From Blastocatellia bacterium (GTDB lineage: Bacteria; Acidobacteriota; Blastocatellia; UBA7656): DNA of 64,000 bases. The notes beneath the pieces were generated by a model. That model was not told where the DNA came from. It saw only the letters and a program-made list of their open reading frames with translations, and made no database searches. Both the position numbers and the translations under genes were made by a program. Of this stretch, positions 1-64,000 are shown one piece after another. The DNA is taken from positions 115,300 to 179,299 of the forward strand of contig DASUNP010000004.1 of NCBI GenBank assembly GCA_036277095.1. Reading direction: 5' to 3'. How positions within the stretch are numbered: position 1 is the stretch's first letter; each line of letters starts with the position of its first letter.

Positions 1-51
1 CTGGGGATGAGGCGCGAAAAGCAGCGCGCAGTGTGGAATGAATCGCTGAGG

Positions 52-303
52 CTAGCTGGCTTTCTCGATCTTATCTATCCGGTCCTGCACGTAACGCATA
101 TCGCCGCGAAGCTTTACCATATCGCTGCTCATCACCTCAATGCGGCGTTCCATATCGCGAAACCCTTGACGCACTTCATCGCGCAATTCTGTAACCCCAT
201 TCTCAAGCGCGCCTATGCGGGTTTCCAGTCTTGCGCCGAGTTCATTGATGCGCTCAAGCACGGTTTCGATTGAGGGTTTGGTGTCGAGGTCGTCGCTGTT
301 CAT
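52..303 (-). CDS. hypothetical small coiled-coil protein (83 aa)
   Basis: Intact ORF downstream of galU on the same strand. The translation is heptad-rich and charged (ERINELGARLETRIGALENGVTELRDEV...). No recognisable catalytic motif. Confidence 0.35.
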   Translation of the reverse strand: MNSDDLDTKPSIETVLERINELGARLETRIGALENGVTELRDEVRQGFRDMERRIEVMSSDMVKLRGDMRYVQDRIDKIEKAS

Positions 304-343
304 GGCTTCAGTCTATTATGAAAATATGGAACTGGCAATGAAT

Positions 344-1204
344 TTATTCAGCTCCCAACCGCTTGCGCAAGAGCGGCTCAATTGCGGCGCGCAGCTCTTC
401 ATCATCCATCACGTATTCCATCATCGTCCTGAGATAATTAACAGGGTCGCCTATCGTCAGCCATCTGCCATTGACTACGGATTCCGATACAATGCGACCG
501 CCGCGATTGAGGTATTCGTGCATGGCGTCAGTAAGCCAAAGCTCGTTTGATTTGCCGAGGGGAATCTCTTTCAGTATTTGTATGATCTCGTGTGAGAGGA
601 GGAAGCGACCAAATAAAGCAAGATTTGATCTGGCTTCGCTGCGAGACGGTTTTTCGACAAGATCGTCCACTTCTTGAATCTCGCTCCCCTCTTTGATCTG
701 AGCAATGCCGTGGCGCTCGACAATCTCCCACGGAATCTCCTGTGTTCCGGCCACCAGCGCCCCTGTCCGCTCGTGCTTTTCAATAAGCTGACGAGTAAAC
801 GGTGATTCAGATTTGACGATATCGTCGCCGTAAGCGTAAATAAAACCCTCGTCCTTGGGTATGTGCGGTTGGGCGACAATGAGTGGCGTGCCGTTGCCAT
901 AAGCACCTTGTTGAGGCTCGAAGATCATTTCGACTCCCGCGAGCTTATCAGCAAATTCGTCCATCGCTTCATGTTGCCCGCGCGGCGGAAGATCCGTCAT
1001 GCTGTATTGGCGGCGCAAGGGCTCTGCATTCCTGCCGGTTATGATGATAATCTTCCTTACGCCAGAGTCGATGAACTCTTCAACGATGAGATGAATAGCG
1101 GGCTTGCTCATTATTGGTAGAAGCTCTTTTGGATAACCCAGCGTGACAGGCAACATTCGCGTCCCTGAGCCCGCAGCAGCTATCACACCTGTTTCAACTT
1201 TCAT
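344..1204 (-). CDS. galU: UTP--glucose-1-phosphate uridylyltransferase (UDP-glucose pyrophosphorylase)
   Basis: N-terminal sugar-nucleotidyltransferase G-rich loop GVIAAAGSGTRMLP. Length of 286 aa is typical of GalU. Confidence 0.8.
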   Translation of the reverse strand: MKVETGVIAAAGSGTRMLPVTLGYPKELLPIMSKPAIHLIVEEFIDSGVRKIIIITGRNAEPLRRQYSMTDLPPRGQHEAMDEFADKLAGVEMIFEPQQGAYGNGTPLIVAQPHIPKDEGFIYAYGDDIVKSESPFTRQLIEKHERTGALVAGTQEIPWEIVERHGIAQIKEGSEIQEVDDLVEKPSRSEARSNLALFGRFLLSHEIIQILKEIPLGKSNELWLTDAMHEYLNRGGRIVSESVVNGRWLTIGDPVNYLRTMMEYVMDDEELRAAIEPLLRKRLGAE

Positions 1205-1469
1205 CCACGACCCCCGTAATATAGATTAAAGATTGGAGCAGCGTAATTTCGCGAAGAGTAAAGATGATTCGATAAAAGAAAACCGTGGTGAACGATTTCA
1301 TACGCGACTCAATTCTACGATCACGAGAACCTGTTTGACAATGATGACTGAACAGCTTGCAGACGCGACGAACTTTGATATTTGCTTCATAAGCGAGTAA
1401 TGTACATGGCAGTAAGGCTCAATCATTTCCATCCTGTCGCCGTCTCGACCAGGGCTGGGGGGCAAAAGC

Positions 1470-2705
1470 ATGAATGATGGTGTAGCACTCGATGTGCTTG
1501 CAAAGAACCAGGATTTATTACGCGGCTCATTGGAGACTCTGGATCAAGAGGCCATAGTTAAGGCCTTTCTCTGGCTTAATGGCGAGGGGTCTTTCCCCTA
1601 TCCATCATCTATCCATTTAGACCTGACACTCAGATGCTCCGCCCGTTGCGCCCATTGCATGCAATGGGCATGGCCTGATCACGCAGAGCTCACGCTTTCC
1701 CAGCTCAAACAGCTCTTCGAAGTTTTCAGCTCGTGGGGAGTAAAAACTATAACCTTCGGTGGAGGCAACCCCCTGCTCCACGACCATTTCATTCCAGCGA
1801 TCAAGATGGCGTGTGAGGCTAAAATGGAAGTGGGCATTATTTCCGAGGGCATGGAAATGTCTAGCGAGCTGGCCAGCGCCATCTGTAAATATGGAAGGTG
1901 GATACGTTTCTCCTTAGACGGCCCGACACCTGAGATTCACGATAGCATTCGCAATGCTCCAGGATTGTTTAACCTTGTTTTATCCTGCATTGAATCTCTT
2001 CAAGCGGTTCCCAGCCCGTTACTAATCGGCCTTAATTGTGTTGTGCAAAAAAAGAATGTCAGCTCGCTGGCGGGGATGACTGAGCTTGCTGAGCGGATAG
2101 GTGTAGATACCCTACTATTCAAGATTCCTCACGGCGACGATCCCAACTCTCGTTTCTTGCCGTCCATAAATGAATGGAGAATGTTTGTTGAATGGATTCA
2201 CGCAACCGCTGATAAAAAGAGCTCCGTAAGAAACAATTTGAAAGAGCTGTCAGAATTGCTCGCTCCTGTATTTCTCGAAGAGGATGTTGTCGCCGGCAGG
2301 CCCGTAAGGGAATTCTACAAGCGAATAAATGCTCGTTGCTTTGCGCCCTTCTTCTTTCTCGTGTGCGATTCGGAAGGCAATGCTTACCCGTGCGATTATC
2401 TTCAGGCAGATACTCGCCAGTGGGGCGGTAAGTATGTGAATATTCGCAATGAATTCCGTTTGGGCAATATTCTGGAGGACAGTCAGGGAGTAATCGATAG
2501 ACTGGCGAGCATGATGCGCGAGCGAGTTCACCGTTTGCCAGGCTGCGGCTATGATGAATGCGGCTGCTGTACGCGCTTCTTCCAATTGAATGCCGCTCTC
2601 ACAAGTATCGATGATGGGCTGAAGAATCTGGCTGTTGATAGGAAGACTGTCCGCGAGCGGATCGCGCAAGTAAAGAACGAAGGCCCCGGCGCGTCGTTTT
2701 TGTAA
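1470..2705 (+). CDS. radical SAM enzyme with C-terminal SPASM domain (peptide/protein-modifying maturase family)
   Basis: CxxxCxxC cluster CSARCAHC near the N-terminus. C-terminal Cys-rich SPASM-like region: CFAPFFFLVCDSEGNAYPCDY ... LPGCGYDECGCC. GC about 48-50%, lower than neighbouring genes. Confidence 0.85.
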   Translation: MNDGVALDVLAKNQDLLRGSLETLDQEAIVKAFLWLNGEGSFPYPSSIHLDLTLRCSARCAHCMQWAWPDHAELTLSQLKQLFEVFSSWGVKTITFGGGNPLLHDHFIPAIKMACEAKMEVGIISEGMEMSSELASAICKYGRWIRFSLDGPTPEIHDSIRNAPGLFNLVLSCIESLQAVPSPLLIGLNCVVQKKNVSSLAGMTELAERIGVDTLLFKIPHGDDPNSRFLPSINEWRMFVEWIHATADKKSSVRNNLKELSELLAPVFLEEDVVAGRPVREFYKRINARCFAPFFFLVCDSEGNAYPCDYLQADTRQWGGKYVNIRNEFRLGNILEDSQGVIDRLASMMRERVHRLPGCGYDECGCCTRFFQLNAALTSIDDGLKNLAVDRKTVRERIAQVKNEGPGASFL

Positions 2706-2717
2706 TCCTTAGACGGT

Positions 2718-3704
2718 TTGAGAACTCTTATGCCTCATGTATTCATTAGCTATTCGCACGACGATGAAGACAAAGCTCGGACCGTGAAGGACTATCTAGC
2801 GGATGCCGGGATCAAAGCGTTTATCGATACCTCGAAGCTAAAGGCAGGCGACGAATGGCGCATAGAATTGCAATCCGCTTTGGATAGCGCGTTCGCGGTC
2901 ATCGTCATCTGTACAAAGGCTTCGATGGCATCGCAAGAAGTTGCGTTTGAGTGGGCTTATGCGATGGGACAAGGCACGATAATTATTCCTTTGATTTACG
3001 AGCCTGATACCCGGATTCATTCACGTTTGCAAACGCTTCAGCATCTTCAGTTTTCCGATCCGCGTCAGCGCCCGTGGGGAACGCTAACCAAATTTCTTTC
3101 AGACGCGCGCGATAATTATGAGCCGACATCGGCGTTTCTGCGGCAAGCCGGTATTTTCCGAATCGTTTACTCCCGGTCCGATTTGGGCCAGGAATACTCG
3201 ATTTCAGGCATATTGAATCAGGTTAAAGCGAGCGCTGAATTACTCGTCATCTCGCGCAGCGGAGAGGCTTGGGCTAGAGAGTTTAATCATATGCAAACCG
3301 CGCTGAACGAAAAATCTTTGCATATCAGGCTCGCCCTTGTTAACCCTGACATTCCCAGAGAGCAATGGATGATACGGTCAGATTACGCACATTCGGACAC
3401 TGGATCAACTGTAAGCAAACTGAATCAGATAAAGATTGAGCAAAGCTCTAAAGGCATTCTTCAGGTTTATTATCTGCCGAGCTCTCCATTATTCTCTTTT
3501 GTTCATTTCGAGGATCAAGACAGCAACAAATGGGGAATTCTCGAAGCGGGAGCTGGTCTGCCTTTAAACGAACGCACAATTCTGATATTGAAGTCAGGCG
3601 ATCACGAGGAAGGATTGATCCTGAAAAGAATACACAAAATATATGCCAGTGTGTTGAAAGATTTGAGTCCCGTTATCGATCTTCGCTCATTAGCAGCGGG
3701 CTAG
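2718..3704 (+). CDS. TIR-domain protein with uncharacterised C-terminal domain of about 200 aa
   Basis: N-terminus reads VFISYSHDDEDKARTVKDYLADAGIKAFIDTSKLKAGDEWRIELQSALDSAFAVIVICTKAS, the canonical start of a bacterial TIR domain. The ORF track begins at a TTG (2718). The first ATG is at 2730 (MPHVFISY), which is the likelier start. It lies 13-25 nt after the rSAM stop. GC is low, about 48%. Confidence 0.8.
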   Translation: MRTLMPHVFISYSHDDEDKARTVKDYLADAGIKAFIDTSKLKAGDEWRIELQSALDSAFAVIVICTKASMASQEVAFEWAYAMGQGTIIIPLIYEPDTRIHSRLQTLQHLQFSDPRQRPWGTLTKFLSDARDNYEPTSAFLRQAGIFRIVYSRSDLGQEYSISGILNQVKASAELLVISRSGEAWAREFNHMQTALNEKSLHIRLALVNPDIPREQWMIRSDYAHSDTGSTVSKLNQIKIEQSSKGILQVYYLPSSPLFSFVHFEDQDSNKWGILEAGAGLPLNERTILILKSGDHEEGLILKRIHKIYASVLKDLSPVIDLRSLAAG

Positions 3705-3719
3705 GCGCTATATTTTTTT

Positions 3720-4136
3720 ATGGCTGAAAAACGACCTGACCAAAATAATTCCTATGTAGTCGGCAACGCCGTTGACGAAGGTCAGCAAGAAAACCAGAGG
3801 GGCTGGTTTGTTGGGCACTTTATCCCCAACGATTGCGGATTAAGGTGTACTCCTGATGTAGAGATCAAATGGGGCATACACCCAGGTAACGAAAAAAAGC
3901 CCGCCGCCAGCTCAAATGGAGAGAGCACTACTTTAACTCTCTTGATAAGCGGTCTGTTTCTTATTAGCTTTCCCGAGCTTGGCGCTACTATTACTCTCGA
4001 ACGCGAGGGTGATTATGTCGTTTCTGCCCCCGGAGTTTTGCACGGTTGGAAAGCTATAAAGGACTCAGTAGTTTTGACAGTCCGCTGGCCCTCCGTAATA
4101 AACGACAAGGCAGATGTCAGGGACAAAGAAGCATAG
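3720..4136 (+). CDS. small hypothetical protein (138 aa), possibly a cupin-like beta-barrel
   Basis: Starts 16 nt after the TIR gene stop on the same strand. GC about 47%. Mixed charged/hydrophobic sequence with a predicted beta-rich core (TLTLLISGLFLISFPELGATITLEREGDYVVSAPGVLHGW). No confident family assignment. Confidence 0.5.
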   Translation: MAEKRPDQNNSYVVGNAVDEGQQENQRGWFVGHFIPNDCGLRCTPDVEIKWGIHPGNEKKPAASSNGESTTLTLLISGLFLISFPELGATITLEREGDYVVSAPGVLHGWKAIKDSVVLTVRWPSVINDKADVRDKEA

Positions 4137-4143
4137 CCTTGTA

Positions 4144-4593
4144 TCATCGTTTCTCGGTCTTCATCATAACGAACCCGTCCAGCGAGTCGTTGTAATAATT
4201 CTCTATTCGCTCAAGTATGAAATAACCATGCTTTTCATAAAAGCCCTGCGCGCCTTTGTCATCGACAGGAGTTTCGAGGTAGATGGCCTCCGCTCCACGA
4301 CCCCATAGCCAGGCTTCGATCTCTGCCAGCAACCGGCTGCCTACGGCCTTCCGCTGGCGATGAGGCACGACATCGATTGTGATTATATGGCCGAGCCTCT
4401 CGGCTTCCGATTTGGCAATGACAAAGCCGACGACTTCGCCACGGTCTTCGGCAATCAAAGTCCGGCTTGCTCGATTTCGCAGGTAGAATTGGAGTTCGAG
4501 ATGGGAGTATGCGATTCCGGGTTCAAAGGCCGCCTGGTCTATCTCGTATAATCTTTCAAAGTCGGCGGGTTTGTACTCGCGAATCTTAACCAT
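4144..4593 (-). CDS. GNAT family N-acetyltransferase
   Basis: Acetyl-CoA binding core of GNAT acetyltransferases, RimI-like: VVGFVIAKSE...HIITIDVVPHRQRKAVGSRLL...AEAIYLETPVDDKGAQGFYEKHGY. Confidence 0.8.
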   Translation of the reverse strand: MVKIREYKPADFERLYEIDQAAFEPGIAYSHLELQFYLRNRASRTLIAEDRGEVVGFVIAKSEAERLGHIITIDVVPHRQRKAVGSRLLAEIEAWLWGRGAEAIYLETPVDDKGAQGFYEKHGYFILERIENYYNDSLDGFVMMKTEKR

Positions 4594-4599
4594 ACCCCT

Positions 4600-4950
4600 C
4601 TAAGGGCTGCGCAGGTAGGCGTCGTCGCCCTGCTCCCAGTCTGAGCGCGGCGGCGAGAAAACGTCAAGCGCGTCTGTGTCTTCTACTGCTTCGACGTAGT
4701 GGGTTGCGAAGGGCGGAATCTGAATGGTCTCGCCCGACCGCACTATGATCTCGTCACCGTCGACTATGAATTTGAGCGCGCCCGTGATGACAGTCGACAT
4801 CTGTTCGTTCGCGTGGCTGTGGGCTTGAACGAGGCACCCTTTCTTTAGGAAGAACCTTGCCATTGTGACGTTGGTGCTTGAAATATAGCGGCGAGTTAAT
4901 AGATCTGTGATCTGTTCGCTCTCAATATCGTTCCAGTTGTGAAGCTTCAT
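4600..4950 (-). CDS. cupin domain protein
   Basis: Small 116-aa protein with a two-His cupin signature (GCLVQAHSHANEQMSTVITG ... PPFATHYVE). Confidence 0.65.
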   Translation of the reverse strand: MKLHNWNDIESEQITDLLTRRYISSTNVTMARFFLKKGCLVQAHSHANEQMSTVITGALKFIVDGDEIIVRSGETIQIPPFATHYVEAVEDTDALDVFSPPRSDWEQGDDAYLRSP

Positions 4951-4975
4951 ATCGACCTCCGGACGAACCCTATTT

Positions 4976-5563
4976 CTACACAGTTAACGCTTCATGCTCA
5001 AGAGACGCCATCTCGATAAAAAGTGAATGAACGCGGTTGTCGCTTGTAAGCTCAGGGTGAAAAGTTGCGGCGAGCAAGTTGTTCTGCCTAACAAGAACCG
5101 GCTCGCCATTTATCGTTGAAAGCGTTTCGACGCCCGCGCCGATGCGCGTGATTCGCGGAGCGCGGATAAAGACTGCTTCCATCGGCCCATCCCCGAGCGA
5201 CGTGTCGACCTTTCGGATGAAGCTATCGATCTGCCGCCCGTAAGAATTCCGCTCTACGATGATGTCCATCAGCCCGAGCGACTGTTGCTCGGGGTTATGA
5301 ACTTCGCTCGCCAGCAGGATCGCGCCCGCGCAAGTGCCGAAGACAGCCTTTCCCGCACGCGCAAATTCCCTGATCGGATCGACCAAATACTCTTCGAGCA
5401 TGACCTTGAGAATGGTAGTGCTCTCGCCGCCCGGGATAATCAACCCGTCGAGCATTGCGAGTTGCTCGGCGCGGCGGACTTCAACCGGCTCGACGCCCGA
5501 GCGAGCAAGCACGCGCGCGTGCGCCGCGAAATCTCCCTGGATTGCGAGAACCCCAACCTTCAT
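4976..5563 (-). CDS. pdxT: pyridoxal 5'-phosphate synthase glutaminase subunit PdxT
   Basis: Class I glutamine amidotransferase: GLIIPGGESTT, catalytic GTCAG, C-terminal HPE. Immediately downstream of pdxS. Confidence 0.9.
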   Translation of the reverse strand: MKVGVLAIQGDFAAHARVLARSGVEPVEVRRAEQLAMLDGLIIPGGESTTILKVMLEEYLVDPIREFARAGKAVFGTCAGAILLASEVHNPEQQSLGLMDIIVERNSYGRQIDSFIRKVDTSLGDGPMEAVFIRAPRITRIGAGVETLSTINGEPVLVRQNNLLAATFHPELTSDNRVHSLFIEMASLEHEALTV

Positions 5564-5564
5564 G

Positions 5565-5670
5565 ATTTTGGATTTTAGATTTTAGATTTTGGATTGACGG
5601 AGTTGGATATAGACTTACGTCAGCAGGTTAAAGCTCTGCAATCCAAAATCCAAAATCCAAAATCCAAAAT
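5565..5670. repeat. imperfect inverted repeat built from tandem heptamers (ATTTTGG/ATTTTAG x4 ... CCAAAAT x4) with a loop of about 45 nt, in the pdxS-pdxT intergenic spacer
   Basis: Direct reading. Left arm attttggattttagattttagattttggatt (5565-5595). Right arm aatccaaaatccaaaatccaaaatccaaaat (5640-5670). The arms are reverse complements apart from two G/A differences. Confidence 0.7.
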
Positions 5671-5674
5671 CGAT

Positions 5675-6565
5675 TTACCAGCCTCTCGTCTGTAGCAATT
5701 CGCTTTCGGCCATCTTCGCGACATCAAGCCCACGCATCGCCTCGCCAAGCTCTTCGCTGGCTTCGAGAATCGCTTTCGGGTCACGGAAGTGAGTCGTCGC
5801 TTTCACGATAGCCCGCGCGCGAACTGCGGGGTCCGTAGATTTGAAAATGCCTGAGCCGACGAATACCGATTCGGCGCCAAGCTGCATGCAGAGCGCGGCG
5901 TCGGCGGGCGTAGCCACGCCGCCCGCTGCAAAGTTAGGCACGGGTAACCGCCCGTCGCGCGCGACCATTCGCACTATCTCGTAGGGAGCGCCGAGATTCT
6001 TGGCTTCGGCCATCAACTCTTCCTGCCCGAGAATAGTGAGGCGCTTGATCTCGTTATGAATTCGCCTCAGATGCCGGACCGCTTCGACGATATTACCCGA
6101 CCCGGCTTCGCCTTTGGTGCGCATCATTGCCGCGCCTTCTCCGATTCGGCGCAAAGCTTCTCCGAGGTTACGCGCCCCGCAGACGAAAGGCACTTTGAAA
6201 GCGTGCTTATCGATGTGATGTTCTTCGTCGGCGGGCGTCAGCACTTCGCTTTCATCTATGAAATCTACGCCGAGAGCCTCAAGCACCTGTGCCTCGACCA
6301 GGTGGCCTATGCGGACTTTCGCCATGACAGGAATTGTGACTGCGGCCATGATCTCGCGAATCTTTTTCGGCGAGGCCATGCGCGCGACGCCGCCTTCTGC
6401 ACGGATGTCTGCGGGCACGCGCTCAAGCGCCATCACCGCAACCGCGCCCGCCTCTTCGGCTATCCTTGCCTGCTCGGCGTCGGTCACGTCCATTATCACT
6501 CCGCCTTTCAGCATCTCTGCCAGGCCTGTCTTCAAGCGAATTGAATTGTCAGTCATCTCTTTCAC
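5675..6565 (-). CDS. pdxS: pyridoxal 5'-phosphate synthase lyase subunit PdxS
   Basis: Full-length match to the PdxS/SNZ family (GGVIMDV..., ...[15 protein letters not shown]...GEAGSGN...). Confidence 0.95.
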
Positions 6566-6567
6566 TC

Positions 6568-7479
6568 CTACGACAGAAGAATCTCGCCGCGCCCCGTTAT
6601 CACAACTCCGCCTCCGACGCGGATCGCGGTTACTTCCTTCGTGCTGGTATCTGTGTCTACTTCGATGTGAAGCAGGCTGGGCCGCTTCATCTCAAATCCT
6701 TGCTCGCTGATGATCTTTGTCGTGGCCGATGGCTCCACCATCCCATGCCTGACCATGTAAAAACCGAGAGGCCCGTTAGCCGACCCCGTCGCAGCATCTT
6801 CGAGTACTCCTGCCGCTGGCGCGAAGACTCGACAGTGAGCCGCGCTCGTGGGCTCGACGGTTTCGCGAGTGAACACCAGTACTGTCGCGGCTCCCATCTC
6901 GCGGCTGATAGCTTCTAACTTATTCGCGTCGACTCTGATTCTCTGCACGGCGTCGAGCGACGCGGCGGAGGCTATCAATACGGTTATGCCGTTGTAGATC
7001 GCCTCTGCCGGAAGCTCCGCCAAATCGCCCGTGTCGAGCGAGAGCGCCTGGGCGAGCCTCGCCCTGTCAGAGAAAGTCCCTTTTATCTGAGGCAGGGGCT
7101 GCGTCATCGTCGTGTGTCCCGCGCGGTCGCTCTCTGTATTCACGGTTACGCGAATCGGGCCGACTCCTGTTTCAAGCACCACCGTTGTCTCGCCGCCGGT
7201 CCACGCCTTCATGCGGTCTGCGACTATGACGTGGCCCGTGCCTACGCAGGGGTGTCCGGCAAAGGGGAGCTCCTCTGCGGGCGTGAATATCCTCACGCGG
7301 TAGTCGCCACCCTCTTCAGGCGGTAAAAGGAAAGTGGTTTCGGAATAATTCATCTCGCGCGCAATATTCTGCATCGTTGAAGTGTCAAGCCCCTCCCCGT
7401 CGATGAAGACCGCGAGCTGGTTTCCGCCGAAGCGCTGCTCAGTGAAAACATCTGCGATGACAAAGCTTCTGTTCCTCAT
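6568..7479 (-). CDS. PhzF family isomerase (phenazine biosynthesis protein PhzF-like)
   Basis: PhzF/YddE signature: [14 protein letters not shown]...[11 protein letters not shown]...[19 protein letters not shown]. Its start overlaps the stop of the upstream aminotransferase by 4 nt. Confidence 0.85.
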
Positions 7480-8687
7480 ATCAACCTCTTCTTCAGGATT
7501 CTTCCGATCCTGGAAACGCCTTCACGGATCATGTCCGGCGGGCGGTTCGAGAAATTCAACCTGATGAAGTTCTCCTTCGGCTCGCTGGCGAAAAACGGAG
7601 CGCCGGGGACGAATGAGACTTTGTCGGCTAACGCCTCCTCGAAAAGGTCCTGCCCGCTTATCGAAGGCGGCAGCTCCACCCACACAAACAACCCGCCTTC
7701 CGGCTGTGTCGGGCGACACTCGGCAGGGAACTCCTTCGCGATGGCGTCGAGCATCGTCTCGCACCGCGCGCCATACTCGCGCCTTAGCTCTGCGATATGC
7801 CCGTCATAATCGAACTCGGCCAGCAATCGCGCCGCCGCACGCTGTTCGACTGTCGAGGTGTGGAGGTCGGAAGCCTGCTTCACGATGACCATCGCCTGCA
7901 TTAGCTCAGAAGAACTGACGGCCCACCCCAATCTCATGCCGGGGCTTATCGTCTTTGAGAAGGTGCTGAGATAGATGACCAGCCCATCACGGTCTAAGGC
8001 GGCCAGCGGCGGTCGCGCCTCGCCCCTGTAACGAAGCTCGCCATATGGGTCGTCTTCGAGAATGGGGACCTGGTGTCGCCTGGAGAGCTCGATCAGTTGA
8101 TGCCTGCGAGCGGTGGAGAGCGACGTCCCTTTCGGGTTATGAAACTCGCTTACGATATAGATAAACTTAGGATTAGAATTGCCAAGCGCCATTTCCACCT
8201 GATCGACGTTGATCCCTTCGTCGTCGCTGTCGACTGCTATGAACGACGCCTCGTAGCTGGTGAATGTCTGTAGCGCAGCCAGGTAGCAAGGGTTCTCTAC
8301 AATGACTGTGTCGCCCGGCTCAAGAAAAATCCTGGCGACGAGGTCTATGCCCTGTTGCGACCCGCTCGTCATCAACACGCGGTCCGGGTGCGCGTCGATC
8401 CCTTTCTGCTTCATCCGGTTGGAAATCCATTCTCGAAGAGGCCGCCACCCTTCCGTAGTGCTGTATTGCAATGACTCCGGCCCTTCGTCCGCAAAGACCG
8501 CCGCGTGAGCCCGCGCCACCGCTTCGACCGGAAAAAGCTCAGGCGCGGGCATACCCCCCGCGAAAGAGATGATGTCGGGTCGCTCGCTCACCTTCAGAAT
8601 CTCGCGTATAGCAGAAACGTTCATCTTCTTCATGCGGCGCGCAAAACGAAAATTGCGCCGCTCTGTCTTTGCCGTCATAGTTGCCAT
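7476..8687 (-). CDS. PLP-dependent aminotransferase (class I/II, MocR-C-domain-like) without HTH
   Basis: The PLP-lysine region STFSKTISPGMRLGW is typical of the fold-type I aminotransferase family. Length 403 aa with no N-terminal wHTH. Confidence 0.8.
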   Translation of the reverse strand: MATMTAKTERRNFRFARRMKKMNVSAIREILKVSERPDIISFAGGMPAPELFPVEAVARAHAAVFADEGPESLQYSTTEGWRPLREWISNRMKQKGIDAHPDRVLMTSGSQQGIDLVARIFLEPGDTVIVENPCYLAALQTFTSYEASFIAVDSDDEGINVDQVEMALGNSNPKFIYIVSEFHNPKGTSLSTARRHQLIELSRRHQVPILEDDPYGELRYRGEARPPLAALDRDGLVIYLSTFSKTISPGMRLGWAVSSSELMQAMVIVKQASDLHTSTVEQRAAARLLAEFDYDGHIAELRREYGARCETMLDAIAKEFPAECRPTQPEGGLFVWVELPPSISGQDLFEEALADKVSFVPGAPFFASEPKENFIRLNFSNRPPDMIREGVSRIGRILKKRLI

Positions 8688-8708
8688 AATATCTCCTCGC
8701 TCGACCGG

Positions 8709-10226
8709 CTAGACCAGCGCGCGATACCCTTCCGATTTGCGAAGCGCGCGCGGCTGTTTTCTTGTCGTCATCCTTGCCTTGATTACAGCCCCAAGGCGTT
8801 TGATTCCTTCTTCGATTAAAGGGGGACTTGCCATCGTGAAACAGAGCCGCATCATATTCATCTTCGGCGCGGTTGAATAGAAATGGCTCCCCGGACTGAA
8901 GATCACTCCGTTCTCTGCCGCATGGACTAGAACCTCGTCCGCGTTTAGCATCCCCGGTAGCGTGACCCATACAGCCATGCCGCCGGCGGGACGTGTCCAC
9001 TTTGCCTCCGCCGGAAAATGCTTCTCAAGCGCCTGGAGCATGGCGTCTCGCTGCTGGCGATAAGCCCTTCTCACGCGCTTGATATGTTTTTGTAAAAGGC
9101 CATGCCGCGAGAATTCATAGACCGCCGCCTGTGTAAGCAGGCTCGCATGCAGATCGCAATGCTGCTTTGCCACGTTCAGGTGATCGATGACCTCGCGAGG
9201 CGCTACGATCCAGCCTACGCGCAAGCCCGGAAAACCGACTTTTGAAAAACTGCCGATCGAGATCACAACGCCGTGATCGTCGAGCGCTTTAAGGGATGGG
9301 AGCGTTGGCCCGTCGTAACGCAGCTCACTGTAAATATCATCTTCGATGATCGGAACGCGGTGCTTTATTGCCAGCCCCAGCAGCCTGTGGCGCGCGAGCA
9401 TATCCAGAGTCGTTCCGGTAGGGTTTTGATAGGTCGGCACGGTGTAAATAAGCTTGGGCCTGCGACGCGACAAAACGTCTTCGAGCGTATCCAGGTCCAT
9501 CCCCTTGTCCGTCACGGGCACGCTTATGAACTTTGACCCCGCCCCGCAGAAAATGCTCAACGCACCCGGGTAGGTCGGATTCTCCAAGACCACTTCGTCG
9601 CCGGGCCCGACAAAGACCCTCCTCATCAAATCGAGCGACTGCTGGCAACCGTTTGTAATCAGTAATTCGGCAGGCTTCGCGTCAATGCCCGAAGCCGACA
9701 GTTGCGAGCTGAGGGATTGCCGGAGCGGCTCGTAGCCGCTGCTCATTCCTAGTTGAAGCAAGTTTCTGCCGTCCCGCCTCAGCACGCGGTCCACGCAGCG
9801 TCGAAACTCGTCGAGCGGGAACATCTCCGCCTGCGGGAGCCCCCACGCCAGCGAGATAGTCTCCTTTCGCTGTTGGGCGTGGAGCAGGGGACTGAGCCAG
9901 ATGTCCCCCGTCTGGTCGGCCAGCAGCGAGTCCCACACGATTGGAGAAGCCACAACCGGAGCGGCCGGCGCGCGACTCTTTGGAACCGCGCTGACAAAAG
10001 TGCCACGCCCTACGTGAGAAGTAATCAACCCGTCGGCTTCAAGCTCGGCATAAGCATTGCTCACCGTCGTGCGGTTCACGCCAAGCGTTTCGGCAAGCTC
10101 GCGATTGGCAGGCAACCGGTCGCCGACCTTCAACGCGCCGCGCGAGATCATCTCGCGGACCTGCGTGACCACCTGTAGGTAGAGCGGAATGCGGCTTTTT
10201 CGGTCGAGCTCAAGAATCATCATCAA
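8709..10226 (-). CDS. MocR/GntR-family transcriptional regulator with aminotransferase-like domain (PdxR-like)
   Basis: N-terminal GntR wHTH (IPLYLQVVTQVREMISRGALKVGDRLPANRELAETLGVNRTTVSNAYAELEADGLI). It is fused to a roughly 400-aa aminotransferase-like domain (SFSKVGFPGLRVGW). Sits upstream of, and co-oriented with, the aminotransferase-phzF-pdxS-pdxT string. Confidence 0.85.
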   Translation of the reverse strand: MMMILELDRKSRIPLYLQVVTQVREMISRGALKVGDRLPANRELAETLGVNRTTVSNAYAELEADGLITSHVGRGTFVSAVPKSRAPAAPVVASPIVWDSLLADQTGDIWLSPLLHAQQRKETISLAWGLPQAEMFPLDEFRRCVDRVLRRDGRNLLQLGMSSGYEPLRQSLSSQLSASGIDAKPAELLITNGCQQSLDLMRRVFVGPGDEVVLENPTYPGALSIFCGAGSKFISVPVTDKGMDLDTLEDVLSRRRPKLIYTVPTYQNPTGTTLDMLARHRLLGLAIKHRVPIIEDDIYSELRYDGPTLPSLKALDDHGVVISIGSFSKVGFPGLRVGWIVAPREVIDHLNVAKQHCDLHASLLTQAAVYEFSRHGLLQKHIKRVRRAYRQQRDAMLQALEKHFPAEAKWTRPAGGMAVWVTLPGMLNADEVLVHAAENGVIFSPGSHFYSTAPKMNMMRLCFTMASPPLIEEGIKRLGAVIKARMTTRKQPRALRKSEGYRALV

Positions 10227-10361
10227 AATCCAAAAAAAATTGGTCTACTACTATAGGCCACTTTAGATCATTTCGACAGATTGTAAAGAGACAATATCGA
10301 GCCAATTTTTACCAGCCAATTCGCGTTGACGCCAGGCCCGTTTTTTATCAAGCTTAGACAG

Positions 10362-11243
10362 ATGCAGGTTTGGAAGCTGACAATTGAGTATGAAGGCACG
10401 CGGTATCGCGGGTGGCAGGAGCAAAAGAATGCCCGCACAATTGCGGGCGAGCTTGGCCGGGCCGCGCGAACAGTTTGCGGCCCTGAGATCGAAATCGGTG
10501 GCGCGGGTCGCACCGATGCGGGCGTACACGCGCTCGCTCAGGTGGCGCATCTCAGAACCGACAGGCGGCTGAAAACCGGCGAGCTCGCTCGGCAGCTTAA
10601 CGACAACCTCCCCGCCGACATAAACGTTTTAAAGGTGGAACAGACCACAAGAGATTTTCACGCGCGGAGGAGCGCCTTAGCCCGTAGCTACCTCTATCAA
10701 ATCTCGACGAGGCGGACGGCGTTCGCAAAGCAATACGTCTGGTGGGTTAAAGACGGCCTCGATTTTGAAGCCATGCAGAAGGTTTCAGCGTTACTGGTCG
10801 GCCGTCACAACTTCGTTAACTTCTCCGAGCCGAGCACCGATGACCGATCGACGATAGTAGTTGTGGATGCCGTAGAATTGGCTCTGGCAGCCGATCTCGT
10901 GTTGCTCCGCATTACTGCATCTCACTTTCTGTGGAAGATGGTCCGCCGCATCGTGGGTGCGCTGGTCGAGCTTGGGCGCGGGAACATCTCTCAAACGGTC
11001 TTTGCGAATCTGCTTGATCCTGAACGAATGGGACACACGCACACGGATTTCAAAGTCGCGGCGCACACCGCGCCGCCATCGGGCCTGTTTTTGGAACGGG
11101 TGATCTATGACAGGTCTGAGCGGCTTGCTCCCATCGCTCCTGCCTTCGAGGTGCGCTCGGTGTTTAATCGACTGCCTGGTCGGAGCGGATCGGAGCATTA
11201 TCCGGCGCGGCGGCCTTCGCGCGGCTCATACGGTGGCGTATGA
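10362..11243 (+). CDS. truA: tRNA pseudouridine(38-40) synthase TruA
   Basis: TruA motifs: MQVWKLTIEYEGTRYRGWQEQ..., and catalytic Asp in GAGRTDAGVHA. The ORF track starts 12 codons earlier at 10326. The 3' end overlaps the convergent dedA gene by 80 nt. Confidence 0.85.
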   Translation: MQVWKLTIEYEGTRYRGWQEQKNARTIAGELGRAARTVCGPEIEIGGAGRTDAGVHALAQVAHLRTDRRLKTGELARQLNDNLPADINVLKVEQTTRDFHARRSALARSYLYQISTRRTAFAKQYVWWVKDGLDFEAMQKVSALLVGRHNFVNFSEPSTDDRSTIVVVDAVELALAADLVLLRITASHFLWKMVRRIVGALVELGRGNISQTVFANLLDPERMGHTHTDFKVAAHTAPPSGLFLERVIYDRSERLAPIAPAFEVRSVFNRLPGRSGSEHYPARRPSRGSYGGV

Positions 11244-11856
11244 ACTCTACGATGACAGGCAAGACCGAGATCAGAACGATGACAATTATGACAATCGAGA
11301 AATTATTCTTAACGATCGGTATGTTGCCGAAAAAGTACCCCGCGAAGACGCAGATGCCCACCCACAGAATTCCGCCGACTACGTTGTAGGTTATAAAGCG
11401 CCAGTAAGTCATGCTGCCGATGCCGGCGACGAACGGAGCGAATGTTCGAATGATCGGGATAAACCTCGCGATGATGATCGTCTTACCGCCATATTTTTCA
11501 TAAAAGGCGTGTGTACGCTCCAGATATTTTTTGTTTAAGAAACGGACATCATCTTTGTAGAAAACCCTTGGCCCGACGTAATGGCCTAACCAATAGTTGA
11601 CTGTGTCCCCGATAATTGCGGCCACACTTAAAAGGACGAAAAGCAACCAAACATTCAGCCCCCTGCCAGCCGCAAACGTTCCGGCAGCAAACAGCAACGA
11701 ATCGCCGGGAAGGAATGGGGTTATCACAAGCCCCGTCTCGGCGAAGATGATCAGAAAAAGAATGAGGTAGGTCCAAAAGCCATAGTTCTTGATAATGTCC
11801 TCAAGTTTATCGTCGAGGTGAAGAAAAAAATCGAGTATATCCTTTATTAATTCCAT
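11164..11856 (-). CDS. DedA/SNARE-associated family membrane protein
   Basis: Multi-pass membrane protein with the DedA core: FLPGDSLLFAAG...IGDTVNYWLGHYVG. Confidence 0.8.
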   Translation of the reverse strand: MELIKDILDFFLHLDDKLEDIIKNYGFWTYLILFLIIFAETGLVITPFLPGDSLLFAAGTFAAGRGLNVWLLFVLLSVAAIIGDTVNYWLGHYVGPRVFYKDDVRFLNKKYLERTHAFYEKYGGKTIIIARFIPIIRTFAPFVAGIGSMTYWRFITYNVVGGILWVGICVFAGYFFGNIPIVKNNFSIVIIVIVLISVLPVIVEFIRHRMSRAKAAAPDNAPIRSDQAVD

Positions 11857-11910
11857 GTCTGGTCAATCATCTTTCGAGAGAATCTATTATGCTTGAAACT
11901 CGTGGCCGCG

Positions 11911-12618
11911 CTAAGAAGGCCATCCGTGCCGCCCGATCAATTTCACAAACTGGCAGAGCCCGTGTTCTTCGACCACTCTCCCCGTCTCTGTCTTGATGAC
12001 GCGGACGAGCGTCTGGCGTTGAGTGTCTCCGACAGGTATGACCAGGCGGCCGCCCGTCGCGAGCTGCGCGACCAGCGGCTCAGGAATCTCAGGCCCGCCC
12101 GCCGCCACAAGTATCCCGTCATACGGCGCATGCTCGCTCCACCCAATGGTGCCGTCAAACCATTTCACTGTCGCGTTATAACAGCCGAGCTTTCGGATGT
12201 TCGCCTGCGCTTTGCGCGCCAGGTCCCCGATCCTTTCGATTGCAAATACTCGACCCGCTACGGCCGAAAGCACCGCCGTCTGGTAGCCCGAGCCCGCGCC
12301 AATCTCAAGGACCGTTGAGTCTTTGTCGACCTCAAGAAGCTCCGTCATCCGCGCGACCATATAGGGCTGAGAGATTGTCTGCATTTCGCCTATAGGGAGC
12401 GCGTGGTCGCCATAGGCCTTCGCGACGAGAGCGTCGGGGACGAACAGGTGTCGCGGCACATCTTCCATAGCGCGCAAGACCCACTCGTCACGTATCCCGC
12501 GACTCTTGAGCAATTCGATCATCCGCGCCCGCTGCCCCTGGTAGAGAAGCGATGCGGGGTTTTCATTAAAGATGTGATTCTGTCTCATCGTGGTTGTGTT
12601 TCGAAGGCTATATCCCAA
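11911..12618 (-). CDS. pcm: protein-L-isoaspartate O-methyltransferase
   Basis: SAM-binding motif VLEIGAGSGYQTAVLS plus the PCMT post-I/II regions. Adjacent to surE, the classic surE-pcm order. An alternative start at 12588 (MRQNH...) lies 3 nt downstream of the surE stop; the track start at 12618 overlaps the 3' end of surE by 34 nt. Confidence 0.85.
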   Translation of the reverse strand: MGYSLRNTTTMRQNHIFNENPASLLYQGQRARMIELLKSRGIRDEWVLRAMEDVPRHLFVPDALVAKAYGDHALPIGEMQTISQPYMVARMTELLEVDKDSTVLEIGAGSGYQTAVLSAVAGRVFAIERIGDLARKAQANIRKLGCYNATVKWFDGTIGWSEHAPYDGILVAAGGPEIPEPLVAQLATGGRLVIPVGDTQRQTLVRVIKTETGRVVEEHGLCQFVKLIGRHGWPS

Positions 12619-13349
12619 TCCCTTGATCTTATCTCTTCAAGCATTCGGTAGTCTGTAAGGTCGTTTCTGAGCGGCGTGATCGATACGAGCCCCTGGCGCA
12701 GCGCCTCGTAATCCGTGCCTTCCTCCTCGTTCCACGTCAGGGCCTCCTCGCCGATCCAGTAATACTTCCTCTGGCGGGGGTCCGTGCCTTCGATGATCGT
12801 CGGCTTGATTATTTTTGTCCCCTGGCGTGTCACACGCACGCCTCGAACGGGGCCGGGCGGCAGGTTGACGTTCAACAGCGTGCCGCGAGGCAGCCCGTTG
12901 TCGAGCACTCTGCGAGCAAGGTTGGCGGCGAACTCTGAGGCGTGAGTGAACTCAAAGTCAACGCGCTGCACAAGGCTGACGGCAATGCCGGGAAGCCCGT
13001 AAATCGACGCTTCGAGCGCGCCGGCAACTGTCCCGGAATAGCTTACGTCGTCGCCCAGGTTCCCGCCCTTGTTGACGCCCGAAAGCACTATGTCGGGCGG
13101 GTTCTCTTTTAGAATTTTGTTCATCGCGAGCGTGACGCAATCCGTTGGCGTCCCGTCGACAGAGTAGTGCGCGTCATCTATCTTTTCGATGCGAAGCGGG
13201 CGTGTCAAAGTCAGCGAGTGAGACGCGGCGCTCATTTCGTGAGCGGGGGCGACGACGATCACGTCCCCGAGCGTGCCGAGGGCTTCGGCCAATGCGATGA
13301 TGCCTGCGGAATGTATGCCGTCGTCGTTTGTTACCAATATTCTCGGCAT
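12585..13349 (-). CDS. surE: 5'/3'-nucleotidase SurE
   Basis: MPRILVTNDDGIHSAGI is the conserved SurE N-terminus. The start was trimmed from the track ORF (13475) to the ATG at 13349, giving 255 aa. Confidence 0.85.
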   Translation of the reverse strand: MPRILVTNDDGIHSAGIIALAEALGTLGDVIVVAPAHEMSAASHSLTLTRPLRIEKIDDAHYSVDGTPTDCVTLAMNKILKENPPDIVLSGVNKGGNLGDDVSYSGTVAGALEASIYGLPGIAVSLVQRVDFEFTHASEFAANLARRVLDNGLPRGTLLNVNLPPGPVRGVRVTRQGTKIIKPTIIEGTDPRQRKYYWIGEEALTWNEEEGTDYEALRQGLVSITPLRNDLTDYRMLEEIRSRDWDIAFETQPR

Positions 13350-13433
13350 AAAAAAGAAGGCCCGGGAGAGAGAACAAACGACCGAGGCCCACAATCTGAA
13401 TCTATTGCAAATGAATAAAGAGATTGAATTTAA

Positions 13434-13507
13434 TCGGGACGACTGGATTTGAACCAGCGACCTCTTCCACCCCAAGGAAGCGCGCTACCAGGCTGCGCCA
13501 CGTCCCG
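13434..13507 (-). tRNA. tRNA-Pro (anticodon GGG)
   Basis: Reverse complement reads CGGGACGTGGCGCAGCCTGGTAGCGCGCTTCCTTGGGGTGGAAGAGGTCGCTGGTTCAAATCCAGTCGTCCCGA. It has a 7-bp acceptor stem, a D-loop AGCCTGGTAG and a T-loop GGTTCAAATCC. The anticodon loop is CUUGGGGU, so the anticodon is GGG. CCA is not encoded. Confidence 0.8.
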
Positions 13508-13536
13508 TTCTGCTAACCAACAATGAGCCGTTTTGC

Positions 13537-14013
13537 TCAACTTTTGATGCTAGCATTCGAGTTCAGCAATGTCAATAAATCCTCAAGATCGCGCTTGATG
13601 ACCCTCAGCGCGCGGCGGGCTTGGGGTGTGATGGTCTGCTCCGAGACTGTTTCAATCGGCTCGGAGATAGGGACATCGTCGGCCTCATCCGGCAATGCGG
13701 GAAGCTCTGCCGGTGACGAGTCGGGTGCTACATTTTTCCCTCGCGTTGAACTCCCACGCATCTCGTCCATCAGCTTCTTTTTCGCGCCTGCTATCGTGAA
13801 TTTCTCTTCATACAGGAGGTCGCGTATGCGCAAAACCATCTCGACATCTTTCCGGCGGTAAACGCGCTGGCCCGCCCGATTCTTCTGCGGAGCAAGCATG
13901 GGGAATTCCGTCTCCCAGTACCGGAGGACGTGCGGCTGCACCTTTATCAGCTCGCAGACTTCTCCTATCCTGAAGAATAGTTTCTCTGGGATTCTTGACG
14001 AGACTTCCATCAT
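13537..14013 (-). CDS. MerR-family transcriptional regulator
   Basis: N-terminal MerR HTH: FRIGEVCELIKVQPHVLRYWETEFPMLAPQKNRAGQRVYRRKDVEMVLRIRDLL. Confidence 0.75.
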   Translation of the reverse strand: MMEVSSRIPEKLFFRIGEVCELIKVQPHVLRYWETEFPMLAPQKNRAGQRVYRRKDVEMVLRIRDLLYEEKFTIAGAKKKLMDEMRGSSTRGKNVAPDSSPAELPALPDEADDVPISEPIETVSEQTITPQARRALRVIKRDLEDLLTLLNSNASIKS

Positions 14014-14040
14014 ACAATCGCGCGCCCTTCGAGCAGGCCA

Positions 14041-14310
14041 TCAGACAGAGCGGATCGAGCGGGAAGGACGGAAGACCAGAGCACGACGGCCGGACAGCAA
14101 TATCTCTTCGCCCGTCCTGGGGTTTCGGCCTCGCCGTGGTTTACGCCTAACAACCTCGAGCGTGCCGAACCCAACTATATGAACCTCTTCGCCCTGCAGG
14201 AGCCTCTCTTTTATCACGTCAAATACCAGATCTACCAGACGCAAAGCTTCTCGATTTGTCAGGTCGCCGTGATTCTCATAAACGATTCGTGCGAGATCGG
14301 CCTTGGTCAT
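14041..14310 (-). CDS. integration host factor / HU-family DNA-binding protein
   Basis: MTKADLARIV...GEEVHIVGFGTLEVVRRKPRRGRNPRTGEEI matches the bacterial DNA-binding protein arm (IHF/HU). Start trimmed to MTKADL. Confidence 0.75.
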   Translation of the reverse strand: MTKADLARIVYENHGDLTNREALRLVDLVFDVIKERLLQGEEVHIVGFGTLEVVRRKPRRGRNPRTGEEILLSGRRALVFRPSRSIRSV

Positions 14311-14503
14311 CGCGTGATTGCCCCATGCCCCAGGTCCGAAGCGCGTGGCCTGACATCCACGGCACACCTCGCAGCTTCTCCAGGCGTTTTTCGCCTGCCT
14401 TATGTTATGCGTTTAAATTGGCCGTGTCAATGGATTTGATCTGAAAAACGCCACAATGACAGCGGTTTAGGCGCAGATTGTGAAAGCAATCTGTCAACCC
14501 TTC

Positions 14504-16156
14504 CTAGATGCCGCTCGCTGCAGTCGACTCTTCAAGCGCAGGGCTTGGAAGGCTGGATTCAAACTTGACCGACACGCGAAATATCCCTCGGAACCACCGC
14601 GCCTTCCGGTCTGCCGACCATAACTCAAGCTCGGCTCCCGAGTCGCTCTCAAGATGCATTGTCACGGTCGCGCCTTTAATCTCGCACCGCACGTCGCCGA
14701 CCAGTTGCTGGTGCGAGCGGTCCAGCCCGTCGGCAATCTGTAGAATCGCGGCGAGCTTCAGGACGTTCGCGCGGTGGCTCCGCTCGACGCTCAAAAAGTC
14801 TTCGTGCTCGCGACGCATCCGCGCGTCGACGGCTTTTTTCGGCATCGAGCCTCTGTGATACCTGACGACCGCAGCCATGATTGCGATCTCGTTACCATTA
14901 AAGCCCGGCATCTCGGAATTCTTTATCAAGTAAAGGCTGTGACGGTGATGGTTGTTAGGCGCGATGTGGTAGCCGATGTCGTGAAGCAGCGAGGCGTATT
15001 CGAGCAAGTTGCGTTCCTGGTCGCCCATCCCGTGGAGGTCCTGCGTGTCGTCGAATATTCTGGTCGCCAGCCTCGCCACGTGATGCGAGTGCGTCGCGTC
15101 GTAATCGTAACGCCGCGCGACTGACAGAACCGACCTCTTGCGGATGTCGGGAGGCCCGCTCGTATCAATCAAGGGAGCAGAATTGATTCCCGCCTCTATC
15201 GCGTGGGGCTCCGCTGCGAGCTTGCGCAGGTGATTGAGTATAACTCCTTCTCTCAACGACCAGTCACAGCTCGTAATCTCTTTCGCGCCCAGCGCCGACA
15301 TTATTGTTTCAAGCAGCAAGCCCCCGGCTACAACGATGTCTGCGCGATCTTTTTCAATCCCTGGCACGCGCCCACGCTCTCGCAAGGTCATGCTTGAAAG
15401 ACGCCTGTTAAGGCGCTTGATCTGAGAGAGCGTGACGGTCTGGCTGAACGGCTCGTAGTCGGAATGGTCCTCAATGTGCGCGGCCGCCTCGGCCTGTACA
15501 ATCGCGCTTACCATGTTGAGGACCGTTCCTGAAGTTCCCATCACAAAATCGAAGCCAAGCCGCTTGATCTCCCACACGACTCGCGTCAAATCGGCACGGA
15601 TAGTGGCCGTCAAACGATCGCGCTCTTCATGTGAGATGGGATCCGTAGTTATGAACTTCTCTGAGAGGCGGACGGCTCCGAGCCGTATCGACAGCAATAA
15701 CTCCGGGCCCGCTCCGCTCGTTACGATGAACTCAGTCGACCCGCCGCCGATGTCTATGATTAGCGCGCGGCGACCGTTAAAGTCCGTTACCTCCGAGACT
15801 GCTAGCGCGATCAAGCGAGCCTCTTCGACGCCCGGCAGCAGATGAACGTGGAGCCCGACTTCCTGTCGAACAGTCTCTATAAACTCGTCTGCGTTGTGAG
15901 ATTCGCGAACGGCGGCCGTCGCTGTCGCTATGATCAAATCGACGCGATTTGCTTCCGCCATCTGCTTGAAACGGCGCAGCGTCGTGATCGCGCGCTCGAT
16001 GGTTTGCTTCGACAGCTTGTGCGCCCGAAGGGTACCGGACCCGAGCCGCACCATCTCTTTTTCTCGGTCGATTATTTCGAGGTGTTGCCCCGGCTCCGCG
16101 CGAACTATTACCAGGTGTATCGAATTCGAGCCAATGTCTATTGCAGCAAGCTTCAT
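14504..16156 (-). CDS. Ppx/GppA family exopolyphosphatase / guanosine pentaphosphate phosphohydrolase with C-terminal HD domain
   Basis: N-terminal actin-like ATPase motifs AAIDIGSNSIHLVIV and IIDIGGGSTEF. C-terminal HD region (HHRHSLYLI). Confidence 0.85.
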   Translation of the reverse strand: MKLAAIDIGSNSIHLVIVRAEPGQHLEIIDREKEMVRLGSGTLRAHKLSKQTIERAITTLRRFKQMAEANRVDLIIATATAAVRESHNADEFIETVRQEVGLHVHLLPGVEEARLIALAVSEVTDFNGRRALIIDIGGGSTEFIVTSGAGPELLLSIRLGAVRLSEKFITTDPISHEERDRLTATIRADLTRVVWEIKRLGFDFVMGTSGTVLNMVSAIVQAEAAAHIEDHSDYEPFSQTVTLSQIKRLNRRLSSMTLRERGRVPGIEKDRADIVVAGGLLLETIMSALGAKEITSCDWSLREGVILNHLRKLAAEPHAIEAGINSAPLIDTSGPPDIRKRSVLSVARRYDYDATHSHHVARLATRIFDDTQDLHGMGDQERNLLEYASLLHDIGYHIAPNNHHRHSLYLIKNSEMPGFNGNEIAIMAAVVRYHRGSMPKKAVDARMRREHEDFLSVERSHRANVLKLAAILQIADGLDRSHQQLVGDVRCEIKGATVTMHLESDSGAELELWSADRKARWFRGIFRVSVKFESSLPSPALEESTAASGI

Positions 16157-16221
16157 AATTACTCCGCGAAAGTAAAAAGTATAACTAGACTCTTATGGGT
16201 TTCAAAACAATTGCTATTAAC

Positions 16222-17436
16222 CTATTCATCGTCCAGGTGAAAGAGATCGTGAACCAGTTTCACGGCCCGTTCGGCGTCCGTATCGCTTATGGCGCAGCTT
16301 ATTCTGATATCAGAAGAGGAGATCATCTTGATGTTGATGCCGGCCTGGCCGAGCGCGGAAAACATGCGTGCGGCGATGTCGGGTTGATCCATCAACCCCG
16401 CGCCGACTATGCTCAGCTTTGCAACGTCCCTGTCCGCGATTATGCCCTGAGCGCCAATGCGAGCCGATACCTCTTCGAGCACAGCGCGCGCGGTATCAAG
16501 GTCGCTCCTTCTTACAGTGAATGTAATGTCATTGACCGATCCGTCTTGATGAAACGCCTGAATAATCATATCGACGCTCACTCGGCGTTCGGCGAGCGCC
16601 CCGAAGATATCTCCGGCGACGCCCGGGCGATCAGGGACCTTCAAGATAGCGAGCCGCGCCTGATCTCGGTCGATTGTGACGCCGCCGACGGGGCGATAGA
16701 TCTCCATCTCCTCCGCTCCTAAAAGAATGGTTCCATCGTGCTCAGGGTTAAAAGTATTCCTGACCCTCACTCTCAAATGATGCTTGCGCGCAAGCTCGAC
16801 CGCGCGTGGGTGAAGCACCTGCGCGCCAACGCGCGCCATCTCAAGCATCTCTTCGTATGAAATCTCTTTAAGCAAGCGCGCGGTCGAAACAATGTTCGGG
16901 TCCGCCGTATAAACCCCGTTGACATCTGTGTAGATGTCGCAAGCATCTGCCCCGATGGCTGCTGCAATTGCGACCGCCGTTGTGTCCGACCCGCCGCGCC
17001 CAAGCGTAGTCACGTCGCCGTCCTTCGTAGCGCCTTGAAACCCCGCTGCGACCACTATGAACCCATCCTTCAAATAACCAAGAATGCGGTCAGTTTTTAT
17101 ATCAACGATTCGGGCAGCCGTGTGAACGCTCTCGGTAGTGATCCCGATCTGCGCCCCCGTGAGCGATATGGCGCGCACGCCAAGCTCGCTCAGGGCCATC
17201 GCAACGAGAGCAATCGATATCTGCTCTCCGGTCGCAAGCAGCGCGTCAAGCTCGCGGCGGTTCGGCTGAGGACTGGTCTGCCTGGCAATCTTGACAAGAT
17301 AATCTGTCGTATCGCCCATCGCGGAGACGACAACCACGACGGGCTCGCGAGCGGCGGCGCGGGCCGCAATGCTCGCGACATTCTTTATCCGCGCTATCGA
17401 TTTGACCGAAGTCCCGCCGAACTTTTGAACGAGCAT
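16222..17436 (-). CDS. lysC: aspartate kinase
   Basis: MLVQKFGGTSV... VVVVSAMGDTTD, the amino-acid kinase fold. C-terminal ACT domains. Confidence 0.9.
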   Translation of the reverse strand: MLVQKFGGTSVKSIARIKNVASIAARAAAREPVVVVVSAMGDTTDYLVKIARQTSPQPNRRELDALLATGEQISIALVAMALSELGVRAISLTGAQIGITTESVHTAARIVDIKTDRILGYLKDGFIVVAAGFQGATKDGDVTTLGRGGSDTTAVAIAAAIGADACDIYTDVNGVYTADPNIVSTARLLKEISYEEMLEMARVGAQVLHPRAVELARKHHLRVRVRNTFNPEHDGTILLGAEEMEIYRPVGGVTIDRDQARLAILKVPDRPGVAGDIFGALAERRVSVDMIIQAFHQDGSVNDITFTVRRSDLDTARAVLEEVSARIGAQGIIADRDVAKLSIVGAGLMDQPDIAARMFSALGQAGINIKMISSSDIRISCAISDTDAERAVKLVHDLFHLDDE

Positions 17437-17439
17437 AAT

Positions 17440-17509
17440 CAGAATCAGAAGTCAGGAGTCAGAAATCAGAATCTTTATTTGCTCCATGTCCTCATTCTGA
17501 CTTCTGACT
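17440..17509. repeat. hairpin built from TCAGAA-like tandem repeats between the hom stop and the lysC start
   Basis: Left arm gagtcagaaatcagaat (17456-17472) pairs with right arm attctgacttctgact (17494-17509) over 16 bp with one mismatch. The loop is about 21 nt. The right arm overlaps the hom stop codon. Confidence 0.6.
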
Positions 17510-18773
17510 ACTCAAAGACTCGAAGCACGAGGCCGATGCGCAGTGTCGTCGCCTGAGCTTCGATCTCGCGGATCGCGCGCGCGACGTTGCGCTCGCTGCT
17601 GCGATGAGTGAGCAGAATGATGGTCGCGTCCCCCGTGTCGGTCACTCCCCGCTGCACAAGACTGTGAAGGCTTACCTGATGGCTGCCAAGGGCGTGGCCT
17701 ATATTACCTATCACGCCCGGCGAGTCCTGGGTTTCAAGACGGATATAAAACGCGCTCTCGCCGTCTTCGACAGAACAGACCGGGACTTCGCTCGCATCTA
17801 TTGTGGGCTGAAAGTAAGGCGCGAAATCAGGCAGCCTGAGCGCGCTGGCGAGGTTTATCAAATCCCCCACGACCGCGCTTGCCGTCGGCATCTGGCCAGC
17901 TCCGGGGCCAACGAGCATCACCTGCCCAACGGCGTCACCGCTAATAAAAATTGCGTTGTTTGCTCCCTCGACCGACGCGAGCAAGTGATGCAAAGGGACT
18001 AGCATCGGGTGGGCGCGAACGTCTAGACACCCGTCGCCTCTGCGCGCGAGCCCAATCATCTTCACTCTGTAACCGAACTCTTTTGCGGTCTTCATGTCCA
18101 CGTCGGTCACTGCCGAGATTCCTTGCCTGTAAACCGATTCGGCATCCACGAAACGACCGAAGGCAAGCGAAGCCAGAATGGTTATCTTGTAAGCCACGTC
18201 GAAGCCTTCAACGTCGTTGGTCGGGTCCGATTCGGCAAAGCCGAGCTGTTGCGCGCCACTGAGCGCTTCATCGAAGCTTTGGCCGCGCCCTTCCATCTCT
18301 GAGAGGATGTAATTAGTCGTACCGTTCAGAATACCCGCTACGCTCGAAATCTTGTTCGCCTCCAGGCCCCGTTGAATAGTCGAGATCAGCGGAATGCCGC
18401 CGCCGACCGCAGCCTCGAAGAGGATCGTGACGTTGTGATGATTGGCCCGATCGAAAAGCTCGGAGCCATGCGTCGCTATCAGCTCTTTATTCGCAGTGAC
18501 AACATGCTTGCCCTGCTCTATGGCGCTTCTAATAACTTCGTAAATAGGCTTGATCCCGCCCGCGACTTCGATAATTATCTCGACCTCCGGGTCTCGGACG
18601 ATCTCCATTGGGTCTTCGGTCAGGCGAACCGTCGAAAGGTCCACCTTGCGCGCCTTCGTTTTATCGCGCACCGCCACCCACTTGATTCTGAAGCGCGGGT
18701 CGTCCGATAAGAGTTTGATTACGCCTGTCCCGACTGTGCCGAGGCCGAGTATGCCTAAAGTAATCTTCGCCAT
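17508..18773 (-). CDS. hom: homoserine dehydrogenase
   Basis: NAD-binding GILGLGTVGTGV, catalytic domain and C-terminal ACT domain. Start trimmed to MAKITLGILG. Confidence 0.85.
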   Translation of the reverse strand: MAKITLGILGLGTVGTGVIKLLSDDPRFRIKWVAVRDKTKARKVDLSTVRLTEDPMEIVRDPEVEIIIEVAGGIKPIYEVIRSAIEQGKHVVTANKELIATHGSELFDRANHHNVTILFEAAVGGGIPLISTIQRGLEANKISSVAGILNGTTNYILSEMEGRGQSFDEALSGAQQLGFAESDPTNDVEGFDVAYKITILASLAFGRFVDAESVYRQGISAVTDVDMKTAKEFGYRVKMIGLARRGDGCLDVRAHPMLVPLHHLLASVEGANNAIFISGDAVGQVMLVGPGAGQMPTASAVVGDLINLASALRLPDFAPYFQPTIDASEVPVCSVEDGESAFYIRLETQDSPGVIGNIGHALGSHQVSLHSLVQRGVTDTGDATIILLTHRSSERNVARAIREIEAQATTLRIGLVLRVFE

Positions 18774-18910
18774 CCGAGCTGTCCTTCGCAGAATTGACAC
18801 GTCAGAGTAGCTGACTATCGTCCCCAGCGCAACCGCGTTGGCGATGGTGCGCATCTTTGACAATGCGCGCCGCCGCGCCTAGAATGGGCATCTGCTGGAT
18901 GGCTAAAGGC

Positions 18911-19477
18911 ATGCGAATCTCGAAGGTCTATACGAAGACGGGCGATGGCGGGGAGACTTCGCTCGTCGGCGGCGCGCGCGTGAGCAAGGCCAGCCCGCGC
19001 GTAGATGCCTACGGCGATGTCGACGAGCTTAATTCTCTGATCGGACTCGCCCGCTCGCTTGGCGATGACAGTGAGATAGATGAAACGCTGGCCCTGATCC
19101 AGAATGATCTTTTTACCGTCGGCGGAGACCTGGCTTCGCCTCTGGGGATCGAAGTCCCTCGCGTGGCCGAGAGCTTCGTCACGACTCTTGAAGAATTATC
19201 CGATCGCTTCCTCAAAGAGCTGGAGCCGTTAAAGGAATTTATCCTGCCGGGCGGGTGCGAAGCGGGCGCGACTCTCCACCTTGCGCGAACGGTCGCCCGC
19301 CGCGCGGAACGGCGCGTGGTCGCTCTGGCCGAAACGGAAGAAATCAATTCTGAAACGATCGTTTATCTGAACAGGCTCTCGGACCTGCTCTTCATCCTTG
19401 CGAGGAGCGTCAACCGCCGCGCGGGCGTGCCGGAAAAAATGACGGATTTCAGCAGGAGGAGCCGTACTAAGTCCTGA
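18911..19477 (+). CDS. ATP:cob(I)alamin adenosyltransferase, PduO type
   Basis: [18 protein letters not shown]...[15 protein letters not shown] is the hallmark N-terminus of PduO/MMAB-type adenosyltransferases. Confidence 0.8.
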
Positions 19478-19518
19478 GTGCTGAGTGCTGAGTATTATCT
19501 TTTACTCAGCACTCAGGA
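19473..19518 (+). terminator. stem-loop (15-bp perfect stem, GAGTGCT x2 tandem unit) directly after the adenosyltransferase stop and before accD
   Basis: cctgagtgctgagtgctgagta (19473-19494), loop ttatctttt, then tactcagcactcagg (19504-19518). No U-tract follows, so it may be a processing or stability element rather than a canonical intrinsic terminator. Confidence 0.5.
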
Positions 19519-19530
19519 CTTTCAAAAGCT

Positions 19531-20409
19531 ATGTCGTGGTTTAAGAAAAAAGAGCGACCGAAGACTACAACCCCTGACGAGGAGAAGACTGTTCGGACCG
19601 AAGGGCTGTGGATTAAGTGCCTGGGCTGCGAGCAGATGCTTTTCAAGCGCGAGATCGAAGAGAACCTCAGCGTCTGCCCGAAGTGCGGTCATCACCGTCG
19701 CATAAAAGCTCAAGAGCGCCTCGACATGACTTTCGACAACTCGGAGTGGTCCGAGTTTGATCGGGGGCTTGAGTCGAATGACCCGCTCAATTTCGTCGAC
19801 ACGAAGAACTATAAGGCCCGCCTGAAAGATATGCAGAAGAGCACGGGCCTGCGCGACGCGCTGATCACTGCCGAAGGCGTCGTTGGCGACCACCACGCGA
19901 TTGTGTGCGCTATGGAGCTAGCCTTCGTGGGCGGGTCGCTGGGCAGCGTTGTGGGCGAGAAGATCACTCGCGCCATCGAGCGCGCGATTCAAACCCGATC
20001 ATCGCTGATTATCTTCTCAGCCTCGGGCGGCGCAAGGATGCAGGAAGGTGCGATCTCGCTCATGCAGATGGCAAAGATCTCTGCCGCGCTCGCACGACTA
20101 GACGACGCAGGTCTTCCATTCATCTCTGTGTTGACCGACCCGACAACGGGCGGAGTCACGGCCAGCTATGCGATGCTCGGCGACCTCAACATAGCCGAGC
20201 CGGGCGCGCTGATAGGCTTTGCCGGGCCGCGCGTCATTGAACAGACGATCAAGCAGAAGCTGCCCGAAGGTTTTCAACGCGCTGAGTTCTTGCTGGCTCA
20301 CGGCATGCTCGACGCGGTTGTTGAGAGAAAGAACCTGAGAGAGTTCATCATCAACTCGCTCGAATTCATGAATCAGAATGGGAAGCCGTCCGCGACCAAA
20401 AAGGCGTAG
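19531..20409 (+). CDS. accD: acetyl-CoA carboxylase carboxyltransferase subunit beta
   Basis: Zn-ribbon CLGCEQ...CPKCGHH followed by the carboxyltransferase domain. Confidence 0.9.
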   Translation: MSWFKKKERPKTTTPDEEKTVRTEGLWIKCLGCEQMLFKREIEENLSVCPKCGHHRRIKAQERLDMTFDNSEWSEFDRGLESNDPLNFVDTKNYKARLKDMQKSTGLRDALITAEGVVGDHHAIVCAMELAFVGGSLGSVVGEKITRAIERAIQTRSSLIIFSASGGARMQEGAISLMQMAKISAALARLDDAGLPFISVLTDPTTGGVTASYAMLGDLNIAEPGALIGFAGPRVIEQTIKQKLPEGFQRAEFLLAHGMLDAVVERKNLREFIINSLEFMNQNGKPSATKKA

Positions 20410-20495
20410 AACGGCCGGTAAGAAAATCTTTTAATGTGCCACTCAACAGACTCCCCGTATCTCCTCATTTATAACCAGACGGTTATTAGCATAAG

Positions 20496-21812
20496 ATGGA
20501 TTATTCCGAATCGATAAGTTATCTATATGGACTCGGACACGAAGTCCTTGCGGCCAAGTACGGTCTGGACAGCACGCGCCTGCTGCTTGAAAAGCTCGAC
20601 CGCCCCGATCTCTCTTTCCAGTCGGTGATAGTGGCCGGGACCAACGGGAAAGGGTCGGTCGCTGCTATGATCGAATCGATCACAAGGGCATCAGGCATCC
20701 GAACGGCGCTATATACATCGCCTCATCTCGTAAGGATCGAAGAGCGCGCGCGCGTAAACGGAGTCAATATCTCTGCCGACGAGTTTGCGCGCCACGCTAC
20801 GGTGATAAGGCGCGCGGCCCAATCGCTCGTGGAAGAAGGCAGGCTAGAGGCGCTGCCGACATTTTTCGAGCAGATGACGGCGATTGCCCTGTCACATTTC
20901 CGAGAAAGCGGCGCGCAACTGGCGGTGCTCGAAGTTGGTTTAGGTGGGCGACTTGACGCGACAAACGTCGTAGACGCTCTATGCTCGGTCGTCACACAAA
21001 TTGACTTCGACCATCAAAACATTTTGGGAAATACGATTGCAGAGATCGCCGCCGAGAAAGCTGCCATAATCAAACCCGGGGCGCGGGCAGTGATTGGCCG
21101 CCAGCGCCATCAGGTGGCCGTCGACGTTTTGATGCGGCAATGTCTTGAGACAAACGTGCTGCCCGTCTTCGCAAACGAGCCGACGGCGGTTTCGATCAGC
21201 GATTACGGCAGGACCACTTTCGATTACGAATCGGGGCGGTCGAACTACAGCCGCATAATGGTCGGGCTGCGGGGCCGTCACCAGGCGCAGAACGCCGCCG
21301 CCGCTATCGAAGCCGCAGAGCTCTTGTCCGATCTCGGATTCGCCGTCAAGCGCGGGGCAATAATTAAAGGGCTGCGGACGGTCCAGTGGCCCGGGAGGCT
21401 TGAGCTGATCGATGATCGCCCTTCGATTCTGCTCGACGGCGCGCATAACCCCGGCGGCGCGCGCGCCTTGCGCGCCTATCTCGAAGAAGTCTGGCACGGC
21501 CCTGTGACATTAGTCTTTGGAGCGATGGGCGATAAAGACATCGCAGGCATGGCCGCGGAGCTGTTCCCGGCCGCAAAGACCATTGTCCTGACGAGAGTCA
21601 AAGACCGTCGCGCGGCTACAAACACAAGGCTCGGGACTTCGGCGCTCGGCGGGACGCGCAACGTGATCTTCACTGAATCGGTCGGCCAGGCAGTCTCGTG
21701 GGCGCGGAGCGTGACGCCGCCCGATGGGTTGATATGCGTCGCGGGCTCGCTTCATCTGGTCGGAGAGGTCAAGCAATGGCTTGAGGACGAAGACGGGCAG
21801 CAACCTTCTTAA
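20496..21812 (+). CDS. folC: bifunctional folylpolyglutamate synthase / dihydrofolate synthase
   Basis: Mur ligase P-loop VAGTNGKGS. Conserved accD-folC gene order. Confidence 0.9.
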   Translation: MDYSESISYLYGLGHEVLAAKYGLDSTRLLLEKLDRPDLSFQSVIVAGTNGKGSVAAMIESITRASGIRTALYTSPHLVRIEERARVNGVNISADEFARHATVIRRAAQSLVEEGRLEALPTFFEQMTAIALSHFRESGAQLAVLEVGLGGRLDATNVVDALCSVVTQIDFDHQNILGNTIAEIAAEKAAIIKPGARAVIGRQRHQVAVDVLMRQCLETNVLPVFANEPTAVSISDYGRTTFDYESGRSNYSRIMVGLRGRHQAQNAAAAIEAAELLSDLGFAVKRGAIIKGLRTVQWPGRLELIDDRPSILLDGAHNPGGARALRAYLEEVWHGPVTLVFGAMGDKDIAGMAAELFPAAKTIVLTRVKDRRAATNTRLGTSALGGTRNVIFTESVGQAVSWARSVTPPDGLICVAGSLHLVGEVKQWLEDEDGQQPS

Positions 21813-21822
21813 GAATAAAATT

Positions 21823-22356
21823 ATGGCTTATGAGCTTATAAAAAGAGATTACATCTATCGCGGCAAGATACTCGATCTGTCAAAGAGTCGCTTCGAGTCT
21901 GCTACTAAAGGCGAAGTCGAAATCGAGATCGTCCATCACAATGGCGGAGCGGGAGCTTTGCCCGTGTTTGATGACAGAACAATCGCGCTCGTCCGTCAAT
22001 GGCGCTACCCGTTGGGTCGTTATTCGCTTGAAATCTCTGCCGGCCGCATCGAGCCCGGGCAGACTCCTGAGATGGCTGCGCGCAGGGAGCTTGAAGAAGA
22101 GGTAGGGTTGCGCGCTGCGAGCCTTACAAAGCTTTGCGAGTTTATTGTAGCGCCGGGTTATTGCGAAGAGCGAATCTACACATACCTCGCGACGGGGTTG
22201 GAAGAGTTCGCCCAAAGTCTCGACGACGACGAAGAGATCGAAGTTGTTCGCCTGCCTTTCGCCGAAGCCCTCGGCTTAGTACGCGCGCGCGAGATCGACG
22301 ATGCGAAAAGCATAATCACTCTGCTCATGGCTGCGCCGTTGATAGAAAACATGTAG
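21823..22356 (+). CDS. NUDIX hydrolase (ADP-ribose pyrophosphatase-like)
   Basis: Nudix box GRIEPGQTPEMAARRELEEEVGL. Start trimmed to MAYELIK, 11 nt after the folC stop. Confidence 0.75.
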   Translation: MAYELIKRDYIYRGKILDLSKSRFESATKGEVEIEIVHHNGGAGALPVFDDRTIALVRQWRYPLGRYSLEISAGRIEPGQTPEMAARRELEEEVGLRAASLTKLCEFIVAPGYCEERIYTYLATGLEEFAQSLDDDEEIEVVRLPFAEALGLVRAREIDDAKSIITLLMAAPLIENM

Positions 22357-22421
22357 AATGATCTGTCAAGGCGTTCAATCGCCGTAGCCCTGCGCCCGAA
22401 TCTACCGTCGAGGTTAGTCTG

Positions 22422-23204
22422 GTGAGCAAGCTCAAGACAACGCTTGTATATCTTTGGGCTCCGCTGGCAAACCTGCTCTGGTATGTCTACACGATCTTGA
22501 TTGGGACGATCTCTCTAATCCTCTGGCCCTTTGACCGGACAGGACGGATGCAGCATTCGTGCGGGCGGTTGTGGTGTCGCATGATTGCCTGGACGATAGG
22601 CGCGCGCCTGAGGGTTTATGGAACGGAATGGCTTTCGCCCGAGGGGCGATACGTCTACATGGCAAACCACGCGAGCCTGATCGATATTCCCGCGCTCTTT
22701 GCTTGCTTGCCCTATCAGTTTCACATTCTGGCGAAGAAGGAGCTCTTTTACGTCCCGTTTCTAGGCTGGTATCTCCGTTCTGCGGGACACTTCGCTATCG
22801 ACCGGAGCGACGCCAGGAGGACCGCGCGCAGCATACGGCGCGTCGTCATGGCATTGCGCAATGGCCGGTCGCTTGCCGTCTTCCCCGAAGGCACGCGCTC
22901 ATCCGATGGCCGTGTGAGGGAGTTCAAGCCGGGGGCGTTCAAGATCGCCCTGCGCGCAGGGGCCGCGATCGTGCCCGTGACGATTAGAGGCGCGCACGAG
23001 CTGCTGCCGAAAGGCTCGCTCGCGCCGCGCCCGGGCAGAGTCGATGTAATAATTGGCGAGCCGATCGAAACAATCTCTTACTCCGAGGCTCAGTTGCCGC
23101 AGTTGATCGCAAGGACGCGGAGCGCGATAATCGACAGCCTTCTTGAGCCTGCTTTAAATGAACGAAAAGAGGCAAGCTTGACCGCACAATCTTCAGGCCG
23201 CTAA
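22422..23204 (+). CDS. plsC: 1-acyl-sn-glycerol-3-phosphate acyltransferase
   Basis: Acyltransferase motifs NHASLID (HX4D variant) and FPEGTRS. GTG start with GAGG 8 nt upstream. Confidence 0.85.
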   Translation: MSKLKTTLVYLWAPLANLLWYVYTILIGTISLILWPFDRTGRMQHSCGRLWCRMIAWTIGARLRVYGTEWLSPEGRYVYMANHASLIDIPALFACLPYQFHILAKKELFYVPFLGWYLRSAGHFAIDRSDARRTARSIRRVVMALRNGRSLAVFPEGTRSSDGRVREFKPGAFKIALRAGAAIVPVTIRGAHELLPKGSLAPRPGRVDVIIGEPIETISYSEAQLPQLIARTRSAIIDSLLEPALNERKEASLTAQSSGR

Positions 23205-23239
23205 ACTGGCATTGCTACTAACGTGCTCGAAGGTAATAG

Positions 23240-24043
23240 ATGTCAGACCAACCGCTGGCCCTAGTAAACGCCGACCATCAAACCGCGCTTGCAAGACCCG
23301 ACCCTGACAATCCGCAATGGGGGCTCATTGGCGGCGTCTGCATCTGGCTTCTCAGTTTCTCGTTGCCGCAAGTAGTGCCAGTGCCATATCTGCTCATCGC
23401 ACGCCAGGCCGGGAAGGTTGTTATCCCGACTCCCGAAGACCTGTCGACCGGCAACCTCGACGTAAGGTTTATCATTATTTCTCTTGTTTCGACCCTTATT
23501 ATCCACATCATCATGCTTGCTGTGTGCTGGGCGGTCGTCACTCAGTTCAGGCGCCTCCCATTCTTCGCCACTCTCGGGTGGCACTGGGCAGGAATGCCTC
23601 TCTGGATGAGAATTATGCTGGTGATATGGGTCCTCGGATTAGTCTTTCTAATCAACATCTTTTTGCCGTACATACTGCCCGATACACAGACCACTCCCTT
23701 CGCGCACATTCTGCGGTCGTCCAAGGCCGCGAAGTATCTTGTCGTCGGCGTGGCCGTGTTGACTGCCCCATTCGTCGAAGAGCTGGTTTATCGGGGAATG
23801 CTTTACTCGGGGCTGCGGAGCCGGCTTCCGGAATCGGTTTCTATCCTGGTAGTGACACTGGTCTTCGCCATAGTCCACATTCAGCAGTACTGGGGGGCAT
23901 GGTCATCTCTCATAGGGCTGACGACGCTCAGCCTTTCCATGACTGTCATACGAGCAAAGACAAAATCGCTTCTTCCCTGCGTGGTTATTCATCAGGTCAA
24001 CAACACGATAGCAGGCTTACTCATTCTCGCCGGTGTTGAATGA
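23240..24043 (+). CDS. CPBP-family (CAAX/Abi) intramembrane metalloprotease
   Basis: Polytopic membrane protein with EELVYRG (the EExxxR motif) and FAIVHIQ (the second His motif). Confidence 0.75.
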   Translation: MSDQPLALVNADHQTALARPDPDNPQWGLIGGVCIWLLSFSLPQVVPVPYLLIARQAGKVVIPTPEDLSTGNLDVRFIIISLVSTLIIHIIMLAVCWAVVTQFRRLPFFATLGWHWAGMPLWMRIMLVIWVLGLVFLINIFLPYILPDTQTTPFAHILRSSKAAKYLVVGVAVLTAPFVEELVYRGMLYSGLRSRLPESVSILVVTLVFAIVHIQQYWGAWSSLIGLTTLSLSMTVIRAKTKSLLPCVVIHQVNNTIAGLLILAGVE

Positions 24044-24046
24044 CCG

Positions 24047-24691
24047 TCACAGCACCCAGAGCGGCCGCGTCGGATAGTAATCTGGCGATTGGCCCGGATT
24101 GCGCTTGCTGAATTCGAGGTAGCGGCGGTGCCATTTCCGATAGCGGGCGTCGGATGAACGGATAGCCGCGTGCGGAATCTCCTGGAGGTGGCGCTCAACC
24201 TTCCACACGTTGCGGAGTGAGAACCTCCAATCGTAATTGCCCAGGTCGTTGAGGTCCGCGACGCTATACCCTGTTATGCGGCCGGTCTTATCTATGTAGG
24301 TATCGAAATAGCTCATCACGAGGTCGCGCACGGTGCGAAAGACGGGTTTGCGACCGTGAAGCCCGATGTCACGGGACCGCGCGACTGAACCGTAACGGTC
24401 GCCTTTCCTATAAAGAAATAAAACGTGGTCCAACAAGTCCTGCGACTCGATACTGACCAGCAGCGGGGGATAGCCCCAGTACTCCAGAATGACTGCCGCG
24501 ACGATCGCCGCCTCCAGACAATGAGCGCGGTTGTTTCTGATGACGCCGCGAAAAGAGAGGAGAGTCCCCCCGCCCTCTTCGCGGTTATAGGGGAGCGAGC
24601 TCAAATACCGCTGGACCTGGTAGGGCGTGCGATGACTATCGATGACGCTCAACTCTTTGGGCGTGAAATCTGATTTGGACGGCTTCATCAC
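24047..24691 (-). CDS. hypothetical protein, possibly a transglutaminase-like Cys-protease fold
   Basis: A Cys in AHCLEAAIV resembles the GxCxxFA environment of transglutaminase-like enzymes, with downstream His/Asp candidates. Weak assignment. The stop/start overlaps the upstream GT39 gene by 4 nt. Confidence 0.4.
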   Translation of the reverse strand: MMKPSKSDFTPKELSVIDSHRTPYQVQRYLSSLPYNREEGGGTLLSFRGVIRNNRAHCLEAAIVAAVILEYWGYPPLLVSIESQDLLDHVLFLYRKGDRYGSVARSRDIGLHGRKPVFRTVRDLVMSYFDTYIDKTGRITGYSVADLNDLGNYDWRFSLRNVWKVERHLQEIPHAAIRSSDARYRKWHRRYLEFSKRNPGQSPDYYPTRPLWVL

Positions 24692-26475
24692 TCGGGCCTG
24701 GTTCCTTTTTCGATCTTGTAAATTATCGCCTCCTGATTATTCGGAATCTCAAAGCTCGCGATCTTTGTGAAGCGCTCAGGCGCAGCCCGCAGAATCTCTT
24801 CGACGCGGCGCTCGGCGGGTGCGACGTAGTCTTCCGGCGCGTAGCCCGTGCGGACAAGAAGATAATCGCAAGTATCTATGCGGTCGAGCGCGGATTCGAC
24901 TACTAGCCAGTCGACGTAGATCAACGGCGGGCCTGCTCGTTCGGGGGCCATCAGGCGCGCGGTCATGCCGATGGTCGACGGATTCATTTGAGGCATGTTT
25001 ACTACAATCCCCAAAATCGCCTGCCCTGCTTCATCGAATATGCCTATGCCTTTCGTCGGAGGCGAGATAGTCTCTTCAGGGGTCGGCTGGCGACCGCTCG
25101 TCTGCCGATTGGCACTCTCAGACCTGTCCCTCATCTTCGCAAGCTCCTGGTCGCGGTGTGCTTTCACAGCCCGGACTATATCCTGGATCTTCCAATCATC
25201 AGACAACGGGTGATGGTCGAAGCCATAATAGTTTCTTGCGAATATCCTCCAACTGAAAAGCGGCAGCTCATAAGAGAGTCCATAACCGTCGCGCGGGTAT
25301 TGCGCATTCATGAAACTTACAACTGACCAAACCACGATAACGGCTGCCAGAGCCGGTTTCAGGGCGCGCTTGAGCTTCGATGCGGGCGACGGCTTTGAGC
25401 TTGTAAACCAACTGACCGACAGCAGCGCGACGGCGGGAAGAATAGGCACGGTGTAGCGAGCGTCTTTGTTTGCTACAAAAGTAAAGGCGATCATCCCGCT
25501 CAGGACCCAGAGGCTGAGCAACGCGGTCCCCTTGCGACGGCGGACCAGCGAGTAGATAAGTCCGAACAGGAAGAGCGCACCAAAAGGAACCTGCACCTGT
25601 GTGCTGAGCAGCGCGTGAACGTAAAACAGGTTCGACCCTATGGTGTAAAGCGGCGCTTCGTTTTCATTGACCGCGCCGACTTGATTCACCTTGTAAATCG
25701 CGATGACATCATCCAGATGCGGGACGTACCAGATGCCTGCGATGACTATTGCAACAGCCGCCGCGAGCACCAGATTCAAAATTGCCTTCGCGTCGCGGCT
25801 GATTAATACGCGGATCGTTATGTAGAGGGCGGGCAGGAAGAAAAAGAACGGGAACGTCTGCTTGGTCAGCATCCCTAATCCTGTGACTACGCCAAATGCA
25901 ACAGCGTGGCGGCGGACCTTAAAATCACCTGCGCGGATGAGCAAGGCGAAACTCAACGCGACTATCGCGATCAACGGGTAATCCAGGAATGCATCGTGGA
26001 CAAGCCACGCGGGGAAGTGGTAACAGACCACGAGCAGAGCTGCCAGAATGCCCGGCCAATAAACTGGTCGCCCGTTGCCGTTTGCACCCTCCAGGCTCTC
26101 TTTCGAGTAAAGGAACCTCGCTGTCCAGTAGACGGAGCCTAACAAGATTGCCAGTGAGATAAAGTTCACGCCTATGCCGGCCAGTCGAGACGCGCCGAAG
26201 ACCAGAAAGACGAGGGCCGTCACGATGTGGACCAGCGGCGCGTAGAAATGCGGCATGGAAAAAAAGTCCTTCGCGAAATCAGCAAACCGGAGGTGCGCCA
26301 GACTCTGATAGTAATCATAACCTGCGCTGATGTGGTCGGCGGGGTCCCAGGGCGGGGGCGTCTTGTCCAACTCGGTCCAGATGATGGTAGACAGACTTAC
26401 ACCCAGGAATAGGATCGCGAGCGGCAATACGTGTTTATAAGGTCGTAGTCTGTTTCCAGTCACGGTAGCGGGCAA
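24688..26475 (-). CDS. GT39/GT83-like (ArnT/PMT-type) membrane glycosyltransferase
   Basis: 595 aa. The N-terminal two-thirds has more than 10 predicted TM helices with a short first periplasmic loop (DxD-like region TELDKTPPPWDPADH). The C-terminal soluble domain is about 200 aa. Confidence 0.7.
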   Translation of the reverse strand: MPATVTGNRLRPYKHVLPLAILFLGVSLSTIIWTELDKTPPPWDPADHISAGYDYYQSLAHLRFADFAKDFFSMPHFYAPLVHIVTALVFLVFGASRLAGIGVNFISLAILLGSVYWTARFLYSKESLEGANGNGRPVYWPGILAALLVVCYHFPAWLVHDAFLDYPLIAIVALSFALLIRAGDFKVRRHAVAFGVVTGLGMLTKQTFPFFFFLPALYITIRVLISRDAKAILNLVLAAAVAIVIAGIWYVPHLDDVIAIYKVNQVGAVNENEAPLYTIGSNLFYVHALLSTQVQVPFGALFLFGLIYSLVRRRKGTALLSLWVLSGMIAFTFVANKDARYTVPILPAVALLSVSWFTSSKPSPASKLKRALKPALAAVIVVWSVVSFMNAQYPRDGYGLSYELPLFSWRIFARNYYGFDHHPLSDDWKIQDIVRAVKAHRDQELAKMRDRSESANRQTSGRQPTPEETISPPTKGIGIFDEAGQAILGIVVNMPQMNPSTIGMTARLMAPERAGPPLIYVDWLVVESALDRIDTCDYLLVRTGYAPEDYVAPAERRVEEILRAAPERFTKIASFEIPNNQEAIIYKIEKGTRPE

Positions 26476-26611
26476 TTATGTGGAATGCTTGCCTGGAAGG
26501 TCAAGCAGAGCTTGAATGTCTGAGAGTACAGCTTTGATCCATGCCCGCTTCGTTCGCATACGGCCAGGCTCGCTTTCAGCGCGCTAGAGGCGCGAACTAA
26601 ACGGGTCAGGC

Positions 26612-26626
26612 TGGCACAGCGGTTGC
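26612..26626 (+). promoter_or_regulatory. sigma-54 (RpoN) promoter consensus: TGGCAC-N5-TTGC
   Basis: cTGGCACagcggTTGCg, with correct GG(-24)/GC(-12) spacing. Lies about 30 nt upstream of an AGGAGG RBS and the ATG at 26655. Confidence 0.5.
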
Positions 26627-26654
26627 GATTATCAACATCAGGAGGGACGAATAG

Positions 26655-26855
26655 ATGTTAGCCGTACTTATACCAATATTGTTCTTCGCGATGCTCACAG
26701 TAGTCACTTTAGCGATTAGCTTTTATTGCGTAGACATCGTCTTGAGGTTAATCGGTCGTGGCCTCTTAAGCCAGGTTGCGCCGTCGCCCGAGCCTGTACG
26801 CGTCCAAACGGTCCACAGAGCTGCCACCGGGCCTTTGCGGGCGCTTAGAACTTGA
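26655..26855 (+). CDS. small hypothetical membrane protein (66 aa)
   Basis: Strong SD (AGGAGGG) 7 nt upstream. The N-terminal 35 aa form a TM helix (MLAVLIPILFFAMLTVVTLAISFYCVDIVL). Preceded by a sigma-54 consensus. Low GC. Confidence 0.35.
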   Translation: MLAVLIPILFFAMLTVVTLAISFYCVDIVLRLIGRGLLSQVAPSPEPVRVQTVHRAATGPLRALRT

Positions 26856-27043
26856 AGCCTTCGTCCTCGATTTCCCTTCGGCCCCCCTCCCTTTGACTCG
26901 CGCAACTTCTTTATCAATGGCGGCTTAACCTACACTTCCTAGTACCGAAACCATCCGGTAATTCTTCACCGCCACGTTCGGCCACTAAGGAATAAAGGCG
27001 CACTTTAGAGACAAAAAACGCTAAATCGATAGGGAGTCTTAAC

Positions 27044-27058
27044 TGGCACGCCTATTGC
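27044..27058 (+). promoter_or_regulatory. sigma-54 (RpoN) promoter consensus: TGGCAC-N5-TTGC
   Basis: aacTGGCACgcctaTTGCc. Lies about 55 nt upstream of the ATG at 27114, with SD GGGGTGA. Confidence 0.55.
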
Positions 27059-27113
27059 CACGGCTAGGTCGGAACGAACAAGGGTTTAGGGTAAACGAAA
27101 GGGGTGACGGGTA

Positions 27114-28193
27114 ATGCGAAGAGCAAGCGCTATCTTACTAATAATCATCTTCGGTTGCACGGGATTTGCGACCGCAGGGCTTGGCAATAATGTAGAGACG
27201 ATTGAGTCCATTCAGCCTCACGTCCTTCACTTAAAACTCAAGGCGGATGACCTGAGAACCATCGCTGACAAGCAGGTAGTTACACATCCGCTCTCTTCGA
27301 AGAACCCGAAAGTCCTGGCGGGGTTCGGCGTTGCCCTTGCGGACGCGACACCGGGAGCATTTGTTGAATCATATAAATCGCTCGATCAGCTTCACAAGAG
27401 CCCTTACGTCATCGAAGCCGGGAAATTCAGCGCAACGCCTAGCCTTGCAGACTTTGCTCGTCTCACGTTTGATGATAAAGAGCTCTATGCGCTATTCAAG
27501 GCGAAGCCAGGAAATTCAAACATAAAACTCTCGGACGAGGAGATCACAAGGATTCGCGCCGCGATCGGACAGGCCGCCCGTTTCACGCCTCAAGTCAAAA
27601 CGCAATTGGCGAGCGAATATAAAAAGCTCCTTGTCGAGCGCGTCAAAGCTTACAGCGCGGGTCGTCCAGCGCTGGGCGTCTTTGCGGACAAGGATAAGCC
27701 TGTAGATGCACAAGAGGCATTCGACTCGCTCGCAGACGAACAGAAAGCAGGGGCCGGGCATTGCTCGCACCTCTACTCGCATCTGGAGAGCTACCCCGCC
27801 GGAGCCACTGCCGAGTCGGAGTCATTCATTTACTGGGCGAAGCAGAGGTTTGGAGATGCCAAGCCGGTTCTTAGCCTCGTCCACGTTCTGATTCACAACG
27901 AAGGCGAGAGAGTATTCATAGCCTCAAAGCAGATCTATTCCAACCATTACACTGAGGCCGCGTTGTCCGTAGCAGAATTGATTCATTTCAAAGACTCGGT
28001 TGGGCACTCGCGCACCGTGATCGCTTACACGATTCGCCTCCAGGCAGACATGCTCGGCGGCACGCTGGGATTCATGAAGAAGCGGATGGCCCAGCCTAAA
28101 CTGCTCGGCACGCTCAAACAGAGCATCAACGGATTGCGGACGAATATGGAAGCTCTGAGCCGCGATTCGAATGCTACGCGAGCGGGATTCTAA
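27114..28193 (+). CDS. secreted hypothetical protein (359 aa) with N-terminal signal peptide
   Basis: MRRASAILLIIIFGCTGFATAG is a signal peptide, possibly a lipoprotein (Cys15). No recognisable domain. Downstream of a sigma-54 consensus promoter. Confidence 0.6.
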   Translation: MRRASAILLIIIFGCTGFATAGLGNNVETIESIQPHVLHLKLKADDLRTIADKQVVTHPLSSKNPKVLAGFGVALADATPGAFVESYKSLDQLHKSPYVIEAGKFSATPSLADFARLTFDDKELYALFKAKPGNSNIKLSDEEITRIRAAIGQAARFTPQVKTQLASEYKKLLVERVKAYSAGRPALGVFADKDKPVDAQEAFDSLADEQKAGAGHCSHLYSHLESYPAGATAESESFIYWAKQRFGDAKPVLSLVHVLIHNEGERVFIASKQIYSNHYTEAALSVAELIHFKDSVGHSRTVIAYTIRLQADMLGGTLGFMKKRMAQPKLLGTLKQSINGLRTNMEALSRDSNATRAGF

Positions 28194-28552
28194 GTCGCGG
28201 GCTGATTCTTGTGCGACTGAATCGCCTGGCGAAGCGACGATGAGGTGATTGCAAAGTGCGAGGCGTTCCAGATCTGACGGCCATCGCGGACAAGTATCGC
28301 TTGAGGGGTTTCGTGGCGAACGCCTAACCGCGAGGCGATTTCATTAGAGATGGGGCGCGCGCTCTGGACCGTTATCAGGTTGTAACTGACCTCGGGGTCG
28401 GCCTTTTCCAGATAGGAGATCAACTCGTTATAAGCGCGCAGGCTGATTGGGCAAGTCAGGCTGTGTTTGAACAGAAGCACAGGCCTCCGGCTCGAATCGG
28501 CAAGCGCCTTCTCTAGCTCTTTTATTTGCCTGATTTCCCTGATCGTTTTCAT
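28190..28552 (-). CDS. YtxJ-family thioredoxin-like protein (bacillithiol-system redox protein family, DUF2847)
   Basis: Diagnostic single-Cys motif LFKHSLTCPIS (TCPIS). Length 120 aa. Confidence 0.7.
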   Translation of the reverse strand: MKTIREIRQIKELEKALADSSRRPVLLFKHSLTCPISLRAYNELISYLEKADPEVSYNLITVQSARPISNEIASRLGVRHETPQAILVRDGRQIWNASHFAITSSSLRQAIQSHKNQPAT

Positions 28553-28793
28553 CGGTCAAATTCCCCCTGCTTCAATACTATTTACAGCGTGAGTCGTCGG
28601 TTTGCAAGCCGTCGGCTAAGAGGGGCTTAAATCCAGGCACAAAAAACTTTTCTGGCGGGCCACGCGCGGAGCCTGAGAAACATCGCAATCCAGGGGAAAA
28701 AGCTGGACGGGGTCGAAAAGAGTCGCCGGCCCGCGCCGCTTGCACACCTTACCGGGCGCGGGATGCCTGGATTTCAGTAAACGGAGTATAAGC

Positions 28794-30536
28794 ATGTGCC
28801 CTAAAGCCATACGCCAGACGCTTGCCGCAACCCTGATCGCGTTAGCTTTGATATCGATGCTGCCCGCGGATTTTGCTTCCGCGGCGCAAAGCTCTGCCCA
28901 GGCTAACCGGCCAAAGCGGGGCAAAAACGGGCAAATAGTGACCGGAAGCGGCTCGCAAAGCGCGCCTGCTCGGAAGACGACGAGCCCGACCGTCGAGCTA
29001 CCGAGGCAGGAGAGCGAACCCGTCGCGGAGGGCGAAGATCTTCCGCCTGCGGCTCAGACCCAGACTCGGACAAAGGCCCCGCCGCCGGTTTCTAGTTCTT
29101 CGCAAAGGACAATGGACAACACGGCGCAGCGCCCGCAGCCGACACAGCAACGCCGCGAGCCGCCACCGTTCGACCGCCCGCCGCTAGACGCAGGGCAGCA
29201 GTCTCAACAGACGTCGCAGCCCCGCGTAACTCAACCCCCTGCGAGCCCTCAAACCGCCGATTCGTCTACGCCTACATATCGGTCGTCGCAAGGCGGGAGG
29301 CCGCGAGTCGAGCAGAGACGGGATGCAGACCCCGCGCCGTCTAATAACGACAGAGGGCGCGCCACCCCGCCGGACCTGGGCGGTTATGATCAACAGAATC
29401 GCAGGGAGAAGGATAAACCCGTGCTTCGCCGCCGGTCGGACCCTCCCGCACGCGCTGAACAGGAGACAGACGATCCGGGTCCAATCGCCTCGTCGAAGTC
29501 CGAATCTACGCCGCCCGTTGATGAAAGCGACGAGGTCAGGCTCGACGCGACGCTCGTCAATATCCCTATACTCGTCAGCGACCGCTCCGGGCGCTACATC
29601 CCGCAACTGTCTCAGAACGATTTTCTGCTTTACGAAGACGGGACCCAGCAGGAGATAGCTTTTTTCGGCGATGAGCAAGTGCCTTTCAACGTCGCCCTTG
29701 TGCTTGACGTCAGCCCGAGCGTCCAGGGGAGCCTTGAAGAGATTCAACGCGCGGCGCTCGAATTCGTGCGCCAGCTTCGCGGCGGCGACCGCGTGATGAT
29801 CGTCTCCTTTGATAAGGACATACATTATCACACGGACTTTACTAGTAACCGGCGCGAGCTTGAATCAGCAATACGCAATACCGAGACCGGGTCCGGGACA
29901 AGCGTGTATGACGCCGTCTATGAAGTCGTCAGCCGTAAGCTTAGCGCAATCGAAGGTCGCAAGGCTTTGATATTGCTTTCCGACGGCGAAGACACGACGA
30001 GCAGCCACGCGAGCTATGACGAGGCTGTCAACGTAGTGACAGAGTCGGACGTGCTGGTTTACGGGCTTCGATACGATAGCGGTGGAGGAGGGAATATAAG
30101 AATAGACCCCTGGCCTCGAAACCGCATCCCGGATCTCCCGATACCGCTGCCCTGGCCCTGGCCCTTCCCGCGCAGGCGCAGAGGCGGAACCTTTGCAGAC
30201 CCGAACTCGATGCTGATGAACGCCGCCCCGACTGTTACAGCAGCGGCGCAGGGACGCGGGCGACGTGGCCGCCAGGGCGATTTCATGGAAGACCTGGCTA
30301 CTGCTGGCGGCGGCCCCGTTTATGACGCGGACAACATCAGCGATTTGAGCCGGCTCGCAGCGCGCGTAGCCGAAGAGTTGCGTCATGTTTATCAAATAAG
30401 CTACTACCCTACGAATGCGCTTACAAACGGTGGGTATCGCTCAATAAGAGTCCGTGTGCGAGGGCGTGACGACATAGCCGTTCGTCACCGTCGAGGCTAC
30501 AACGCTCGCGACGTTGCCACGCGACCTTCGACTTGA
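28794..30536 (+). CDS. secreted protein with C-terminal VWA-like module (tentatively the 'VWFA-related Acidobacterial domain' family)
   Basis: Signal peptide MCPKAIRQTLAATLIALALISMLPADFASA. A disordered region of about 250 aa rich in Pro/Gln/Ser/Arg follows. The C-terminal VWA-like module reads LVNIPILVSDRSGRYIPQLSQNDFLLYEDGTQQEIAFF ... VALVLDVSPS ... ILLSDGEDT ... YYPTN...GGYRSIRVRV. The track ORF starts at 28740; the ATG at 28794 gives the signal peptide. Confidence 0.75.
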   Translation: MCPKAIRQTLAATLIALALISMLPADFASAAQSSAQANRPKRGKNGQIVTGSGSQSAPARKTTSPTVELPRQESEPVAEGEDLPPAAQTQTRTKAPPPVSSSSQRTMDNTAQRPQPTQQRREPPPFDRPPLDAGQQSQQTSQPRVTQPPASPQTADSSTPTYRSSQGGRPRVEQRRDADPAPSNNDRGRATPPDLGGYDQQNRREKDKPVLRRRSDPPARAEQETDDPGPIASSKSESTPPVDESDEVRLDATLVNIPILVSDRSGRYIPQLSQNDFLLYEDGTQQEIAFFGDEQVPFNVALVLDVSPSVQGSLEEIQRAALEFVRQLRGGDRVMIVSFDKDIHYHTDFTSNRRELESAIRNTETGSGTSVYDAVYEVVSRKLSAIEGRKALILLSDGEDTTSSHASYDEAVNVVTESDVLVYGLRYDSGGGGNIRIDPWPRNRIPDLPIPLPWPWPFPRRRRGGTFADPNSMLMNAAPTVTAAAQGRGRRGRQGDFMEDLATAGGGPVYDADNISDLSRLAARVAEELRHVYQISYYPTNALTNGGYRSIRVRVRGRDDIAVRHRRGYNARDVATRPST

Positions 30537-30566
30537 TCGTCCACCAATCCGAGAAAGAATCTTCAA

Positions 30567-30592
30567 AGGTCAGCCGCGAGCTGGCCTTTTTT
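30567..30592 (+). terminator. intrinsic terminator after the first VWA gene
   Basis: AGGUCAGC-cgcga-GCUGGCCU (8-bp stem with one G-U pair), followed by UUUUUU at 30587-30592. Confidence 0.6.
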
Positions 30593-30777
30593 GTCTTATC
30601 TGCCTGTAACCCGTTGATTTCTAAGAGATTACCTGAATGGGTTATATGGTTTTTGTTTGACTCTAATTTCGGCCTGGGCCAGAATGCAACTATCCGCCAT
30701 TCGTTGTCGCCCACAGGCCCAAGGGGCTTTGCAGGCGATGAGATTGTCTTTTCCGGTTTGAATCAGCGGAGGCTAGC

Positions 30778-32970
30778 ATGAAGAACCGAGTCCCCCGACG
30801 CCCGAACTTGATCGTTGCATTGATAATTACACTTGCATTGATGGCCTTAGACCTGACACCCGTCGTAAACGCGCAGGCCGCAGCTTCGCGGGTCGAGACC
30901 TTTAGTCTCGCTCCTGACGGCCAGGTGAGAGTCGAGAACTTGAGAGGCGCAACGAGCATTGAAGTCTGGAACGAAGACAGCGTACGAGTTGTTGCCGAGC
31001 GGAAGACCCCGCCTTCGCTTGCGCTTGAGCCTGCCGACGTGGTTCTGATGAGCGCGCAGAACACTGTCATCATCGAGTGCAGGCAATCGGGTAAACCTGG
31101 TCGAATCGACCTGACGGTTTATCTGCCTGCGTACGCACACATTCAATTAACGGGCGGCACCTGGCCCGTAGAAGTCAACGGGCCACTGGCGAGCGCCGTC
31201 GTCGAAACGACAGGCGGCAGCATTTCTTATCTATTGCCAAAGAGCGATGACGCGCATGTCGTGATGCGGTCGGCGCGCGGCGTCGTAAAATCTACTGTTG
31301 AGCTTGCCGAGATGGAGCGTGTCGGCACGAACAGTCTGCAAGGCAAGCTCGGTGCGGGCACCTCGCCGATCATGCTCAATAGTCGAACCGGCAACATCAC
31401 TCTTTCTCCCGGCGCAAGCTTTTCAACTATCGCTAAAGCTTCATACGGGCGACCCGCTGCGAGCACGCAGGGCGATCAACAGAGCAGGCAATCGCCTGAC
31501 CGGGAGGATCAAGGCTACCGAGGCGACTATTCGCGGCAGTATCCATCCGCGCAGCCTTCACGTGACCCCGATCTGATTATTCCCGGATCACCTAAGCCGG
31601 GGTATGGCGCCTCTCGCGGGCCAGTCTCTTCGGGCGGTCAGAGGTCGAGCGGCGATTGGACTGACCTCGCCGGGCAGCAGAGGGAGGACGACAACAGCAG
31701 CACAAACAAAGGCGGACCGATCTTGCGCCCGAGGGAAGAGAAGATCAATAGCAACAACGGAGCAGGGTTCAGGGTCAGAATAATCCCGGCGGATTCCACG
31801 TCCTCGGGAGCGAGGCGACCCAGCAATCCCATCTATGACGATCCAGTTGAAGAGCAATCACGCAAGCCACAACAGGGCGGCAATCGCTCGTCCGGCACAT
31901 GGTCCGATCAGGCTACATACGATCCTCAAACCGGCTGGTCTGACGCCAAAAAGCCTGCTCGCGTTGAGCTCGCTGAAGAATCTGCAGTCGATAGCTCCAG
32001 CTCAAGCAGACGCGGCGACCCGCCGCCTTCGCTCAGGCGAAGCCCGAGCGGAGAACCCACCCCTGAGGCGTCGCAGCCTGCGGCTTCCAGGCCGGAAGAC
32101 GACGAGATCGTTCTCAACTCTGCTGTGGTCAACCTGAATGTCAGCGTCACCGATAGGTCTGGGCTGGCGCTGGCAAACTTGAAGAAAGAGGATTTCGAAG
32201 TCTATGAGAACAACGAGCGACAAGCCGTTGAATTCTTTGCACCCAGCACAACCCCTTTTAACCTTGTGTTGCTGCTTGACCTGTCCGGTTCGATAAAGGA
32301 CAAGCTCGACGTAGTCAAGGCGGCTGCTTTGCGATTCATAGACGTGATCGGGCCGCAGGACAAGGTCGCCGTCCTCACTTTTACGCACGAGGTGAGGGTC
32401 GTGTCGCAATTGACTGCGAACCGCGACATCCTCCGCAAGCGAATTAAAGAGATCGAAAAGCCCGAAGGCGGCACCGCGTTTTATGATGCGATGTGGTGGG
32501 CGATGCTCGACACGCTGCGAGGCACTGCGGGGCAGCGAAACGCGATAGTCGTGATGACGGATGGCGTGGACAGCTCGCTCGACCGCTACAACCCGGCGGA
32601 GACTCGCGTGACGTTTAATCAACTCGCGCGCAAGCTCGAAGAGTCGGACGTGATAGTCTTCCCGATCTACCTTGATACCGAGTACGAAGAGGTTTTTGTG
32701 CGCGGGAACGGATCGTCCGAGAGTTACGCCATGGCGCGGACGCAGCTTGAGAAGATAGCCGAGCTTTCGGGCGGCCAGCATTTCAAGGCCGAGCAGGCGA
32801 AGGATCTGTCGGGAGTATACAAGCAAGTTGCCGCCGCATTGCGCACGCTTTACAGCGTCGGTTATTACCCGACTAATTCCGAGCGCGATGGCACATACAG
32901 GCGCGTGCGCGTGGGCGTAACACGGCCCAATGCCGCCGTCCGGTCAAGAAAGGGGTATTACGCCAAGTAA
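30778..32970 (+). CDS. secreted protein: N-terminal beta-rich adhesin-like (DUF4097-like) domain, disordered linker, C-terminal VWA-like module (paralog of 28794-30536)
   Basis: Signal peptide. Repetitive beta-strand region (VRVENLRGATSIEVWNEDSVRVVAERK ... IDLTVYLPAYAHIQLTGGTWPVEVNG). The C-terminal module aligns with the upstream paralog: LNSAVVNLNVSVTDRSGLALANLKKEDFEVYENNERQAVEFF ... LVLLLDLSGS ... VVMTDGVDS ... YYPTNSERDGTYRRVRVGV. Confidence 0.75.
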   Translation: MKNRVPRRPNLIVALIITLALMALDLTPVVNAQAAASRVETFSLAPDGQVRVENLRGATSIEVWNEDSVRVVAERKTPPSLALEPADVVLMSAQNTVIIECRQSGKPGRIDLTVYLPAYAHIQLTGGTWPVEVNGPLASAVVETTGGSISYLLPKSDDAHVVMRSARGVVKSTVELAEMERVGTNSLQGKLGAGTSPIMLNSRTGNITLSPGASFSTIAKASYGRPAASTQGDQQSRQSPDREDQGYRGDYSRQYPSAQPSRDPDLIIPGSPKPGYGASRGPVSSGGQRSSGDWTDLAGQQREDDNSSTNKGGPILRPREEKINSNNGAGFRVRIIPADSTSSGARRPSNPIYDDPVEEQSRKPQQGGNRSSGTWSDQATYDPQTGWSDAKKPARVELAEESAVDSSSSSRRGDPPPSLRRSPSGEPTPEASQPAASRPEDDEIVLNSAVVNLNVSVTDRSGLALANLKKEDFEVYENNERQAVEFFAPSTTPFNLVLLLDLSGSIKDKLDVVKAAALRFIDVIGPQDKVAVLTFTHEVRVVSQLTANRDILRKRIKEIEKPEGGTAFYDAMWWAMLDTLRGTAGQRNAIVVMTDGVDSSLDRYNPAETRVTFNQLARKLEESDVIVFPIYLDTEYEEVFVRGNGSSESYAMARTQLEKIAELSGGQHFKAEQAKDLSGVYKQVAAALRTLYSVGYYPTNSERDGTYRRVRVGVTRPNAAVRSRKGYYAK

Positions 32971-32993
32971 GGCTGATTTATGAGAACTGGATT

Positions 32994-33083
32994 CACCGCA
33001 GAGACGCAGAGAACACAGAGTTCACGCAGAGCAGAATTATGTTCTCTCTGCGCCCGCTCTGTGTTCTCTGCGTCTCTGCGGTG
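32994..33083. repeat. 27-bp perfect inverted repeat (CGCAGAGA-type tandem units) flanking a 36-nt loop that itself carries a nested imperfect inverted repeat
   Basis: caccgcagagacgcagagaacacagag (32994-33020) ... ctctgtgttctctgcgtctctgcggtg (33057-83). The arms are exact reverse complements. The inner loop holds cgcagagcagaa/ttctctctgcg. It lies between the VWA paralog stop and the ABC exporter start. Confidence 0.75.
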
Positions 33084-33213
33084 AAGAATGACTTTTCCTT
33101 CCCGATACTTCTCCTTGCCCTCTACTGAATCGTCCTGCCTTCGCCTTGACGGTTGACCTCTCAAGCGTATAATCAATCGTTTAATCAGGGCTCGCCCCCG
33201 CAGACATGAATCA

Positions 33214-35037
33214 ATGAAGGACTTCCGCATACTGCTCCGACATGTCAGACCCTACGCAGGGCTATTTGCGCTCGCCTTTCTGCTGATGACGTTTGTCGGA
33301 TTATTCGAAGCAGGTCGCACTGCTTTGCTGAAATCGATCATCGATGAGCTGCCCACAGGGCCACAGGCCCCTACTACGGGTCTGGCTTCTTACATAGATT
33401 TGCGCAACTACTTGCCCGGGGTGGCAAATATCTTGCCGCTGGTCGCAGCGCTGCTAATTATCTTTACTCTCATCCGAGGGGCCTCTGAGTATCTATCAAA
33501 CCTGCTGATGTGGCGCATAGGCGTGGCGGCGGTTGTCGACCTGCGACAGCGCCTCTACGACCACATTCTCAAGCAGTCGAGCGAGTTCTTCACCGATCAT
33601 CCGACAAACACGCTTACTACGCACATCCTTAGCGATGCGGAAAAAGTGCAGGTTTCAGTCTCAACACTGCTCGCCGACTTGCTCAGGGAGAGCCTGACAT
33701 TCCTCGCGCTTTTCGCGCTTGTCTTCATGCTCAACTGGAAGTTGACCCTGGCGATCCTGATTGTCGGCCCTTTCATCTACCTCGTCACGGTGAAATTCGG
33801 CAGGCGACTCAGGCGGCTCGCGCGTTCGACGCAGGAAAATACCGAAGAGGTCCTCGACATTGCGCAGGAGACGATCTCAGGCTATCGAATCGTGACTGCG
33901 TTTGGGATGGAAAAATTCGAGCAGCGCCGGTTCCGCAACGCGCTTTTGCGGCTCGCGCACACGCAGGTTCGAGCGGCCCGCGTAGTCTACCTATCGTCGC
34001 CGATCCTGGAGTTGGTCGGCGTCATACTCGCTGCCGGCTTTTTGATCTACGCAGAGCGCTTGATCGGTTCGGGCGCTATGACGTTAGGCGATTTCATGGC
34101 CTACATCGTGGCGATGCTCCAGATGTATGACCCGCTGAGAAAGATCTCCCGAATCCAGAATTATCTTCAGCAATCATTCGCGGCAATAACGCGCATCTAC
34201 TCGCTGCTCGACAAGCACACCGAAAAACAAGACCGCGCAGACGCAGTCGAGCTTGCCCCACTAAAGGATAGGCTTGAGATGCGCGGCGTCTCTTTCAAAT
34301 ACCAGGACTCAAACGACTGGGTGCTCAAGGATGTCGAACTCACGGTGCGCAGGGGCGAAGTCGTCGCGCTCGTCGGTCTTTCGGGCGCGGGCAAATCTAC
34401 GCTGACAAATATCCTGATGCGCTTTTACGATCCGACTCTTGGACAACTGGTCGTAGACGGCATCGACGCGCGCGACGTGACGCTTGCGAGCCTGCGAGCG
34501 CAGATCGCGCTCGTCACTCAGGAAGTGATTCTGTTCAACGACACGATCATAAACAACATAGCCTACGGCAGGCCCGACTTTGATCGGGGTAAGATTGAAG
34601 CGGCTGCTCGCGCAGCCTACGCGCACGATTTTATAATAGAACGTGGCGGGTACGACGTGGTGATAGGAGAGCGCGGCGTTAAGCTATCGGGCGGCGAGCG
34701 ACAGCGGTTAGCAATCGCGCGAGCGTTGCTCAAGGACGCGCCGATCCTGATTCTCGACGAAGCTACTTCTGCGCTCGACACTCAATCCGAGCGGCTGGTC
34801 CAGCGAGCGCTTGCGAACCTCATGAAGGGCCGCACGACCATAGTCATCGCGCACCGCCTGACTACGATTCACAGCGCAGACAAGATAGTCGTTTTAGATC
34901 GCGGGCGCGTGATTGACCAGGGAAGTCATAAGGAGTTGATGTCGCGTGGGGGCATATACCGCGATCTGTACGAGCTTCAATTCTCAGATCAGATCATCGA
35001 CGTAGACGAAGTGGCAGTGGCAGAAGAAAAACAGTGA
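33214..35037 (+). CDS. ABC transporter ATP-binding/permease protein (MsbA-like exporter)
   Basis: Six-TM N-terminal domain. Walker A GLSGAGKST, ABC signature LSGGERQRLAIARAL, Walker B ILILDEATSALD, H-loop IAHRL. Confidence 0.9.
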   Translation: MKDFRILLRHVRPYAGLFALAFLLMTFVGLFEAGRTALLKSIIDELPTGPQAPTTGLASYIDLRNYLPGVANILPLVAALLIIFTLIRGASEYLSNLLMWRIGVAAVVDLRQRLYDHILKQSSEFFTDHPTNTLTTHILSDAEKVQVSVSTLLADLLRESLTFLALFALVFMLNWKLTLAILIVGPFIYLVTVKFGRRLRRLARSTQENTEEVLDIAQETISGYRIVTAFGMEKFEQRRFRNALLRLAHTQVRAARVVYLSSPILELVGVILAAGFLIYAERLIGSGAMTLGDFMAYIVAMLQMYDPLRKISRIQNYLQQSFAAITRIYSLLDKHTEKQDRADAVELAPLKDRLEMRGVSFKYQDSNDWVLKDVELTVRRGEVVALVGLSGAGKSTLTNILMRFYDPTLGQLVVDGIDARDVTLASLRAQIALVTQEVILFNDTIINNIAYGRPDFDRGKIEAAARAAYAHDFIIERGGYDVVIGERGVKLSGGERQRLAIARALLKDAPILILDEATSALDTQSERLVQRALANLMKGRTTIVIAHRLTTIHSADKIVVLDRGRVIDQGSHKELMSRGGIYRDLYELQFSDQIIDVDEVAVAEEKQ

Positions 35038-35047
35038 GTAGAACATA

Positions 35048-35923
35048 ATGATAAAGAGCATGACAGGGTTCGGGCAGGGGAGCGCGGACGGCGAGAGCTT
35101 CAAAGTGCGCGTAGACATACGCTCCGTGAACAATCGCTTTCTGGACGTGCACACGCGGTTGCCGCAGGAGCTTTCCAGCCTCGAAGTGACTCTGAAAAAG
35201 CAGGTGCAGGCCGGGCTCAAGCGCGGTCGCATAGACGTAACGGTCGTAATCGAGCAGACCAGACAGGCGACGTTCGAAATTAACCGCCCGCTCGTCTCCG
35301 GGTACCTCAAAGCTCTGAGCGAGCTGAAATCGGAGTTCGAGCTTCAGGGCGATCCGTCGCTTGAGCTGGTTGCAAAGCTGCCCGGCGCAATCCAGGTGTC
35401 GCAAGACTCCGGGAAGCTCGATGAGGTGTTTGTCGCTGGGGTGATCGCCGCAGTATCGCAGGCGATAGTTACGCTTACGGAGATGCGCGTCACGGAAGGG
35501 CAGGGGCTGGCCGGGGAGCTCAAGCAGAGGCTCGACAACATCGAAAACCGGCTGCCCATAATCGAGAGCGAGGCCGCAAGGCTGCCGGGCGTCTACCGCG
35601 AGAAGCTCCAGAAGCGGCTCCAGGATCTTGTCGAGGGCGGGCAGATCGATGAGACGCGGCTCGCGCAGGAGGCCGTGATGCTGGCCGACCGCAGCGACAT
35701 TAGTGAAGAGATCACAAGGCTCAAGAGCCACATATCGCAGATGCGCGACCAGCTTCACGGGGAGGACGAGGTCGGCAAGCGGTTGGATTTTATACTGCAA
35801 GAGATGAATCGTGAGGCGAACACGATACTCTCGAAATCGAGCGACCTGTCGATAAGCGATGCCGCCATCGTTATCAAGACCGAAGTGGAGAAGTTGAGAG
35901 AGCAGGTTCAGAATGTCGAATGA
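35048..35923 (+). CDS. yicC: YicC/YloC family stress-induced protein (endoribonuclease YicC)
   Basis: MIKSMTGFGQG...RSVNNRFLD is the conserved YicC N-terminus. C-terminal DUF1732 region (NREANTILSKS). Confidence 0.85.
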   Translation: MIKSMTGFGQGSADGESFKVRVDIRSVNNRFLDVHTRLPQELSSLEVTLKKQVQAGLKRGRIDVTVVIEQTRQATFEINRPLVSGYLKALSELKSEFELQGDPSLELVAKLPGAIQVSQDSGKLDEVFVAGVIAAVSQAIVTLTEMRVTEGQGLAGELKQRLDNIENRLPIIESEAARLPGVYREKLQKRLQDLVEGGQIDETRLAQEAVMLADRSDISEEITRLKSHISQMRDQLHGEDEVGKRLDFILQEMNREANTILSKSSDLSISDAAIVIKTEVEKLREQVQNVE

Positions 35924-36557
35924 GGCGCAACCGCGCGGCAATCTGATCGTCGTGTCAGCCCCTTCGGGTGCGGGGAAATCCTCGCTCGTCGGAGAGGCGT
36001 TAAAGCGGGTGGACGGCTTGAAGTACTCGATCTCGTACACGACAAGAAAAACTCGCGGCGCAGAGCGCGATGGAGTAGAGTATTATTTTGTCAGCAAAGA
36101 GGAATTCCTTGACATGCGCGACCGCGGCGAGTTTTTAGAATCAGCCGAAGTTCACGGCTTCCTCTACGGAACGCAGAGGACGACCGTCGAGCGAATTCTC
36201 GGCGAGGGCTCGGACGTGGTTCTCGATCTCGACGTGCAGGGCGCGCGACAAATCTTACAACAGATGCCCGAAGCGGTGACGGTCTTCGTTCTTCCGCCGT
36301 CGCGAGAGATCCTGGAATCCCGATTACGCATGAGGAATCTGAATGATCCCGAGGATCTTGAGATAAGATTGAAAAATGCGTCTCGCGAGGTCTTGTCATA
36401 TTCAAGCTTCAAATACGTTATCGTGAACGACGATTTGGAGCGCGCGACCCGCGAGCTTGAGGCGGTGATAATTGCGGAGCGCCACCTGCTCGGCCGCCAG
36501 CGACAGCTCGTCAAACCGATTATAGACTCTTTTGGAGGTGAGGGTTTTTATGCCTGA
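35913..36557 (+). CDS. gmk: guanylate kinase
   Basis: P-loop SAPSGAGKSS, SYTTRKTRGAE-DGVEYYFVS and Gmk body. Overlaps the yicC stop by 11 nt. Confidence 0.9.
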   Translation: MSNEAQPRGNLIVVSAPSGAGKSSLVGEALKRVDGLKYSISYTTRKTRGAERDGVEYYFVSKEEFLDMRDRGEFLESAEVHGFLYGTQRTTVERILGEGSDVVLDLDVQGARQILQQMPEAVTVFVLPPSREILESRLRMRNLNDPEDLEIRLKNASREVLSYSSFKYVIVNDDLERATRELEAVIIAERHLLGRQRQLVKPIIDSFGGEGFYA

Positions 36558-36771
36558 AAATAAAAATGATTCGGATTGGACTAATGAAATCGATAGCAAG
36601 TATCGCCTCGTGCTGCTGGCGGCGAAGCGAAGCAAGCAGTTGCAGAAAGGGGCGAAGCCTCGATTGCAGTCTACCGCAAAGAAGCCGACGCGCATCGCGC
36701 TCGAAGAGGTCCAGCACGGGCTTATTCAATATCAACAGATCGTAAAACCGGTGCCGGCGGAAGAAGAATAA
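36550..36771 (+). CDS. rpoZ: DNA-directed RNA polymerase subunit omega
   Basis: 73-aa protein with the omega core YRLVLLAAKRSKQL. Classic gmk-rpoZ-coaBC order. The ATG overlaps the gmk 3' end. Confidence 0.8.
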   Translation: MPENKNDSDWTNEIDSKYRLVLLAAKRSKQLQKGAKPRLQSTAKKPTRIALEEVQHGLIQYQQIVKPVPAEEE

Positions 36772-36781
36772 GCAGACCGAC

Positions 36782-37993
36782 ATGAAGATTGCGCTGGGTG
36801 TAACAGGTTGCATAGCCGCTTACAAGGCCGTCGAGGTGTTGCGCGGGCTCCAGAAGCGCGACGTAACGGTCCAGGTCGTTATGACCCGGCACGCGGCCGA
36901 GTTCGTAGGCCCGCTCACATTTCAATCTATCTCGGGTCTACCGGTCATCACAGAGATGTTCGCGCCTACGGACGACCCTGAGATAAAACATATCCAGATC
37001 GCCCAGTCGATAGATTTGTTGCTCGTCGCTCCGGCGACCGCCAACACGCTCGCGAAATTCGCAAACGGCATAGCGGACGATTTCCTCTCAACCCTTTACA
37101 TCTCTACGACAGCGCCGGTGCTCGTCGCGCCCGCGATGAACGTAGAGATGTGGGCGCACCCGGCGACGGTCGCGAACGTCGAGCGCCTCAAGTCGCGCGG
37201 CGTGCATTTCGTCGACCCGGGCGAAGGGTACCTGGCCTGCCGCACTGTCGGGGCGGGCAGACTTGCCGAGCCGGCTGAGATTGTCGAGCGCGCCTGGCAG
37301 ATCATCAACCGCGCCCCGGTCGCGACCGGCGATCTCACGGGTGAGCGGGTCCTTATCACGGCGGGCCCGACTTACGAGGCATTAGACCCCGTTCGCGGGT
37401 TGACGAACAGATCGTCGGGCAAGATGGGCTATGCGCTGGCGGAGGCGGCCGTCGCGCGCGGCGCGCAAGTTACGCTTGTGACCGGGCCAGTCTCACTTGC
37501 CGCTCCGCCGGGCGTTCAGGTGATTCGAGTTCAAGCGGCTGCGGAAATGTACCGAGCCGTTATGGACAATCTGGAACGCTCTACCGTCATCATCATGGCC
37601 GCGGCTGTGGCCGATTATCGCCCTGCGCAGGCGGCGGAGCAGAAGATAAAGAAGAACGGCGATAAGCTGCTCTTAGAGCTTGAGCAGACCGAAGATATTC
37701 TGGCCGAAGTCGGCAGATCAAAGAGTGCGCAGGTTGTGATCGGGTTTGCTGCCGAAACCGATAACCTCCTGGACAACGCCAGGAGGAAATTGCTTTCGAA
37801 GCGCGCGGACCTTATAGTCGCCAACGACGTATCGTCGAAGGACGCGGGCTTTGATGTCGATACTAACCGTATAGCGTTAGTCTCTGAACTGGAAACGGAG
37901 GAATTGCCGCTGCTTTCTAAACGCGAGGCCGCAGACCGAATACTCGATTCAGCCCTTCACATAAAAGAGTCACGCGCTTCTGTCATTCCTTAA
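36782..37993 (+). CDS. coaBC: bifunctional phosphopantothenoylcysteine decarboxylase / phosphopantothenate--cysteine ligase
   Basis: N-terminal flavoprotein GVTGCIAAYKA. C-terminal CoaB ligase domain (AADYRP, KIKK). Confidence 0.9.
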   Translation: MKIALGVTGCIAAYKAVEVLRGLQKRDVTVQVVMTRHAAEFVGPLTFQSISGLPVITEMFAPTDDPEIKHIQIAQSIDLLLVAPATANTLAKFANGIADDFLSTLYISTTAPVLVAPAMNVEMWAHPATVANVERLKSRGVHFVDPGEGYLACRTVGAGRLAEPAEIVERAWQIINRAPVATGDLTGERVLITAGPTYEALDPVRGLTNRSSGKMGYALAEAAVARGAQVTLVTGPVSLAAPPGVQVIRVQAAAEMYRAVMDNLERSTVIIMAAAVADYRPAQAAEQKIKKNGDKLLLELEQTEDILAEVGRSKSAQVVIGFAAETDNLLDNARRKLLSKRADLIVANDVSSKDAGFDVDTNRIALVSELETEELPLLSKREAADRILDSALHIKESRASVIP

Positions 37994-38774
37994 GATTTTG
38001 AGCACAGGCCGTAGAAGAGTCCGGTCGCCAGATTGTGGCGGAATAGCTACCGGCAGGCGGCAGTGGTGTGGCGTTTTTTACCCAAGTTTCATGCGCTCCC
38101 TGAGCGCTGCGTCAGAGCTTGACTTGCGCGCCCTGAACTCTTCAACCCACGCCTGGGTCCTTAGAACAAGCTCAGAGGTTGAAGGCTGTTCAGCCTCTTT
38201 GCTCGTCTTGTCAACCTGCTGACCCCTTTTGACCAATCTAACCGTCATTGTCTTAAACCTCGTCAAAAAATCTAACGCAATATTCTTGGCAAATAAGATG
38301 CCAAAGAGTTCTTTCTATGATTGTGCCCAATTCAAAGGTCAGTCTCAGCATTTTTTCGGCGACGGTGAGAGAAAATCATACGAGAAGGAAGATCGATGTA
38401 CGCAAACGGAATCCTCCTGGGCCTGTTCAACTTGATTCTCTGAAGGTCGAGGGATACCATAGAAAAAGGAATCCGTTGCAGGGTGCAGGCGAATTCGTAA
38501 CGGCTAGACGAGAGGCGCCATGAATGTGCAAAGCGCTTTTCGTTGAAAAGCGGCAACACCCCGAGCCCGTAGCCGCATCCAACAGACGACGGAGAGCCGT
38601 CGAGGCGCGATGCGCTTTCTAGTCCTTCTGAAAAGCATCCAGCGCTCAGGCAAGCTCCAATTGTCAGTCTTGAGATCTCTTTCGATGTGCCGCGATATGG
38701 GTGCCCCCGTAATTCGCCAGGCCCGTTTGAATAGGCCATCTAATACTTTGTGAAGGTACGTAGGCTTTAACGCG

Positions 38775-39656
38775 ATGACCGGCTGGCAAGGATTTTTAGA
38801 GTTCATCACACAGCTTCGATTGACCGACCTGGTCGACTTTCTCATCGTCTGGGCGATCATTTACGGCCTGCTGAAGCTCGTGCGCGGCACGCGGGCCGTG
38901 CAGATGGCGATCGGGCTGCTGGGCGTTGGACTCCTCTACCAGATTTCGGTCTACTTCGGGCTGGAGACTCTCCAGTTCGTGATGCGCAACACGCTCGTCT
39001 ACTTCGGATTTGCCATCTTAGTCATCTTTGCGCCTGAGATAAGGTCGGCCTTGATGAGGGTCGGCTCGAACCTGCGCCGCCCCTTGCGCTTCGGGCGCAC
39101 AAAGCTCGGCGAGGAGGTCTACGACGATATTGTGCTAGCCGCGATGACGCTCGCTTCGCGGCGCATCGGCGGGCTGATAGTCATCGAGCGGACAGTCGGG
39201 CTGCAAAATTACATCGATACGGGCGTGACTATGGGCGCGGCGCTCTCTTACGACCTGCTCGTCACGGTATTCGACCCGCACACGCCGCTGCACGACGGGG
39301 CGGTCATCATACGCAATTACAAGATCGCCGCCGCCAGTTGCTTTCTGCCGCTCACGTTGAACCCGCGATTGTCGAAAGAACTGGGCACGCGTCACAGGGC
39401 CGCGATCGGCGTGACAGAAGACACGGACGCGGTGGCCGTCGTTGTAAGCGAAGAGACAGGAGTCATCTCTTTTGTAGTCAATGGCGAGATCACGCGTTAC
39501 CTGAACAGCTCAAGGCTGCGAGATCTGATTAAGGAAGCACTCCAGCCGCCGCGCTTGAGCGAAGTCGTGCGCGCGGCAAGGCGGCGCACGCGCAAGGCTG
39601 TGGCTCACAGCGACACGACCGCGAGGGAGCGAGTGAGCGAAACCTATATCAAGTGA
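38775..39656 (+). CDS. cdaA: diadenylate cyclase CdaA (DisA_N/DAC domain)
   Basis: Three N-terminal TM helices. DAC domain with DGA (HDGAVII) and RHRAA motifs. Confidence 0.85.
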   Translation: MTGWQGFLEFITQLRLTDLVDFLIVWAIIYGLLKLVRGTRAVQMAIGLLGVGLLYQISVYFGLETLQFVMRNTLVYFGFAILVIFAPEIRSALMRVGSNLRRPLRFGRTKLGEEVYDDIVLAAMTLASRRIGGLIVIERTVGLQNYIDTGVTMGAALSYDLLVTVFDPHTPLHDGAVIIRNYKIAAASCFLPLTLNPRLSKELGTRHRAAIGVTEDTDAVAVVVSEETGVISFVVNGEITRYLNSSRLRDLIKEALQPPRLSEVVRAARRRTRKAVAHSDTTARERVSETYIK

Positions 39657-39666
39657 TGACCTGATT

Positions 39667-40620
39667 ATGGACCGATTGCTCTACTATCTGGCCGTGTTAA
39701 AGGATTACGCCAGGGATTACTTCCTGGAGAACACCGGGCTGAAGTTCCTCGCGCTCTTGATAACGGCTGTCCTGTGGCTATCGGTCGCGTCCAGGCCCAT
39801 GAGCCAGTTGATGCTCAGAGACGTGCCTATCGAATTCCCCAACATCCCTGATGGCCTCGCTATAACCATCTCGAAGGATGATCCCCTGACGGGGCGCGTC
39901 TATTTGAGCGGCCCGCGCGATCTGTTGGACACGCTGAGGACGGGCGATCTGGTCGTGTACGCTGACTTACAAGGCGTGGAGCCGGGTGTGCGCGTCATCC
40001 CGCTCAAGATGGACGAGAGCCGCCTGCCCGGAAGCGTTAAGATGCAGCGGATCGACCCGCAAAGCGTCCGTGTTAAAGTCGAGCCGCTTGTCGAAAAAGA
40101 GGTCCGCGTCGCTCCTCGCTTCGAGGGCCGGCCCCCCGAGGGCTTCGAAATCCTGGGAACGACCATCACGCCTTTGACCGTGCGCATAGCGGGAGTCGCA
40201 AGCGCCGTCAATGAGATCACAGAGATTTCTACGGAAACCGTCAGCCTTTCGGACAAGACAGAGCCTTTCAGCCGCACGGTCAAGCTCGACCTCGATTCGC
40301 CGAACGTCAATCTGAGCAACAAGCGCGACGTTATGTTGACGGTCGTCATAGGCGAGGTGCAAAAGGACCGCATCATAGACCGCGTGCCGGTGACCGTTGT
40401 GGGCGCTCCGCACCAACTTCAGCCCTTCCCTCGCTTCGTGAGAGTATCTCTGAGAGGCGGCCGGTCGGTCATTGACTCGATAACCCCCGCAGATATCGCA
40501 GTCAGAGTCGAATATCAGGCGGGCACAGTCGACTACACCCCGGTCGTAACGCTCTCCCCTGCCTTTGCGGAACGCATCACAGTCCAATCAGTCGAGCCAA
40601 AAACCATCCGGTTGCGATAG
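39667..40620 (+). CDS. cdaR: CdaR/YbbR-like regulator of diadenylate cyclase
   Basis: N-terminal TM anchor followed by repeated YbbR-like beta domains. Immediately downstream of cdaA, as in the cdaA-cdaR-glmM operon. Confidence 0.75.
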   Translation: MDRLLYYLAVLKDYARDYFLENTGLKFLALLITAVLWLSVASRPMSQLMLRDVPIEFPNIPDGLAITISKDDPLTGRVYLSGPRDLLDTLRTGDLVVYADLQGVEPGVRVIPLKMDESRLPGSVKMQRIDPQSVRVKVEPLVEKEVRVAPRFEGRPPEGFEILGTTITPLTVRIAGVASAVNEITEISTETVSLSDKTEPFSRTVKLDLDSPNVNLSNKRDVMLTVVIGEVQKDRIIDRVPVTVVGAPHQLQPFPRFVRVSLRGGRSVIDSITPADIAVRVEYQAGTVDYTPVVTLSPAFAERITVQSVEPKTIRLR

Positions 40621-40649
40621 AATGGATTCTCAAGCGGGGATAAATCTCA

Positions 40650-42017
40650 ATGTCGAACAAAGAGTCGAAGAAATTTTTCGGGACGGACGGAGTGAGGGGC
40701 GTTGCGGGCGAGTTCCCGCTTGATCGGCGTACGGTGAGCTTGATCGGCAAATCGCTGACCGCGAACCTGACGCGCGCTTCAGGCTCAAAGCCGAGAATCA
40801 TCATAGGCCGCGACACGCGCGAGTCAGGCCCGCAGATCGAGCAATGGCTTGCCGAAGGCGCGTCGGCTGCAGGCGCAGAAGTCGAGTCGGCGGGCGTCAT
40901 CACGACGCCGGGAGTAGCATTCATAACAAGAAAAGCCGGGTTCGATGCCGGCGTAGTCATCTCTGCATCGCACAACCCTTATCGCGATAACGGGATTAAG
41001 ATATTCTCACCTTCGGGAAAAAAATTAGATGACAGGACTGAGATCAGCATAGAAAAAGATCTGCAAGCCTGGATAGACGAAGAGTCTGTCGCGTTGAATC
41101 AAGGCCGCGTCCCTGCGGATGAGCATGCGGAGTATAAAGAGGATTACATAGGTTACCTTGCAAACGAAGTGGGAAACGGTCTGCGCCTCGATGGCTTGAA
41201 TGTGGCTATCGATTGTGCGAACGGCGCGGCTTCGGCCATCGCGCCGGAAGTATTCAGGAGGCTTGGGACAGCCGTCACTCTCCTTTCTGCCAGCCCCGAC
41301 GGGCGGAACATAAACGAGCAGTGCGGGTCGCTGCACATGGAGAACCTTCAAGAGGCCGTGCTGGCTCAAAAGCTCGATCTCGGCATCGCTTTTGACGGAG
41401 ATGCCGACCGCGCTCTGTTCGTAGACGGGAGCGGGGCGTTGATCGACGGCGATCACGTACTGCTCATTCTGGCAGAGCATATGAAAAGCAAAGGCGCTCT
41501 TGCGAAACAGACTGTGGTCGCGACTGTGATGAGCAACATAGGGCTGGAAATAGCGCTGCAGGAGCGCGCCATAGAGCTTGTGCGCGCGCAGGTCGGCGAC
41601 CGTTACGTTCTTGAAGAGTTGCTGGCGCGCGGCGCTAGCGTCGGGGGAGAACAGTCAGGCCACATCATCTTTCCTTCGATCTCTCTGGCCGGCGACGGAA
41701 TTATCACCGCAATCGAACTCTTGCGCGCCGTCCGGGAGTCGCGACAGACATTGACTGCGCTCGCATCAAAACTAACAAAGTTTCCCCAGGTGTTAATAAA
41801 CGTTCGGGTGGCGAGCAAGCCCCCGCTCGAAACGCTCCCCGAGGTGCAGAGTGAAGTCGATCGTATAGAAGAAGCGCTCAAGGGGCGCGGGCGATTGCTC
41901 GTCCGGTATTCCGGGACAGAGAACCTTGCCCGAGTGATGATTGAAGGCGAGGACCAGGCTAAGATTGAAGAGCAAGCGCGCGGGCTTGCCGGACTCATTC
42001 AGCGAGTGATCGGCTGA
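40650..42017 (+). CDS. glmM: phosphoglucosamine mutase
   Basis: FGTDGVRG N-terminus, active-site serine loop SASHNPYRDNGIK, length 455 aa. Confidence 0.9.
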   Translation: MSNKESKKFFGTDGVRGVAGEFPLDRRTVSLIGKSLTANLTRASGSKPRIIIGRDTRESGPQIEQWLAEGASAAGAEVESAGVITTPGVAFITRKAGFDAGVVISASHNPYRDNGIKIFSPSGKKLDDRTEISIEKDLQAWIDEESVALNQGRVPADEHAEYKEDYIGYLANEVGNGLRLDGLNVAIDCANGAASAIAPEVFRRLGTAVTLLSASPDGRNINEQCGSLHMENLQEAVLAQKLDLGIAFDGDADRALFVDGSGALIDGDHVLLILAEHMKSKGALAKQTVVATVMSNIGLEIALQERAIELVRAQVGDRYVLEELLARGASVGGEQSGHIIFPSISLAGDGIITAIELLRAVRESRQTLTALASKLTKFPQVLINVRVASKPPLETLPEVQSEVDRIEEALKGRGRLLVRYSGTENLARVMIEGEDQAKIEEQARGLAGLIQRVIG

Positions 42018-42097
42018 CGGTGCTGGCTTGACCCGGCGGCGCGGCTGAAATAAGCTACTTGCGTATAGCTCCAGACAGTTTCTTCCGGAGGTTCCTT

Positions 42098-42814
42098 ATG
42101 AAAAAAGGCGCATGTGCGATTATTCTGACTCTCCTAATATTGCTCGCGTCCGCCGTGACTGCGCTGCCGCAGGCTGCGCGCGAAGCGACGATTGACACTG
42201 AGACTAAAGCGCGGATAGTGCTTCAAACTCAGCTCAACTCTAAACTGAGCGAGCCGGGCGATACGCTCACGGCTGTTCTGTATGAGCCGATCTTTGTGAA
42301 TGGTCAACTGGTCTTGCCTCGCGGCACGGAGTTTCATGGCCGAGTCACGGAAGCCGTTCCCGCCGGGCGCGGCCAGAAGAACGGCAAGCTCTCGATCATT
42401 TTCGAGCGCGTGCTTATGCCCTGGGGCGAAGAGCCTGTCGCCGTCGCTATCACTTCTCTCGATGATTGGGACAACAACGAGAAGATGAAGGCCGACGAGG
42501 AGGGCAAAGTCAGCGGCAAGCGCAGCGGAAAACGGACAGCAGAGAACACAAGGACTGGCGGTGAGATCGGTACGGCCGCCGGCATTGGGACCATCCTGGT
42601 CGGCGGGAGCCACACAGCCGGGGGCATAGGCATTCTCGGCGGGCTGGCCGGAGGGCTCTTGCTGACGAAGGGCGGCGAGGTCCGCGTCAATCCCGGCGCA
42701 ATCTTTAGAATCAAGTTCGTCAAACCCCTGACACTGCCTATAATCCAGCAGGCGGGTGCGTCGCCTCGGCCCATACAACAAGAGCCGCCGCCCGAGCCTG
42801 TCAAGAAACCTTGA
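42098..42814 (+). CDS. secreted Gly-zipper domain protein
   Basis: Signal peptide MKKGACAIILTLLILLASAVTA. The module LSEPGDTLTAVLYEPIFVNGQLVLPRGTEFHGRVTEAVPA is followed by a glycine zipper, GEIGTAAGIGTILVGGSHTAGGIGILGGLAGGLLL. Paralogous to the N-terminal region of the protein at 56823-58841. Confidence 0.6.
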   Translation: MKKGACAIILTLLILLASAVTALPQAAREATIDTETKARIVLQTQLNSKLSEPGDTLTAVLYEPIFVNGQLVLPRGTEFHGRVTEAVPAGRGQKNGKLSIIFERVLMPWGEEPVAVAITSLDDWDNNEKMKADEEGKVSGKRSGKRTAENTRTGGEIGTAAGIGTILVGGSHTAGGIGILGGLAGGLLLTKGGEVRVNPGAIFRIKFVKPLTLPIIQQAGASPRPIQQEPPPEPVKKP

Positions 42815-42879
42815 CGGGGCCAATTTTGATCGGCCTCCGTTGAATTTGACATAATGAGGTTTCGGGCTGGAGGATTCTT

Positions 42880-43275
42880 ATGAGAATTATTACCCGCCTT
42901 CTAGCTCTTTGCTGCGCCGTGATGGCCGCAAATTGTCTACTCGCCCTCACTGGCGCTGCTCAGGATCAGCCTAACCCTAACTTAAGTCCTCCCCCGACTC
43001 CCGTGGTGCTAACCTGTGAGCTTAAGCGAAGTCAGGCGGGCGTCTACACTCTGCACCTCACCGGCCATAACCTTATCGAAGGAGCAGCGGTTACTATCGA
43101 TGAGGTCGCGCCGAAAAAGGTAAAGTTCAAGGGCGCGGCGCCTGGTGACGGGGGGCTCATGAGGTTGGTTGCGAAAGGACGGATCTGCGATTCGTTGCCG
43201 GGCATAGTGGTGGTGAGCAATCCTGATGGCCGGTCGGGGATACCGTTTAATTGTAATCAAAGGTGCAGGGGTTGA
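42880..43275 (+). CDS. small secreted hypothetical protein (131 aa, Cys-containing)
   Basis: Signal peptide MRIITRLLALCCAVMAANCLLALTGAAQ. Pro-rich linker. Four further Cys residues in the mature part. Confidence 0.45.
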   Translation: MRIITRLLALCCAVMAANCLLALTGAAQDQPNPNLSPPPTPVVLTCELKRSQAGVYTLHLTGHNLIEGAAVTIDEVAPKKVKFKGAAPGDGGLMRLVAKGRICDSLPGIVVVSNPDGRSGIPFNCNQRCRG

Positions 43276-43279
43276 GAAT

Positions 43280-44041
43280 ATGTGGGAGCGGACGAAACGG
43301 CTGATTAATTCTTATCTCGATGACCTGATCGAGCGGACGAGCGGGCCGGACCGCGACATACGCCAGATCACGCGCGCCGAGATCGCACGGCTCAACGAGC
43401 TTGAGGTACAGGCTCGCGCTTCGATCAAGATGCTTGAGAAGGAATTGGCCGAAGTTGAATTAAAGATGATAGCGCTCTCCGAGCGCCAGCGAATTGCCGC
43501 CGAGCGCGGTGACGCCGCAGCGGCAAGCTCGGCATCGAGCGAGCTCGTCTCGCTTTCATCGCACCGCGATTTTCTTAAACAACAGATAACCGAGGCGAAC
43601 TCGTCCGCCGCGCGCGCGCAGGCGCTCAGGGAACAGCGCCGCGCTATGGGAAACGAACTGGCGAACGAAACCTATCTGACCTCGATGCGAGAAAACATAG
43701 CCGGGCTTCAGTCTCCGTTTGACAAGAACGACCCGTCGGCAACGATAGACGAAATGCGCGCCCGGCTATCAAAGTATTCTGAACCGACAGTCGATTCGCG
43801 CGTGGCCGAAGCCGACCGCGAGCTTGAGGCTCAGCGAGCGCACTCGCAGGTCGATGAAATGCTCGCCCGCTACAAGCAATCTGTGAACGATCCTCCCGCT
43901 GCGTCGCGGGAGGCTGTCTCCCCGCCAGCGCAAACGCAGCCCGCAGCTTCCGCGCCGTCGAACGCTACGCCCGAAGACCAAGAGCCTGAACAGCCGAAAT
44001 CGCTCGGGCGCAACGAAGGCCCTGTGCGCCCGATTGATTGA
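43280..44041 (+). CDS. PspA/IM30 (phage-shock protein A / Vipp1) family protein
   Basis: MWERTKRLINSYLDDLIERTSGPDRDIRQITRAEIARLNELEVQAR parallels the PspA N-terminus (..[35 protein letters not shown]). Long coiled coil. Start trimmed to MWERTK. Confidence 0.65.
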   Translation: MWERTKRLINSYLDDLIERTSGPDRDIRQITRAEIARLNELEVQARASIKMLEKELAEVELKMIALSERQRIAAERGDAAAASSASSELVSLSSHRDFLKQQITEANSSAARAQALREQRRAMGNELANETYLTSMRENIAGLQSPFDKNDPSATIDEMRARLSKYSEPTVDSRVAEADRELEAQRAHSQVDEMLARYKQSVNDPPAASREAVSPPAQTQPAASAPSNATPEDQEPEQPKSLGRNEGPVRPID

Positions 44042-44058
44042 ATCACAAATTGATTGAA

Positions 44059-45573
44059 TCACAATCGGCTCTCTTCAAGTTCTTGAGTCACTGTTCGAAC
44101 CGCGAGCGGCAAACGGCATCGAAAAACCGTGCCTGTGTTGTCACTCTTTTCGACCGCGACATCCCCTCCGTGAGCTACGAGAATCTTCTGAACGATTGCA
44201 AGCCCAATCCCGTACCCCCGCGATTTCGTCGTGAAGAACGGTATGAAGATTCTATGCAAGTCGGTCGATGAAATGCCTCCGCCCGTGTCGCTGATGCGGA
44301 TGTTTGCATAGCGCCGGTCAGGCCCCGCGTCAATCGAGCCTGTGATCGAAATGAGCCGGCGCTCCGACTCGTTATCGATGGCTTCCGCCGCGTTGCGGAC
44401 AAGGTTGGAAATGGCGCTCCTTAGCAATGTCTCGTCGCCCGGAAGGTCAGGGAAGTCGCCTTCGACCTTCAGCTCGATCTGTTTCAGTTTGAGCTGTGGA
44501 TTTATCTCCTTAGCGCAATCATCGATGATCGAACGCAGGCTGATCTTCGAGAGGCTGAGCGTCTGCGGGCGCGCGAAATTCAAAAAGTCCGTCACCAACC
44601 GGGCCAGCATCCTTACTTCGTTGAGTGTTGCGTCGAGCGTCTGCCGCTTCTTGTCCTCCAAGGCTGAAGAGTCGCTCTGCGCGTCGAGCAACTGGACATA
44701 TCCGTGAATGGTCGCCAGGGAGTTCTTAAACTCGTGAGCAAGCCCCGCTGCCATCTCGCCCAGATTGGCAAGGCTCTCTTGAAGTTTCATTCGCTCGCGA
44801 AGCTCAATCACTTCGGTCAAATCAGTCATCATGCAGAGCGCGCCTTCGACGGCCCTGTCCGTGTCCGTGATGGGAGAGATGCTCAGGCCAAGATGACGCA
44901 CGCGGCCGTCTGCGAGCGTGACGTCGACCTCCTCGCGGCGAAAGGACTTGCCCGACGAAAGGCACTCAGAGAGAAGGTCGATCAATCGCGGCGCGGAGCC
45001 GAAGAAGTGCCGATAATCGACCTCAAATGCTTGCAACCCGTCTTCCGCGTCAAAGGTCTGTTGTTCGCCCGCGCGAGCATCCAGCCCGGAGAGAATTCTT
45101 CCGGCATGTGGGTTAGCAGTCGTGACGCGCCCCCTGGAATCGATGGCAACCAGCCCGCTCGGAATGTTGGCGATCAAGCGCTCGCTGAATCGCTCGCTTC
45201 TTTCGGCTCGCCTGCGCTCAAGCGCATGAAGCTCGGCAAGCTCCCTCTCTTTGGCTTGAAGCTGCTCGACCAGGGCTTGAAAAGTTTCGACCACAAACTC
45301 GCTTTCGCTCTTCGCCGACAGCGCGTGGACGGGGCTGCCGCGCGCCGCCTCAACCATGCGGCGGTAAGGCCGTAGCAGCCACCTGACGAAGAGGAATGTG
45401 AGGCCGAGGCCGAAAATGAGAGCGACTACGAGGAAGCTGAAAACGTATGAGGCAGCGGGCGACGAAGCGCGCTCGACAGGGCGCGCGATCAGCACGACCC
45501 CAAGCCCTATCGTTATGAGCAGGACTCCGATCAACAGGGCTATGAAGAGACGGGCTCTGCTTTCGACCCTCAT
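44059..45573 (-). CDS. sensor histidine kinase (two TM segments, PAS-like, HisKA, HATPase_c)
   Basis: H-box LGEMAAGLAHEFKNSLATIHGY. N/G boxes LVRNAAEAI...DTGGGI...GYGIGLAIVQKIL. Confidence 0.85.
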   Translation of the reverse strand: MRVESRARLFIALLIGVLLITIGLGVVLIARPVERASSPAASYVFSFLVVALIFGLGLTFLFVRWLLRPYRRMVEAARGSPVHALSAKSESEFVVETFQALVEQLQAKERELAELHALERRRAERSERFSERLIANIPSGLVAIDSRGRVTTANPHAGRILSGLDARAGEQQTFDAEDGLQAFEVDYRHFFGSAPRLIDLLSECLSSGKSFRREEVDVTLADGRVRHLGLSISPITDTDRAVEGALCMMTDLTEVIELRERMKLQESLANLGEMAAGLAHEFKNSLATIHGYVQLLDAQSDSSALEDKKRQTLDATLNEVRMLARLVTDFLNFARPQTLSLSKISLRSIIDDCAKEINPQLKLKQIELKVEGDFPDLPGDETLLRSAISNLVRNAAEAIDNESERRLISITGSIDAGPDRRYANIRISDTGGGISSTDLHRIFIPFFTTKSRGYGIGLAIVQKILVAHGGDVAVEKSDNTGTVFRCRLPLAVRTVTQELEESRL

Positions 45574-45594
45574 ACGTCTTCAACTCTGCACGGA

Positions 45595-46440
45595 TCAGGC
45601 GGGTTGATCGATCACCGCTGCGTACTTATCGATAATAGGCAACACAGTCTCTCTATCTCCGGCTGGCACCAGGAAAATGACACGGTCCACGCCCGCCGTC
45701 GCAAGCTCATCTATTGCCGAGCGGTCAGGCATCACGCCGAAGATTGAGACGGAAATCGCTTTCGGGTCGCGGCCCGCCGCTTCGGCCCTGCGTCGCAGGT
45801 CTGCGATCTTCTCCGGTATGTTTGGAGAGCGCACGCCGATGGGCATCCACCCGTCACAGAATTCAATCACCCTGTCGAAAGTCGTAGGCCCATCGCCGCC
45901 CATCAAGATAGGCGGGTGCGGCTTCTGCGCGGGCTTTGGGTAGGACCATATCTTGTCGAAGTTCACGAACTCCCCGTGATATTCGGCTTCGTCCTTCGTC
46001 CAAATCTCTTTCATAGCCAGGATGCGCTCTCTCAAAATGCGCCAACGCTTCTTGAAAGGAGTGCCGTGGTTTTCCATCTCTTCTGCGTTCCACCCGCCGC
46101 CGATGCCGAACAGGAAGCGGCCATTCGATAATTGATCCAGGCTCGCAACTTCTTTCGCGGTAGTAATCGGGTCGCGCTCGACGATCAGGCAGATGCCGCT
46201 CGCGATCTTGAGTCGCTCGGTCGCCATTGCGGCAGCCGTCAGGGCTACGAACAGATCGTAAGTGTGCCAGTACTCTTTCGGCAGTTCAGGCCCGCCCGGC
46301 CAAGGGCTTCGGCGGCTAGCCGGTATGTGCGTGTGCTCGGGGAGCCACAGCGAATCGAAGCCGCGTTGCTCGACCTCGCGGGCGAGCTCATCGGGCCGAA
46401 TCGCGTAATCGGTCGCAAACATCGTGATGCCGTATAACAT
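45595..46440 (-). CDS. LLM-class (luciferase-like) flavin/F420-dependent oxidoreductase
   Basis: MLYGITMFATDYAIRPDELAREVEQRGFDSLWLPEH is the typical LLM N-terminus. Start trimmed to MLYGI. Confidence 0.8.
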   Translation of the reverse strand: MLYGITMFATDYAIRPDELAREVEQRGFDSLWLPEHTHIPASRRSPWPGGPELPKEYWHTYDLFVALTAAAMATERLKIASGICLIVERDPITTAKEVASLDQLSNGRFLFGIGGGWNAEEMENHGTPFKKRWRILRERILAMKEIWTKDEAEYHGEFVNFDKIWSYPKPAQKPHPPILMGGDGPTTFDRVIEFCDGWMPIGVRSPNIPEKIADLRRRAEAAGRDPKAISVSIFGVMPDRSAIDELATAGVDRVIFLVPAGDRETVLPIIDKYAAVIDQPA

Positions 46441-46467
46441 TTTCTTCTCCTTCTCTCTCAAAGCTAT

Positions 46468-47358
46468 TCAGCTCTCTTCTTTCTTGAAATGGAGTATGTC
46501 AAACAGGTCTCCCTTCCGCTCGTCGGACCAGACGGCCTGGACGCGCATCCCGCACCGGAGCGATTCGACCGGCTCCTCGATCAGGTGCGAGAAGTAAGTG
46601 CTCGCGCCGTCCAGAAGTATCAAGCCGTATGTGTAAGGCGGCTCGGTAGGCTGGCCGGGGAAGGGAAGATGAACTGTAGTAAATGTCTCAAGCACACCGT
46701 GGTCGCTCACCTCAACCCATTCTGTCGCCTCGACGAAACAGCGCGTGCAGATGCGCGCAGCCGGTACTGTAACCGACAAGCAGCGCGGGCATCGAGTCCC
46801 CATCAACCTTTTGTTGTCGCGAGACTCTTGAAAGAATCTTGAGAGAGCCTTTCCGTATGACCAGCGATAAGGAAGACTCACCTGACCCCTCACCTCTTTT
46901 AACGGCTGCGTAGTTGTCGCTTCTCTCTCAACGGTCGCATCTGCAAGAGGGACGAACTTGTCGATATCTAGTATGGTCCCTGAACGCTCTTCTTTGAACT
47001 TTGCCCGAACACGATCACCGGTTTTTAATCCCTCTTGCGCGAGATGGATCAGTTCGGTGTCTGCGCCGTCAAGTCTGACGAGCGCAAGCGTGTAAGGCGG
47101 CGGCAGCGGACTCCAGGGCAACTGGTAATGGACGGCTGAAGCGGCAATGATCTCGCCTTCGCCTGTAAGTTCCACCCACGCATCAAGCGGTTTGAAACAT
47201 TGACCGCAAACGTCTGTAGGCGGAACAAAGACTTTGTTGCACTCCGCGCATCTCGCGCCGACAATTCGGGCATTATCGCGCAACTCGGCGAGGAAGCGCC
47301 CGATCGCAGGCCCAGTTGTCCACTTGTAAGGAATTGTGATGTCGCCGTGTAAAATCAT
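46468..47358 (-). CDS. tandem DUF35 (Zn-ribbon + OB-fold) protein, thiolase-associated scaffold type
   Basis: Two repeats, each with a C4 zinc ribbon (CAECNKVFVPPTDVCGQC; CPRCLSVTVPAARICTRC) followed by an OB-fold region. DUF35 proteins are established partners of SCP-x-type thiolases and aldolases. Confidence 0.75.
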   Translation of the reverse strand: MILHGDITIPYKWTTGPAIGRFLAELRDNARIVGARCAECNKVFVPPTDVCGQCFKPLDAWVELTGEGEIIAASAVHYQLPWSPLPPPYTLALVRLDGADTELIHLAQEGLKTGDRVRAKFKEERSGTILDIDKFVPLADATVEREATTTQPLKEVRGQVSLPYRWSYGKALSRFFQESRDNKRLMGTRCPRCLSVTVPAARICTRCFVEATEWVEVSDHGVLETFTTVHLPFPGQPTEPPYTYGLILLDGASTYFSHLIEEPVESLRCGMRVQAVWSDERKGDLFDILHFKKEES

Positions 47359-47365
47359 AAACGTA

Positions 47366-48526
47366 TCAGTTCTTGTCTGTGCTCACGATCATCAAAGTGT
47401 GAAACTGAATCCCGCCGCCCCACCCGTGCGCGATGGCCGTCCGCGCCCCATCGATCTGATGCTGGCCCGCGCGCCCCATGACCTGCATGGCGGCTTCGGC
47501 CTGGCGCATCATCGCCGTCGCGCCGATCGTATTCGTAGACAAAACGCCCCCCGAAGGATTAACTGGTAAGTCCCCAGTCATCTCCGTAGCGCCTGATTCG
47601 ACGAGTTTTCCTCCCTCGCCACGCTCGCAAAAGAACATCGCTTCGGTCCACAGCATCTCCTGGAATGAGAAAGCCTCGTAAAGCTCTGCCACATCGATCT
47701 CGCGTCGCGGATCTGTGATGCCTGTCGTCTTGTAAACTTTCTTCGCAGCTTCCATCAACGCGAGCGGGTCGGCGAAGTTTCGACCGGCATAGTAAACGCC
47801 TTCGTTAAAGGTGGCCACCGCTTTTATCCATGCGGGCCGGTCGGCGTACTGTTCAGCCAGGCCCTCGCTCGCAATAACCATCGCGCAAGCGCCGTCGGAC
47901 GCCGGGCATGAGTCGAGCAGCTTTATCGGCGTCGACAACACCATAGAGTTCATCACCATCTCGACTGAGATGTTGGGAATGTGAAGCTGCGCGTAAGGAT
48001 TCAAGAGCGCGTTCTTCCGATTCTTGACGGCGACTAGCGCGGCCTGATGCTCGGTCACGCCGTACTTGTGCATGTACTGGCGCGCCTGGAGCGCGACGGC
48101 AGACGGCGCTCCGCACGCGAACTGGCGGCCAAGAATCGGGTCGTAAACAGTCGAGAGTCCCAATTGCACAGGGCTTTCTGAAAGCTTGTCACCCGTGACG
48201 GCTAGCACTGTGTCAAACATCCCGGCAGCAACGTAGTAAAAAGCGGCGATCCCCGTAGACGCGCCGACAGTCCCGCCCGTGTGAATGCGAATTTGAGGCT
48301 TTAAGAAAGCCCCTGAAGCGTCGGCGCACCACTGCTCAGGGTGGTTCACGCCTTCGAATAATTCGGGCGCGCTGCCGAAGACTACAGCGTCAACATCATC
48401 GATCGTTATCCCCGCGTCTTCAAGAGCACGAGTTGCGGCTTCGTAGATCAAGCCGGGGAAGCTCACGTCGTCGCGGCGCTCTTTGCACTTTGTCTGACCT
48501 GTGCCAACGATGGCTGCTCGTCTCAA
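47366..48526 (-). CDS. thiolase-like protein (SCP-x / nonspecific lipid-transfer-protein type)
   Basis: AIVGTGQTKC... N-terminus and overall thiolase fold. Active-site Cys region missing or altered, as in Ltp-type thiolases. Confidence 0.8.
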   Translation of the reverse strand: MRRAAIVGTGQTKCKERRDDVSFPGLIYEAATRALEDAGITIDDVDAVVFGSAPELFEGVNHPEQWCADASGAFLKPQIRIHTGGTVGASTGIAAFYYVAAGMFDTVLAVTGDKLSESPVQLGLSTVYDPILGRQFACGAPSAVALQARQYMHKYGVTEHQAALVAVKNRKNALLNPYAQLHIPNISVEMVMNSMVLSTPIKLLDSCPASDGACAMVIASEGLAEQYADRPAWIKAVATFNEGVYYAGRNFADPLALMEAAKKVYKTTGITDPRREIDVAELYEAFSFQEMLWTEAMFFCERGEGGKLVESGATEMTGDLPVNPSGGVLSTNTIGATAMMRQAEAAMQVMGRAGQHQIDGARTAIAHGWGGGIQFHTLMIVSTDKN

Positions 48527-48538
48527 GCTCCCCTCCGA

Positions 48539-49654
48539 TCAGGCTGACAACACATAGACGATATTCGATTGCAGGCAGAACCCCGATGTTGCGTGCGCGA
48601 CTGCATTTCCTCCGCGTTGCGAAATGCGATTGGCCGCTTCAGCAAGACGTATAAGACCTGTGGCAAAGATTGGATTGGCCGAGAGCGCTCCGCCGGATAG
48701 GTTTACGGGCAGGCGGCCATCTTCACGAGTCGCGCCGCTTTCGACCAGATGGCCGCCCTGGCCTTTTTCGCAGAAACCCAGAGCTTCGTAGATCATCAGC
48801 TCTTGAAACGAGAATGGCTCGTGAATCTCTGCGTAGGCAATCTCACGTTCAATGTCATGGATGTTTGCCATCTTGTAAGCACGCTCTGCGGCCTTGTGTG
48901 CCGAGCGTATCTCCGTCAAATCTCTATGGCCCGGATAAAAAGTGTCTGTCGAGAAACTGAGACCGCGAATCCATGCGGGCTTCATCTGAAAACGCTTCAC
49001 GGCATCTTCAGAGGCGAGCAGCAGAGCGCAGCAACCGTCGCTCACTGGCGACGCGTCGATCCGCTTGATCGGCGACGCAAGCAGAGGCGAGCGCATCACA
49101 TCTTCAACAGTGAGTTCGCCGCTAATCTGCGCGAACGGGTTCGAGAGGGCGTGCTTTCTATTCTTGATCGCGACGAGCGCGGCCTGCTCTTCTGTCACGT
49201 TGTAACGACTGAAGTAACACTGCGCCTGGAGCGCGGCGGCCGTGATCGCCTCGACGCCGAGCGGCCGAAGATAAAGCGGGTCGGCGATCATTCCTGAATA
49301 ATGCTGCGGCGAGCTGTCAGAGCCTTTGCTGTAAGCGTAAACAAGAGCCGTCTCGCATGCACCCGATGCGATTCGCATGAATGCGTACGATGCGGCGTAA
49401 GCGCCGTCGTCTTCGACCTTCGATTCTTCCTTCAGAAACGCTCCGGCGTACTCTGCTGTAAATACGTTTGAGATGCTCCGGCCGTCTAGCACGTCATCCC
49501 CGGCCCCTATGACCGCGTCCACGTCGCGGATGTCGAGCGAGACTTGATCCAGCAAACCGCGAACCGTCTCATAGATGATGTCTTCGACGTTTTGATCTGC
49601 GTTCCGCCGCTGGTGTCTCGACTGGCTTGAGCCGATTATGGCTACGCGCTGCAT
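48539..49654 (-). CDS. thiolase-like protein (SCP-x type), second copy
   Basis: MQRVAIIGSSQS... thiolase fold. Start trimmed to the ATG at 49654, which lies 7 nt downstream of the acyl-CoA dehydrogenase stop. Confidence 0.8.
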   Translation of the reverse strand: MQRVAIIGSSQSRHQRRNADQNVEDIIYETVRGLLDQVSLDIRDVDAVIGAGDDVLDGRSISNVFTAEYAGAFLKEESKVEDDGAYAASYAFMRIASGACETALVYAYSKGSDSSPQHYSGMIADPLYLRPLGVEAITAAALQAQCYFSRYNVTEEQAALVAIKNRKHALSNPFAQISGELTVEDVMRSPLLASPIKRIDASPVSDGCCALLLASEDAVKRFQMKPAWIRGLSFSTDTFYPGHRDLTEIRSAHKAAERAYKMANIHDIEREIAYAEIHEPFSFQELMIYEALGFCEKGQGGHLVESGATREDGRLPVNLSGGALSANPIFATGLIRLAEAANRISQRGGNAVAHATSGFCLQSNIVYVLSA

Positions 49655-49661
49655 ACTCTTT

Positions 49662-50831
49662 TTATCTGCCTTGTTTGAGGAATGATTTGATGAGCTCGTT
49701 GGCGATAACCATCTTCTGCACTTCGGACGTGCCCGCTCCGATCGTGCCGAGCCGCGCGTCACGATAGAAACGCTCGACAGGGTACTCGTGAATATAACCG
49801 TAGCCGCCGAAGACCTGGACCGCTTCATACGAGACGCGAACAGCGGCCTCCGTAGCCCAGAGCTTTGCGATGGCGGCCTCCATCATCGCCGATCTGCCCT
49901 GCTGTTTTAGCCACGCCACGCGGTAGACCAGCAGCCGCGCCGCTTCGACGGCGATCTTCATCTCGACAAGCTTTCGCTGTATGGCCTGGAACTCGGCTAT
50001 GGGCCGGCCAAACTGGTGGCGCTCCTTCGCGTACCTGGTTGAAACCTCTAGCATGAATTCCATGCCGCCAATTATGGGAGCGATCATGCAGCTGCGCTCC
50101 CACTCAAGCGTCTCTTTGCCTACGGCGATGAAGCCGAGGTCGGCGGGGCCTAGCAGGTTTTCGGCAGGCACTTCGCAATTGTCAAACGCGATCTCGGAAG
50201 TGACCGAAGTCCGATTGCCCATCTTCACAAGGTCCTTGCCTGACGAGAAGCCCGGGAAGTCGCGCTCGACTATGAATGTCGAGATGCCGCGATTGCCCGC
50301 GCCTTTGGCGGTCGAGGCGAATACGATGAAGATATTTGCGATCGGCGCGTTCGTGATAAACATCTTCGAGCCGTTGAGTATCCAGCGGTCGCCGCGCCGC
50401 TCAGCCGTCGTCTTCAACCCCGCTGCGTCAGAGCCTGACCCCGGCTCTGTCAATCCGAACGCGCCGACCCATTCGCCCGAACAGAGCTTTGGCAGGTATT
50501 TTTGCTTCTGCTCTGAAGTGCCTAGAAGCCAGATCGGGAGCCCGCAGAGAATCGTGTGCGCGCCCCAGGCCAGTGTCGTCCCGGCGTCTACGCCTGCGGC
50601 GCCCATAGCCTCCATCGCTATGCAGGTGGCGAGAGGCGATGCTTCGCTGCCGCCGTATTTTTCGGGGAAGGGCAGGCCGAGCAATCCCATCCCCGCGACT
50701 TCGCGCCAGTTCTCCCAACTGAACTCTCCGCGCGCATCAAGCTCTTCGGCGCGAGGCGCGAGCCGTTCTTTAGAGAAGCGATAAACAGCTTCCTTGAAAT
50801 CGAGATACTCTTGTGGGATTGAGAAGTCCAT
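49662..50831 (-). CDS. acyl-CoA dehydrogenase
   Basis: ACAD motifs GAFGLTEPGSGSDAAG, YASTAKGAGNRGISTF and C-terminal QVFGGYGY. Start trimmed to MDFSIPQEY. Confidence 0.85.
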   Translation of the reverse strand: MDFSIPQEYLDFKEAVYRFSKERLAPRAEELDARGEFSWENWREVAGMGLLGLPFPEKYGGSEASPLATCIAMEAMGAAGVDAGTTLAWGAHTILCGLPIWLLGTSEQKQKYLPKLCSGEWVGAFGLTEPGSGSDAAGLKTTAERRGDRWILNGSKMFITNAPIANIFIVFASTAKGAGNRGISTFIVERDFPGFSSGKDLVKMGNRTSVTSEIAFDNCEVPAENLLGPADLGFIAVGKETLEWERSCMIAPIIGGMEFMLEVSTRYAKERHQFGRPIAEFQAIQRKLVEMKIAVEAARLLVYRVAWLKQQGRSAMMEAAIAKLWATEAAVRVSYEAVQVFGGYGYIHEYPVERFYRDARLGTIGAGTSEVQKMVIANELIKSFLKQGR

Positions 50832-50880
50832 CCGGAGCGGCAAGATTAGCACAAACCGCAGAGGCGTTCCAAATACCAGG

Positions 50881-50910
50881 AAGATTATTAAACTGAAGAT
50901 TATTAAACTG
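50881..50910. repeat. perfect tandem direct repeat, 2 x 15 bp (AAGATTATTAAACTG)
   Basis: aagattattaaactg aagattattaaactg. It overlaps the stop of the 137-aa ORF and lies about 30-50 nt upstream of the acyl-CoA dehydrogenase start (minus strand). AT-rich in a GC-rich context. Confidence 0.7.
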
Positions 50911-51316
50911 TGGTATTGCCCGTGTACTCTGGGTCCAGTTCAGTGGCGGGCGCTCCGAGGTGGTCAGCCGCGCGCAAGACGAGACTGTTATCAACGTAGA
51001 AAGATAAACGAGCGGAGCGGTTGTGTTTGACCGGCGCTCCGCACACGCGCAGGTTATAACCCGCGAGCTCGAGCGTGATCTTATAACCCTGGCAATGCGG
51101 GACCATGATCTTTTTGAAATCCAGGACGCCCGAGCCCTGGCGCAGCGCATCTTCAATGTTGCTCTTGACGACGCGGGCAAAGCTCCAGAGCGCGACCGCT
51201 GTGTTGTACTCGTTTTCAGCCATGCGGGCTTCGCGCATCGCAAGCATCCGCTTGTAGACGTGCAGATCGAGCGCGATCAGGAATACTGCCGCAAGAGTTA
51301 TCAGAATAATTGACAT
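50903..51316 (-). CDS. hypothetical protein with N-terminal TM anchor (137 aa)
   Basis: MSIILITLAAVFLIALDLHV is a single N-terminal TM helix. No recognisable domain. Confidence 0.4.
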   Translation of the reverse strand: MSIILITLAAVFLIALDLHVYKRMLAMREARMAENEYNTAVALWSFARVVKSNIEDALRQGSGVLDFKKIMVPHCQGYKITLELAGYNLRVCGAPVKHNRSARLSFYVDNSLVLRAADHLGAPATELDPEYTGNTTV

Positions 51317-51479
51317 TCGGGTAGTCGTCCCGGTTGTCGAGAAGCCTCAGATTTCAGGGCGGGGTTTCCGCAAAGGGAAACCCCCACCACGGGGCTTCTC
51401 CCACGAGGAAGGGGGTCCTCGGCCGCTATCTTATAAGCATGTGACCTCTAAAGCAAGCTGTACTCGGCCTGAAAATCGG

Positions 51480-51749
51480 TTAAATGAACTCAGGAATCTT
51501 CTGCGCGACGAAAAGCTTATCGCCGTATTTGACAAAGAACTCGTCTTCGTCAGGCTCAGAATTATTCGTGATCCTCAGCGGAATCCCGTACCCCTCCTGT
51601 TTGAGGTCGGGCGGCCTCGTGACAAGCAGCAGAATCTCAACTCCGGGCTTTAGCTCGACATTCTCATCAACAACGATATCGTACTGATTTCGTTGGTCAG
51701 CCGCCTGCTGGTCCGCGCGGCCCGCCTCTACGCCTTTAAGCTCGATCAT
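51480..51749 (-). CDS. hypothetical small acidic protein (89 aa)
   Basis: Intact ORF. No motif recognised. Confidence 0.3.
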   Translation of the reverse strand: MIELKGVEAGRADQQAADQRNQYDIVVDENVELKPGVEILLLVTRPPDLKQEGYGIPLRITNNSEPDEDEFFVKYGDKLFVAQKIPEFI

Positions 51750-51899
51750 AGGTTCGCCTCCCCCTTACCAAACTTTAGTCGAACCGTTTTCAATGCACAA
51801 ACCCATCCACTGACTCATCGATACTACCTGTCAGGCTTTCTTACTAACTCCCCACTATGACGGGAATTCCCGTCCCTAATTCCGCTTCCCCTTTGCGCG

Positions 51900-51908
51900 T
51901 GCTAAAAT
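51900..51908 (+). promoter_or_regulatory. candidate extended -10 element (TGcTAAAAT) upstream of the SbcC-like gene
   Basis: tgctaaaat lies about 45 nt upstream of the ATG at 51954. Only a weak -35 is present, so this is speculative. Confidence 0.3.
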
Positions 51909-51953
51909 CATTTAGAGAAAACATTCCTCACGTCCTTGCTAAGGTTGAAAGAG

Positions 51954-54900
51954 ATGCTGATTACCAGAGTAGAGCTGGATAAGATAAAGAATTACGAAGC
52001 GGGCAGTTTCGAGTTTGCGCCGGGAATCACCGCTATAAGCGGGCCTAACGGCGCGGGCAAGACCACTATTCTCGAAGCCATCTCGTGGGCGCTGTTCGAT
52101 CAGCTCGCTTACAAAAAAGAGGACTTTCTCAAACGCGGGGCGAAGAAAGGCTCGGTCCGTGTAACATTCGTTTCAGCGCTCGACGGGCGCGAGTACACCG
52201 TCTACCGCGACACAGGGACGGGCTATTACATCTATGACCCTGTGACGAAGCTCCGTCTGGTCGAGCAAAAAAACCAGGTCGCCATCTGGCTCCGCCAACA
52301 CCTCGGCGTCGAGCCGGGGGCCGACCTCAAGAGCCTCTTCACATCGACGATAGGCGTTCCGCAAGGCACTTTTACCGTCGACTTTGCCGAGCAGCCGTCA
52401 AAGCGCAAGCCCGGGTTCGACAAGGTGCTGAGGGTCGACGAGTACCAGCGATCTTCCGAAGAGTTGAAGGCGCTGATACGACTCGTCGAGTCGAAAGATG
52501 TAGAGCTGCGGGAGCAGATCGCGGCGCTTGGCGTTGAAGTCGCCGCGCTCGATGGGCTGATCGATGAGCGAGCGGCAGTTGAAACGGCTATCGAGGAGTT
52601 GCGGCGCGACCTCGACAGCACGGAGCGCGAGCGCGAGCTTACCCGGTCAGAATTACTGAGACTCGATCAATTGCAGAGGAAGATCGAACAGGTCGACCGG
52701 GACCTGGCCGCTTTGAGATCGAGGTCGGAAGAGGTTGAACGACGCAGGGCCGCGCTCGCCGGCGATGTTGAAAAATCGCGTCTTGCCTCGGAGATCGTCC
52801 GCGCCACGGCCGCAGGTTTTGAGAATTACACTCAGGCTAATACTCGCCTAGCAACTTTAGAGGAGCATGTGGTTAAAAGAGATCAAGTAAAGCGAGACTC
52901 TGCGGAAAAAGAGAGAGAGCTTTACCGGATCGAGACGACTTCGCAGGCCGTAACGGAAAAGCTGAGCCAGATTGACGCCGACCGAAAAGAGATTGAACGG
53001 CTTGCGCCGCTGATCGAGGAACAGGCGCGGCTTGAGGCGCGCGCGACTGAGTTGCAGACCTCGATCGCAGAGCTAACTGCCATCGCCGAACAGATCCAAT
53101 CTGCCGAGCGCGAGCTTGAATCATCGCGCGGAGAATACCAGGACATCTCTAAGCGCATAAAAGAGGCGGAGAAGCTGCGAGAGCAGGCCGAGCGCGCGCC
53201 TCAGCTTGAAGAGGGTAGAAGGAATCTGGAAGCCGAGCTTCGAGAGATGCGCGTAGCGCTCGAACGCCTCAGCGAGCGAAAAAAAGAGTTGAGGCGGGCG
53301 CAGGCGGACATCGCGAAGATCAGCGCGGAGATAAAGACTCTCGAAAAAGAGATGCAAGCCGGACTGGAGGCTGAGACGGCGGCGGCGCGGCTTACAGAGC
53401 TTGAGGCAGAGGATCAAGCTACGATGGAAGAGATCGCGACTCTGCGGGCCAGCGTTGAGCGCGAGAAAAAGATTCTTTCACAGATCAAGGGAGGACTCTG
53501 CCCGCTGCTTTCCGAAAAGTGCCTGAACATGAAAGAGGGACAGGGGCTGGACCAGCATTTTCGGGTTCAGATAGGCACGGAAAGCGGAAGGCTGACCGAA
53601 GCAGAGCGGCGGCGTAAAGAGATTCAGCGCAAGCTTGCCGACGCCAAGGCCGCGCTGAAGACCTCTTATGCGGTTGAGACGCACCGCGTCCATTATTCCA
53701 GGTACGTCCAGGAGCTAGAGATCGGGCGCGCGAGCGCTGCGCGGCTGGAAGCCGAGATAGGCGGGGCGACGGCCAGCGAGCAAGAATTACGATTGGCCGA
53801 AGGTCGTCTCGTAAAACTTGAGCAGGAATTACAATCGGCGCAACAGGCGCGCGTGAAATACGAAAGCCTCGACGTGCTCCGCCAGCGTCTTGATCGTCTG
53901 AAGACCGAAGGGACCGAGCGCAAAAAAAATGTCGAAGAGTTGAAAACGCGCGTCGCGGCAATAACGGAATTGAGAGATGAGCTGAGCCGGATAATAGAGC
54001 GGCTCAAGACGATTGACGACCCGCGAGGGCGCGCGCGCTTGCTGCGCGCGGGGCTTGAAAAGGAGCCTGAATTAAGAGAGTCGCTGAAGGCGCTTGAAAC
54101 ACAGCAGCAATCGCTCGCTCGTACGCTCGAAGAGCTGGCGTCGCAGTTAGAAGGCTATCGGGACCTCGACGAACAGATCGCGACAGAGCGCGAGCGGCGC
54201 GCACGCTCCGAAAGCGATTATCGTGCCTTCATCGAAAACCAGCCGGTCGCCGCGATGCTCGAATCTCGTCAGGCCGAGTTGGACGAAGTTTCCCGCGAGC
54301 ATCAGAAGAATGCGCGCCAGATAGAAGAATGGACAGTCGAACTCAACCAGGCCCGAATGGAGTACGACCGTGAGCTTCACCAAACGCTCGCAATCCGGTT
54401 TGAGCAACTGCTACAGCGCGTAGCCACGCTTAATTCGGAATTGAACGCCGCGCTCGCCAGGATAAAAGAGCTTGTCACAGAGATTGACAGGCTCACCGCC
54501 GCCAGAGAGCGGCTGAGAAGTTTAGAAGCCCGACGGGATCGATACAATCAGGTTCTCGCTCTTTCGGACTTTATCCGCGACGTTCTGAAAAAAGCTGTAC
54601 CGTACATCACAGAGGCTCACCTGCAATCGATATCGATCGAAGCGAACCAGCTTTATCGCGATATAACCGGCAACCCGATGGTCTCGCTCAGGTGGGACCC
54701 GGGTTACGAGATCATGTTGGAAGAAGAGGGTCACGAAAGGGCTTTTGCAAGCCTGTCGGGCGGCGAGCAGATGGCCGCCGCTTTAGCCGTGAGGCTCGCG
54801 CTTCTGAAAGAGCTCTCTGATTTGCGGATAGCCTTTTTCGACGAGCCGACAACGAACATGGACGAGGAGCGCCGCCGCAATCTCGCGCAGCAGATTGGGA

Positions 54901-55004
54901 GGATTAAGGATTTCGACCAGCTCTTCGTCATAAGCCACGACGACGCGTTTGAAGGCTTCACAGATCAGATTGTAACGGTCACAGGCCGAGCGGAAGGGGT
55001 TTAA
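51954..55004 (+). CDS. SbcC/Rad50-like SMC-family ATPase (1016 aa) with a long coiled coil and a central Cys hook-like motif
   Basis: Walker A ISGPNGAGKTT. About 800 aa of coiled coil with a central CPLLSEKC. ABC signature LSGGEQMAAALAVRLAL, Walker B IAFFDEPTTNMD, H-loop FVISHD. The track ORF starts at a TTG (51936); the first ATG is at 51954. No sbcD/mre11 gene is adjacent. Confidence 0.8.
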   Translation: MLITRVELDKIKNYEAGSFEFAPGITAISGPNGAGKTTILEAISWALFDQLAYKKEDFLKRGAKKGSVRVTFVSALDGREYTVYRDTGTGYYIYDPVTKLRLVEQKNQVAIWLRQHLGVEPGADLKSLFTSTIGVPQGTFTVDFAEQPSKRKPGFDKVLRVDEYQRSSEELKALIRLVESKDVELREQIAALGVEVAALDGLIDERAAVETAIEELRRDLDSTERERELTRSELLRLDQLQRKIEQVDRDLAALRSRSEEVERRRAALAGDVEKSRLASEIVRATAAGFENYTQANTRLATLEEHVVKRDQVKRDSAEKERELYRIETTSQAVTEKLSQIDADRKEIERLAPLIEEQARLEARATELQTSIAELTAIAEQIQSAERELESSRGEYQDISKRIKEAEKLREQAERAPQLEEGRRNLEAELREMRVALERLSERKKELRRAQADIAKISAEIKTLEKEMQAGLEAETAAARLTELEAEDQATMEEIATLRASVEREKKILSQIKGGLCPLLSEKCLNMKEGQGLDQHFRVQIGTESGRLTEAERRRKEIQRKLADAKAALKTSYAVETHRVHYSRYVQELEIGRASAARLEAEIGGATASEQELRLAEGRLVKLEQELQSAQQARVKYESLDVLRQRLDRLKTEGTERKKNVEELKTRVAAITELRDELSRIIERLKTIDDPRGRARLLRAGLEKEPELRESLKALETQQQSLARTLEELASQLEGYRDLDEQIATERERRARSESDYRAFIENQPVAAMLESRQAELDEVSREHQKNARQIEEWTVELNQARMEYDRELHQTLAIRFEQLLQRVATLNSELNAALARIKELVTEIDRLTAARERLRSLEARRDRYNQVLALSDFIRDVLKKAVPYITEAHLQSISIEANQLYRDITGNPMVSLRWDPGYEIMLEEEGHERAFASLSGGEQMAAALAVRLALLKELSDLRIAFFDEPTTNMDEERRRNLAQQIGRIKDFDQLFVISHDDAFEGFTDQIVTVTGRAEGV

Positions 55005-55007
55005 CGG

Positions 55008-56726
55008 ATGCCCGCAAAACTTTTGAGCAAGCTGCCTGTTCGCCGGTTGGGATTACCGCTGGCTGCCGAGTCGCTTGTAAGAAATATCTTATTGGTTGGC
55101 TTCTGCGTGCTGTTGCTGTTGGTCGTGGGGCTCGGCTACTGGAGCCGGGAGAGCTTCCTCCAGGTCGAAGATGAAATCGCCTTCATCAAACAGTCTGAAT
55201 CCAAGCACGTGCATACTGCTTTGAGTATCGAAGGGACCATAGGAAAGATGGCCGCAGAGGCCCGCGCGGCTGCTGACAGCGGGCAGAATCGGCTGCTGCG
55301 GTTTCCCGCTCAGCAGCGGCTCAAGCAGCTCAAGATTGAGATGGACGGCTATCTCGACGAAGGGCGAAGAAGCAGCATGGCCTCGACGCAGGAATGGCAA
55401 GAACTTGAGCAGGCTTTCCAGACCTACTGGAACACGATCAACTCGGATAAACCCGTCGACTGGTTTGAAGAGAGAAAACAGATCACGGACGCCGTAAACG
55501 AGCTTGAACGGTGGACGAGTGCAGAGCGCGAGGAGAATGATCGGAAGGCGCAAGCGCTCAGTCGCCTGGCGAGGAATAGGGTCCTCATGGCTACTTGGGC
55601 GGCTATAATCGTCGGGCTTGTCGTCGCGGGGCTGACTTTTTACGAGATAAGGAGAATACTCGCGCGGCTAGGCAATTCGTACAGAGAGAGCTCTGAAGCT
55701 CGCGACTATTTGCAATCGCTTTTCGACAGCCTAGTCTCAGGCGTTGTCGTCATCGGGCAGGAAGGCGGCGTCCAGTCAGTAAGCAGCTCTTTTCGAAACG
55801 TGATGGGGCTGGACGCGGACGAGGCGTTGAACGCGAGCTACGCGGAGGTGCTGGGGGACAAACATGCTTTGATCGAGGCAGTAGGCGAGTACCTCGAAAA
55901 CAAGCCATCGGGCAGCCGCTATTTCGGGCGTCACGAGATGGTTGAGTCAAGACTGTTCGATGTGTACGGCTCGCCACTTATGATCGCAGAAGAACAGCGC
56001 GGCCTGATACTCGTCTTCGTAGAGATGACCGAAGTCGAGCGAGCGCAATCCGAGCTGCGCCGCAACCGCGCGCTTTCTGCAGTCGGCCAGATGACAGCCC
56101 AGATCGCGCACGAGATAAAAAACCCGCTTGGCAGCATACGCTTTGCCACAGAGGTCTTAAAACGCAGAGGCGACCAGAGTCAGGAATCAAAAGACACGCT
56201 TGAAGTGATAGACCGCAGCGTCGATCACCTGGCGGCCATCGTCTCTGAGCTTTCAGAGTTCGCGCGGCCAAAGGAGCTTAACCGCACAGAGACGGACCTG
56301 AACAAGCTGCTCGACGATCTGATGCCGATGGTAGCCGACCGTCTCAGCGACAAGGAGATGCGGATCAGGAGAGAATACGCGGATGATCTGCCTAGCGCTT
56401 CATTCGACCCGACAGAGCTGAGAAAGCTCTTCTTGAATCTGATAATAAACGCTATAGATGCGAGCGAGCCGGGAAGCGAGATCGAGGTAAAGACGAGCGT
56501 CGCGGCGAGGGGGCTGGTTACAGTGGCCGTGACGGACCACGGGGCGGGGATGGACCCCGAGACGCGAAGGCGCGTCTTTGAGCCGTTCTACACGACCAAG
56601 CAGGCGGGCACGGGTCTTGGCATGGCCATAGCGAAAAAGATCGCCGAACTGCACAGGGGCGACCTGGGTGTGGCAAGCCGATTGGGCGAAGGGACTACTA
56701 TCACTGTGAGGCTTCCGGTAGAATAA
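55008..56726 (+). CDS. sensor histidine kinase (NtrB/AtoS-like; 2 TM, periplasmic/coiled region, PAS-like, HisKA, HATPase_c)
   Basis: H-box LSAVGQMTAQIAHEIKNPLGSI. N/G boxes NLIINAIDA ... DHGAGMD ... GTGLGMAIAKKI. Its ATG is 3 nt after the SbcC-like stop, and a GAAGGGG SD sits inside the upstream gene. Confidence 0.85.
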   Translation: MPAKLLSKLPVRRLGLPLAAESLVRNILLVGFCVLLLLVVGLGYWSRESFLQVEDEIAFIKQSESKHVHTALSIEGTIGKMAAEARAAADSGQNRLLRFPAQQRLKQLKIEMDGYLDEGRRSSMASTQEWQELEQAFQTYWNTINSDKPVDWFEERKQITDAVNELERWTSAEREENDRKAQALSRLARNRVLMATWAAIIVGLVVAGLTFYEIRRILARLGNSYRESSEARDYLQSLFDSLVSGVVVIGQEGGVQSVSSSFRNVMGLDADEALNASYAEVLGDKHALIEAVGEYLENKPSGSRYFGRHEMVESRLFDVYGSPLMIAEEQRGLILVFVEMTEVERAQSELRRNRALSAVGQMTAQIAHEIKNPLGSIRFATEVLKRRGDQSQESKDTLEVIDRSVDHLAAIVSELSEFARPKELNRTETDLNKLLDDLMPMVADRLSDKEMRIRREYADDLPSASFDPTELRKLFLNLIINAIDASEPGSEIEVKTSVAARGLVTVAVTDHGAGMDPETRRRVFEPFYTTKQAGTGLGMAIAKKIAELHRGDLGVASRLGEGTTITVRLPVE

Positions 56727-56822
56727 AGAGCGCGGACAACACCAGAGCCCTCTGGAACGTCACAAGAACTGGTAAAAGAGTGCCCCGGTCGCGTGGTTTG
56801 CAGGGTTTGGAGGGAAATCGCA

Positions 56823-58841
56823 ATGAATCTCAAGGTTTCGGTAAGGTTGACGGCTCTGGCAGCGGTCATGCTCATGGTCACAGGGTTAAGCGTAACGTCA
56901 TTTTCGCAGCAGAGCCGGCCCCGCTATAACCAGCGAACATATGGCGGTGGCGGGTGGACACTCCCTCCTGACACCATCATCAGCATGAGAATGGACCAGA
57001 CCTTAAGCTCGAAGAGTTCGCGGGTCGGAGACAGGTTTACCGCATCGGTGACGGAGCCGGTCCAGGCGAACGGCCGTGTAGTCATACCAGCGGGGACAAT
57101 CGTTGAGGGGCGTGTAACACAGGTGACGCCTGCAAAAAGAATGAGCAAGGCAGGGATGATCGCGATCGACTTTGATTCGATTACTATGCCTGACGGCAGA
57201 AGGGTTCCTCTGGTCGGGAGTCTCACATCGGACGATCCCGAAATCCGCCGAAGGATCGATGATGAGAATTCTGTTCGCGGGCCTAACAGTGATCGTAAGG
57301 CTGTATTTGTCGGCGGGGGTGGCACGCTAGGGGCCGTGCTCGGCGGGATCGCAGGCGGCGGAAAAGGCGCGGTTATAGGCGGTATCGCCGGTGCAGGCGT
57401 GGGCATAGCCGGAGTGCTCTTGTCGAAAGGCGAAGAGGCTGAGGTACGAGCGGGAACGCCTTTTGGGATACAACTGCGGCAGCCGCTTTCGATGCGCGGT
57501 GACCCGAACTATGACAATAGCCCCGGCGGTTATAGTTCTCGTGATAATAATTCACGTGATAACAATTCTCGCGCGGGTGAAACCAGGCCACGTCCGAACC
57601 GTGACCCCGGGCCTGATTATGACCGCCCAGGCCGGAGGGACTCAGAGCCTCGCAATTATCCTGATCGAAGACCTCAACCCGAACCTGAAGAGTCGGACCC
57701 GGATGATGTTCCCGTGGAGCCTGCGCGCGAGCCCGCGCGTGACCCGGAGCCGGTCAGGAGGACTGAATCGACCGCAAACCCTGAGCCGGCAGCCAGCGAC
57801 CCCGAGCCTGAGCCGGTGGCTGTAAACCTGCCGCTCTCATCGGCTGAGATGATCCGCCGCGCCCAGGTCGCTATGCGGCATCAAGGTTATTACGAGGGTC
57901 CGCTTGACGGCGTCATGACTCCGAGAACTTCGAACTCACTTAAGACCTATCAGCGCGAGAATAACCTTCCGCAGACGGGCGACCTCGACCCGACGACGGC
58001 AGACAAGCTTGGCATCACGAAGGCTACCCCCGCGAACGCGCGCAGAGAGACTCGTCCGCCGCAAAGCCAGCCGCGGCCTTCGGGCAGCGCAGGCGCGAGC
58101 GATCCGGCGACGGATGACAGAGTCGTCCTCGCAAATGTGCTTTCGGCGACAGCCAACCGCGTTGCGGACGGCTCACTCTACATATTGATAAACACGCAGG
58201 CAAACACGGGTGGGTGGCGATGGTTTGGCGAGCCGGTCGCTAACGGCGACACGCTTGAAGTCTACGCGCGCGCGGTCAAGCCAGACGGCATGGTTACGCA
58301 AGCTTTGACTCGCGGCAGGATTGAATTGAATGTAAAAGAGGGCGTTGATCTGGTGCGGCGAGTCGTAGTCCACGGCGCCGCAGGCAACATCACGATCCCG
58401 CTCGGCAGCACTACGCGACCGAGCGAGTCGAGCAGCAGCCGGGCGAGCGAACCGCAATCTTCGCCCGTGAGCAACATTCAGCGTCAAGCCGAGCAACTCT
58501 TATCCGATTACAAGCGCCAGATAGGCGTTCGGTCGTCGGGGTCGCGAACTGAGATCGATTCGCGATACGGAGAGCCTGAAATCGAATTGCTGTTGGCGCT
58601 TGAAAGTTTTGCCAACGCTGCGCGGCACTATAACAATCTGATCCCGGGGATACAAGACAGGCAATCTGCGCGCAGCGCGACGCTCTCGCTGGCGAGGGAG
58701 GCCAGAAAGACTGACCGCGTAATAACTACTACTTCAAGCTCATTAGCCGATTCGGTCAACAGGGGCTGGGACGGCATCAGGTTAGAGGTTTTAAAACTCA
58801 TCAAGGCCCACAACATCAGCTCGTCAGACCTGGATGATTAA
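56823..58841 (+). CDS. secreted multidomain protein: Gly-zipper module + Pro/Glu-rich linker + putative peptidoglycan-binding domain + uncharacterised C-terminal domain
   Basis: Signal peptide MNLKVSVRLTALAAVMLMVTGLSVTSFSQQ. Module GDRFTASVTEPVQANGRVVIPAGTIVEGRVTQVTPA plus GGGGTLGAVLGGIAGGGKGAVIGGIAGAGVGIAGVLL, paralogous to 42098-42814. PG_binding_1-like segment MIRRAQVAMRHQGYYEGPLDGVMTPRTSNSLKTYQRENNLPQTGDLD. Confidence 0.65.
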   Translation: MNLKVSVRLTALAAVMLMVTGLSVTSFSQQSRPRYNQRTYGGGGWTLPPDTIISMRMDQTLSSKSSRVGDRFTASVTEPVQANGRVVIPAGTIVEGRVTQVTPAKRMSKAGMIAIDFDSITMPDGRRVPLVGSLTSDDPEIRRRIDDENSVRGPNSDRKAVFVGGGGTLGAVLGGIAGGGKGAVIGGIAGAGVGIAGVLLSKGEEAEVRAGTPFGIQLRQPLSMRGDPNYDNSPGGYSSRDNNSRDNNSRAGETRPRPNRDPGPDYDRPGRRDSEPRNYPDRRPQPEPEESDPDDVPVEPAREPARDPEPVRRTESTANPEPAASDPEPEPVAVNLPLSSAEMIRRAQVAMRHQGYYEGPLDGVMTPRTSNSLKTYQRENNLPQTGDLDPTTADKLGITKATPANARRETRPPQSQPRPSGSAGASDPATDDRVVLANVLSATANRVADGSLYILINTQANTGGWRWFGEPVANGDTLEVYARAVKPDGMVTQALTRGRIELNVKEGVDLVRRVVVHGAAGNITIPLGSTTRPSESSSSRASEPQSSPVSNIQRQAEQLLSDYKRQIGVRSSGSRTEIDSRYGEPEIELLLALESFANAARHYNNLIPGIQDRQSARSATLSLAREARKTDRVITTTSSSLADSVNRGWDGIRLEVLKLIKAHNISSSDLDD

Positions 58842-58847
58842 AGAGAC

Positions 58848-58884
58848 GGGGCGCGGCGATTGGAAATGGTTCGCCGCGCCTTCA
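58848..58884 (+). terminator. GC-rich stem-loop (10-bp perfect stem) after the Gly-zipper/PG-binding gene
   Basis: GGCGCGGCGA-uuggaaaugguu-UCGCCGCGCC directly after the stop at 58841. The U-tract is weak (uucaucucuc). Confidence 0.45.
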
Positions 58885-58939
58885 TCTCTCGCACTGCTTC
58901 CCACATCACGCCACTTAAAATATAATTAACCGGGATATT

Positions 58940-59425
58940 ATGAAGCGAATAACTATCGTGTGTGATGGAAGCTCGCTCGGCAATGGTCAGCAAGTGTCGA
59001 GGGCAGGGGCCGTGGCGGTCCTCATTTATGTCAACGGGGAAGGGAAGGCGCAACATAAGGTCGTAGGGGAATACCTGGGACACGCGACGAATAATCAGGC
59101 GGAGATCGTGGCGGCAGCCATAGGGCTTGAGGCGCTCAAAGAGCCTTGCGATGTTCAAGTGATAAGCGACTCGCGGTATGTTATCGAAACTCGAAACGGT
59201 AACTTTCGCGAGAAGACCAATCATGCTTTTTGGAAGCGGCTTCGCGACGCGGCCAGCCCTCACAGAGTTAGCTGGACCTGGACGAGAGGCCATAGCGGCC
59301 ATCCAGTTCAAGAGCTTTGCGACAAGGCCGCAAAGAAGATCGCCGCGCTAGGCCACACTGACGAATCTGTTTTAGACGAAACGCTCGCCCAGGTTTTCAT
59401 CGCCGCCCGGCAGGCCTCTTTGTAA
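58940..59425 (+). CDS. rnhA: ribonuclease HI
   Basis: RNase H fold with catalytic residues in VCDGSSLGN (D), NNQAEI (E), ISDSRYV (D) and HSGH..N..D. Confidence 0.85.
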   Translation: MKRITIVCDGSSLGNGQQVSRAGAVAVLIYVNGEGKAQHKVVGEYLGHATNNQAEIVAAAIGLEALKEPCDVQVISDSRYVIETRNGNFREKTNHAFWKRLRDAASPHRVSWTWTRGHSGHPVQELCDKAAKKIAALGHTDESVLDETLAQVFIAARQASL

Positions 59426-59428
59426 GCT

Positions 59429-60241
59429 ATGAGACTCTTCAGAAAATCAAAGAATGTCATCGCCGTCGTAAAGATCGAAGGCATTATTGCGGACAGCGAT
59501 TTTTTCGCAGGGGGTCGCGCCAAGGTCATAGCCTCGCTGAAAGAGGCTGAGCGTAAAAGGGCGCGGGCCGTCGTCTTGCGCGTCAACAGTCCGGGCGGGA
59601 GCGTGGCGGCTTGCCAGGAGATATTCTCTGCGATCGCAAGGCTGAAAGCGAAGGGCATCCCGATAGTGGCCTCGATGGGCGATGTGGCGGCTTCCGGAGG
59701 CGTCTATGTTTCGATGATCGCCAATGAGGTTATAGCCAATGCCGGGACCGTTACTGGGTCGATTGGGGTGATAATACGAGGCAACGATCTGAGTCACCTC
59801 TACGACAAGCTTGGCGTTTCGCCAAAGGTTGTGAAGTCGGGACCTCACAAGGACATGCTGGCGACCTACCGCTCGTTTTCAAAAGACGAAGAGTCGCTTT
59901 TGCAGGATGTCATAAATGATACCCATTCCCAGTTCGTCGAAGCAGTGGCCAGTTCGCGCAACAGGCCGCGCGAGGATGTCGAACGGATCGCGGACGGGAG
60001 AATAATGACCGGCAGGCAGGCTCTCGAAGCAGGGTTGGTGGATCGGCTCGGTGATCTTGATCTGGCAGTGGAACGGGCTACCTCACTGGCGGGGATCACC
60101 GTTAAACCTGAAGTCCTCTCGATCCACCCGCGAAAGAGCCTCTTGCAACGCCTGCTCGGCCCCTTTGGTAAGCTCGGCCAGCAGGCCTCGCTCGGCGGAA
60201 GTCTTTCGGGAATACCTTTATGGCTGCTGCCGACGTTCTAA
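59429..60241 (+). CDS. sppA: signal peptide peptidase SppA (36K type)
   Basis: ClpP/crotonase-fold S49 peptidase: VLRVNSPGGSVAA ... catalytic Ser in MGDVAASGGVY ... Lys in KVVKSGPHKD. Confidence 0.85.
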   Translation: MRLFRKSKNVIAVVKIEGIIADSDFFAGGRAKVIASLKEAERKRARAVVLRVNSPGGSVAACQEIFSAIARLKAKGIPIVASMGDVAASGGVYVSMIANEVIANAGTVTGSIGVIIRGNDLSHLYDKLGVSPKVVKSGPHKDMLATYRSFSKDEESLLQDVINDTHSQFVEAVASSRNRPREDVERIADGRIMTGRQALEAGLVDRLGDLDLAVERATSLAGITVKPEVLSIHPRKSLLQRLLGPFGKLGQQASLGGSLSGIPLWLLPTF

Positions 60242-60274
60242 GATTCATTCTCGAAATATCTTATTAATCCTCGA

Positions 60275-61597
60275 TTGCGAATCTCCATGAAGAATCTTAA
60301 AGAAGAAGCCGAACAAATCTTCTTTGCTACATTAAATGCCCTGGATCTAAAGCTGCTTGTTAATAAAAATCTCAAGCTTGAGGACAACACTCTTCATCTG
60401 AAAGATGAAGAGATAAAGTTGAAAGATTATAGAGATCTTTTTTTAATCGGCTTTGGGAAAGCGAGCCTCACCATAGCGGCTGCGGTAGAAGGCCTGCTAG
60501 GCGAGAGAATAACGAGATCGCTTCTCGTATCAGATGCGCCGCACGAGTTAAAGCTAAAATCTGAAATCATAATCGCGGGCCATCCCTTGCCCGATCAAAA
60601 TAGTTTGCTTGCGGGAAAAAGAATCCTTGAGCTGGTTCAAGCAGCACCGCCGGATTCTCTGATAATCTTCATCGTAACGGGCGGCGGCTCCGCGCTCGTC
60701 GAACAGCCGATTTCACACGACGTGACGCTTGAAGACTTGAGAGAGCTGAACCGGTTGCTGGTCAACAGCGGCGCAACGATCCGCGAGATCAACGTTGTTC
60801 GAAAACACCTGTCACAGATCAAAGGCGGGCGGCTCGGTTACCTCGCTCGCAATAACTCAAGCATCAGGCTCTTCCTGTCTGACGTGAATCCGGGTGACTT
60901 GCGATCTATCGCTTCAAACCCTCTACTTCCCGATGAAGTCGAACTCGATGATTTCTTTGACATTCTTGAGCGATACAAGCTGGCTGATAGACTACCTCGC
61001 TCAATACTTGAGATCATCCGGAAAGGTGAGATTGGCGAGCTTCCAAGAGAGTGGGCCTACGAGAAAAAAAGCATAAACCTATTGCTGGCAGACAATCACG
61101 ACGCGATCAGGCTGGCAGCGGAGATCGCTCGGCGGAAGGGCTTTCACGTTGAAACTGATTTGCGATTCTCCGAGGGCGATTATAAGGCGGTGAGCATGGA
61201 ATTGATTAAGACACTGCTGGCGCTGAAAGAGCGTTTCCCCGACGAGCCTGTCTGCCTGGTCTCGGGCGGCGAAGTCTCTTGCCCTGTCAAGGGCGATGGA
61301 GTTGGCGGCCGCAACCAGGAATTCGTTCTTTATACGGCTATCGAGCTATCAAGAATTGACGACTTTGAGGCGTGCGCGCTCTCTTGCGGGACAGATGGCG
61401 TAGACGGCAACAGCCCTGCGACTGGGGCAGTTGCCGATGCTGAGACAATAAGGCTGGCCCTGCGACTAGGTTTAGACCCGGTCGTTTTCCTCGAACGAAA
61501 CGATTCACACTCTTTTTTTGAGCTTGTTGGGGGGGCTGTCTACACTGGACCGACGGGAAATAATGTTCGCGACCTCAGGCTCCTCATCGCTTCGTGA
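60275..61597 (+). CDS. glycerate 2-kinase (MOFRL family, GckA/TtuD-like)
   Basis: DUF4147/MOFRL architecture: FLIGFGKAS ... IIFIVTGGGSALVEQP ... CLVSGGEVSCPVKGDGVGGRNQEFVL. Confidence 0.8.
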   Translation: MRISMKNLKEEAEQIFFATLNALDLKLLVNKNLKLEDNTLHLKDEEIKLKDYRDLFLIGFGKASLTIAAAVEGLLGERITRSLLVSDAPHELKLKSEIIIAGHPLPDQNSLLAGKRILELVQAAPPDSLIIFIVTGGGSALVEQPISHDVTLEDLRELNRLLVNSGATIREINVVRKHLSQIKGGRLGYLARNNSSIRLFLSDVNPGDLRSIASNPLLPDEVELDDFFDILERYKLADRLPRSILEIIRKGEIGELPREWAYEKKSINLLLADNHDAIRLAAEIARRKGFHVETDLRFSEGDYKAVSMELIKTLLALKERFPDEPVCLVSGGEVSCPVKGDGVGGRNQEFVLYTAIELSRIDDFEACALSCGTDGVDGNSPATGAVADAETIRLALRLGLDPVVFLERNDSHSFFELVGGAVYTGPTGNNVRDLRLLIAS

Positions 61598-61638
61598 CAA
61601 TTGATCTATGACAATCATTATGTGATAAATGGTGAGAT

Positions 61639-63042
61639 ATGGAAAACGTTGTGCTGATAGTCGACGACGAGCCGGCCGCGCGATACGGGATGAGGCGGGC
61701 GCTCGAAAAGGAAGGGCATAGGATATTTGAAGCCGACAGCGTCGCTTCTGCCGAACAGGTAGTCGATAGCCAATCGCCAAGCGTCATACTTCTGGACGTA
61801 AAGTTAGCCTCAGAATCGGGGCTTGATTACCTGCCCGAGTTGGTCGCGCGAAAGGAGGCGCCGGTCGTCATCATAGTCACAGCGCATGGCTCGGAGCGGC
61901 TCGCCGTTGAGGCGATTAAGAAGGGCGCTTTTGATTACCTCGCCAAGCCTTTTGACGTCGATGAGCTGCGGATACTTGTAAGAAACGCGCTCGGCGCTTA
62001 CAGGCTCAGGACTGAGAACGAGCAGCTTCGTAATGAGCTGTCGGGAACCGAGACCTATGGTCAGTTGATAGGCTCATCACCGGCCATGTCGAGGGTCTAT
62101 TCACTCATCGAAAAGATTTCGCAGACGGACGTGAGCGTGCTGATAATGGGCGAATCAGGCACGGGCAAAGAGATGGTCGCCAGGGAGATTCACGCGCGCA
62201 GCAGGGCGGGAGCTGGCCCTTTTGTTGCGCTCAATTGCGCCGCGATGCCGGAGGAATTGATCGAGTCCGAGCTATTCGGTCACGAGAAAGGGGCCTTTAC
62301 CGGCGCGACGGGGAAGAGAATTGGCAAGTTTGAGGCAGCCAACAAAGGGACTCTCTTTTTGGATGAGATCGGCGATATGAGCCTCTCGACACAGGCAAAG
62401 GTTCTGCGTGTGATTGAGGAAAAGAAGTTCCAGCGGCTGGGTAGCAATGAGCTTCTTTCGACCGACGTTCGGATTATTAGCGCGACCAACAAGAATCTGG
62501 AAAAAGAGGTCGAGCAGCAACGATTCAGGGAAGATTTATTCTACCGTCTAGCGGTCGTCTCCCTGACCCTTCCGCCACTCAGGGAACGAAAGACCGACAT
62601 ACCGGCGCTTGCCCAGTCATTCTGCGACAGATATTCGGTGGCTTATAGAACAGGCCCTTTAAGGATCTCAAAACCAGCCCTTAAAGTAATGCTTGAGCAT
62701 GGCTGGCCAGGCAACGTTAGACAACTTCGTAATGTAATTGAGCGATCTGTAGTTCTTACTGAAGGTGAAGAAATTACATTAGATGTATTGCCTCAAGAAT
62801 TAACGGCTAAACAATTCCAGGAAGAGGTGATAGCAGATCTCTCAGGCGGGATAAATATACCCCTCTCGTTAAACTTTAAGGATGCAAAAAGAGAGTTTGA
62901 GCGAAAATACATCGAACGGTGTTTAGAAAGCACATCCGGGAACATCACGCAGGCGGCATCCATGCTTGGTATGCACCGTCAAAGCCTTCAGCATAAGATT
63001 AAAGAGCTTGGGCTGACCAAACGCTTTATTTCGACAGACTAA
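61639..63042 (+). CDS. sigma-54-dependent two-component response regulator (NtrC/AtoC family bEBP)
   Basis: Receiver domain (VLIVDDEP, D in LLDVKL). AAA+ sigma-54 activation domain with Walker A GESGTGKE, the GAFTGA motif and an arginine finger. C-terminal Fis-type HTH. Confidence 0.9.
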   Translation: MENVVLIVDDEPAARYGMRRALEKEGHRIFEADSVASAEQVVDSQSPSVILLDVKLASESGLDYLPELVARKEAPVVIIVTAHGSERLAVEAIKKGAFDYLAKPFDVDELRILVRNALGAYRLRTENEQLRNELSGTETYGQLIGSSPAMSRVYSLIEKISQTDVSVLIMGESGTGKEMVAREIHARSRAGAGPFVALNCAAMPEELIESELFGHEKGAFTGATGKRIGKFEAANKGTLFLDEIGDMSLSTQAKVLRVIEEKKFQRLGSNELLSTDVRIISATNKNLEKEVEQQRFREDLFYRLAVVSLTLPPLRERKTDIPALAQSFCDRYSVAYRTGPLRISKPALKVMLEHGWPGNVRQLRNVIERSVVLTEGEEITLDVLPQELTAKQFQEEVIADLSGGINIPLSLNFKDAKREFERKYIERCLESTSGNITQAASMLGMHRQSLQHKIKELGLTKRFISTD

Positions 63043-63051
63043 TTCGCCGCA

Positions 63052-63483
63052 CTAGAATGGGATATCATCGTCAGTTATAGGCTCGGGCGCGTCCTCTTGC
63101 GTTGATGGTCTTGCCGGGCTACGCTCCTCGCGGAAGCCGGAGCTTTCTTCACCTCTCGACCCTACGAACTGCACTTCCGTGCAATTGACATCCAGGCTTG
63201 TCCGCGTATTGCCGTCCCTGTCCTGGTATTCGCGTTGGTTGAGGCGGCCTTCCAGGTAGACAAGCTTCCCTTTTGTGAGGTACTGGTGAATGCTCTCAGC
63301 ACGCTTTCCCCAATAGCTCACGCGAAACCAGGTCGTGTGGTCTTGGAATTCGCCGGATTTATCTTTACGGCGCTCCGTTGTGGCTATTGAGAAATCACAC
63401 ACAGGGGTACCCTGGGGGGTATAGCGCAGTTCAGCATCGCGACCCAGGTATCCAACCATGATTATCTTGTTAAACGACGCCAT
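63052..63483 (-). CDS. ssb: single-stranded DNA-binding protein
   Basis: OB-fold N-terminus MASFNKIIMVGYLGRDAELRYTPQGTPVCDFSIA..., Gly/acidic tail ending DDDIPF. Confidence 0.9.
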   Translation of the reverse strand: MASFNKIIMVGYLGRDAELRYTPQGTPVCDFSIATTERRKDKSGEFQDHTTWFRVSYWGKRAESIHQYLTKGKLVYLEGRLNQREYQDRDGNTRTSLDVNCTEVQFVGSRGEESSGFREERSPARPSTQEDAPEPITDDDIPF

Positions 63484-63548
63484 TCTGCCTCCTTATTCTG
63501 ATTCAGAATATCTAGCTGGGGATGAGTGCACTCAGTTACCTTAATTGC

Positions 63549-63992
63549 CTACATCTTGTAATCGCTGGCATCATCGATAATGTCTTCGGGCCAATCGTCA
63601 TCTTCTTCCGCTGGCTCTTCGGTAATAGTCGTGCTCGAATTGTTTATCACTTCTTGATTGACGTAGATTGGGCAGTCGACTCTGAGGGCGAGGGCAATGG
63701 CGTCGCTGGGCCGGGAATCCACGACCAGCATCTCACCGTCCTTGTGCATCTCGATGACCGCAAAAAAAGTGTTATCAATCAGGTCCGTAATGACTATCCG
63801 CCTGACGGTCGCCCCCAGTTCCCATATTATGTTTTTGATCAGGTCGTGCGTCATGGGCCTTTGCGTGGCGAGTTTTTCTATCTCAACTGCTATCGCGTTT
63901 GCTTCAAAGGCGCCGACCCATATCGGTAGCATCGCGTCGCCGTTGATGTCTTTGAGGATAATAATCGGTGTGTTGGCCGCCGGGTCCATCAT
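63549..63992 (-). CDS. bifunctional nuclease family protein (DUF151/BFN domain)
   Basis: Conserved BFN core: DAMLPIWVGAFEANAI ... THDL ... DSRPSDAIALALR. Acidic C-terminal tail. Confidence 0.7.
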   Translation of the reverse strand: MMDPAANTPIIILKDINGDAMLPIWVGAFEANAIAVEIEKLATQRPMTHDLIKNIIWELGATVRRIVITDLIDNTFFAVIEMHKDGEMLVVDSRPSDAIALALRVDCPIYVNQEVINNSSTTITEEPAEEDDDWPEDIIDDASDYKM

Positions 63993-64000
63993 AAGGCCCC

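What the first reader, a model, noticed from the sequence alone, without database searches (positions are those of the whole stretch)
1341..4136. Lower-GC three-gene cassette: radical SAM/SPASM enzyme + TIR-domain protein + small beta-barrel-like protein - candidate undescribed defence or signalling system
Seen in sequence.
- Three co-directional genes (1470-2705, 2718/2730-3704, 3720-4136) are separated by only 13-25 and 16 nt. They are wedged between galU and a GNAT gene, both on the opposite strand. GC drops to about 47-50% against about 55-62% around them, which suggests horizontal acquisition.
- Gene 1 has a canonical CxxxCxxC radical-SAM cluster plus a C-terminal SPASM Cys array.
- Gene 2 opens with a textbook TIR domain (VFISYSHDDEDKAR...) and carries a non-TIR C-terminal domain of about 200 aa.

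Established knowledge.
- Bacterial TIR domains act as NAD+-consuming signal generators or effectors in several antiphage systems (Thoeris, TIR-CBASS/Pycsar effectors, TIR-STING, SIR2/TIR-Argonaute modules).
- The radical-SAM enzymes so far implicated in defence are viperin-like (pVip), which are not SPASM enzymes. SPASM enzymes are typically peptide or protein maturases.

Inference. A physical and probably transcriptional pairing of a SPASM maturase with a TIR protein is not an architecture I can assign to any named system. It could be a new defence or abortive-infection module, or a signalling pair in which the rSAM enzyme modifies a peptide or protein or a nucleotide-derived signal.
Basis: partly seen in the sequence, partly recalled or inferred. 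Interest (0 to 1): 0.85.

Follow-up and report, generated by a model that had tools for sequence, protein, structure and literature searches.

The report
Radical-SAM, TIR/PLD-like, cupin defence-like cassette
A rare, horizontally spread three-gene cassette pairs a radical-SAM enzyme and a small cupin protein with a protein that joins a swappable "killer" domain (here an NAD-destroying TIR domain) to a previously undescribed inactive phospholipase-D-like domain. It looks like an undescribed bacterial anti-virus system that may use a new kind of chemical signal.

Summary
Three tightly spaced co-directional genes lie at 1470-4136: a radical-SAM enzyme, a TIR protein and a small cupin. GC is 48.4% against 56.2% for the window.

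The radical-SAM gene belongs to a discrete, rare family. In all 23 distinct loci with enough flank, it lies next to a protein carrying the non-TIR C-terminal domain (CTD) of gene 2. In 19 of 20 assessable loci it also lies next to, or is fused to, the cupin.

The CTD has only 41 cluster representatives among 1.84 billion and no Pfam or PDB sequence match. Its model (pLDDT 94.5) has a PLD-like fold, closest to non-catalytic versions, and it lacks the HKD motif.

The CTD's fusion partner varies: TIR_2, Pycsar-type TIR, DUF4062, an intact metallophosphoesterase, or two transmembrane helices. Partners swap between closely related radical-SAM genes.

The cassette is lower in GC than its flanks in 14 of 15 hosts. 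It sits beside restriction-modification, STAND or integrase genes in several hosts, but not in this window.

Best reading: an undescribed signalling-type abortive-infection system, with a radical-SAM/cupin-made ligand, a PLD-like sensor and a TIR NADase. Function is inferred only. No described system matches.

The parts
1205..1469 (.). Intergenic region between the divergent GalU-like gene and the radical-SAM gene. Presumed promoter region of the cassette.
   Evidence: 265 nt at 45.7% GC. The consensus scan found no convincing sigma-70 site on the + strand. No conserved small ORF is shared with the upstream regions of 15 other loci, apart from galU coding overlap with L001. The promoter role is inferred only.
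1470..2705 (+). Radical-SAM enzyme (411 aa) with a SPASM/twitch-like C-terminal Fe-S domain. CxxxCxxC (C56, C60, C63) lies at 1635-1658. The auxiliary-cluster Cys region (C290 to C367) lies at 2337-2570.
   Evidence: PF04055 E=1e-20; SPASM 17.3 bits, below cut-off. A discrete family of ~72 proteins at E<=1e-55, with the next hits at 1e-11. Invariant C56/C60/C63/C290/C308/C364/C367. All NCBIfam equivalogs fall far below their cut-offs. The PDB profile matches the core only: SkfB, BlsE, MoaA, viperins.
2730..3122 (+). TIR domain of gene 2, the predicted NADase effector module. The candidate catalytic Glu E70 lies at 2937-2939.
   Evidence: TIR_2 E=2e-23. It aligns to Brucella TcpB/BtpA and AbTIR, with E70 opposite the Glu of their 'WPAREL' motif. 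The motif 'S.EV.FE..YA' is kept in >=90% of 19 TIR-CTD proteins.
3123..3704 (+). C-terminal domain (CTD) of gene 2: a previously undescribed PLD-like domain without the HKD motif. Predicted ligand sensor and dimerisation module.
3720..4136 (+). Small cupin protein (138 aa) with invariant E48, H54 and H108. A co-enzyme or co-sensor of the system.
   Evidence: 577 homologues, some with Cupin_2 or Cupin_3 hits. The family profile matches cupins TM1112 (E=0.007) and 3d82. Invariant residues. It is adjacent to the radical-SAM/CTD pair in 19 of 20 assessable loci. It is fused to the C-terminus of the CTD protein in L005, L021 and L036, and fused to DUF4202 in L060.

Best explanation
The cassette is an undescribed three-gene conflict (anti-phage) system built on the same logic as Pycsar, CBASS and Thoeris.

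Proposed mechanism. A dedicated enzyme pair, the radical-SAM enzyme plus the cupin, makes or processes a small anionic metabolite. This is probably derived from a nucleotide or a sugar-nucleotide. The catalytically dead PLD-like CTD of gene 2 binds it, working as a homodimer here and as a tandem pseudo-dimer in other variants. Ligand occupancy switches the N-terminal effector. In this window that effector is a TIR domain with an intact catalytic Glu, which would deplete NAD+ and abort infection.

Status of each step.
- Shown here: the trio is conserved; the CTD fold and its loss of the HKD motif; effector swapping; intact effector catalytic motifs; horizontal spread.
- Inferred: that the system defends against phages; that the radical-SAM product is a signal; that the CTD is its receptor; and the direction of the switch. 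An 'inverse' wiring is equally compatible, in which a constitutively made ligand keeps the effector off until infection stops its supply.

My probabilities: conflict/defence system with a sensor-effector protein, about 0.65; the radical-SAM/cupin product is the ligand sensed by the CTD, about 0.35.
For: 1. Strict gene linkage. Every locus with a family radical-SAM gene (>=340 bits) and enough flank has an adjacent CTD protein: 23 of 23 distinct loci. 19 of 20 assessable loci have the cupin. Hosts include Acidobacteriota, Actinomycetota, Gammaproteobacteria, Fibrobacterota and Bacteroidota.
2. Fusions tie all three parts together. CTD-cupin fusions occur in L005, L021 and L036. L010 has a single ORF of Pycsar-type TIR, CTD and radical SAM.
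3. The variable module on a constant CTD matches the effector sets of signalling defence systems. The modules are TIR_2, CAP12/Pycsar-type TIR, DUF4062, metallophosphoesterase and 2TM. The modules are exchanged between closest radical-SAM relatives: L012 (TIR) and L015 (metallophosphoesterase) are mutual nearest neighbours at 64% identity.
4. Effectors look active. The TIR Glu is conserved. DxH/GD/GNHD/GH motifs are intact in 6 of 6 metallophosphoesterase variants. That module is most similar to the validated anti-phage DS-8/DS-9 metallophosphatases (PMC13092281).
5. The CTD has a PLD fold without the HKD motif. It is closest to the non-catalytic TrmB effector-binding domain and FAM83, keeps an Arg/Asp/Glu set, and occurs in one or two copies, as PLD pseudo-dimers do.
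6. Accessory-gene behaviour. The family is very rare. GC is below the flanks in 14 of 15 hosts, including 40% against 60% in Thiodiazotropha. Neighbours include type I R-M plus three other TIR genes plus an integrase (L053); integrase fragments, NB-ARC STAND and an MTase/REase (L051); a STAND plus WD40 pair (L050); a transposase plus E1/E2 (L060); and Mrr (L056). PADLOC type I R-M hits reach 1e-169 in the flanks.
7. Hints of nucleotide or sugar chemistry. A NudE-type Nudix replaces the cupin in L033. A GHMP kinase joins the distant DUF4062-CTD variant.
Against: - There is no experimental evidence of any kind.
- In this window and its relative L001, the cassette lies among housekeeping genes, with only generic PADLOC hits nearby.
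- No copy was found on phages, plasmids or viral contigs.
- No radical-SAM enzyme is known to make an immune messenger. Radical-SAM enzymes are oxygen-sensitive and slow, which is awkward for an inducible signal.
- SPASM/twitch enzymes are typically peptide or protein maturases.
- Nothing here shows that the CTD binds a small molecule. PLD-fold domains also bind nucleic acids (SauUSI, NgoAVII, Zucchini, PLD3).
- The defence-neighbourhood evidence is anecdotal (about 5-6 of 11 contexts) and was not tested statistically.
- The full-length gene-2 model failed (pLDDT 43), so the TIR-CTD arrangement is unknown.
Confidence: 0.45

Rival explanations
1. Protein-maturase model. The SPASM/twitch-like radical-SAM enzyme post-translationally modifies the cupin or the CTD protein, for example with a crosslink, an epimerisation or a formylglycine-like change. 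This produces or arms the active effector, as in the HXS defence system or anSME-type maturases. No diffusible signal is involved.
For: The C-terminal Fe-S domain is SPASM/twitch-like, and the best NCBIfam and PDB similarities include peptide maturases such as SkfB, mycofactocin MftC, PqqE and AlbA. Strict co-occurrence and fusions with the two partner proteins would suit an enzyme-substrate pair. HXS shows that a radical-SAM-matured defence effector exists (PMC13128918).
Against: All similarities are confined to the generic radical-SAM core and fall far below family cut-offs. The N-terminal extension is only ~45 aa, too short for a RiPP recognition element. No conserved small precursor ORF was found. 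The cupin can be replaced by a Nudix hydrolase, and a GHMP small-molecule kinase joins one variant. Both points favour small-molecule chemistry.
Confidence: 0.15
2. Viperin-like or dual-arm model. The radical-SAM enzyme, with the cupin, makes an antiviral nucleotide analogue or another directly toxic product. The CTD senses a phage cue such as a nucleic acid or protein, not the radical-SAM product, and turns on the variable effector as a second arm.
For: pVip profiles are among the best hits to the core: PADLOC pVip 64 bits, NCBIfam viperin 59 bits, and PDB viperins at E 1e-11 to 1e-14. The nucleoside or nucleotide-acting enzymes BlsE and MoaA score similarly. PLD-fold relatives include the nucleic-acid binders SauUSI, NgoAVII, Zucchini and PLD3. 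Ophion is a non-viperin radical-SAM defence system proposed to act through nucleotides.
Against: The viperin equivalog cut-off is missed by a wide margin (59 against 180 bits), and viperins have no auxiliary-cluster Cys array. The radical-SAM enzyme never swaps, while the N-terminal module does. This fits a signal synthase paired with a receptor better than one of two effectors. The HKD nuclease motif is absent.
Confidence: 0.15
3. Non-defence metabolic cassette. The three proteins form a small pathway that makes or salvages a modified nucleoside, sugar or cofactor. TIR-like and phosphoesterase domains would act as nucleotide-processing enzymes, with no role in conflict.
For: In this window and L001 the neighbours are housekeeping genes: GalU-like, GNAT, pdxS/T. 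NTP_transferase genes lie nearby in three loci. Nudix and GHMP-kinase partners occur in variants. No copies were found on phages, plasmids or viral contigs.
Against: A TIR N-glycosidase, a phosphodiesterase and a bare pair of transmembrane helices cannot perform the same biosynthetic step. Yet they replace one another on the same CTD next to closely related radical-SAM genes. The distribution is extremely rare and patchy, with a consistent GC deficit. R-M, STAND and integrase neighbours occur in several loci.
Confidence: 0.15
4. Modification-dependent or R-M-like model. The radical-SAM enzyme and cupin mark host nucleic acid. The PLD-like domain reads the marked or unmarked state and triggers the effector.
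For: Structural neighbours of the CTD include the PLD-family restriction enzymes SauUSI, NgoAVII and BfiI. Some radical-SAM enzymes modify RNA or DNA (established knowledge, not tested here). Several loci adjoin R-M genes.
Against: No DNA-binding or helicase domain is conserved in the cassette. The closest fold matches are the non-nuclease TrmB and FAM83. The Nudix and GHMP-kinase variants point to small molecules. The 2TM effectors are membrane-bound, an odd place for a nucleic-acid reader.
Confidence: 0.07

Closest known systems
Pycsar and CBASS (signal synthase plus sensor-effector protein)
   Same: A compact operon with a dedicated enzyme. The effector protein joins a constant ligand-sensing domain to interchangeable toxic modules: TIR (including the CAP12/Pycsar-type TIR found here in L010, P0217 and P0250), 2TM, and phosphoesterase. 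The sensor occurs in one or two copies, as with CARF and SAVED.
   Different: The cassette has no CD-NTase or pyrimidine cyclase. The enzyme is a radical-SAM protein plus a cupin. The sensor is a PLD-like domain, not SAVED, STING, a cNMP-binding domain or CARF. PADLOC finds no CBASS or Pycsar core gene.
Thoeris (ThsB TIR plus ThsA)
   Same: It uses a TIR domain and NAD+-derived chemistry, and it is a small operon. Weak TIR similarity to ThsB models (~23 bits) and to a type III Thoeris ThcB4 model (26 bits against a 220 cut-off).
   Different: Here the TIR is replaceable by non-TIR modules, so it is an effector rather than the signal generator. There is no ThsA (SIR2 or Macro-SLOG).
Prokaryotic viperins (pVip)
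   Same: A radical-SAM enzyme in a defence-like setting, with moderate core similarity.
   Different: It misses the viperin equivalog cut-off (59 against 180 bits). It has an auxiliary-cluster Cys domain that viperins lack. It is always coupled to the CTD and cupin genes.
HXS (HxsB/C radical-SAM-matured HxS-repeat effector) and Ophion (radical SAM + PHP + PRTase)
   Same: Recently validated defence systems that contain non-viperin radical-SAM enzymes (PMC13128918; bioRxiv 10.1101/2025.09.30.679545).
   Different: The partner genes are entirely different. There is no HxS-repeat protein, PHP or PRTase here, and HxsC scores 40 bits against a 268 cut-off.
Non-catalytic PLD-like domains: TrmB effector-binding domain and FAM83 DUF1669
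   Different: Sequence identity is only 7-15%. The CTD has its own conserved R/S/W/D/D/E/G/R set, and it is fused to toxic effector modules rather than DNA-binding or kinase-scaffold parts.
DS-8 and DS-9 (DefensePredictor metallophosphatase systems)
   Same: The metallophosphoesterase module of the CTD-CTD variants is most similar to these validated anti-phage metallophosphatases (84 and 53 bits), whose catalytic residues are essential for defence. In DS-8 the module is N-terminal.
   Different: The hits are far below the full-length cut-offs. DS-8 couples the module to a NACHT NTPase and DS-9 to a HAD phosphatase, not to PLD-like domains, a radical-SAM enzyme or a cupin.

Membership tests
Radical SAM superfamily | CxxxCxxC cluster motif and a Pfam PF04055 match above the gathering score | tested here: met
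   74.9 bits against a 29.5 cut-off. C56/C60/C63 are invariant in 41 of 41 family members.
SPASM/twitch subgroup of radical SAM enzymes | A C-terminal Fe-S domain: Pfam SPASM above the gathering score, with the seven-Cys pattern CX9-15GX4C ... CX2CX5CX3C ... C (SPASM), or a truncated one-cluster version (twitch) | tested here: inconclusive
   SPASM scores 17.3 bits, below 21.5, and only profile positions 1-42 of 67 match. The first half fits (C290...G-x3-C308). The second half is CxCCxxxC. Four Cys are invariant and four more are 51-78% conserved. At least one auxiliary cluster is likely; two are uncertain.
Prokaryotic viperin (pVip) | NCBIfam viperin equivalog at or above 180 bits, and a viperin C-terminal NTP-binding extension without an auxiliary cluster | tested here: not met
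   59.1 bits. The match is to core residues 48-242 only, and a C-terminal Cys array is present.
RiPP / peptide-maturase cluster | An adjacent precursor peptide gene and a RiPP recognition element in or beside the maturase | tested here: not met
   No small ORF is conserved upstream across 16 loci. The N-terminal extension is ~45 aa. All peptide-maturase equivalogs fall far below their cut-offs. Power is limited: downstream or remote precursors were not excluded.
TIR-domain NADase | A TIR fold (Pfam TIR_2) and the conserved catalytic glutamate | tested here: met
   TIR_2 scores 83.4 bits against a 28 cut-off. E70 aligns with the Glu of 'WPAREL' in TcpB/BtpA (that this Glu is catalytic is from my own knowledge). 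It is conserved in >=90% of 19 homologues. NADase activity itself cannot be tested with these tools.
Phospholipase D / HKD nuclease superfamily | The PLD fold plus the HxK(x)4D catalytic motif | tested here: not met
Cupin superfamily (gene 3) | The double-stranded beta-helix fold with the two cupin motifs and His/Glu metal ligands | tested here: inconclusive
   Gene 3 has no Pfam hit itself. Some homologues carry PF07883 or PF05899. The family profile matches cupins TM1112 and 3d82 at E 0.007-0.03. E48/H54/H108 are invariant.
CBASS / Pycsar | A CD-NTase or a cCMP/cUMP cyclase gene in the operon | tested here: not met
   PADLOC and Pfam find no such gene in the cassette or in any of the 23 related cassettes.
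Thoeris | ThsB TIR together with ThsA (SIR2 or Macro with a SLOG sensor) | tested here: not met
   Only weak ThsB-type TIR hits (about 23 bits), and no ThsA-like gene.
HXS and Ophion radical-SAM defence systems | HxsB/HxsC with an HxS-repeat protein; or OpnA with PHP (OpnB) and PRTase (OpnC) | tested here: not met
   HxsC scores 40 bits against a 267.9 cut-off. No PHP, PRTase or HxS-repeat gene is adjacent.

The most novel reading that the evidence does not exclude
This is the first immune signalling pathway whose messenger is made by a radical-SAM enzyme working with a cupin, and is read by a new receptor class: a catalytically dead PLD-like dimer. This would be a signal chemistry unrelated to cyclic or linear oligonucleotides and to TIR-made ADPR isomers. 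A further possibility is 'guard' wiring. Constant SAM-dependent ligand synthesis would keep the TIR, 2TM or phosphoesterase effector off. Phage interference with SAM, Fe-S or reductant supply (for example by phage SAM-degrading enzymes), or with the ligand itself, would release it.
Probability: 0.3. Interest if true: 0.92.

Novelty: new variant of a known kind. Interest (0 to 1): 0.8.

Why it matters
If it is a defence system, it adds a new enzyme class (radical SAM plus cupin) and a new receptor fold (inactive PLD-like domain) to the signalling-based immune systems known so far. Those all use nucleotidyltransferases, cyclases, Cas10 or TIR domains as signal makers. It would give a defined biochemical problem: what small molecule does the radical-SAM/cupin pair make, and how does a dead PLD dimer read it. 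It would also give a compact set of natural effector swaps (TIR, Pycsar-TIR, DUF4062, metallophosphoesterase, 2TM) for testing how one sensor drives different killing modules. The family comes from poorly studied soil and sediment phyla, where homology-based tools (PADLOC, NCBIfam) see nothing. It also exposes a likely misannotation: the cupin family is widely named 'signal peptidase I'.

Tried and rejected
- Full-length gene-2 structure with the only four available full-length homologues: pLDDT 43, unusable. This was solved with CTD segments cut from search hits.
- AFDB Foldseek library was not available.
- CTD against Pfam and PDB by sequence: nothing.
- Radical-SAM gene on plasmids, CTD on phages, radical-SAM family in IMG/VR viral contigs: no matches.
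- Promoter and terminator scan: counts no higher than in shuffles, uninformative.
- RiPP precursor search among upstream small ORFs: none conserved.
- Does the 532-aa partner of the cupin in Amycolatopsis carry a CTD or a Nudix domain? No CTD by HMM, and no Pfam or PDB support for the Nudix-like motif I saw by eye. The idea was dropped.
- PADLOC scan of 132 flanking ORFs against 50 control ORFs: clear type I R-M hits in the flanks and only generic hits in the control. The output is a family tally inflated by redundant R-M models, so I use it qualitatively only.
- Assignment of the GHMP kinase to a substrate: ambiguous between mevalonate kinase-like and galactokinase-like, both below cut-off.
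- Considered and rejected as memberships: pVip, Thoeris, CBASS/Pycsar, HXS, Ophion, HKD nuclease (see membership tests).

Full report
**1. The observation**

The three ORFs are real. They are 1470-2705 (411 aa), 2718/2730-3704 and 3720-4136 (138 aa), all on the + strand.
- Homologues of gene 2 begin MPH.FISYS, and the NCBI protein is 324 aa. The true start is therefore ATG 2730, which gives spacers of 24 and 15 nt.
- The flanking genes on the opposite strand are an NTP_transferase (GalU-like, 344-1204) and a GNAT (4144-4593).
- The cassette is 48.4% GC against 56.2% for the window. Equal-length windows average 56.4% with sd 2.2%, so the cassette is in the lowest 1%. Gene 2 has the lowest GC3 of 48 long ORFs.
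- The window comes from a Blastocatellia (Acidobacteriota) MAG contig of 275,572 bp.

**2. The three proteins**

Gene 1 is a radical-SAM enzyme (PF04055, 1e-20; C56-x3-C60-x2-C63).
- Its SPASM match is sub-threshold (17.3 against 21.5 bits) and partial.
- In a 41-member family alignment, C290, C308, C364 and C367 are invariant, and C299, C330, C366 and C371 are 51-78% conserved.
- I therefore call it SPASM/twitch-like with at least one auxiliary cluster.
- Every curated NCBIfam model is missed by a wide margin. These include peptide maturases, heme/NirJ enzymes, MoaA and viperin, at 40-68 bits against cut-offs of 180-850.
- A family profile matches only the core of solved structures: SkfB, BlsE, prokaryotic viperin-like proteins, MoaA and viperin.

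Gene 2 starts with a TIR_2 domain (2e-23).
- Its invariant E70 aligns with the Glu of 'WPAREL' in Brucella TcpB/BtpA. That this Glu is catalytic is from my own knowledge.
- It is conserved in at least 90% of 19 homologues.

Gene 3 has no Pfam hit but belongs to a cupin family with 577 homologues.
- Some members carry Cupin_2 or Cupin_3 hits, and many are named 'signal peptidase I' by NCBI without any support.
- E48, H54 and H108 are invariant, and the family profile weakly matches the cupins TM1112 and 3d82.

PADLOC gives only generic pVip and TIR hits, and nothing for the CTD or the cupin.

**3. What is conserved**

The radical-SAM enzyme belongs to a discrete family: about 72 proteins at E<=1e-55, with the next hits at 1e-11. 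The full TIR protein has only four full-length relatives. I collected loci from GTDB genomes, JGI metagenomes and the contig index. I then scanned all ORFs with HMMs for the radical-SAM enzyme, the gene-2 C-terminal domain (CTD) and the cupin.
- Every distinct locus with a family radical-SAM gene and enough flank has an adjacent CTD protein: 23 of 23.
- 19 of 20 assessable loci have the cupin.
- The exception, L033, has a NudE-type Nudix hydrolase in the cupin's place.
- The parts are sometimes fused. Metallophosphoesterase-CTD(-CTD)-cupin occurs in L005, L021 and L036. Cupin-DUF4202 occurs in L060. L010 has one ORF of Pycsar-type TIR, CTD and radical SAM.
- Hosts include Blastocatellia, Terriglobia, Polymorphospora, Micromonospora, an uncultured actinomycete, Candidatus Thiodiazotropha, Chitinispirillaceae and Prolixibacteraceae.

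**4. The variable part**

The module fused to the CTD varies:
- TIR_2
- CAP12/Pycsar-type TIR, N- or C-terminal
- DUF4062
- a calcineurin-like metallophosphoesterase, with two CTD copies
- a ~70-aa segment with two strongly hydrophobic helices (2TM)

Effector type does not follow radical-SAM phylogeny. The TIR-type L012 and the metallophosphoesterase-type L015 are each other's closest radical-SAM relatives at 64% identity, and the nearest relative of TIR-type L053 is also L015.

The phosphoesterase variants keep the DxH, GD, GNHD and GH motifs. They are most similar to the metallophosphatases of DS-8 and DS-9. Those are experimentally validated anti-phage systems in which that domain is essential (PMC13092281). 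TIR, phosphoesterase and 2TM modules replacing one another on a constant domain is the pattern of effector proteins in signalling-based conflict systems (Kaur et al. 2020, PMC7159879).

**5. The CTD**

The CTD is rare and undescribed.
- An exhaustive phmmer search of 1.84 billion cluster representatives finds 41 proteins.
- It has no Pfam or PDB sequence match.
- A 39-sequence alignment of CTD segments gave a confident model (pLDDT 94.5, pTM 0.90).
- The HxK...D motif is absent. The conserved residues are G10, R18, R45 (invariant), S46, W50, D87, D92, G111, P119, F126, E141, G143 and R151.
- PLD domains work as dimers or tandem pseudo-dimers (established knowledge). The CTD occurs once or twice per protein, and both copies keep the conserved set.
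- I infer a non-catalytic binding module with a pocket suited to an anionic ligand. I could not map the residues onto the model coordinates.

**6. Accessory-gene behaviour and context**

- The cassette is lower in GC than its flanks in 14 of 15 host backgrounds, by -0.7 to -20 points. In Thiodiazotropha it is 40% against 60%.
- Defence or mobile-element contexts:
  - L053: a type I R-M system with an embedded TIR gene, two TIR-TPR genes and an integrase.
  - L051: integrase fragments, an NB-ARC/TPR STAND protein and an MTase plus RE_MjaI.
  - L050: AAA_16/nSTAND3 plus WD40.
  - L060: a transposase and ThiF plus Prok-E2.
  - L056: Mrr.
- Other loci, including this window and its syntenic relative L001 (same GalU-like/GNAT position, 53-59% protein identity), are among housekeeping genes.
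- PADLOC on 132 flanking ORFs finds type I R-M components at E down to 1e-169. The window's own 50 other ORFs give only generic hits.
- No copies were found on plasmids, phages or viral contigs.

**7. Mechanism**

The enzyme pair and the CTD are constant and the N-terminal module is swappable. The closest functional analogy is therefore a signal synthase plus a receptor-effector, as in Pycsar, CBASS and Thoeris.

I propose that the radical-SAM enzyme and the cupin make or process a small anionic metabolite that the CTD dimer reads. This would control the TIR NADase and so NAD+ depletion. Three observations hint at nucleotide or sugar-nucleotide chemistry, without proving it:
- the Nudix substitution
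- a GHMP kinase in the distant rSAM-like/Cupin_2/DUF4062-CTD variant
- the resemblance of the CTD to the TrmB sensor domain

The direction of control is open. An inverse scheme, as in Panoptes (PMC12657218, listed), would avoid the need for a fast inducible radical-SAM reaction.

I put about 0.65 on 'conflict system with a sensor-effector protein' and about 0.35 on 'the radical-SAM/cupin product is the CTD ligand'. The rivals are protein maturation of the cupin or CTD protein, a viperin-like product with the CTD as a phage sensor, a non-defence metabolic cassette, and a nucleic-acid modification reader. Each is listed with its evidence and refutation test.

**8. Comparison and novelty**

The cassette fails the membership tests for pVip, Thoeris, CBASS/Pycsar, HXS, Ophion and HKD enzymes. 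I found no paper describing a radical SAM + PLD-like + cupin architecture in seven full-text searches. Ophion and HXS are different systems.

In logic it is a new variant of the signalling and abortive-infection kind. In components it is new. All functional statements are inferences from sequence, structure prediction and gene context.

Noticed in passing
window 344-1204 (-); L001 6900-7766; L053 12929-13933 and 14555-15961: A sugar-nucleotide NTP_transferase gene lies next to the cassette in this window and its relative L001 (GalU-like). A different NTP_transferase (GMPPB-like) plus a phosphomannomutase lie next to it in the unrelated L053. This could be coincidence, an insertion hot spot, or a hint that the ligand is derived from a sugar-nucleotide.
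   Followed up: partly
L033 7361-7900 (+): A Nudix hydrolase occupies the slot where the cupin normally sits, between the metallophosphoesterase-CTD-CTD gene and the radical-SAM gene. Its best NCBIfam match is ADP-compounds hydrolase NudE, at 54.8 bits, below the cut-off.
   Followed up: yes
L057 2-6433; L058 3-2618: A distant variant has this gene order: partial radical-SAM-like gene, GHMP kinase (mevalonate or galactokinase-like), Cupin_2, DUF4062-CTD, then a 902-aa SF1 helicase. The cupin there is not orthologous in sequence to gene 3.
   Followed up: partly
L010 5866-8244 (+): A single 792-aa ORF in a Prolixibacteraceae MAG fuses a Pycsar-type TIR, one CTD and the radical-SAM enzyme, with the cupin gene just upstream (5420-5776). 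It is seen in one assembly only.
   Followed up: partly
L002 11455-12150; L060 12593-13678: In the Terriglobia-type cassettes (TIR-CTD-CTD), a DUF4202 gene with weak HD-domain similarity follows the cupin. In L060 it is fused to the cupin. This may be a fourth component.
   Followed up: no
window 3720-4136 and homologues P0091, P0142, P0150, P0177, P0190 and others: The cupin family is named 'signal peptidase I' in many NCBI and UniRef records. Nothing here supports that name, and it looks like a propagated misannotation.
   Followed up: partly
L055 3993-6998 (Amycolatopsis cynarae): Outside the radical-SAM cassettes, a cupin of the same family sits on an integrase/FtsK/WhiB element. It overlaps the end of a 532-aa HTH protein of unknown function. 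That protein has no CTD, and its Nudix-like motif (seen by eye) was not confirmed.
   Followed up: partly
L059 9899-12185: The cassette looks broken here: the radical-SAM gene is in two pieces, and the TIR is called as a 112-aa fragment. This is either gene decay or indel errors in a long-read assembly.
   Followed up: no
window 13434-13507 (-): One tRNA gene is the only Rfam match at gathering threshold in the whole window.
   Followed up: no
window 50770-51243 (-), 60275-61597 (+), 61639-63042 (+): Apart from the cassette and the GalU-like gene, three other long ORFs in the window have unusually low GC3 (0.51-0.58 against a mean of 0.66). They may be other acquired genes.
   Followed up: no
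window 4979-63992 (which ORFs is not resolved by the tally output): Among the window's other ORFs, PADLOC gives strong but probably generic hits to 'RtcR_PspF2--CARF_AAA_HTH' (4e-117, likely a sigma-54-type AAA activator) and to LmuB/SMC-like models (1.5e-38).
   Followed up: no
L008 7542-9164 / P0066 (Micromonospora sp. DT47): The radical-SAM protein is annotated as 540 aa with an N-terminal Pfam PF02128 hit. Only residues ~148-525 match the family, so the annotated start is probably too far upstream.
   Followed up: no

What the first reader, a model, noticed from the sequence alone, without database searches (positions are those of the whole stretch)
3100..3704. TIR protein carries an unassigned C-terminal domain of about 200 aa that may be the sensor or effector part
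Seen in sequence. After the TIR fold, which ends near ...IYEPDTRIHSRL, the protein continues for about 200 residues (RQAGIFRIVYSRSDLGQEYSISGILNQV ... LILKSGDHEEGLILKRIHKIYASVLKDL). I see no recognisable catalytic motif in it.

Established knowledge. In bacterial TIR proteins the non-TIR moiety usually defines function. Examples are SLOG/LOG-like nucleotide binders, STING, SAVED, macro domains and DNA-binding modules.

Inference. The alternating beta/alpha pattern could fit a Rossmann-like, SLOG-type nucleotide-binding fold. That would suggest ligand-gated TIR activation.
Basis: inference. Interest (0 to 1): 0.5.

Follow-up and report, generated by a model that had tools for sequence, protein, structure and literature searches.

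The report
TIR enzyme with PLD-like sensor domain
The unassigned 200-residue tail of this bacterial TIR protein is a previously uncatalogued, catalytically dead phospholipase-D-like domain that most resembles a sugar-binding regulator domain. It travels with a radical-SAM enzyme and a small cupin protein in what looks like a new small-molecule-gated immune-type cassette.

Summary
ORF 2718/2730-3704 (+) has an N-terminal TIR domain (Pfam TIR_2, E=2e-23). Its roughly 200-aa C-terminal domain (CTD) matches nothing in Pfam, NCBIfam, PADLOC or PDB sequences.

An exhaustive search found 58 cluster representatives. In them the CTD, single or tandem, is fused to interchangeable effector modules: TIR, CAP12-type TIR, DUF4062, SIR2, calcineurin-like phosphoesterase and 2-TM hairpins. 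It is also fused to the neighbouring radical SAM enzyme or to the neighbouring cupin.

The cassette of radical SAM, effector-CTD and cupin recurs in Acidobacteria, Gammaproteobacteria and metagenomes, often beside sugar-nucleotide enzymes. In Streptomyces and Micromonospora an FAD oxidase replaces the radical SAM.

My best reading is inferred, not shown. The CTD is a pseudo-enzyme sensor for a sugar- or nucleotide-derived ligand made by the oxidoreductase and cupin, and it gates the TIR NADase. I found no published description.

The parts
2730..3704 (+). TIR-PLD-like protein. The longest ORF starts at TTG 2718 (328 aa); the likely true start is ATG 2730 (324 aa).
   Evidence: The product is identical to P0001 (NCBI, Blastocatellia MAG).
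2739..3059 (+). TIR domain (residues 8-114 in 328-aa numbering).
   Evidence: Pfam TIR_2 E=2.3e-23. A family profile hits bacterial TIR NADase structures 7uxr, 8g83 (AbTIR) and 4c7m.
2937..2951 (+). Candidate catalytic glutamates E74 (2937-2939) and E78 (2949-2951) in 'SMASQEVAFEW'. E78 fits the canonical S(+6)/E(+12) spacing after strand beta-C.
   Evidence: Both residues are at least 90% conserved in the 14-sequence TIR alignment A7.
3102..3701 (+). C-terminal PLD-fold, HKD-less domain (residues 129-328). Conserved residues: G145, R153, E174, R180, S181, W185, D222, D227, S260, F261, E276, G278, R286.
1470..2705 (+). Radical SAM enzyme (CX3CX2C at residues 56-63, with five further invariant Cys in a SPASM/twitch-like C-terminal part). 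It lies directly upstream, with its stop 24 nt before the ATG at 2730.
   Evidence: Pfam Radical_SAM E=1e-20. Cys invariants. PDB profile hits SkfB, BlsE and MoaA. Co-located or fused with the CTD in L001, L002, L007, L015, L017 and P0055.
3720..4136 (+). Small RmlC-like cupin (138 aa), starting 15 nt after the TIR-CTD stop.
   Evidence: Conserved directly downstream in every cassette. Fused to the C-terminus of Metallophos-2xCTD proteins P0018, P0021, P0031 and P0043. JGI calls it an 'RmlC-like cupin', a few homologues carry PF07883, and there are weak RmlC/Cupin_2 PDB hits.
344..1204 (-). GalU-like sugar-1-phosphate nucleotidylyltransferase, divergently transcribed. It is a possible accessory gene supplying NDP-sugar.
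   Evidence: NCBIfam galU 180 bits, below the cut-off of 326.8. A GalU-like gene is co-directional and adjacent in L002. An RmlA-like one plus PGM/PMM lies next to the cassette in L015.

Best explanation
The C-terminal 200 residues form a phospholipase-D-fold pseudo-enzyme domain. It has no HKD motif, and its re-tooled pocket carries conserved Arg, Asp, Glu and Ser residues. I propose that it acts as the ligand-sensing, regulatory module of a three-gene cassette made of an oxidoreductase, an effector-CTD protein and a cupin.

Proposed mechanism (inferred). The co-encoded radical SAM enzyme is replaced by an FAD oxidase in aerobic actinomycetes. Together with the RmlC-like cupin, it converts a sugar-phosphate or NDP-sugar-type metabolite into a small molecule. 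The precursor would be supplied by neighbouring GalU/RmlA-like nucleotidyltransferase, PGM/PMM, GalK-like kinase or HAD genes. The CTD would bind that molecule as a dimer, or as a tandem pseudo-dimer in the two-copy proteins, as in other PLD-fold proteins. Binding or loss of the ligand would switch the attached effector. Here the effector is a TIR NAD+ hydrolase, which probably needs oligomerisation. The likely outcome is NAD+ depletion in a conflict or abortive-infection setting.

Shown: the fold, the absence of HKD, the family, the fusions and the gene linkage. Inferred: ligand binding, the identity of the ligand, the direction of control and the immune role.
For: Fold.
- AF2 gives pLDDT 94 and pTM 0.90.
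- Foldseek agrees against PDB and viral structures.

Not catalytic.
- No conserved His, Lys or Asn column exists.
- The position expected for the HKD Lys is Phe in 41 of 51 sequences.
- 'HxK' strings in 7 of 51 sequences lie on a different, non-conserved strand.

Sensor-like modularity. Of 61 CTD proteins:
- 16 carry TIR_2, 8 Metallophos, 5 CAP12/Pycsar-type TIR, 2 DUF4062 and 1 SIR2_2;
- at least 11 have an N-terminal 2-TM hairpin.
DUF4062 is reported to be a TIR-like NADase (bioRxiv 10.64898/2026.05.01.722283, abstract).

Functional linkage.
- Fusions: TIR-CTD-rSAM (P0055, same rSAM family, E=2.6e-75), SIR2-CTD-rSAM (P0062), and Metallophos-CTD-CTD-cupin (P0018, P0021, P0031, P0043).
- The rSAM next to P0018 is 49% identical to the window's rSAM.
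- The cassette is conserved in L001, L002/3, L005, L015/16 and L017.

Small-molecule chemistry.
- The rSAM is replaced by a DAO-family FAD oxidoreductase in Streptomyces and Micromonospora.
- Neighbours include GalU-like or RmlA-like nucleotidyltransferases, PGM/PMM, a GalK-like GHMP kinase and a HAD-like gene.

Conflict-type context.
- L015 lies between a type I R-M operon with an embedded TIR gene and an integrase.
- An Mrr-type nuclease, a helicase and a trypsin-like protease are neighbours elsewhere.
- The phyletic spread is patchy and flanks differ between genera.
- The cassette has lower GC than the rest of the window.
Against: - No ligand, binding pocket or activity was observed. Model coordinates could not be inspected, so placing the conserved residues in the PLD pocket rests on sequence and secondary-structure register only.
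- FAM83-type pseudo-PLDs are protein-binding scaffolds, so a PLD-like pseudo-enzyme need not bind a small molecule.
- The rSAM has SPASM/twitch-like cysteines. Many such enzymes modify peptides.
- In the window and in L001 the cassette sits among housekeeping genes (PdxST, PhzF, aminotransferases), not in a defence island. The GalU-like neighbour could simply be the housekeeping galU.
- The cupin family is large (2,487 hits) and also occurs without the cassette.
- TM-CTD and CAP12-TIR-CTD proteins on short contigs showed no adjacent rSAM or cupin.
- No copy was found on plasmids, phages or IMG/VR contigs.
- Nothing indicates what would make signal production infection-dependent.
Confidence: 0.45

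Rival explanations
1. The radical SAM enzyme is a protein maturase. The CTD would be its docking site or substrate, and a post-translational modification of the effector protein would arm or restrain the TIR. No diffusible ligand would be involved.
For: The rSAM carries SPASM/twitch-like cysteines, and its best NCBIfam and PDB matches include peptide maturases such as SkfB, mycofactocin, ScmE and WgkB. CTD-rSAM fusions exist. An rSAM-matured effector is known in the HXS defence system (PMC13128918, abstract). FAM83 pseudo-PLDs are protein-binding modules.
Against: In actinomycetes the rSAM is replaced by a DAO-family FAD oxidoreductase, a class that acts on small molecules. Sugar-nucleotide, sugar-kinase and phosphatase genes recur next to the cassette. 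Equally good rSAM matches act on small molecules (BlsE, MoaA). The best structural match of the CTD is a sugar-binding domain.
Confidence: 0.13
2. The cassette is a metabolic or biosynthetic module, for example for a modified sugar nucleotide used in the envelope or in a natural product. The TIR-CTD would be a metabolite-sensing regulator or an NAD-consuming enzyme of that pathway, not an immune effector.
For: The window and L001 have housekeeping surroundings. Neighbours include GalU-like, PGM/PMM, GHMP kinase, HAD and cupin genes. The cupin family is widespread outside the cassette. No copy was found on phages or plasmids.
Against: The CTD is joined interchangeably to TIR, SIR2, DUF4062, CAP12-TIR, 2-TM and phosphoesterase modules. 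That pattern is typical of conflict systems rather than pathways. The core has only three genes and its flanks differ between genera. L015 sits beside a type I R-M operon and an integrase. No glycosyltransferase or exporter is conserved with it.
Confidence: 0.17
3. The CTD is a non-catalytic derivative of PLD-family nucleases that directly senses nucleic-acid ends or modified phage DNA or RNA. The rSAM and cupin would have an auxiliary role.
For: Many of the structural neighbours are nucleic-acid enzymes: SauUSI, NucT, Nuc, Zucchini, BfiI, NgoAVII and PLD3/4. Several conserved arginines could bind phosphodiesters.
Against: The best match is the TrmB sugar-binding domain, not a nuclease. This reading does not explain the tight linkage and fusion with an oxidoreductase and a cupin, nor the recurring sugar-nucleotide genes.
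Confidence: 0.1
4. The CTD is an active hydrolase or transferase with a non-canonical active site (Arg/Asp/Glu/Ser instead of HKD). The protein would then carry two enzymes.
For: The conserved polar residues R153, R180, S181, D222, D227, S260, E276 and R286 could in principle form a catalytic site. Tandem copies mimic the bilobal active PLDs.
Against: No known PLD-superfamily enzyme works without the His nucleophile, and the His and Lys positions are hydrophobic here. The interchangeable effector partners argue that the CTD is the constant regulatory part.
Confidence: 0.05

Closest known systems
TrmB effector (sugar)-binding domain (PDB 2f5t, 3qph; TrmBL2 5bpd)
   Different: There is no detectable sequence similarity: no Pfam or PDB-sequence hit even at E=10. 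Only about 135 of TrmB's 233 residues align, so its second subdomain has no counterpart. The output here is an NADase or other effector, not a DNA-binding domain. The conserved residues and the ligand are unknown.
Phospholipase D superfamily enzymes (Nuc, NucT, Zucchini, SauUSI nuclease domain, PPK C-domains) and FAM83 DUF1669 pseudo-PLDs
   Different: HxK(x)4D(x)6GSxN is absent. Phe occupies the expected Lys position in 41 of 51 sequences and no His is conserved. The domain has its own signature: 'VGRS..W', 'D(Y/W)A..D', 'SF', 'LE.G', 'ER'.
Sensor-effector proteins of signalling defence systems (TIR-SAVED and TIR-STING of CBASS, SLOG-SIR2 ThsA of Thoeris, Pycsar TM and TIR effectors, CARF/SAVED effectors of type III CRISPR)
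   Same: One constant domain is fused to swappable effectors of the same repertoire: TIR, SIR2, 2-TM and phosphoesterase. It is encoded with a candidate small-molecule-producing enzyme.
   Different: The sensor fold is PLD-like, not SAVED, STING, SLOG, CARF or cNMP-binding. No CD-NTase, cyclase, Cas10 or ThsB partner is present, and PADLOC recognises only the TIR part. The partner enzymes are a radical SAM or FAD oxidase plus a cupin.
Radical-SAM-containing defence systems (prokaryotic viperins; Ophion; HXS)
   Same: A radical SAM enzyme sits in a compact, conflict-like operon. There is a partial match to pVip models over the rSAM core (64 bits).
   Different: The score is below the family cut-off (NCBIfam viperin_w_prok 59 bits against 180). 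The C-terminal half is different and carries extra Cys. The partners differ too: Ophion has PHP and PRTase (10.1101/2025.09.30.679545), and HXS has a repeat peptide effector (PMC13128918). Neither has a TIR-PLD-like protein or this cupin.

Membership tests
TIR domain (Pfam TIR_2) NAD+ hydrolases | Sequence match to the TIR profile above the curated cut-off | tested here: met
   TIR_2 scores 83.4 bits against a cut-off of 28, over residues 8-114. A family profile hits AbTIR-type and BtpA-type structures at E=2e-9 to 1e-7.
TIR domain (Pfam TIR_2) NAD+ hydrolases | Catalytic glutamate at the start of helix alpha-C (the WxxxE position) | tested here: met
   Two near-invariant Glu residues are present. 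HMMER aligns E78 with the Glu of 'NWTEYEL' in 7uxr and E74 with the Glu of 'WPARELDG' in 4c7m. Which of the two is catalytic is unresolved, and the Trp of the motif is not conserved.
TIR domain (Pfam TIR_2) NAD+ hydrolases | NAD+ cleavage activity | not testable with these tools
   Needs an enzyme assay.
Phospholipase D superfamily | PLD alpha/beta sandwich fold | tested here: met
Phospholipase D superfamily | HKD catalytic motif HxK(x)4D(x)6GSxN | tested here: not met
   No conserved His, Lys or Asn exists. The expected Lys column is Phe in 41 of 51 sequences, and the expected His column is Phe in 14, His in 7 and mixed otherwise. HxK strings in 7 of 51 sequences lie on a different strand whose columns are variable. 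The register relative to PLD enzymes is inferred, not taken from a superposition.
TrmB-type sugar-binding domain | Structural similarity to the effector-binding domain | tested here: met
TrmB-type sugar-binding domain | Sequence-family membership and the linked winged-helix DNA-binding domain | tested here: not met
   None of the 51 CTD sequences has a Pfam hit at E<=10, and there is no PDB-sequence hit. The N-terminus is a TIR domain, not an HTH.
TrmB-type sugar-binding domain | Binds a sugar ligand | not testable with these tools
   The evidence is only circumstantial: sugar-nucleotide genes nearby.
Signalling-type defence systems (CBASS, Pycsar, Thoeris-like logic) | A constant sensor domain fused to interchangeable effector modules | tested here: met
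   TIR_2 16, Metallophos 8, CAP12-PCTIR_TIR 5, DUF4062 2 and SIR2_2 1 of 61. At least 11 have a 2-TM hairpin.
Signalling-type defence systems (CBASS, Pycsar, Thoeris-like logic) | Signature signal synthase (CD-NTase, pyrimidine cyclase, ThsB) recognised by defence-system models | tested here: not met
   PADLOC gives only partial TIR-domain matches and a partial pVip match for the rSAM. A different candidate generator (rSAM or FAD oxidase plus cupin) is present instead.
Signalling-type defence systems (CBASS, Pycsar, Thoeris-like logic) | Protection against phage | not testable with these tools
   Needs phage challenge experiments. Context is suggestive in L015 only.
Prokaryotic viperin (pVip) | Score above the family cut-off | tested here: not met
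   NCBIfam viperin_w_prok scores 59.1 bits against a cut-off of 180. The PADLOC pVip match covers only profile positions 2-152 of 257.

The most novel reading that the evidence does not exclude
The cassette is a new class of small-molecule immune signalling. A radical SAM enzyme (or an FAD oxidase in aerobes) and an RmlC-like cupin would convert an NDP-sugar or related metabolite into a messenger. Alternatively they would continuously make a 'guard' metabolite whose loss reports infection. A dead phospholipase-D-fold domain would read that molecule and switch on NADase, membrane or phosphoesterase effectors. That would be the first radical-SAM-generated second messenger and the first PLD-fold receptor in prokaryotic immunity.
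Probability: 0.3. Interest if true: 0.9.

Novelty: new variant of a known kind. Interest (0 to 1): 0.72.

Why it matters
Bacterial TIR, SIR2 and TM effectors are normally gated by a small set of known receptor domains: SAVED, STING, SLOG, CARF and cNMP-binding. This finding adds a further receptor-like module, an HKD-less PLD-fold domain absent from Pfam, NCBIfam and PADLOC. It ties that module by gene fusion to a radical SAM enzyme and a cupin.

If the ligand-gating model holds, it points to new messenger chemistry that is oxidative and possibly sugar-nucleotide-derived. It also gives a new example of a pseudo-enzyme recruited as a receptor.

Intact three-gene versions occur in culturable actinomycetes (Micromonospora avicenniae DSM 45758 and a Streptomyces isolate). 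They use an oxygen-tolerant FAD oxidase, which makes the hypothesis directly testable.

Tried and rejected
1. Single-sequence and 4-sequence profile searches of the CTD against Pfam, NCBIfam, PADLOC and PDB sequences found nothing.
2. AlphaFold of the full protein with only 4 sequences was unusable, at pLDDT 53. It was superseded by the CTD-only model with 51 sequences.
3. The first scans of genome contigs and metagenome contigs with the 4-sequence alignment found nothing new. The 51-sequence alignment was too diverse for pattern design. A 7-sequence alignment then worked for genomes but found nothing in IMG/VR.
4. The word-indexed homologue search with the 51-sequence alignment returned only 4 proteins, so no large census was possible.
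5. The afdb50 fold library was unavailable.
6. The Rossmann/SLOG fold is rejected.
7. Canonical PLD catalysis is rejected.
8. pVip identity of the rSAM is rejected because scores are below the cut-offs.
9. Profile comparison of the small protein with the Cupin_2 gene of L010 and with the 137-aa gene of L009 showed no significant similarity. The cupin assignment therefore rests on motif pattern, source names, a few PF07883 hits and weak RmlC hits.
10. tblastn of the CTD against plasmid and phage collections gave no match.
11. Six literature searches found no description of a TIR-PLD-like / radical SAM / cupin system. Targeted reads of three papers found none either. The library is incomplete, so this is not proof of absence.
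Full report
**1. The observation**

The finding lies in one ORF, 2718-3704 on the + strand, 328 aa from a TTG. All homologues begin at 'MPH..', so the ATG at 2730 is the likely start and gives 324 aa. That product is identical to a protein of a Blastocatellia (Acidobacteriota) MAG in NCBI.

Residues 8-114 are a TIR domain (Pfam TIR_2, E=2.3e-23, 83 bits against a cut-off of 28). This holds for the single sequence and for profiles.

**2. The TIR part**

A 14-sequence alignment of the TIR domains of this family (A7) hits bacterial TIR NADase structures: 7uxr at 2e-9, 4c7m at 3e-8 and AbTIR 8g83 at 1e-7.

The segment 'S69-M-A-S72-Q-E74-V-A-F-E78-W' (nt 2922-2954) holds two near-invariant glutamates. 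HMMER aligns E78 with the Glu of the 'NWTEYEL' motif of 7uxr. It aligns E74 with the Glu of 'WPARELDG' of 4c7m. Counting from the end of strand beta-C, E78 has the canonical Ser(+6)/Glu(+12) spacing, so I prefer it. That preference is inference.

**3. What the C-terminal domain is**

The word-indexed search found only four full-length relatives at 53-61% identity. An exhaustive HMMER search with the CTD profile against 1.84 billion cluster representatives found 58 proteins at E<=1e-3, of which 41 were at E<=1e-10.

From these I extracted 51 domain copies. AlphaFold2 on that alignment gave mean pLDDT 94.0 and pTM 0.90. The full protein with 4 sequences had given only pLDDT 53.

- the SauUSI nuclease domain at 12.5 and TrmBL2 at 12.3;
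- the FAM83A/B pseudo-PLD domains at 12.2 and 11.8;
- plant PLD-alpha at 12.0, and NucT and Nuc at 11.6 and 11.1;
- polyphosphate kinase, Zucchini, and the BfiI and NgoAVII nucleases.

The fold is therefore PLD-like, not Rossmann/SLOG.

**4. It is not a catalytic PLD**

Across the 51 copies the columns conserved in at least 88% of sequences are G145, R153, R180, D227, G246, E276, G278 and R286. S181, W185, D222 and P254 follow at 84-86%, F261 at 80% and S260 at 73% (328-aa numbering). No His, Lys or Asn column is conserved.

Using the predicted strand order and the known layout of the HKD motif (strand 'HxKxxxxD', hairpin, 'GSxN', then a Glu before the next strand), I placed 'LFSFVHFED' at the HxK strand. 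That puts 'GILEAGAG' at the GSxN position and 'NER' at the Glu position. On this register the Lys position is Phe in 41 of 51 sequences. The His position is mixed (Phe 14, His 7).

This register is inference. I could not inspect coordinates or a superposition.

A regex search found 'HxK(x)4[DE]' in 7 of 51 copies. Six of the seven lie on the earlier strand (window 'HIRLALVN'), and the seventh lies at another position. At that strand the first position reads K/H/R/Q and the third K/T/R, so it is not a conserved catalytic motif.

None of the 51 copies matches any Pfam family, even at E=10. The domain is therefore an uncatalogued, HKD-less branch of the PLD fold. In that respect it resembles TrmB's effector domain and FAM83.

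**5. Domain architectures**

The same domain occurs once or as a tandem pair. It is joined to a changing set of partners. A Pfam census of 61 CTD proteins gave TIR_2 in 16, Metallophos in 8, CAP12/Pycsar-type TIR in 5, DUF4062 in 2, Radical_SAM in 2 and SIR2_2 in 1 (examples). At least 11 others have an N-terminal two-helix transmembrane hairpin.

DUF4062 has recently been reported as a TIR-like NADase (bioRxiv 10.64898/2026.05.01.722283, abstract).

A constant domain attached to interchangeable NADase, membrane and phosphoesterase modules is the pattern of receptor domains in CBASS, Pycsar, Thoeris and type III CRISPR effectors. That comparison rests on established knowledge. It argues that the CTD is the regulatory part and the TIR the output.

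**6. Gene context and fusions**

In the window a radical SAM gene (1470-2705) ends 24 nt before the ATG at 2730. A 138-aa gene (3720-4136) starts 15 nt after the TIR-CTD stop.

The same trio is present in:
- the syntenic MAG locus L001;
- unrelated metagenome contigs L002/L003 and L005;
- L015/L016;
- a Candidatus Thiodiazotropha MAG, L017.

Three kinds of fusion tie the genes together:
- P0055 is TIR-CTD-radical SAM. Its rSAM part matches the window's rSAM family profile at E=2.6e-75.
- P0062 is SIR2-CTD-...-radical SAM, with a different rSAM family.
- P0018, P0021, P0031 and P0043 are Metallophos-CTD-CTD followed by a C-terminal domain homologous to the window's small protein.

P0018 is itself followed by an rSAM gene 49% identical to the window's.

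In Streptomyces sp. NPDC019531 and in Micromonospora (including M. avicenniae DSM 45758) the order is TIR-CTD, cupin, then a DAO-family FAD-dependent oxidoreductase (E=2e-24 and 9e-26). No rSAM is present, and the flanking genes differ between the two genera. I read this as non-orthologous replacement of an oxygen-sensitive oxidoreductase by an oxygen-tolerant one. That implies a small-molecule oxidation step.

**7. The partner proteins**

*Radical SAM.* It has CX3CX2C at residues 56-63 plus five invariant C-terminal cysteines. Pfam gives a weak SPASM hit. All NCBIfam matches are far below their cut-offs, for example viperin_w_prok at 59 bits against 180. PDB profile hits are led by SkfB, the nucleoside-sugar decarboxylase BlsE and MoaA. 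Its substrate class cannot be read from sequence.

*Small protein.* It belongs to a large family of 2,487 hits. The family has the cupin pattern '...GDYV..APGV.H.W...'. JGI labels one member an 'RmlC-like cupin', and a few members carry PF07883. The only PDB profile hits, none significant, are two RmlC epimerases (E=0.28 and 0.33) and a Cupin_2 protein (E=0.9). It also occurs without the cassette.

*Sugar-activating genes.* These recur next to the cassette:
- a GalU-like nucleotidyltransferase, divergent in the window and L001 and co-directional in L002 (180 and 276 bits, below the galU cut-off of 326.8);
- an RmlA/GlmU-like nucleotidyltransferase and a PGM/PMM in L015;
- a GalK/mevalonate-kinase-like GHMP kinase beside an rSAM fragment, a Cupin_2 gene and a DUF4062-CTD gene in L010/L011;
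- a gene with a HAD-like 'DxDGTL' start in L002 and L005 (assigned by eye, no profile hit).

**8. Is it a defence system?**

*For.*
- The effector repertoire fits (section 5).
- The core is compact, its phyletic spread is patchy (Acidobacteriota, Gammaproteobacteria, Actinomycetota and metagenomes), and its flanks change between genera.
- GC is 0.45-0.51 across 1200-4000, against about 0.56-0.59 for most of the window.
- L015/L016 lies between a type I restriction-modification operon containing another TIR gene and a phage-type integrase.
- Mrr-type nuclease, helicase and trypsin-like protease genes lie beside other CTD proteins.

*Against.*
- The window and L001 copies lie among housekeeping genes.
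- No copy was found in plasmid, phage or IMG/VR collections.
- PADLOC recognises only the TIR part.

The immune role is plausible but not shown.

**9. Best mechanism and rivals**

I commit to this model at confidence about 0.45. The CTD is a pseudo-enzyme receptor that binds a sugar- or nucleotide-derived small molecule. It probably does so at the former PLD active-site cleft formed by a dimer or a tandem pair. That molecule is made or processed by the oxidoreductase (rSAM or FAD oxidase) and the cupin. Its presence or absence controls assembly and NAD+ cleavage by the TIR domain.

The rivals are:
- the rSAM matures the effector protein (0.13);
- the cassette is metabolic and TIR-CTD is a pathway regulator (0.17);
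- the CTD senses nucleic acids directly (0.10);
- the CTD is a non-canonical enzyme (0.05).

What makes signal production infection-dependent is unknown.

**10. Comparison with the known, and novelty**

The CTD works like a SAVED, STING or SLOG-type receptor, but it is not a member of those families. It shares the fold of TrmB's sugar-binding domain and of PLD enzymes, but it fails their sequence and motif criteria (see the membership table).

Six full-text searches and targeted reads of three papers found no description of a TIR-PLD-like / radical SAM / cupin system. Known rSAM defence systems such as Ophion and HXS have different partners. The held library is incomplete, so a prior description cannot be excluded.

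I rate the finding a new variant of a known kind (receptor-gated effector systems), with a new receptor fold and new candidate signal-making enzymes. Interest is 0.72. The components and their linkage are solid and directly testable in cultured actinomycetes, but the function is inferred.

Noticed in passing
window 3720-4136 and homologues P0065, P0090, P0171, P0174, P0179, P0181: NCBI records name this small cupin family 'signal peptidase I'. No Pfam or NCBIfam model supports that name, and the only weak structural-sequence hits are RmlC epimerases and Cupin_2. It is probably a propagated mis-annotation.
   Followed up: partly
L018 9080-10210; L020 9067-10191: In Streptomyces and Micromonospora a DAO-family FAD-dependent oxidoreductase takes the place of the radical SAM gene next to TIR-CTD and the cupin.
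   Followed up: partly
window 1200-4000: GC content is 0.45-0.51 across the cassette, against about 0.56-0.59 for most of the 64-kb window. This fits horizontal acquisition.
   Followed up: partly
L015 228-1172 (-) and flanks 1-3709: A second, unrelated TIR protein (314 aa, no PLD-like domain) is embedded in a type I restriction-modification operon directly beside the cassette. A phage-type integrase lies about 5 kb downstream.
   Followed up: no
window 4600-4950 (-): A separate 116-aa ORF looks like another small cupin ('...HSHANEQ...ETIQIPPFATHYVEA...'). It lies between a GNAT acetyltransferase and pdxT. Its relation to the cassette is unknown.
   Followed up: no
window 4976-10226 (-): This is a housekeeping block: PdxT/PdxS (SNO/SNZ), a PhzF-family protein, an aminotransferase and a 505-aa GntR/MocR-type aminotransferase-fusion regulator. 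The same order is seen in the syntenic locus L001.
   Followed up: no
L002 3669-4316; L005 1533-2357: The gene after the cupin in two metagenome cassettes starts with a HAD-like 'D(I/V)DGTL/DDTL' motif but matches no Pfam or NCBIfam model. It is absent from the window.
   Followed up: partly
search tools (versus 37): The word-indexed homologue search returned 4-5 proteins, whereas the exhaustive profile search found 58 cluster representatives. A further orthologue (L015 TIR-CTD) turned up only through its cupin neighbour. The apparent rarity of the family is partly a search artefact.
   Followed up: yes

What the first reader, a model, noticed from the sequence alone, without database searches (positions are those of the whole stretch)
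5565..5670. Large heptamer-repeat hairpin splitting the pdxS-pdxT bicistron
Seen in sequence. The 111-nt pdxS-pdxT spacer is almost entirely one inverted repeat made of four tandem ATTTTGG-like units on each arm (attttggattttagattttagattttggatt ... aatccaaaatccaaaatccaaaatccaaaat) around a loop of about 45 nt.

Inference. In the mRNA this would form a stable roughly 30-bp stem just upstream of the pdxT start codon. It is positioned to act as an attenuator, a processing or stability element, or a device for differential expression of synthase versus glutaminase. Tandem heptamers are also slippage-prone, so the arm length could be phase-variable.
Basis: seen in the sequence. Interest (0 to 1): 0.5.

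Follow-up and report, generated by a model that had tools for sequence, protein, structure and literature searches.

The report
Heptamer-repeat palindrome in pdxS-pdxT junction
The hairpin between the two vitamin-B6 synthase genes is real, but it is one copy of a widespread, poorly understood kind of repeat palindrome found at bacterial gene boundaries, inserted recently here, and not an ancient control switch for these genes.

Summary
The 111-nt pdxS-pdxT spacer holds two 33-nt arms, each 4.6 tandem heptamers (GATTTTG/A facing CAAAATC), around a unique 42-nt loop. The mRNA strand folds at -50 kcal/mol (z = -7).

It is not a pdxST-specific device. The window has three more tandem-repeat hairpins in unrelated operon junctions. 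In 2.3 Mb of fetched DNA I found 85 such palindromes. They share four traits:
- period 7;
- arms of about 4.5 units (30-32 nt);
- the G-rich arm always 5';
- a frequent habit of filling a stop-to-start junction completely.

Seven of the eight nearest relatives have a pdxS-pdxT junction of -7 to +16 nt and no hairpin. Only the closest (PdxT 90%) shares it, with the same unit number and a diverged loop. So it is a lineage-specific insertion into a once-coupled junction, and no copy-number variation was seen.

Mismatches across the class show no sense-strand wobble bias (20 vs 15). Paired convergent heptamer repeats are described in Xanthomonas, and a heptamer-repeat hairpin cut by RNase III in Haemophilus.

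Inferred effect: the insert loops out, keeps stop and start adjacent, and buries the pdxT initiation region. What generates these elements is unknown.

The parts
5675..6565 (-). pdxS (PLP synthase subunit). Its stop codon UAA is at 5677-5675.
   Evidence: ORF; Pfam SOR_SNZ 3.7e-106; sequence read.
5682..5687 (-). SD-like GAGAGG inside the pdxS 3' end. It lies 10 nt from the pdxT AUG if the palindrome is looped out.
   Evidence: Read from the sequence. It is conserved in the hairpin-less relatives L202-L204. Its function is inferred, not tested.
5672..5674 (-). 3-nt linker (AUC) between the pdxS stop codon and the base of the stem.
5639..5671 (-). 5' arm in the mRNA: (GAUUUUG)x4 + GAUUG, 33 nt, G-rich and C-free.
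5597..5638 (-). Unique 42-nt loop. No similarity elsewhere in the window or in the 270 fetched loci, except weak homology to the L271 loop.
5564..5596 (-). 3' arm in the mRNA: CAAUC CAAAAUC UAAAAUC UAAAAUC CAAAAUC, directly abutting the AUG. The two U (complements of + strand A5577 and A5584) give G:U pairs.
4976..5563 (-). pdxT (glutaminase subunit). Its start codon AUG is at 5563-5561, 0 nt after the stem.
   Evidence: ORF; Pfam SNO 4.4e-57; identical protein in NCBI and Logan records.

Best explanation
What it is. The spacer is filled by one member of a class of DNA elements: palindromes whose two arms are tandem heptanucleotide arrays of about 4.5 units, with the G-rich array 5' and its complement 3', around an unrelated loop.

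How it got here. In this Blastocatellia lineage one such element was inserted into, or grew within, a pdxS-pdxT junction that was ancestrally only -7 to +16 nt long and probably translationally coupled. It has been inherited only by the window's organism and its closest sampled relative. It is therefore not an ancestral pdxST regulator.

How it arises (inferred, mechanism unknown). It is made and turned over at the DNA level by a process that acts at many gene boundaries. Strand slippage, followed by copying of the array in inverted orientation through a template switch, is one candidate.

How it acts (inferred).
- Because it is transcribed within the operon, it must fold into a 33-bp hairpin.
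- The hairpin starts 3 nt after the pdxS UAA and ends at the pdxT AUG.
- This loops the 108-nt insert out, so stop codon, SD-like GAGAGG and AUG stay juxtaposed. That would explain why the insertion is tolerated in a coupled junction.
- The fold also buries positions -1 to -33 of pdxT.
- pdxT translation should then depend on ribosomes terminating at pdxS unzipping the stem base, and/or on RNase III cutting the long perfect duplex.
For: Anatomy and stability.

Membership of a class.
- The window holds three further tandem-repeat hairpins in co-directional junctions, with different units (TCAGAAG, AGTGCTG, CGCAGAGA).
- The census of 2.27 Mb found 85 hairpin pairs, 77 of period 7. The 5' arm has G>C in 75 against 7 (p = 1.7e-15); for units unrelated to the search probe, 30 against 7. 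Arm length peaks at 30-32 nt.
- Arrays with units unrelated to the probe show the 4.5-unit mode too, while periods 5, 6, 8 and 9 decay monotonically.
- 23 of 72 hairpins fill a same-strand stop-to-start junction, against 3.9% for random placement.

Lineage-specific insertion.
- L202-L205 and L272-L275 (PdxT 81-89%, same gene order) have junctions of -7 to +16 nt and no hairpin.
- L271 (PdxT 90%) has the same (GATTTTG)n element. Its loop is homologous but only about 55-60% identical, and its unit number is the same.

DNA-level rather than RNA-selected complementarity: sense-strand G:U against A:C is 20 vs 15 (p = 0.5) in 23 well-oriented hairpins.

Effect on the pdxT initiation region: the opening energy is 18.7 kcal/mol in the window and 17.9 in L001, against 2.9-12.6 in orthologues without a hairpin.

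Precedents.
- Xanthomonas GGGAATC repeats are mostly four units, and 70-75 pairs per genome lie in convergent orientation (PMC4692102).
- The H. influenzae hmw (ATCTTTC)n 5'-UTR hairpin is processed by RNase III (PMC12721329).
Against: - No transcript data exist, so folding in vivo, RNase III cleavage and termination-reinitiation are all inferred.
- In both inherited pairs the arms are far better conserved than the loops: window vs L271, and L195 vs L200 (33/33 and 26/30 in the arms against 69% in the loop). That is what selection on the stem would also produce, so a selected function is not excluded.
- Both mismatches in this copy are G:U on the mRNA strand.
- A distant relative (L001, PdxT 67%) carries an independent hairpin with another unit in the same junction. 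This hints at a hot spot, or at a need for a hairpin there.
- The generating mechanism is unknown. Simple slippage predicts neither the 4.5-unit mode nor the polarity.
Confidence: 0.55

Rival explanations
1. Dedicated post-transcriptional regulator of pdxST. The hairpin was selected to set the PdxS:PdxT ratio by attenuating, processing or stabilising the bicistronic mRNA.
For: - It sits exactly between stop and start, and the fold is very stable.
- It sequesters the pdxT initiation region.
- The arms are conserved while the loop diverged between the window and L271.
- Both mismatches are G:U on the sense strand.
- L001 has another hairpin at the same junction.
Against: - It is absent from 7 of the 8 nearest relatives, which keep a tight junction.
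- Identical architecture occurs at unrelated junctions: hom to aspartate kinase, adenosyltransferase to accD, and VWA to ABC transporter.
- There is no class-wide wobble bias.
- There is no U-tract and no Rfam family at gathering score.
- In L271 the 3' arm is split by a 28-nt insertion, yet pdxT is intact.
Confidence: 0.15
2. A foldback or MITE-like mobile element. The heptamer arrays would be terminal inverted repeats recognised by a transposase, and the element was inserted by transposition.
For: - Presence or absence is abrupt between close relatives.
- (GATTTTG)n arrays occur in at least 120 unrelated metagenome contigs, 29 of them as the same palindrome.
- The junction element was replaced wholesale between L172 and L276, whose flanks are 97% identical.
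- An inverted partner accompanies GATTTTG arrays (5 of 31) but not two permuted units (0 of 34) in viral contigs.
Against: - Loops are unrelated between copies, apart from the one orthologous pair L195/L200.
- There is no target-site duplication at this copy.
- Every copy in the window has a different unit, so there is no common transposase-binding end.
- Arrays of composition-matched permuted heptamers are about half as frequent, not absent (31 vs 15 and 19 loci).
- No transposase lies next to any copy examined.
Confidence: 0.15
3. A phase-variable contingency locus. Slippage of the heptamers changes arm length and switches pdxT expression.
For: Tandem heptamers are classic slippage substrates, and H. 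influenzae hmw is the precedent (PMC12721329).
Against: - The unit number is the same in the window, in the independent assembly L081, and (once the insertion is removed) in L271.
- It is the same in L195 and L200, although their loops have diverged by 31%.
- The class has a narrow 4.5-unit mode rather than a broad spread.
- pdxST is a housekeeping cofactor pathway.
Confidence: 0.05
4. An element that acts only at the DNA level, as a cruciform, a protein-binding site or a replication or recombination signal, with no consequence for the mRNA.
For: - Mismatches are strand-symmetric.
- Both strands fold equally well.
- The palindromes occur between convergent and divergent genes too.
Against: - The polarity is defined relative to gene ends, even for unpaired arrays. 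Sense C>G is 29 vs 12 just upstream of starts, and sense G>C is 33 vs 12 just downstream of stops. That points to expression-level constraints.
- Inside an operon the element cannot avoid being transcribed.
Confidence: 0.1

Closest known systems
Paired (convergent) GGGAATC heptanucleotide repeats of Xanthomonas, and heptamer long simple-sequence repeats in general (Rehm et al. 2015, PMC4692102; Mrazek et al. 2007 as cited there and in PMC4679880)
   Same: - Tandem 7-nt units, mostly about four per array.
- About 90% are intergenic.
- 70-75 pairs per genome, with one array on each strand in convergent orientation. That is the G-rich array first on either strand, the polarity found here.
- Position is often kept between related species.
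- Function is unknown.
   Different: - The unit here (GATTTTG) has no G-tract, so the G-quadruplex explanation offered for Xanthomonas and Nostoc cannot apply.
- The host is Acidobacteriota (Blastocatellia).
- Each copy in this genome uses a different unit.
- This copy fills a stop-to-start operon junction.
Haemophilus influenzae hmw1A 5'-UTR (ATCTTTC)n hairpin processed by RNase III (PMC12721329)
   Same: - A transcribed heptanucleotide repeat forms one arm of a long RNA hairpin immediately upstream of a coding region.
- A long duplex of this kind is an RNase III substrate, and its processing changes expression.
   Different: - There only one arm is the repeat array, and the other is a G-rich non-repeat region.
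- There the repeat (pyrimidine-rich) arm is 5'.
- There the repeat number is highly variable and drives phase variation. Here both arms are arrays, the number looks fixed, and RNase III cleavage is untested.
REP/BIME extragenic palindromes and their role as intercistronic mRNA stabilisers
   Same: Intergenic palindromes, often inside operons, that form RNA hairpins and can uncouple the fate of upstream and downstream cistrons.
   Different: REPs are 20-40 bp, share one family sequence in many copies, carry a GTAG or CGTC tag, and are linked to RAYT transposases (PMC3733652 abstract). Here the stems are built of tandem heptamers and differ in sequence at every locus, and no tag is present.
TAACTGA heptamer direct repeats upstream of start codons in Beggiatoaceae, Cyanobacteria and Bacteroidetes (PMC4679880)
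   Same: Intergenic heptamer arrays of 2-6 units, ending a few nt (most often 1 nt) before a start codon in a fixed orientation relative to the gene.
   Different: Those are almost all direct, unpaired arrays of one unit (one inverted case in 170). Here the arrays are paired into a hairpin.
Hairpin between SD and start codon in phage T4 genes 38 and 25 (from my own knowledge, not checked here)
   Same: A stem-loop is looped out so that separated translation signals come into functional spacing.
   Different: Those hairpins are short (about 20-30 nt) and not repeat-built. The analogy is mechanistic only.

Membership tests
Paired heptanucleotide simple-sequence repeats (heptamer LSSR pairs, Xanthomonas type) | Tandem repeats with a 7-nt unit, at least 2 units and typically about 4 | tested here: met
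   TRF gives period 7 and 4.6 copies on each arm.
Paired heptanucleotide simple-sequence repeats (heptamer LSSR pairs, Xanthomonas type) | Two arrays close together, one on each strand, in convergent orientation (G-rich array 5' on either strand) | tested here: met
   Arms 5564-5596 and 5639-5671. The 5' arm has G 8, C 0. The class-wide count is 75 vs 7.
Paired heptanucleotide simple-sequence repeats (heptamer LSSR pairs, Xanthomonas type) | Intergenic location | tested here: met
   It lies entirely within the 111-nt pdxS-pdxT spacer.
G-quadruplex-forming heptamer repeats (GGGAATC / GGGGAYT subclass) | A G-tract of at least 3 G in each unit | tested here: not met
   The unit GATTTTG gives at most GG.
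REP / BIME | Many near-identical copies of one 20-40 bp palindrome per genome, with a GTAG or CGTC head | tested here: not met
   There is no second copy of the arm sequence in 64 kb, other hairpins have other sequences, and there is no GTAG/CGTC tag at the ends.
MITE / foldback transposon | Terminal inverted repeats plus target-site duplication, and multiple copies sharing internal sequence | tested here: not met
   No direct duplication flanks the element. The loop is unique. Loops of 46 elements are unrelated except for one orthologous pair.
Intrinsic (Rho-independent) terminator / attenuator | GC-rich stem followed by a U-tract | tested here: not met
   The stem is 24% G+C and is followed by AUGAAGG. 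The consensus scan finds none in the spacer. Only 8 of 72 class members have a T-rich tail on either strand.
Phase-variable SSR contingency locus | Repeat number varies between close strains or samples | tested here: not met
   The arm is the same in L081, the unit number is the same in L271, and likewise in L195/L200. The sample is small.
RNase III-processed heptamer-repeat hairpin (hmw type) | Cleavage of the stem by RNase III with an effect on expression | not testable with these tools
   The 33-bp near-perfect duplex meets the general length requirement for RNase III (my own knowledge). No transcript data are available.
Any curated RNA family (Rfam 15) | Match at gathering score | tested here: not met
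   The only hits are sub-threshold matches to plant and animal miRNA precursors (38.8 bits at best, against cut-offs of 60-135). That is the signature of a generic long hairpin.

The most novel reading that the evidence does not exclude
These palindromes are the product of a dedicated, still unidentified system active in some bacterial lineages. The system would write heptamer arrays of about 32 nt (7 x 4.5), together with their inverted copies, precisely at gene boundaries. The polarity would be gene-relative: G-rich after stop codons, C-rich before start codons. Whole junction elements would be replaced between near-identical strains. The elements would then act as modular operon 'punctuation', as RNase III or coupling hairpins. 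This would amount to a bacterial counterpart of foldback elements, with a new mechanism of origin.
Probability: 0.2. Interest if true: 0.75.

Novelty: new member of a known kind. Interest (0 to 1): 0.45.

Why it matters
For pdxST itself the result is deflating. The hairpin is a recent passenger, not a conserved control element, so it should not be annotated as a riboregulator.

The class it belongs to is more interesting. Heptanucleotide repeats have been known since 2007 to be the commonest long simple repeats in prokaryotic intergenic DNA, without an accepted explanation. The G-quadruplex idea proposed for Xanthomonas cannot explain AT-rich units such as GATTTTG.

The regularities seen here turn a vague 'slippage' story into specific, testable constraints on mechanism and function:
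- a fixed arm length of about 4.5 units;
- a polarity defined relative to stop and start codons;
- complete filling of coupled junctions;
- conservation of arms but not loops;
- wholesale replacement between strains with 97%-identical flanks.

These palindromes also break short-read assemblies (L081 and L271 end inside them). That matters for the contiguity of metagenome-assembled genomes and for operon annotation.

Tried and rejected
- Rfam, at gathering score over the whole window and at permissive E-values on the spacer: only generic miRNA-precursor-like sub-threshold hits.
- Promoter and terminator consensus scan of 4900-6800: nothing in the spacer. A TAAAAT -10-like hexamer created by the C-to-T variants, 8 nt before the AUG, was considered as a possible promoter for a leaderless pdxT. 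It was dropped because there is no acceptable -35 and the scan reports nothing.
- MITE idea: a search for shared loops, for target-site duplications and for second copies all came back negative.
- Test of RNA-level selection through G:U vs A:C on the sense strand: 31 vs 21 with rough gene calls (counted by hand from the table) and 20 vs 15 with strict junction calls. Neither is significant, so the two G:U pairs in this copy carry no weight.
- Is GATTTTG a special unit? Two composition-matched permutations are about half as frequent in viral contigs (31 vs 15 and 19 loci). The unit is therefore not unique, although only GATTTTG arrays had inverted partners.
- Loop flipped between the window and L271? 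The flipped alignment is not better than chance (p = 0.24). The same orientation gives p = 0.024.
Spread of GATTTTG palindromes beyond Acidobacteriota is therefore not shown.
- Ideas that sequence-specific proteins bind the units (CspB-type heptamer binding, HutP UAG-N4 spacing, CsrA GGA) were considered and set aside. Units differ completely between copies.
- Literature searches for a description in Acidobacteria found none in the held library. Mrazek et al. 2007 is not held.

Full report

pdxT (4976-5563, minus strand; Pfam SNO) and pdxS (5675-6565, minus strand; SOR_SNZ) are separated by 111 nt. The spacer contains an inverted repeat with arms 5564-5596 and 5639-5671. Each arm is 33 nt, the arms are 94% complementary, and 42 nt lie between them. 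Each arm is 4.6 tandem copies of a heptamer.

In the mRNA sense the junction reads: UAA, AUC, (GAUUUUG)x4 GAUUG, a 42-nt loop, CAAUC CAAAAUC UAAAAUC UAAAAUC CAAAAUC, AUG. The mRNA strand folds at -50.3 kcal/mol, against -24.0 +/- 3.7 for shuffles (z = -7.1). The opposite strand folds equally well. A three-unit probe matches nowhere else in the window, and 0 matches are expected by chance.

An independent assembly of another run carries the identical 3' arm and pdxT, and ends inside the palindrome. The element is therefore not an assembly artefact.

2. It is not unique to pdxST.

The window contains three more hairpins whose arms are tandem short repeats, each with a different unit:
- 17437-17512, (TCAGAAG)n, in the homoserine dehydrogenase to aspartate kinase junction;
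- 19466-19522, (AGTGCTG)n, in the cobalamin adenosyltransferase to accD-like junction (-40.7 kcal/mol, z = -6.1);
- 32992-33085, the octamer CGCAGAGA, between a VWA protein and an ABC transporter (-78.5 kcal/mol, z = -10.9).

The organism is a Blastocatellia (Acidobacteriota) bacterium.

3. The comparative test.

I retrieved the pdxS-pdxT junction from 80 Acidobacteriota genomes. Most have spacers of -11 to +50 nt.

Eight close relatives were then found through PdxT:
- Seven of them (PdxT 81-89% identical, with the same gene order: GntR-aminotransferase, aminotransferase, PhzF, pdxS, pdxT, cupin, GNAT) have junctions of -7 to +16 nt and no hairpin.
- There are no heptamer hairpins anywhere in the three 20-kb loci among them.
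- The closest relative (90%; L271, a contig that starts inside the 5' arm) does carry the same (GATTTTG)n palindrome.

In L271 the 5' arm is identical over the 27 nt available. The 42-nt loop is homologous but only about 55-60% identical (p = 0.024). The 3' arm has the same 4.4 units, but a 28-nt GC-rich palindromic insertion splits it.

The element was therefore acquired after the split from the 89% relatives and inherited since. It is an insertion into a previously tight junction.

A more distant genome (L001, PdxT 67%, DNA about 71%) has an independent hairpin in the same junction, built from a different heptamer (AAGTGAC; -55.8 kcal/mol).

4. The class.

Of these, 29 carried the same palindrome architecture, with unrelated loops of 3-157 nt.

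In all DNA held (2.27 Mb) I found 85 hairpins whose two arms are complementary tandem arrays. Their shared properties are:
- 77 of the 85 have period 7.
- The 5' arm has G>C in 75 against 7 (p = 1.7e-15). For units unrelated to the search probe the count is 30 against 7 (p = 2e-4).
- Arm length peaks sharply at 30-32 nt.
- Heptamer arrays with units unrelated to the probe, most of them unpaired, also show the 4.5-unit mode, while arrays of period 5, 6, 8 and 9 decay monotonically.
- 23 of 72 hairpins fill a same-strand junction from stop codon to start codon (both gaps -9 to +20 nt), against 3.9% for random placement.
- The polarity is relative to genes. Unpaired arrays 0-12 nt upstream of a start codon are C-rich in the sense strand (29 vs 12, p = 0.012). 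Those 0-12 nt downstream of a stop codon are G-rich (33 vs 12, p = 0.002).
- Only 8 of 72 have a T-rich tail on either strand, so they are not intrinsic terminators.

5. Selection or homogenisation?

In 23 hairpins whose sense strand is unambiguous, transition mismatches are G:U 20 times and A:C 15 times (p = 0.5). There is thus no class-wide signature of selection for pairing in the sense RNA. The two G:U pairs in the window copy could be chance.

Where an element is inherited, however, the arms are much better conserved than the loop. In L195 vs L200 the arms match at 33/33 and 26/30, against 75/109 in the loop. The window vs L271 shows the same pattern, and the unit number is unchanged in both pairs.

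Conversely, L172 and L276 are 97% identical over the last 86 nt of the upstream kinase gene and identical over the first 23 nt of the downstream gene. Yet they carry completely different palindromes in that junction: GATTTTG arms with an 80-nt loop in one, and GTTCAAA-like arms with a 6-nt loop in the other. Elements are therefore either kept intact or replaced wholesale.

This behaviour, the length mode and the polarity are not what plain replication slippage predicts. I have no mechanism for them.

6. Is it a mobile element?
- Loops are unrelated between copies.
- There is no target duplication.
- Units differ between copies in one genome.
- Two permuted heptamers are about half as common as GATTTTG arrays in viral contigs (31 vs 15 and 19 loci). 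Only GATTTTG arrays had inverted partners there, however (5 of 31 vs 0 of 34).

A classical MITE is therefore rejected. Something foldback-like is not excluded.

7. Consequences for pdxST (inference).

The stem starts 3 nt after the UAA and ends at the base before the AUG. Folding therefore loops the insert out and restores the ancestral geometry. The SD-like GAGAGG (5687-5682), which the hairpin-less relatives conserve, then lies 10 nt from the AUG.

The computed cost of opening pdxT positions -15..+12 is 18.7 kcal/mol, against 2.9-12.6 in orthologues without a hairpin. De novo initiation should therefore be poor.

A ribosome terminating at the UAA would unzip the base of the stem and expose the AUG next to it. 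A 33-bp near-perfect duplex is also the kind of substrate RNase III cuts. This has been shown for the heptamer-repeat hairpin of H. influenzae hmw1A (PMC12721329). None of this could be tested here.

8. Relation to what is known.

Heptanucleotide repeats are the most abundant long simple repeats in many prokaryotic genomes (Mrazek et al. 2007, as summarised in PMC4679880).

In Xanthomonas, GGGAATC arrays are mostly four units long and about 90% intergenic. In 70-75 cases per genome they are paired in convergent orientation on opposite strands, and their function is unknown (PMC4692102). The window element fits that description in every structural respect except the G-tract. It is therefore a new member of that kind, in a new phylum and with a non-G4 unit.

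I found no description of such palindromes in Acidobacteria in the held literature.

9. Verdict.
- The regulatory interpretation is only partly supported: the fold and its position hold, but a dedicated or phase-variable function does not.
- As a pdxST feature, interest is modest.
- The class regularities that turned up along the way are the more valuable lead. They are recorded as unexplained.

Noticed in passing
window 17437-17512: A second heptamer-repeat hairpin, (TCAGAAG)n / (CTTCTGA)n. It fills the junction from the stop codon of the homoserine dehydrogenase gene to the start codon of the aspartate kinase gene on the minus strand. The array next to the start codon has 5 units and the other has 2. 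The fold is weak (z = -1.15).
   Followed up: partly
window 19466-19522: A third heptamer-repeat hairpin, (AGTSCTG)n, between the cobalamin adenosyltransferase and accD-like genes. It has an 18-bp perfect stem (-40.7 kcal/mol, z = -6.1), and the upstream stop codon lies inside the first unit.
   Followed up: partly
window 32992-33085: An octamer-repeat (CGCAGAGA / ACACAGAG) palindrome with 40-nt arms (-78.5 kcal/mol, z = -10.9), between a VWA-domain protein and an ABC transporter. The same unit type recurs in the IMG/VR contigs L218/L223, L213 and L208.
   Followed up: partly
L001 6888-6986: The orthologous pdxS-pdxT spacer of a distant Blastocatellia MAG holds an independent heptamer hairpin with another unit (AAGTGAC / CTTGTCA). 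A variant unit is mirrored in both arms.
   Followed up: partly
L172 3148-3293 vs L276 3034-3100: The same kinase-to-FHA-protein junction occurs in two Pyrinomonadaceae contigs whose flanks are 97% identical. They carry completely different repeat palindromes (GATTTTG arms with an 80-nt loop; GTTCAAA-like arms with a 6-nt loop). The whole spacer differs, including the stop codon.
   Followed up: partly
L195 6238-6407 and L200 4585-4758: An orthologous pair of (GATTTTG)n palindromes abutting a start codon. The arms are 100% and 87% identical and the loop 69%. The 3' arm of L200 shows the same C,T,T,C variant pattern as the window copy.
   Followed up: yes
L043, L050, L070, L071, L076 (Terriglobales pdxT upstream regions): pdxT is separated from pdxS. 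It is preceded by a conserved TATAAAATCAG box and then by CA-rich heptamer arrays (CCAACGA, CCTAAGA) that end 3-6 nt before the ATG, with no obvious SD.
   Followed up: no
L271 89-116: A 28-nt GC-rich palindromic insertion (GCGCTGCGCGAAGCGCATAATGCGCCAC) splits the 3' arm of the sister-lineage hairpin. It may be a small REP-like element.
   Followed up: no
L208, L218 and L223 (IMG/VR contigs 3300035696_002251 and 3300022555_003223): These contigs are saturated with 4.4-4.7-unit heptamer arrays of many different units (about 40 in 14.8 kb of L223), often paired. They are flagged viral, and one ORF looked to me (by eye, untested) like a Mu-type portal protein.
   Followed up: partly
L005 6880-7062: The pdxS-pdxT spacer of an Eisenbacteria MAG is 183 nt of tandem 22-nt units (GACCGGCCCGCAGTCCCGGTAG), folding at -97.7 kcal/mol.
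   Followed up: no
window 8709-10226 (-): The cluster is headed by a GntR-HTH plus aminotransferase-fold protein (MocR/PdxR-like). This is the type of regulator that controls pdxST in other bacteria, and it is a more likely regulator of this operon than the hairpin.
   Followed up: no
window 1470-3704: A radical SAM protein lies next to a TIR_2-domain protein (annotation of the identical Logan contig L081). This may be a defence-related pair.
   Followed up: no
window 44033-44064, 50880-50910, 57532-57568: Short AT-rich tandem duplications of 15-16 nt units (2-2.5 copies) in intergenic DNA.
   Followed up: no
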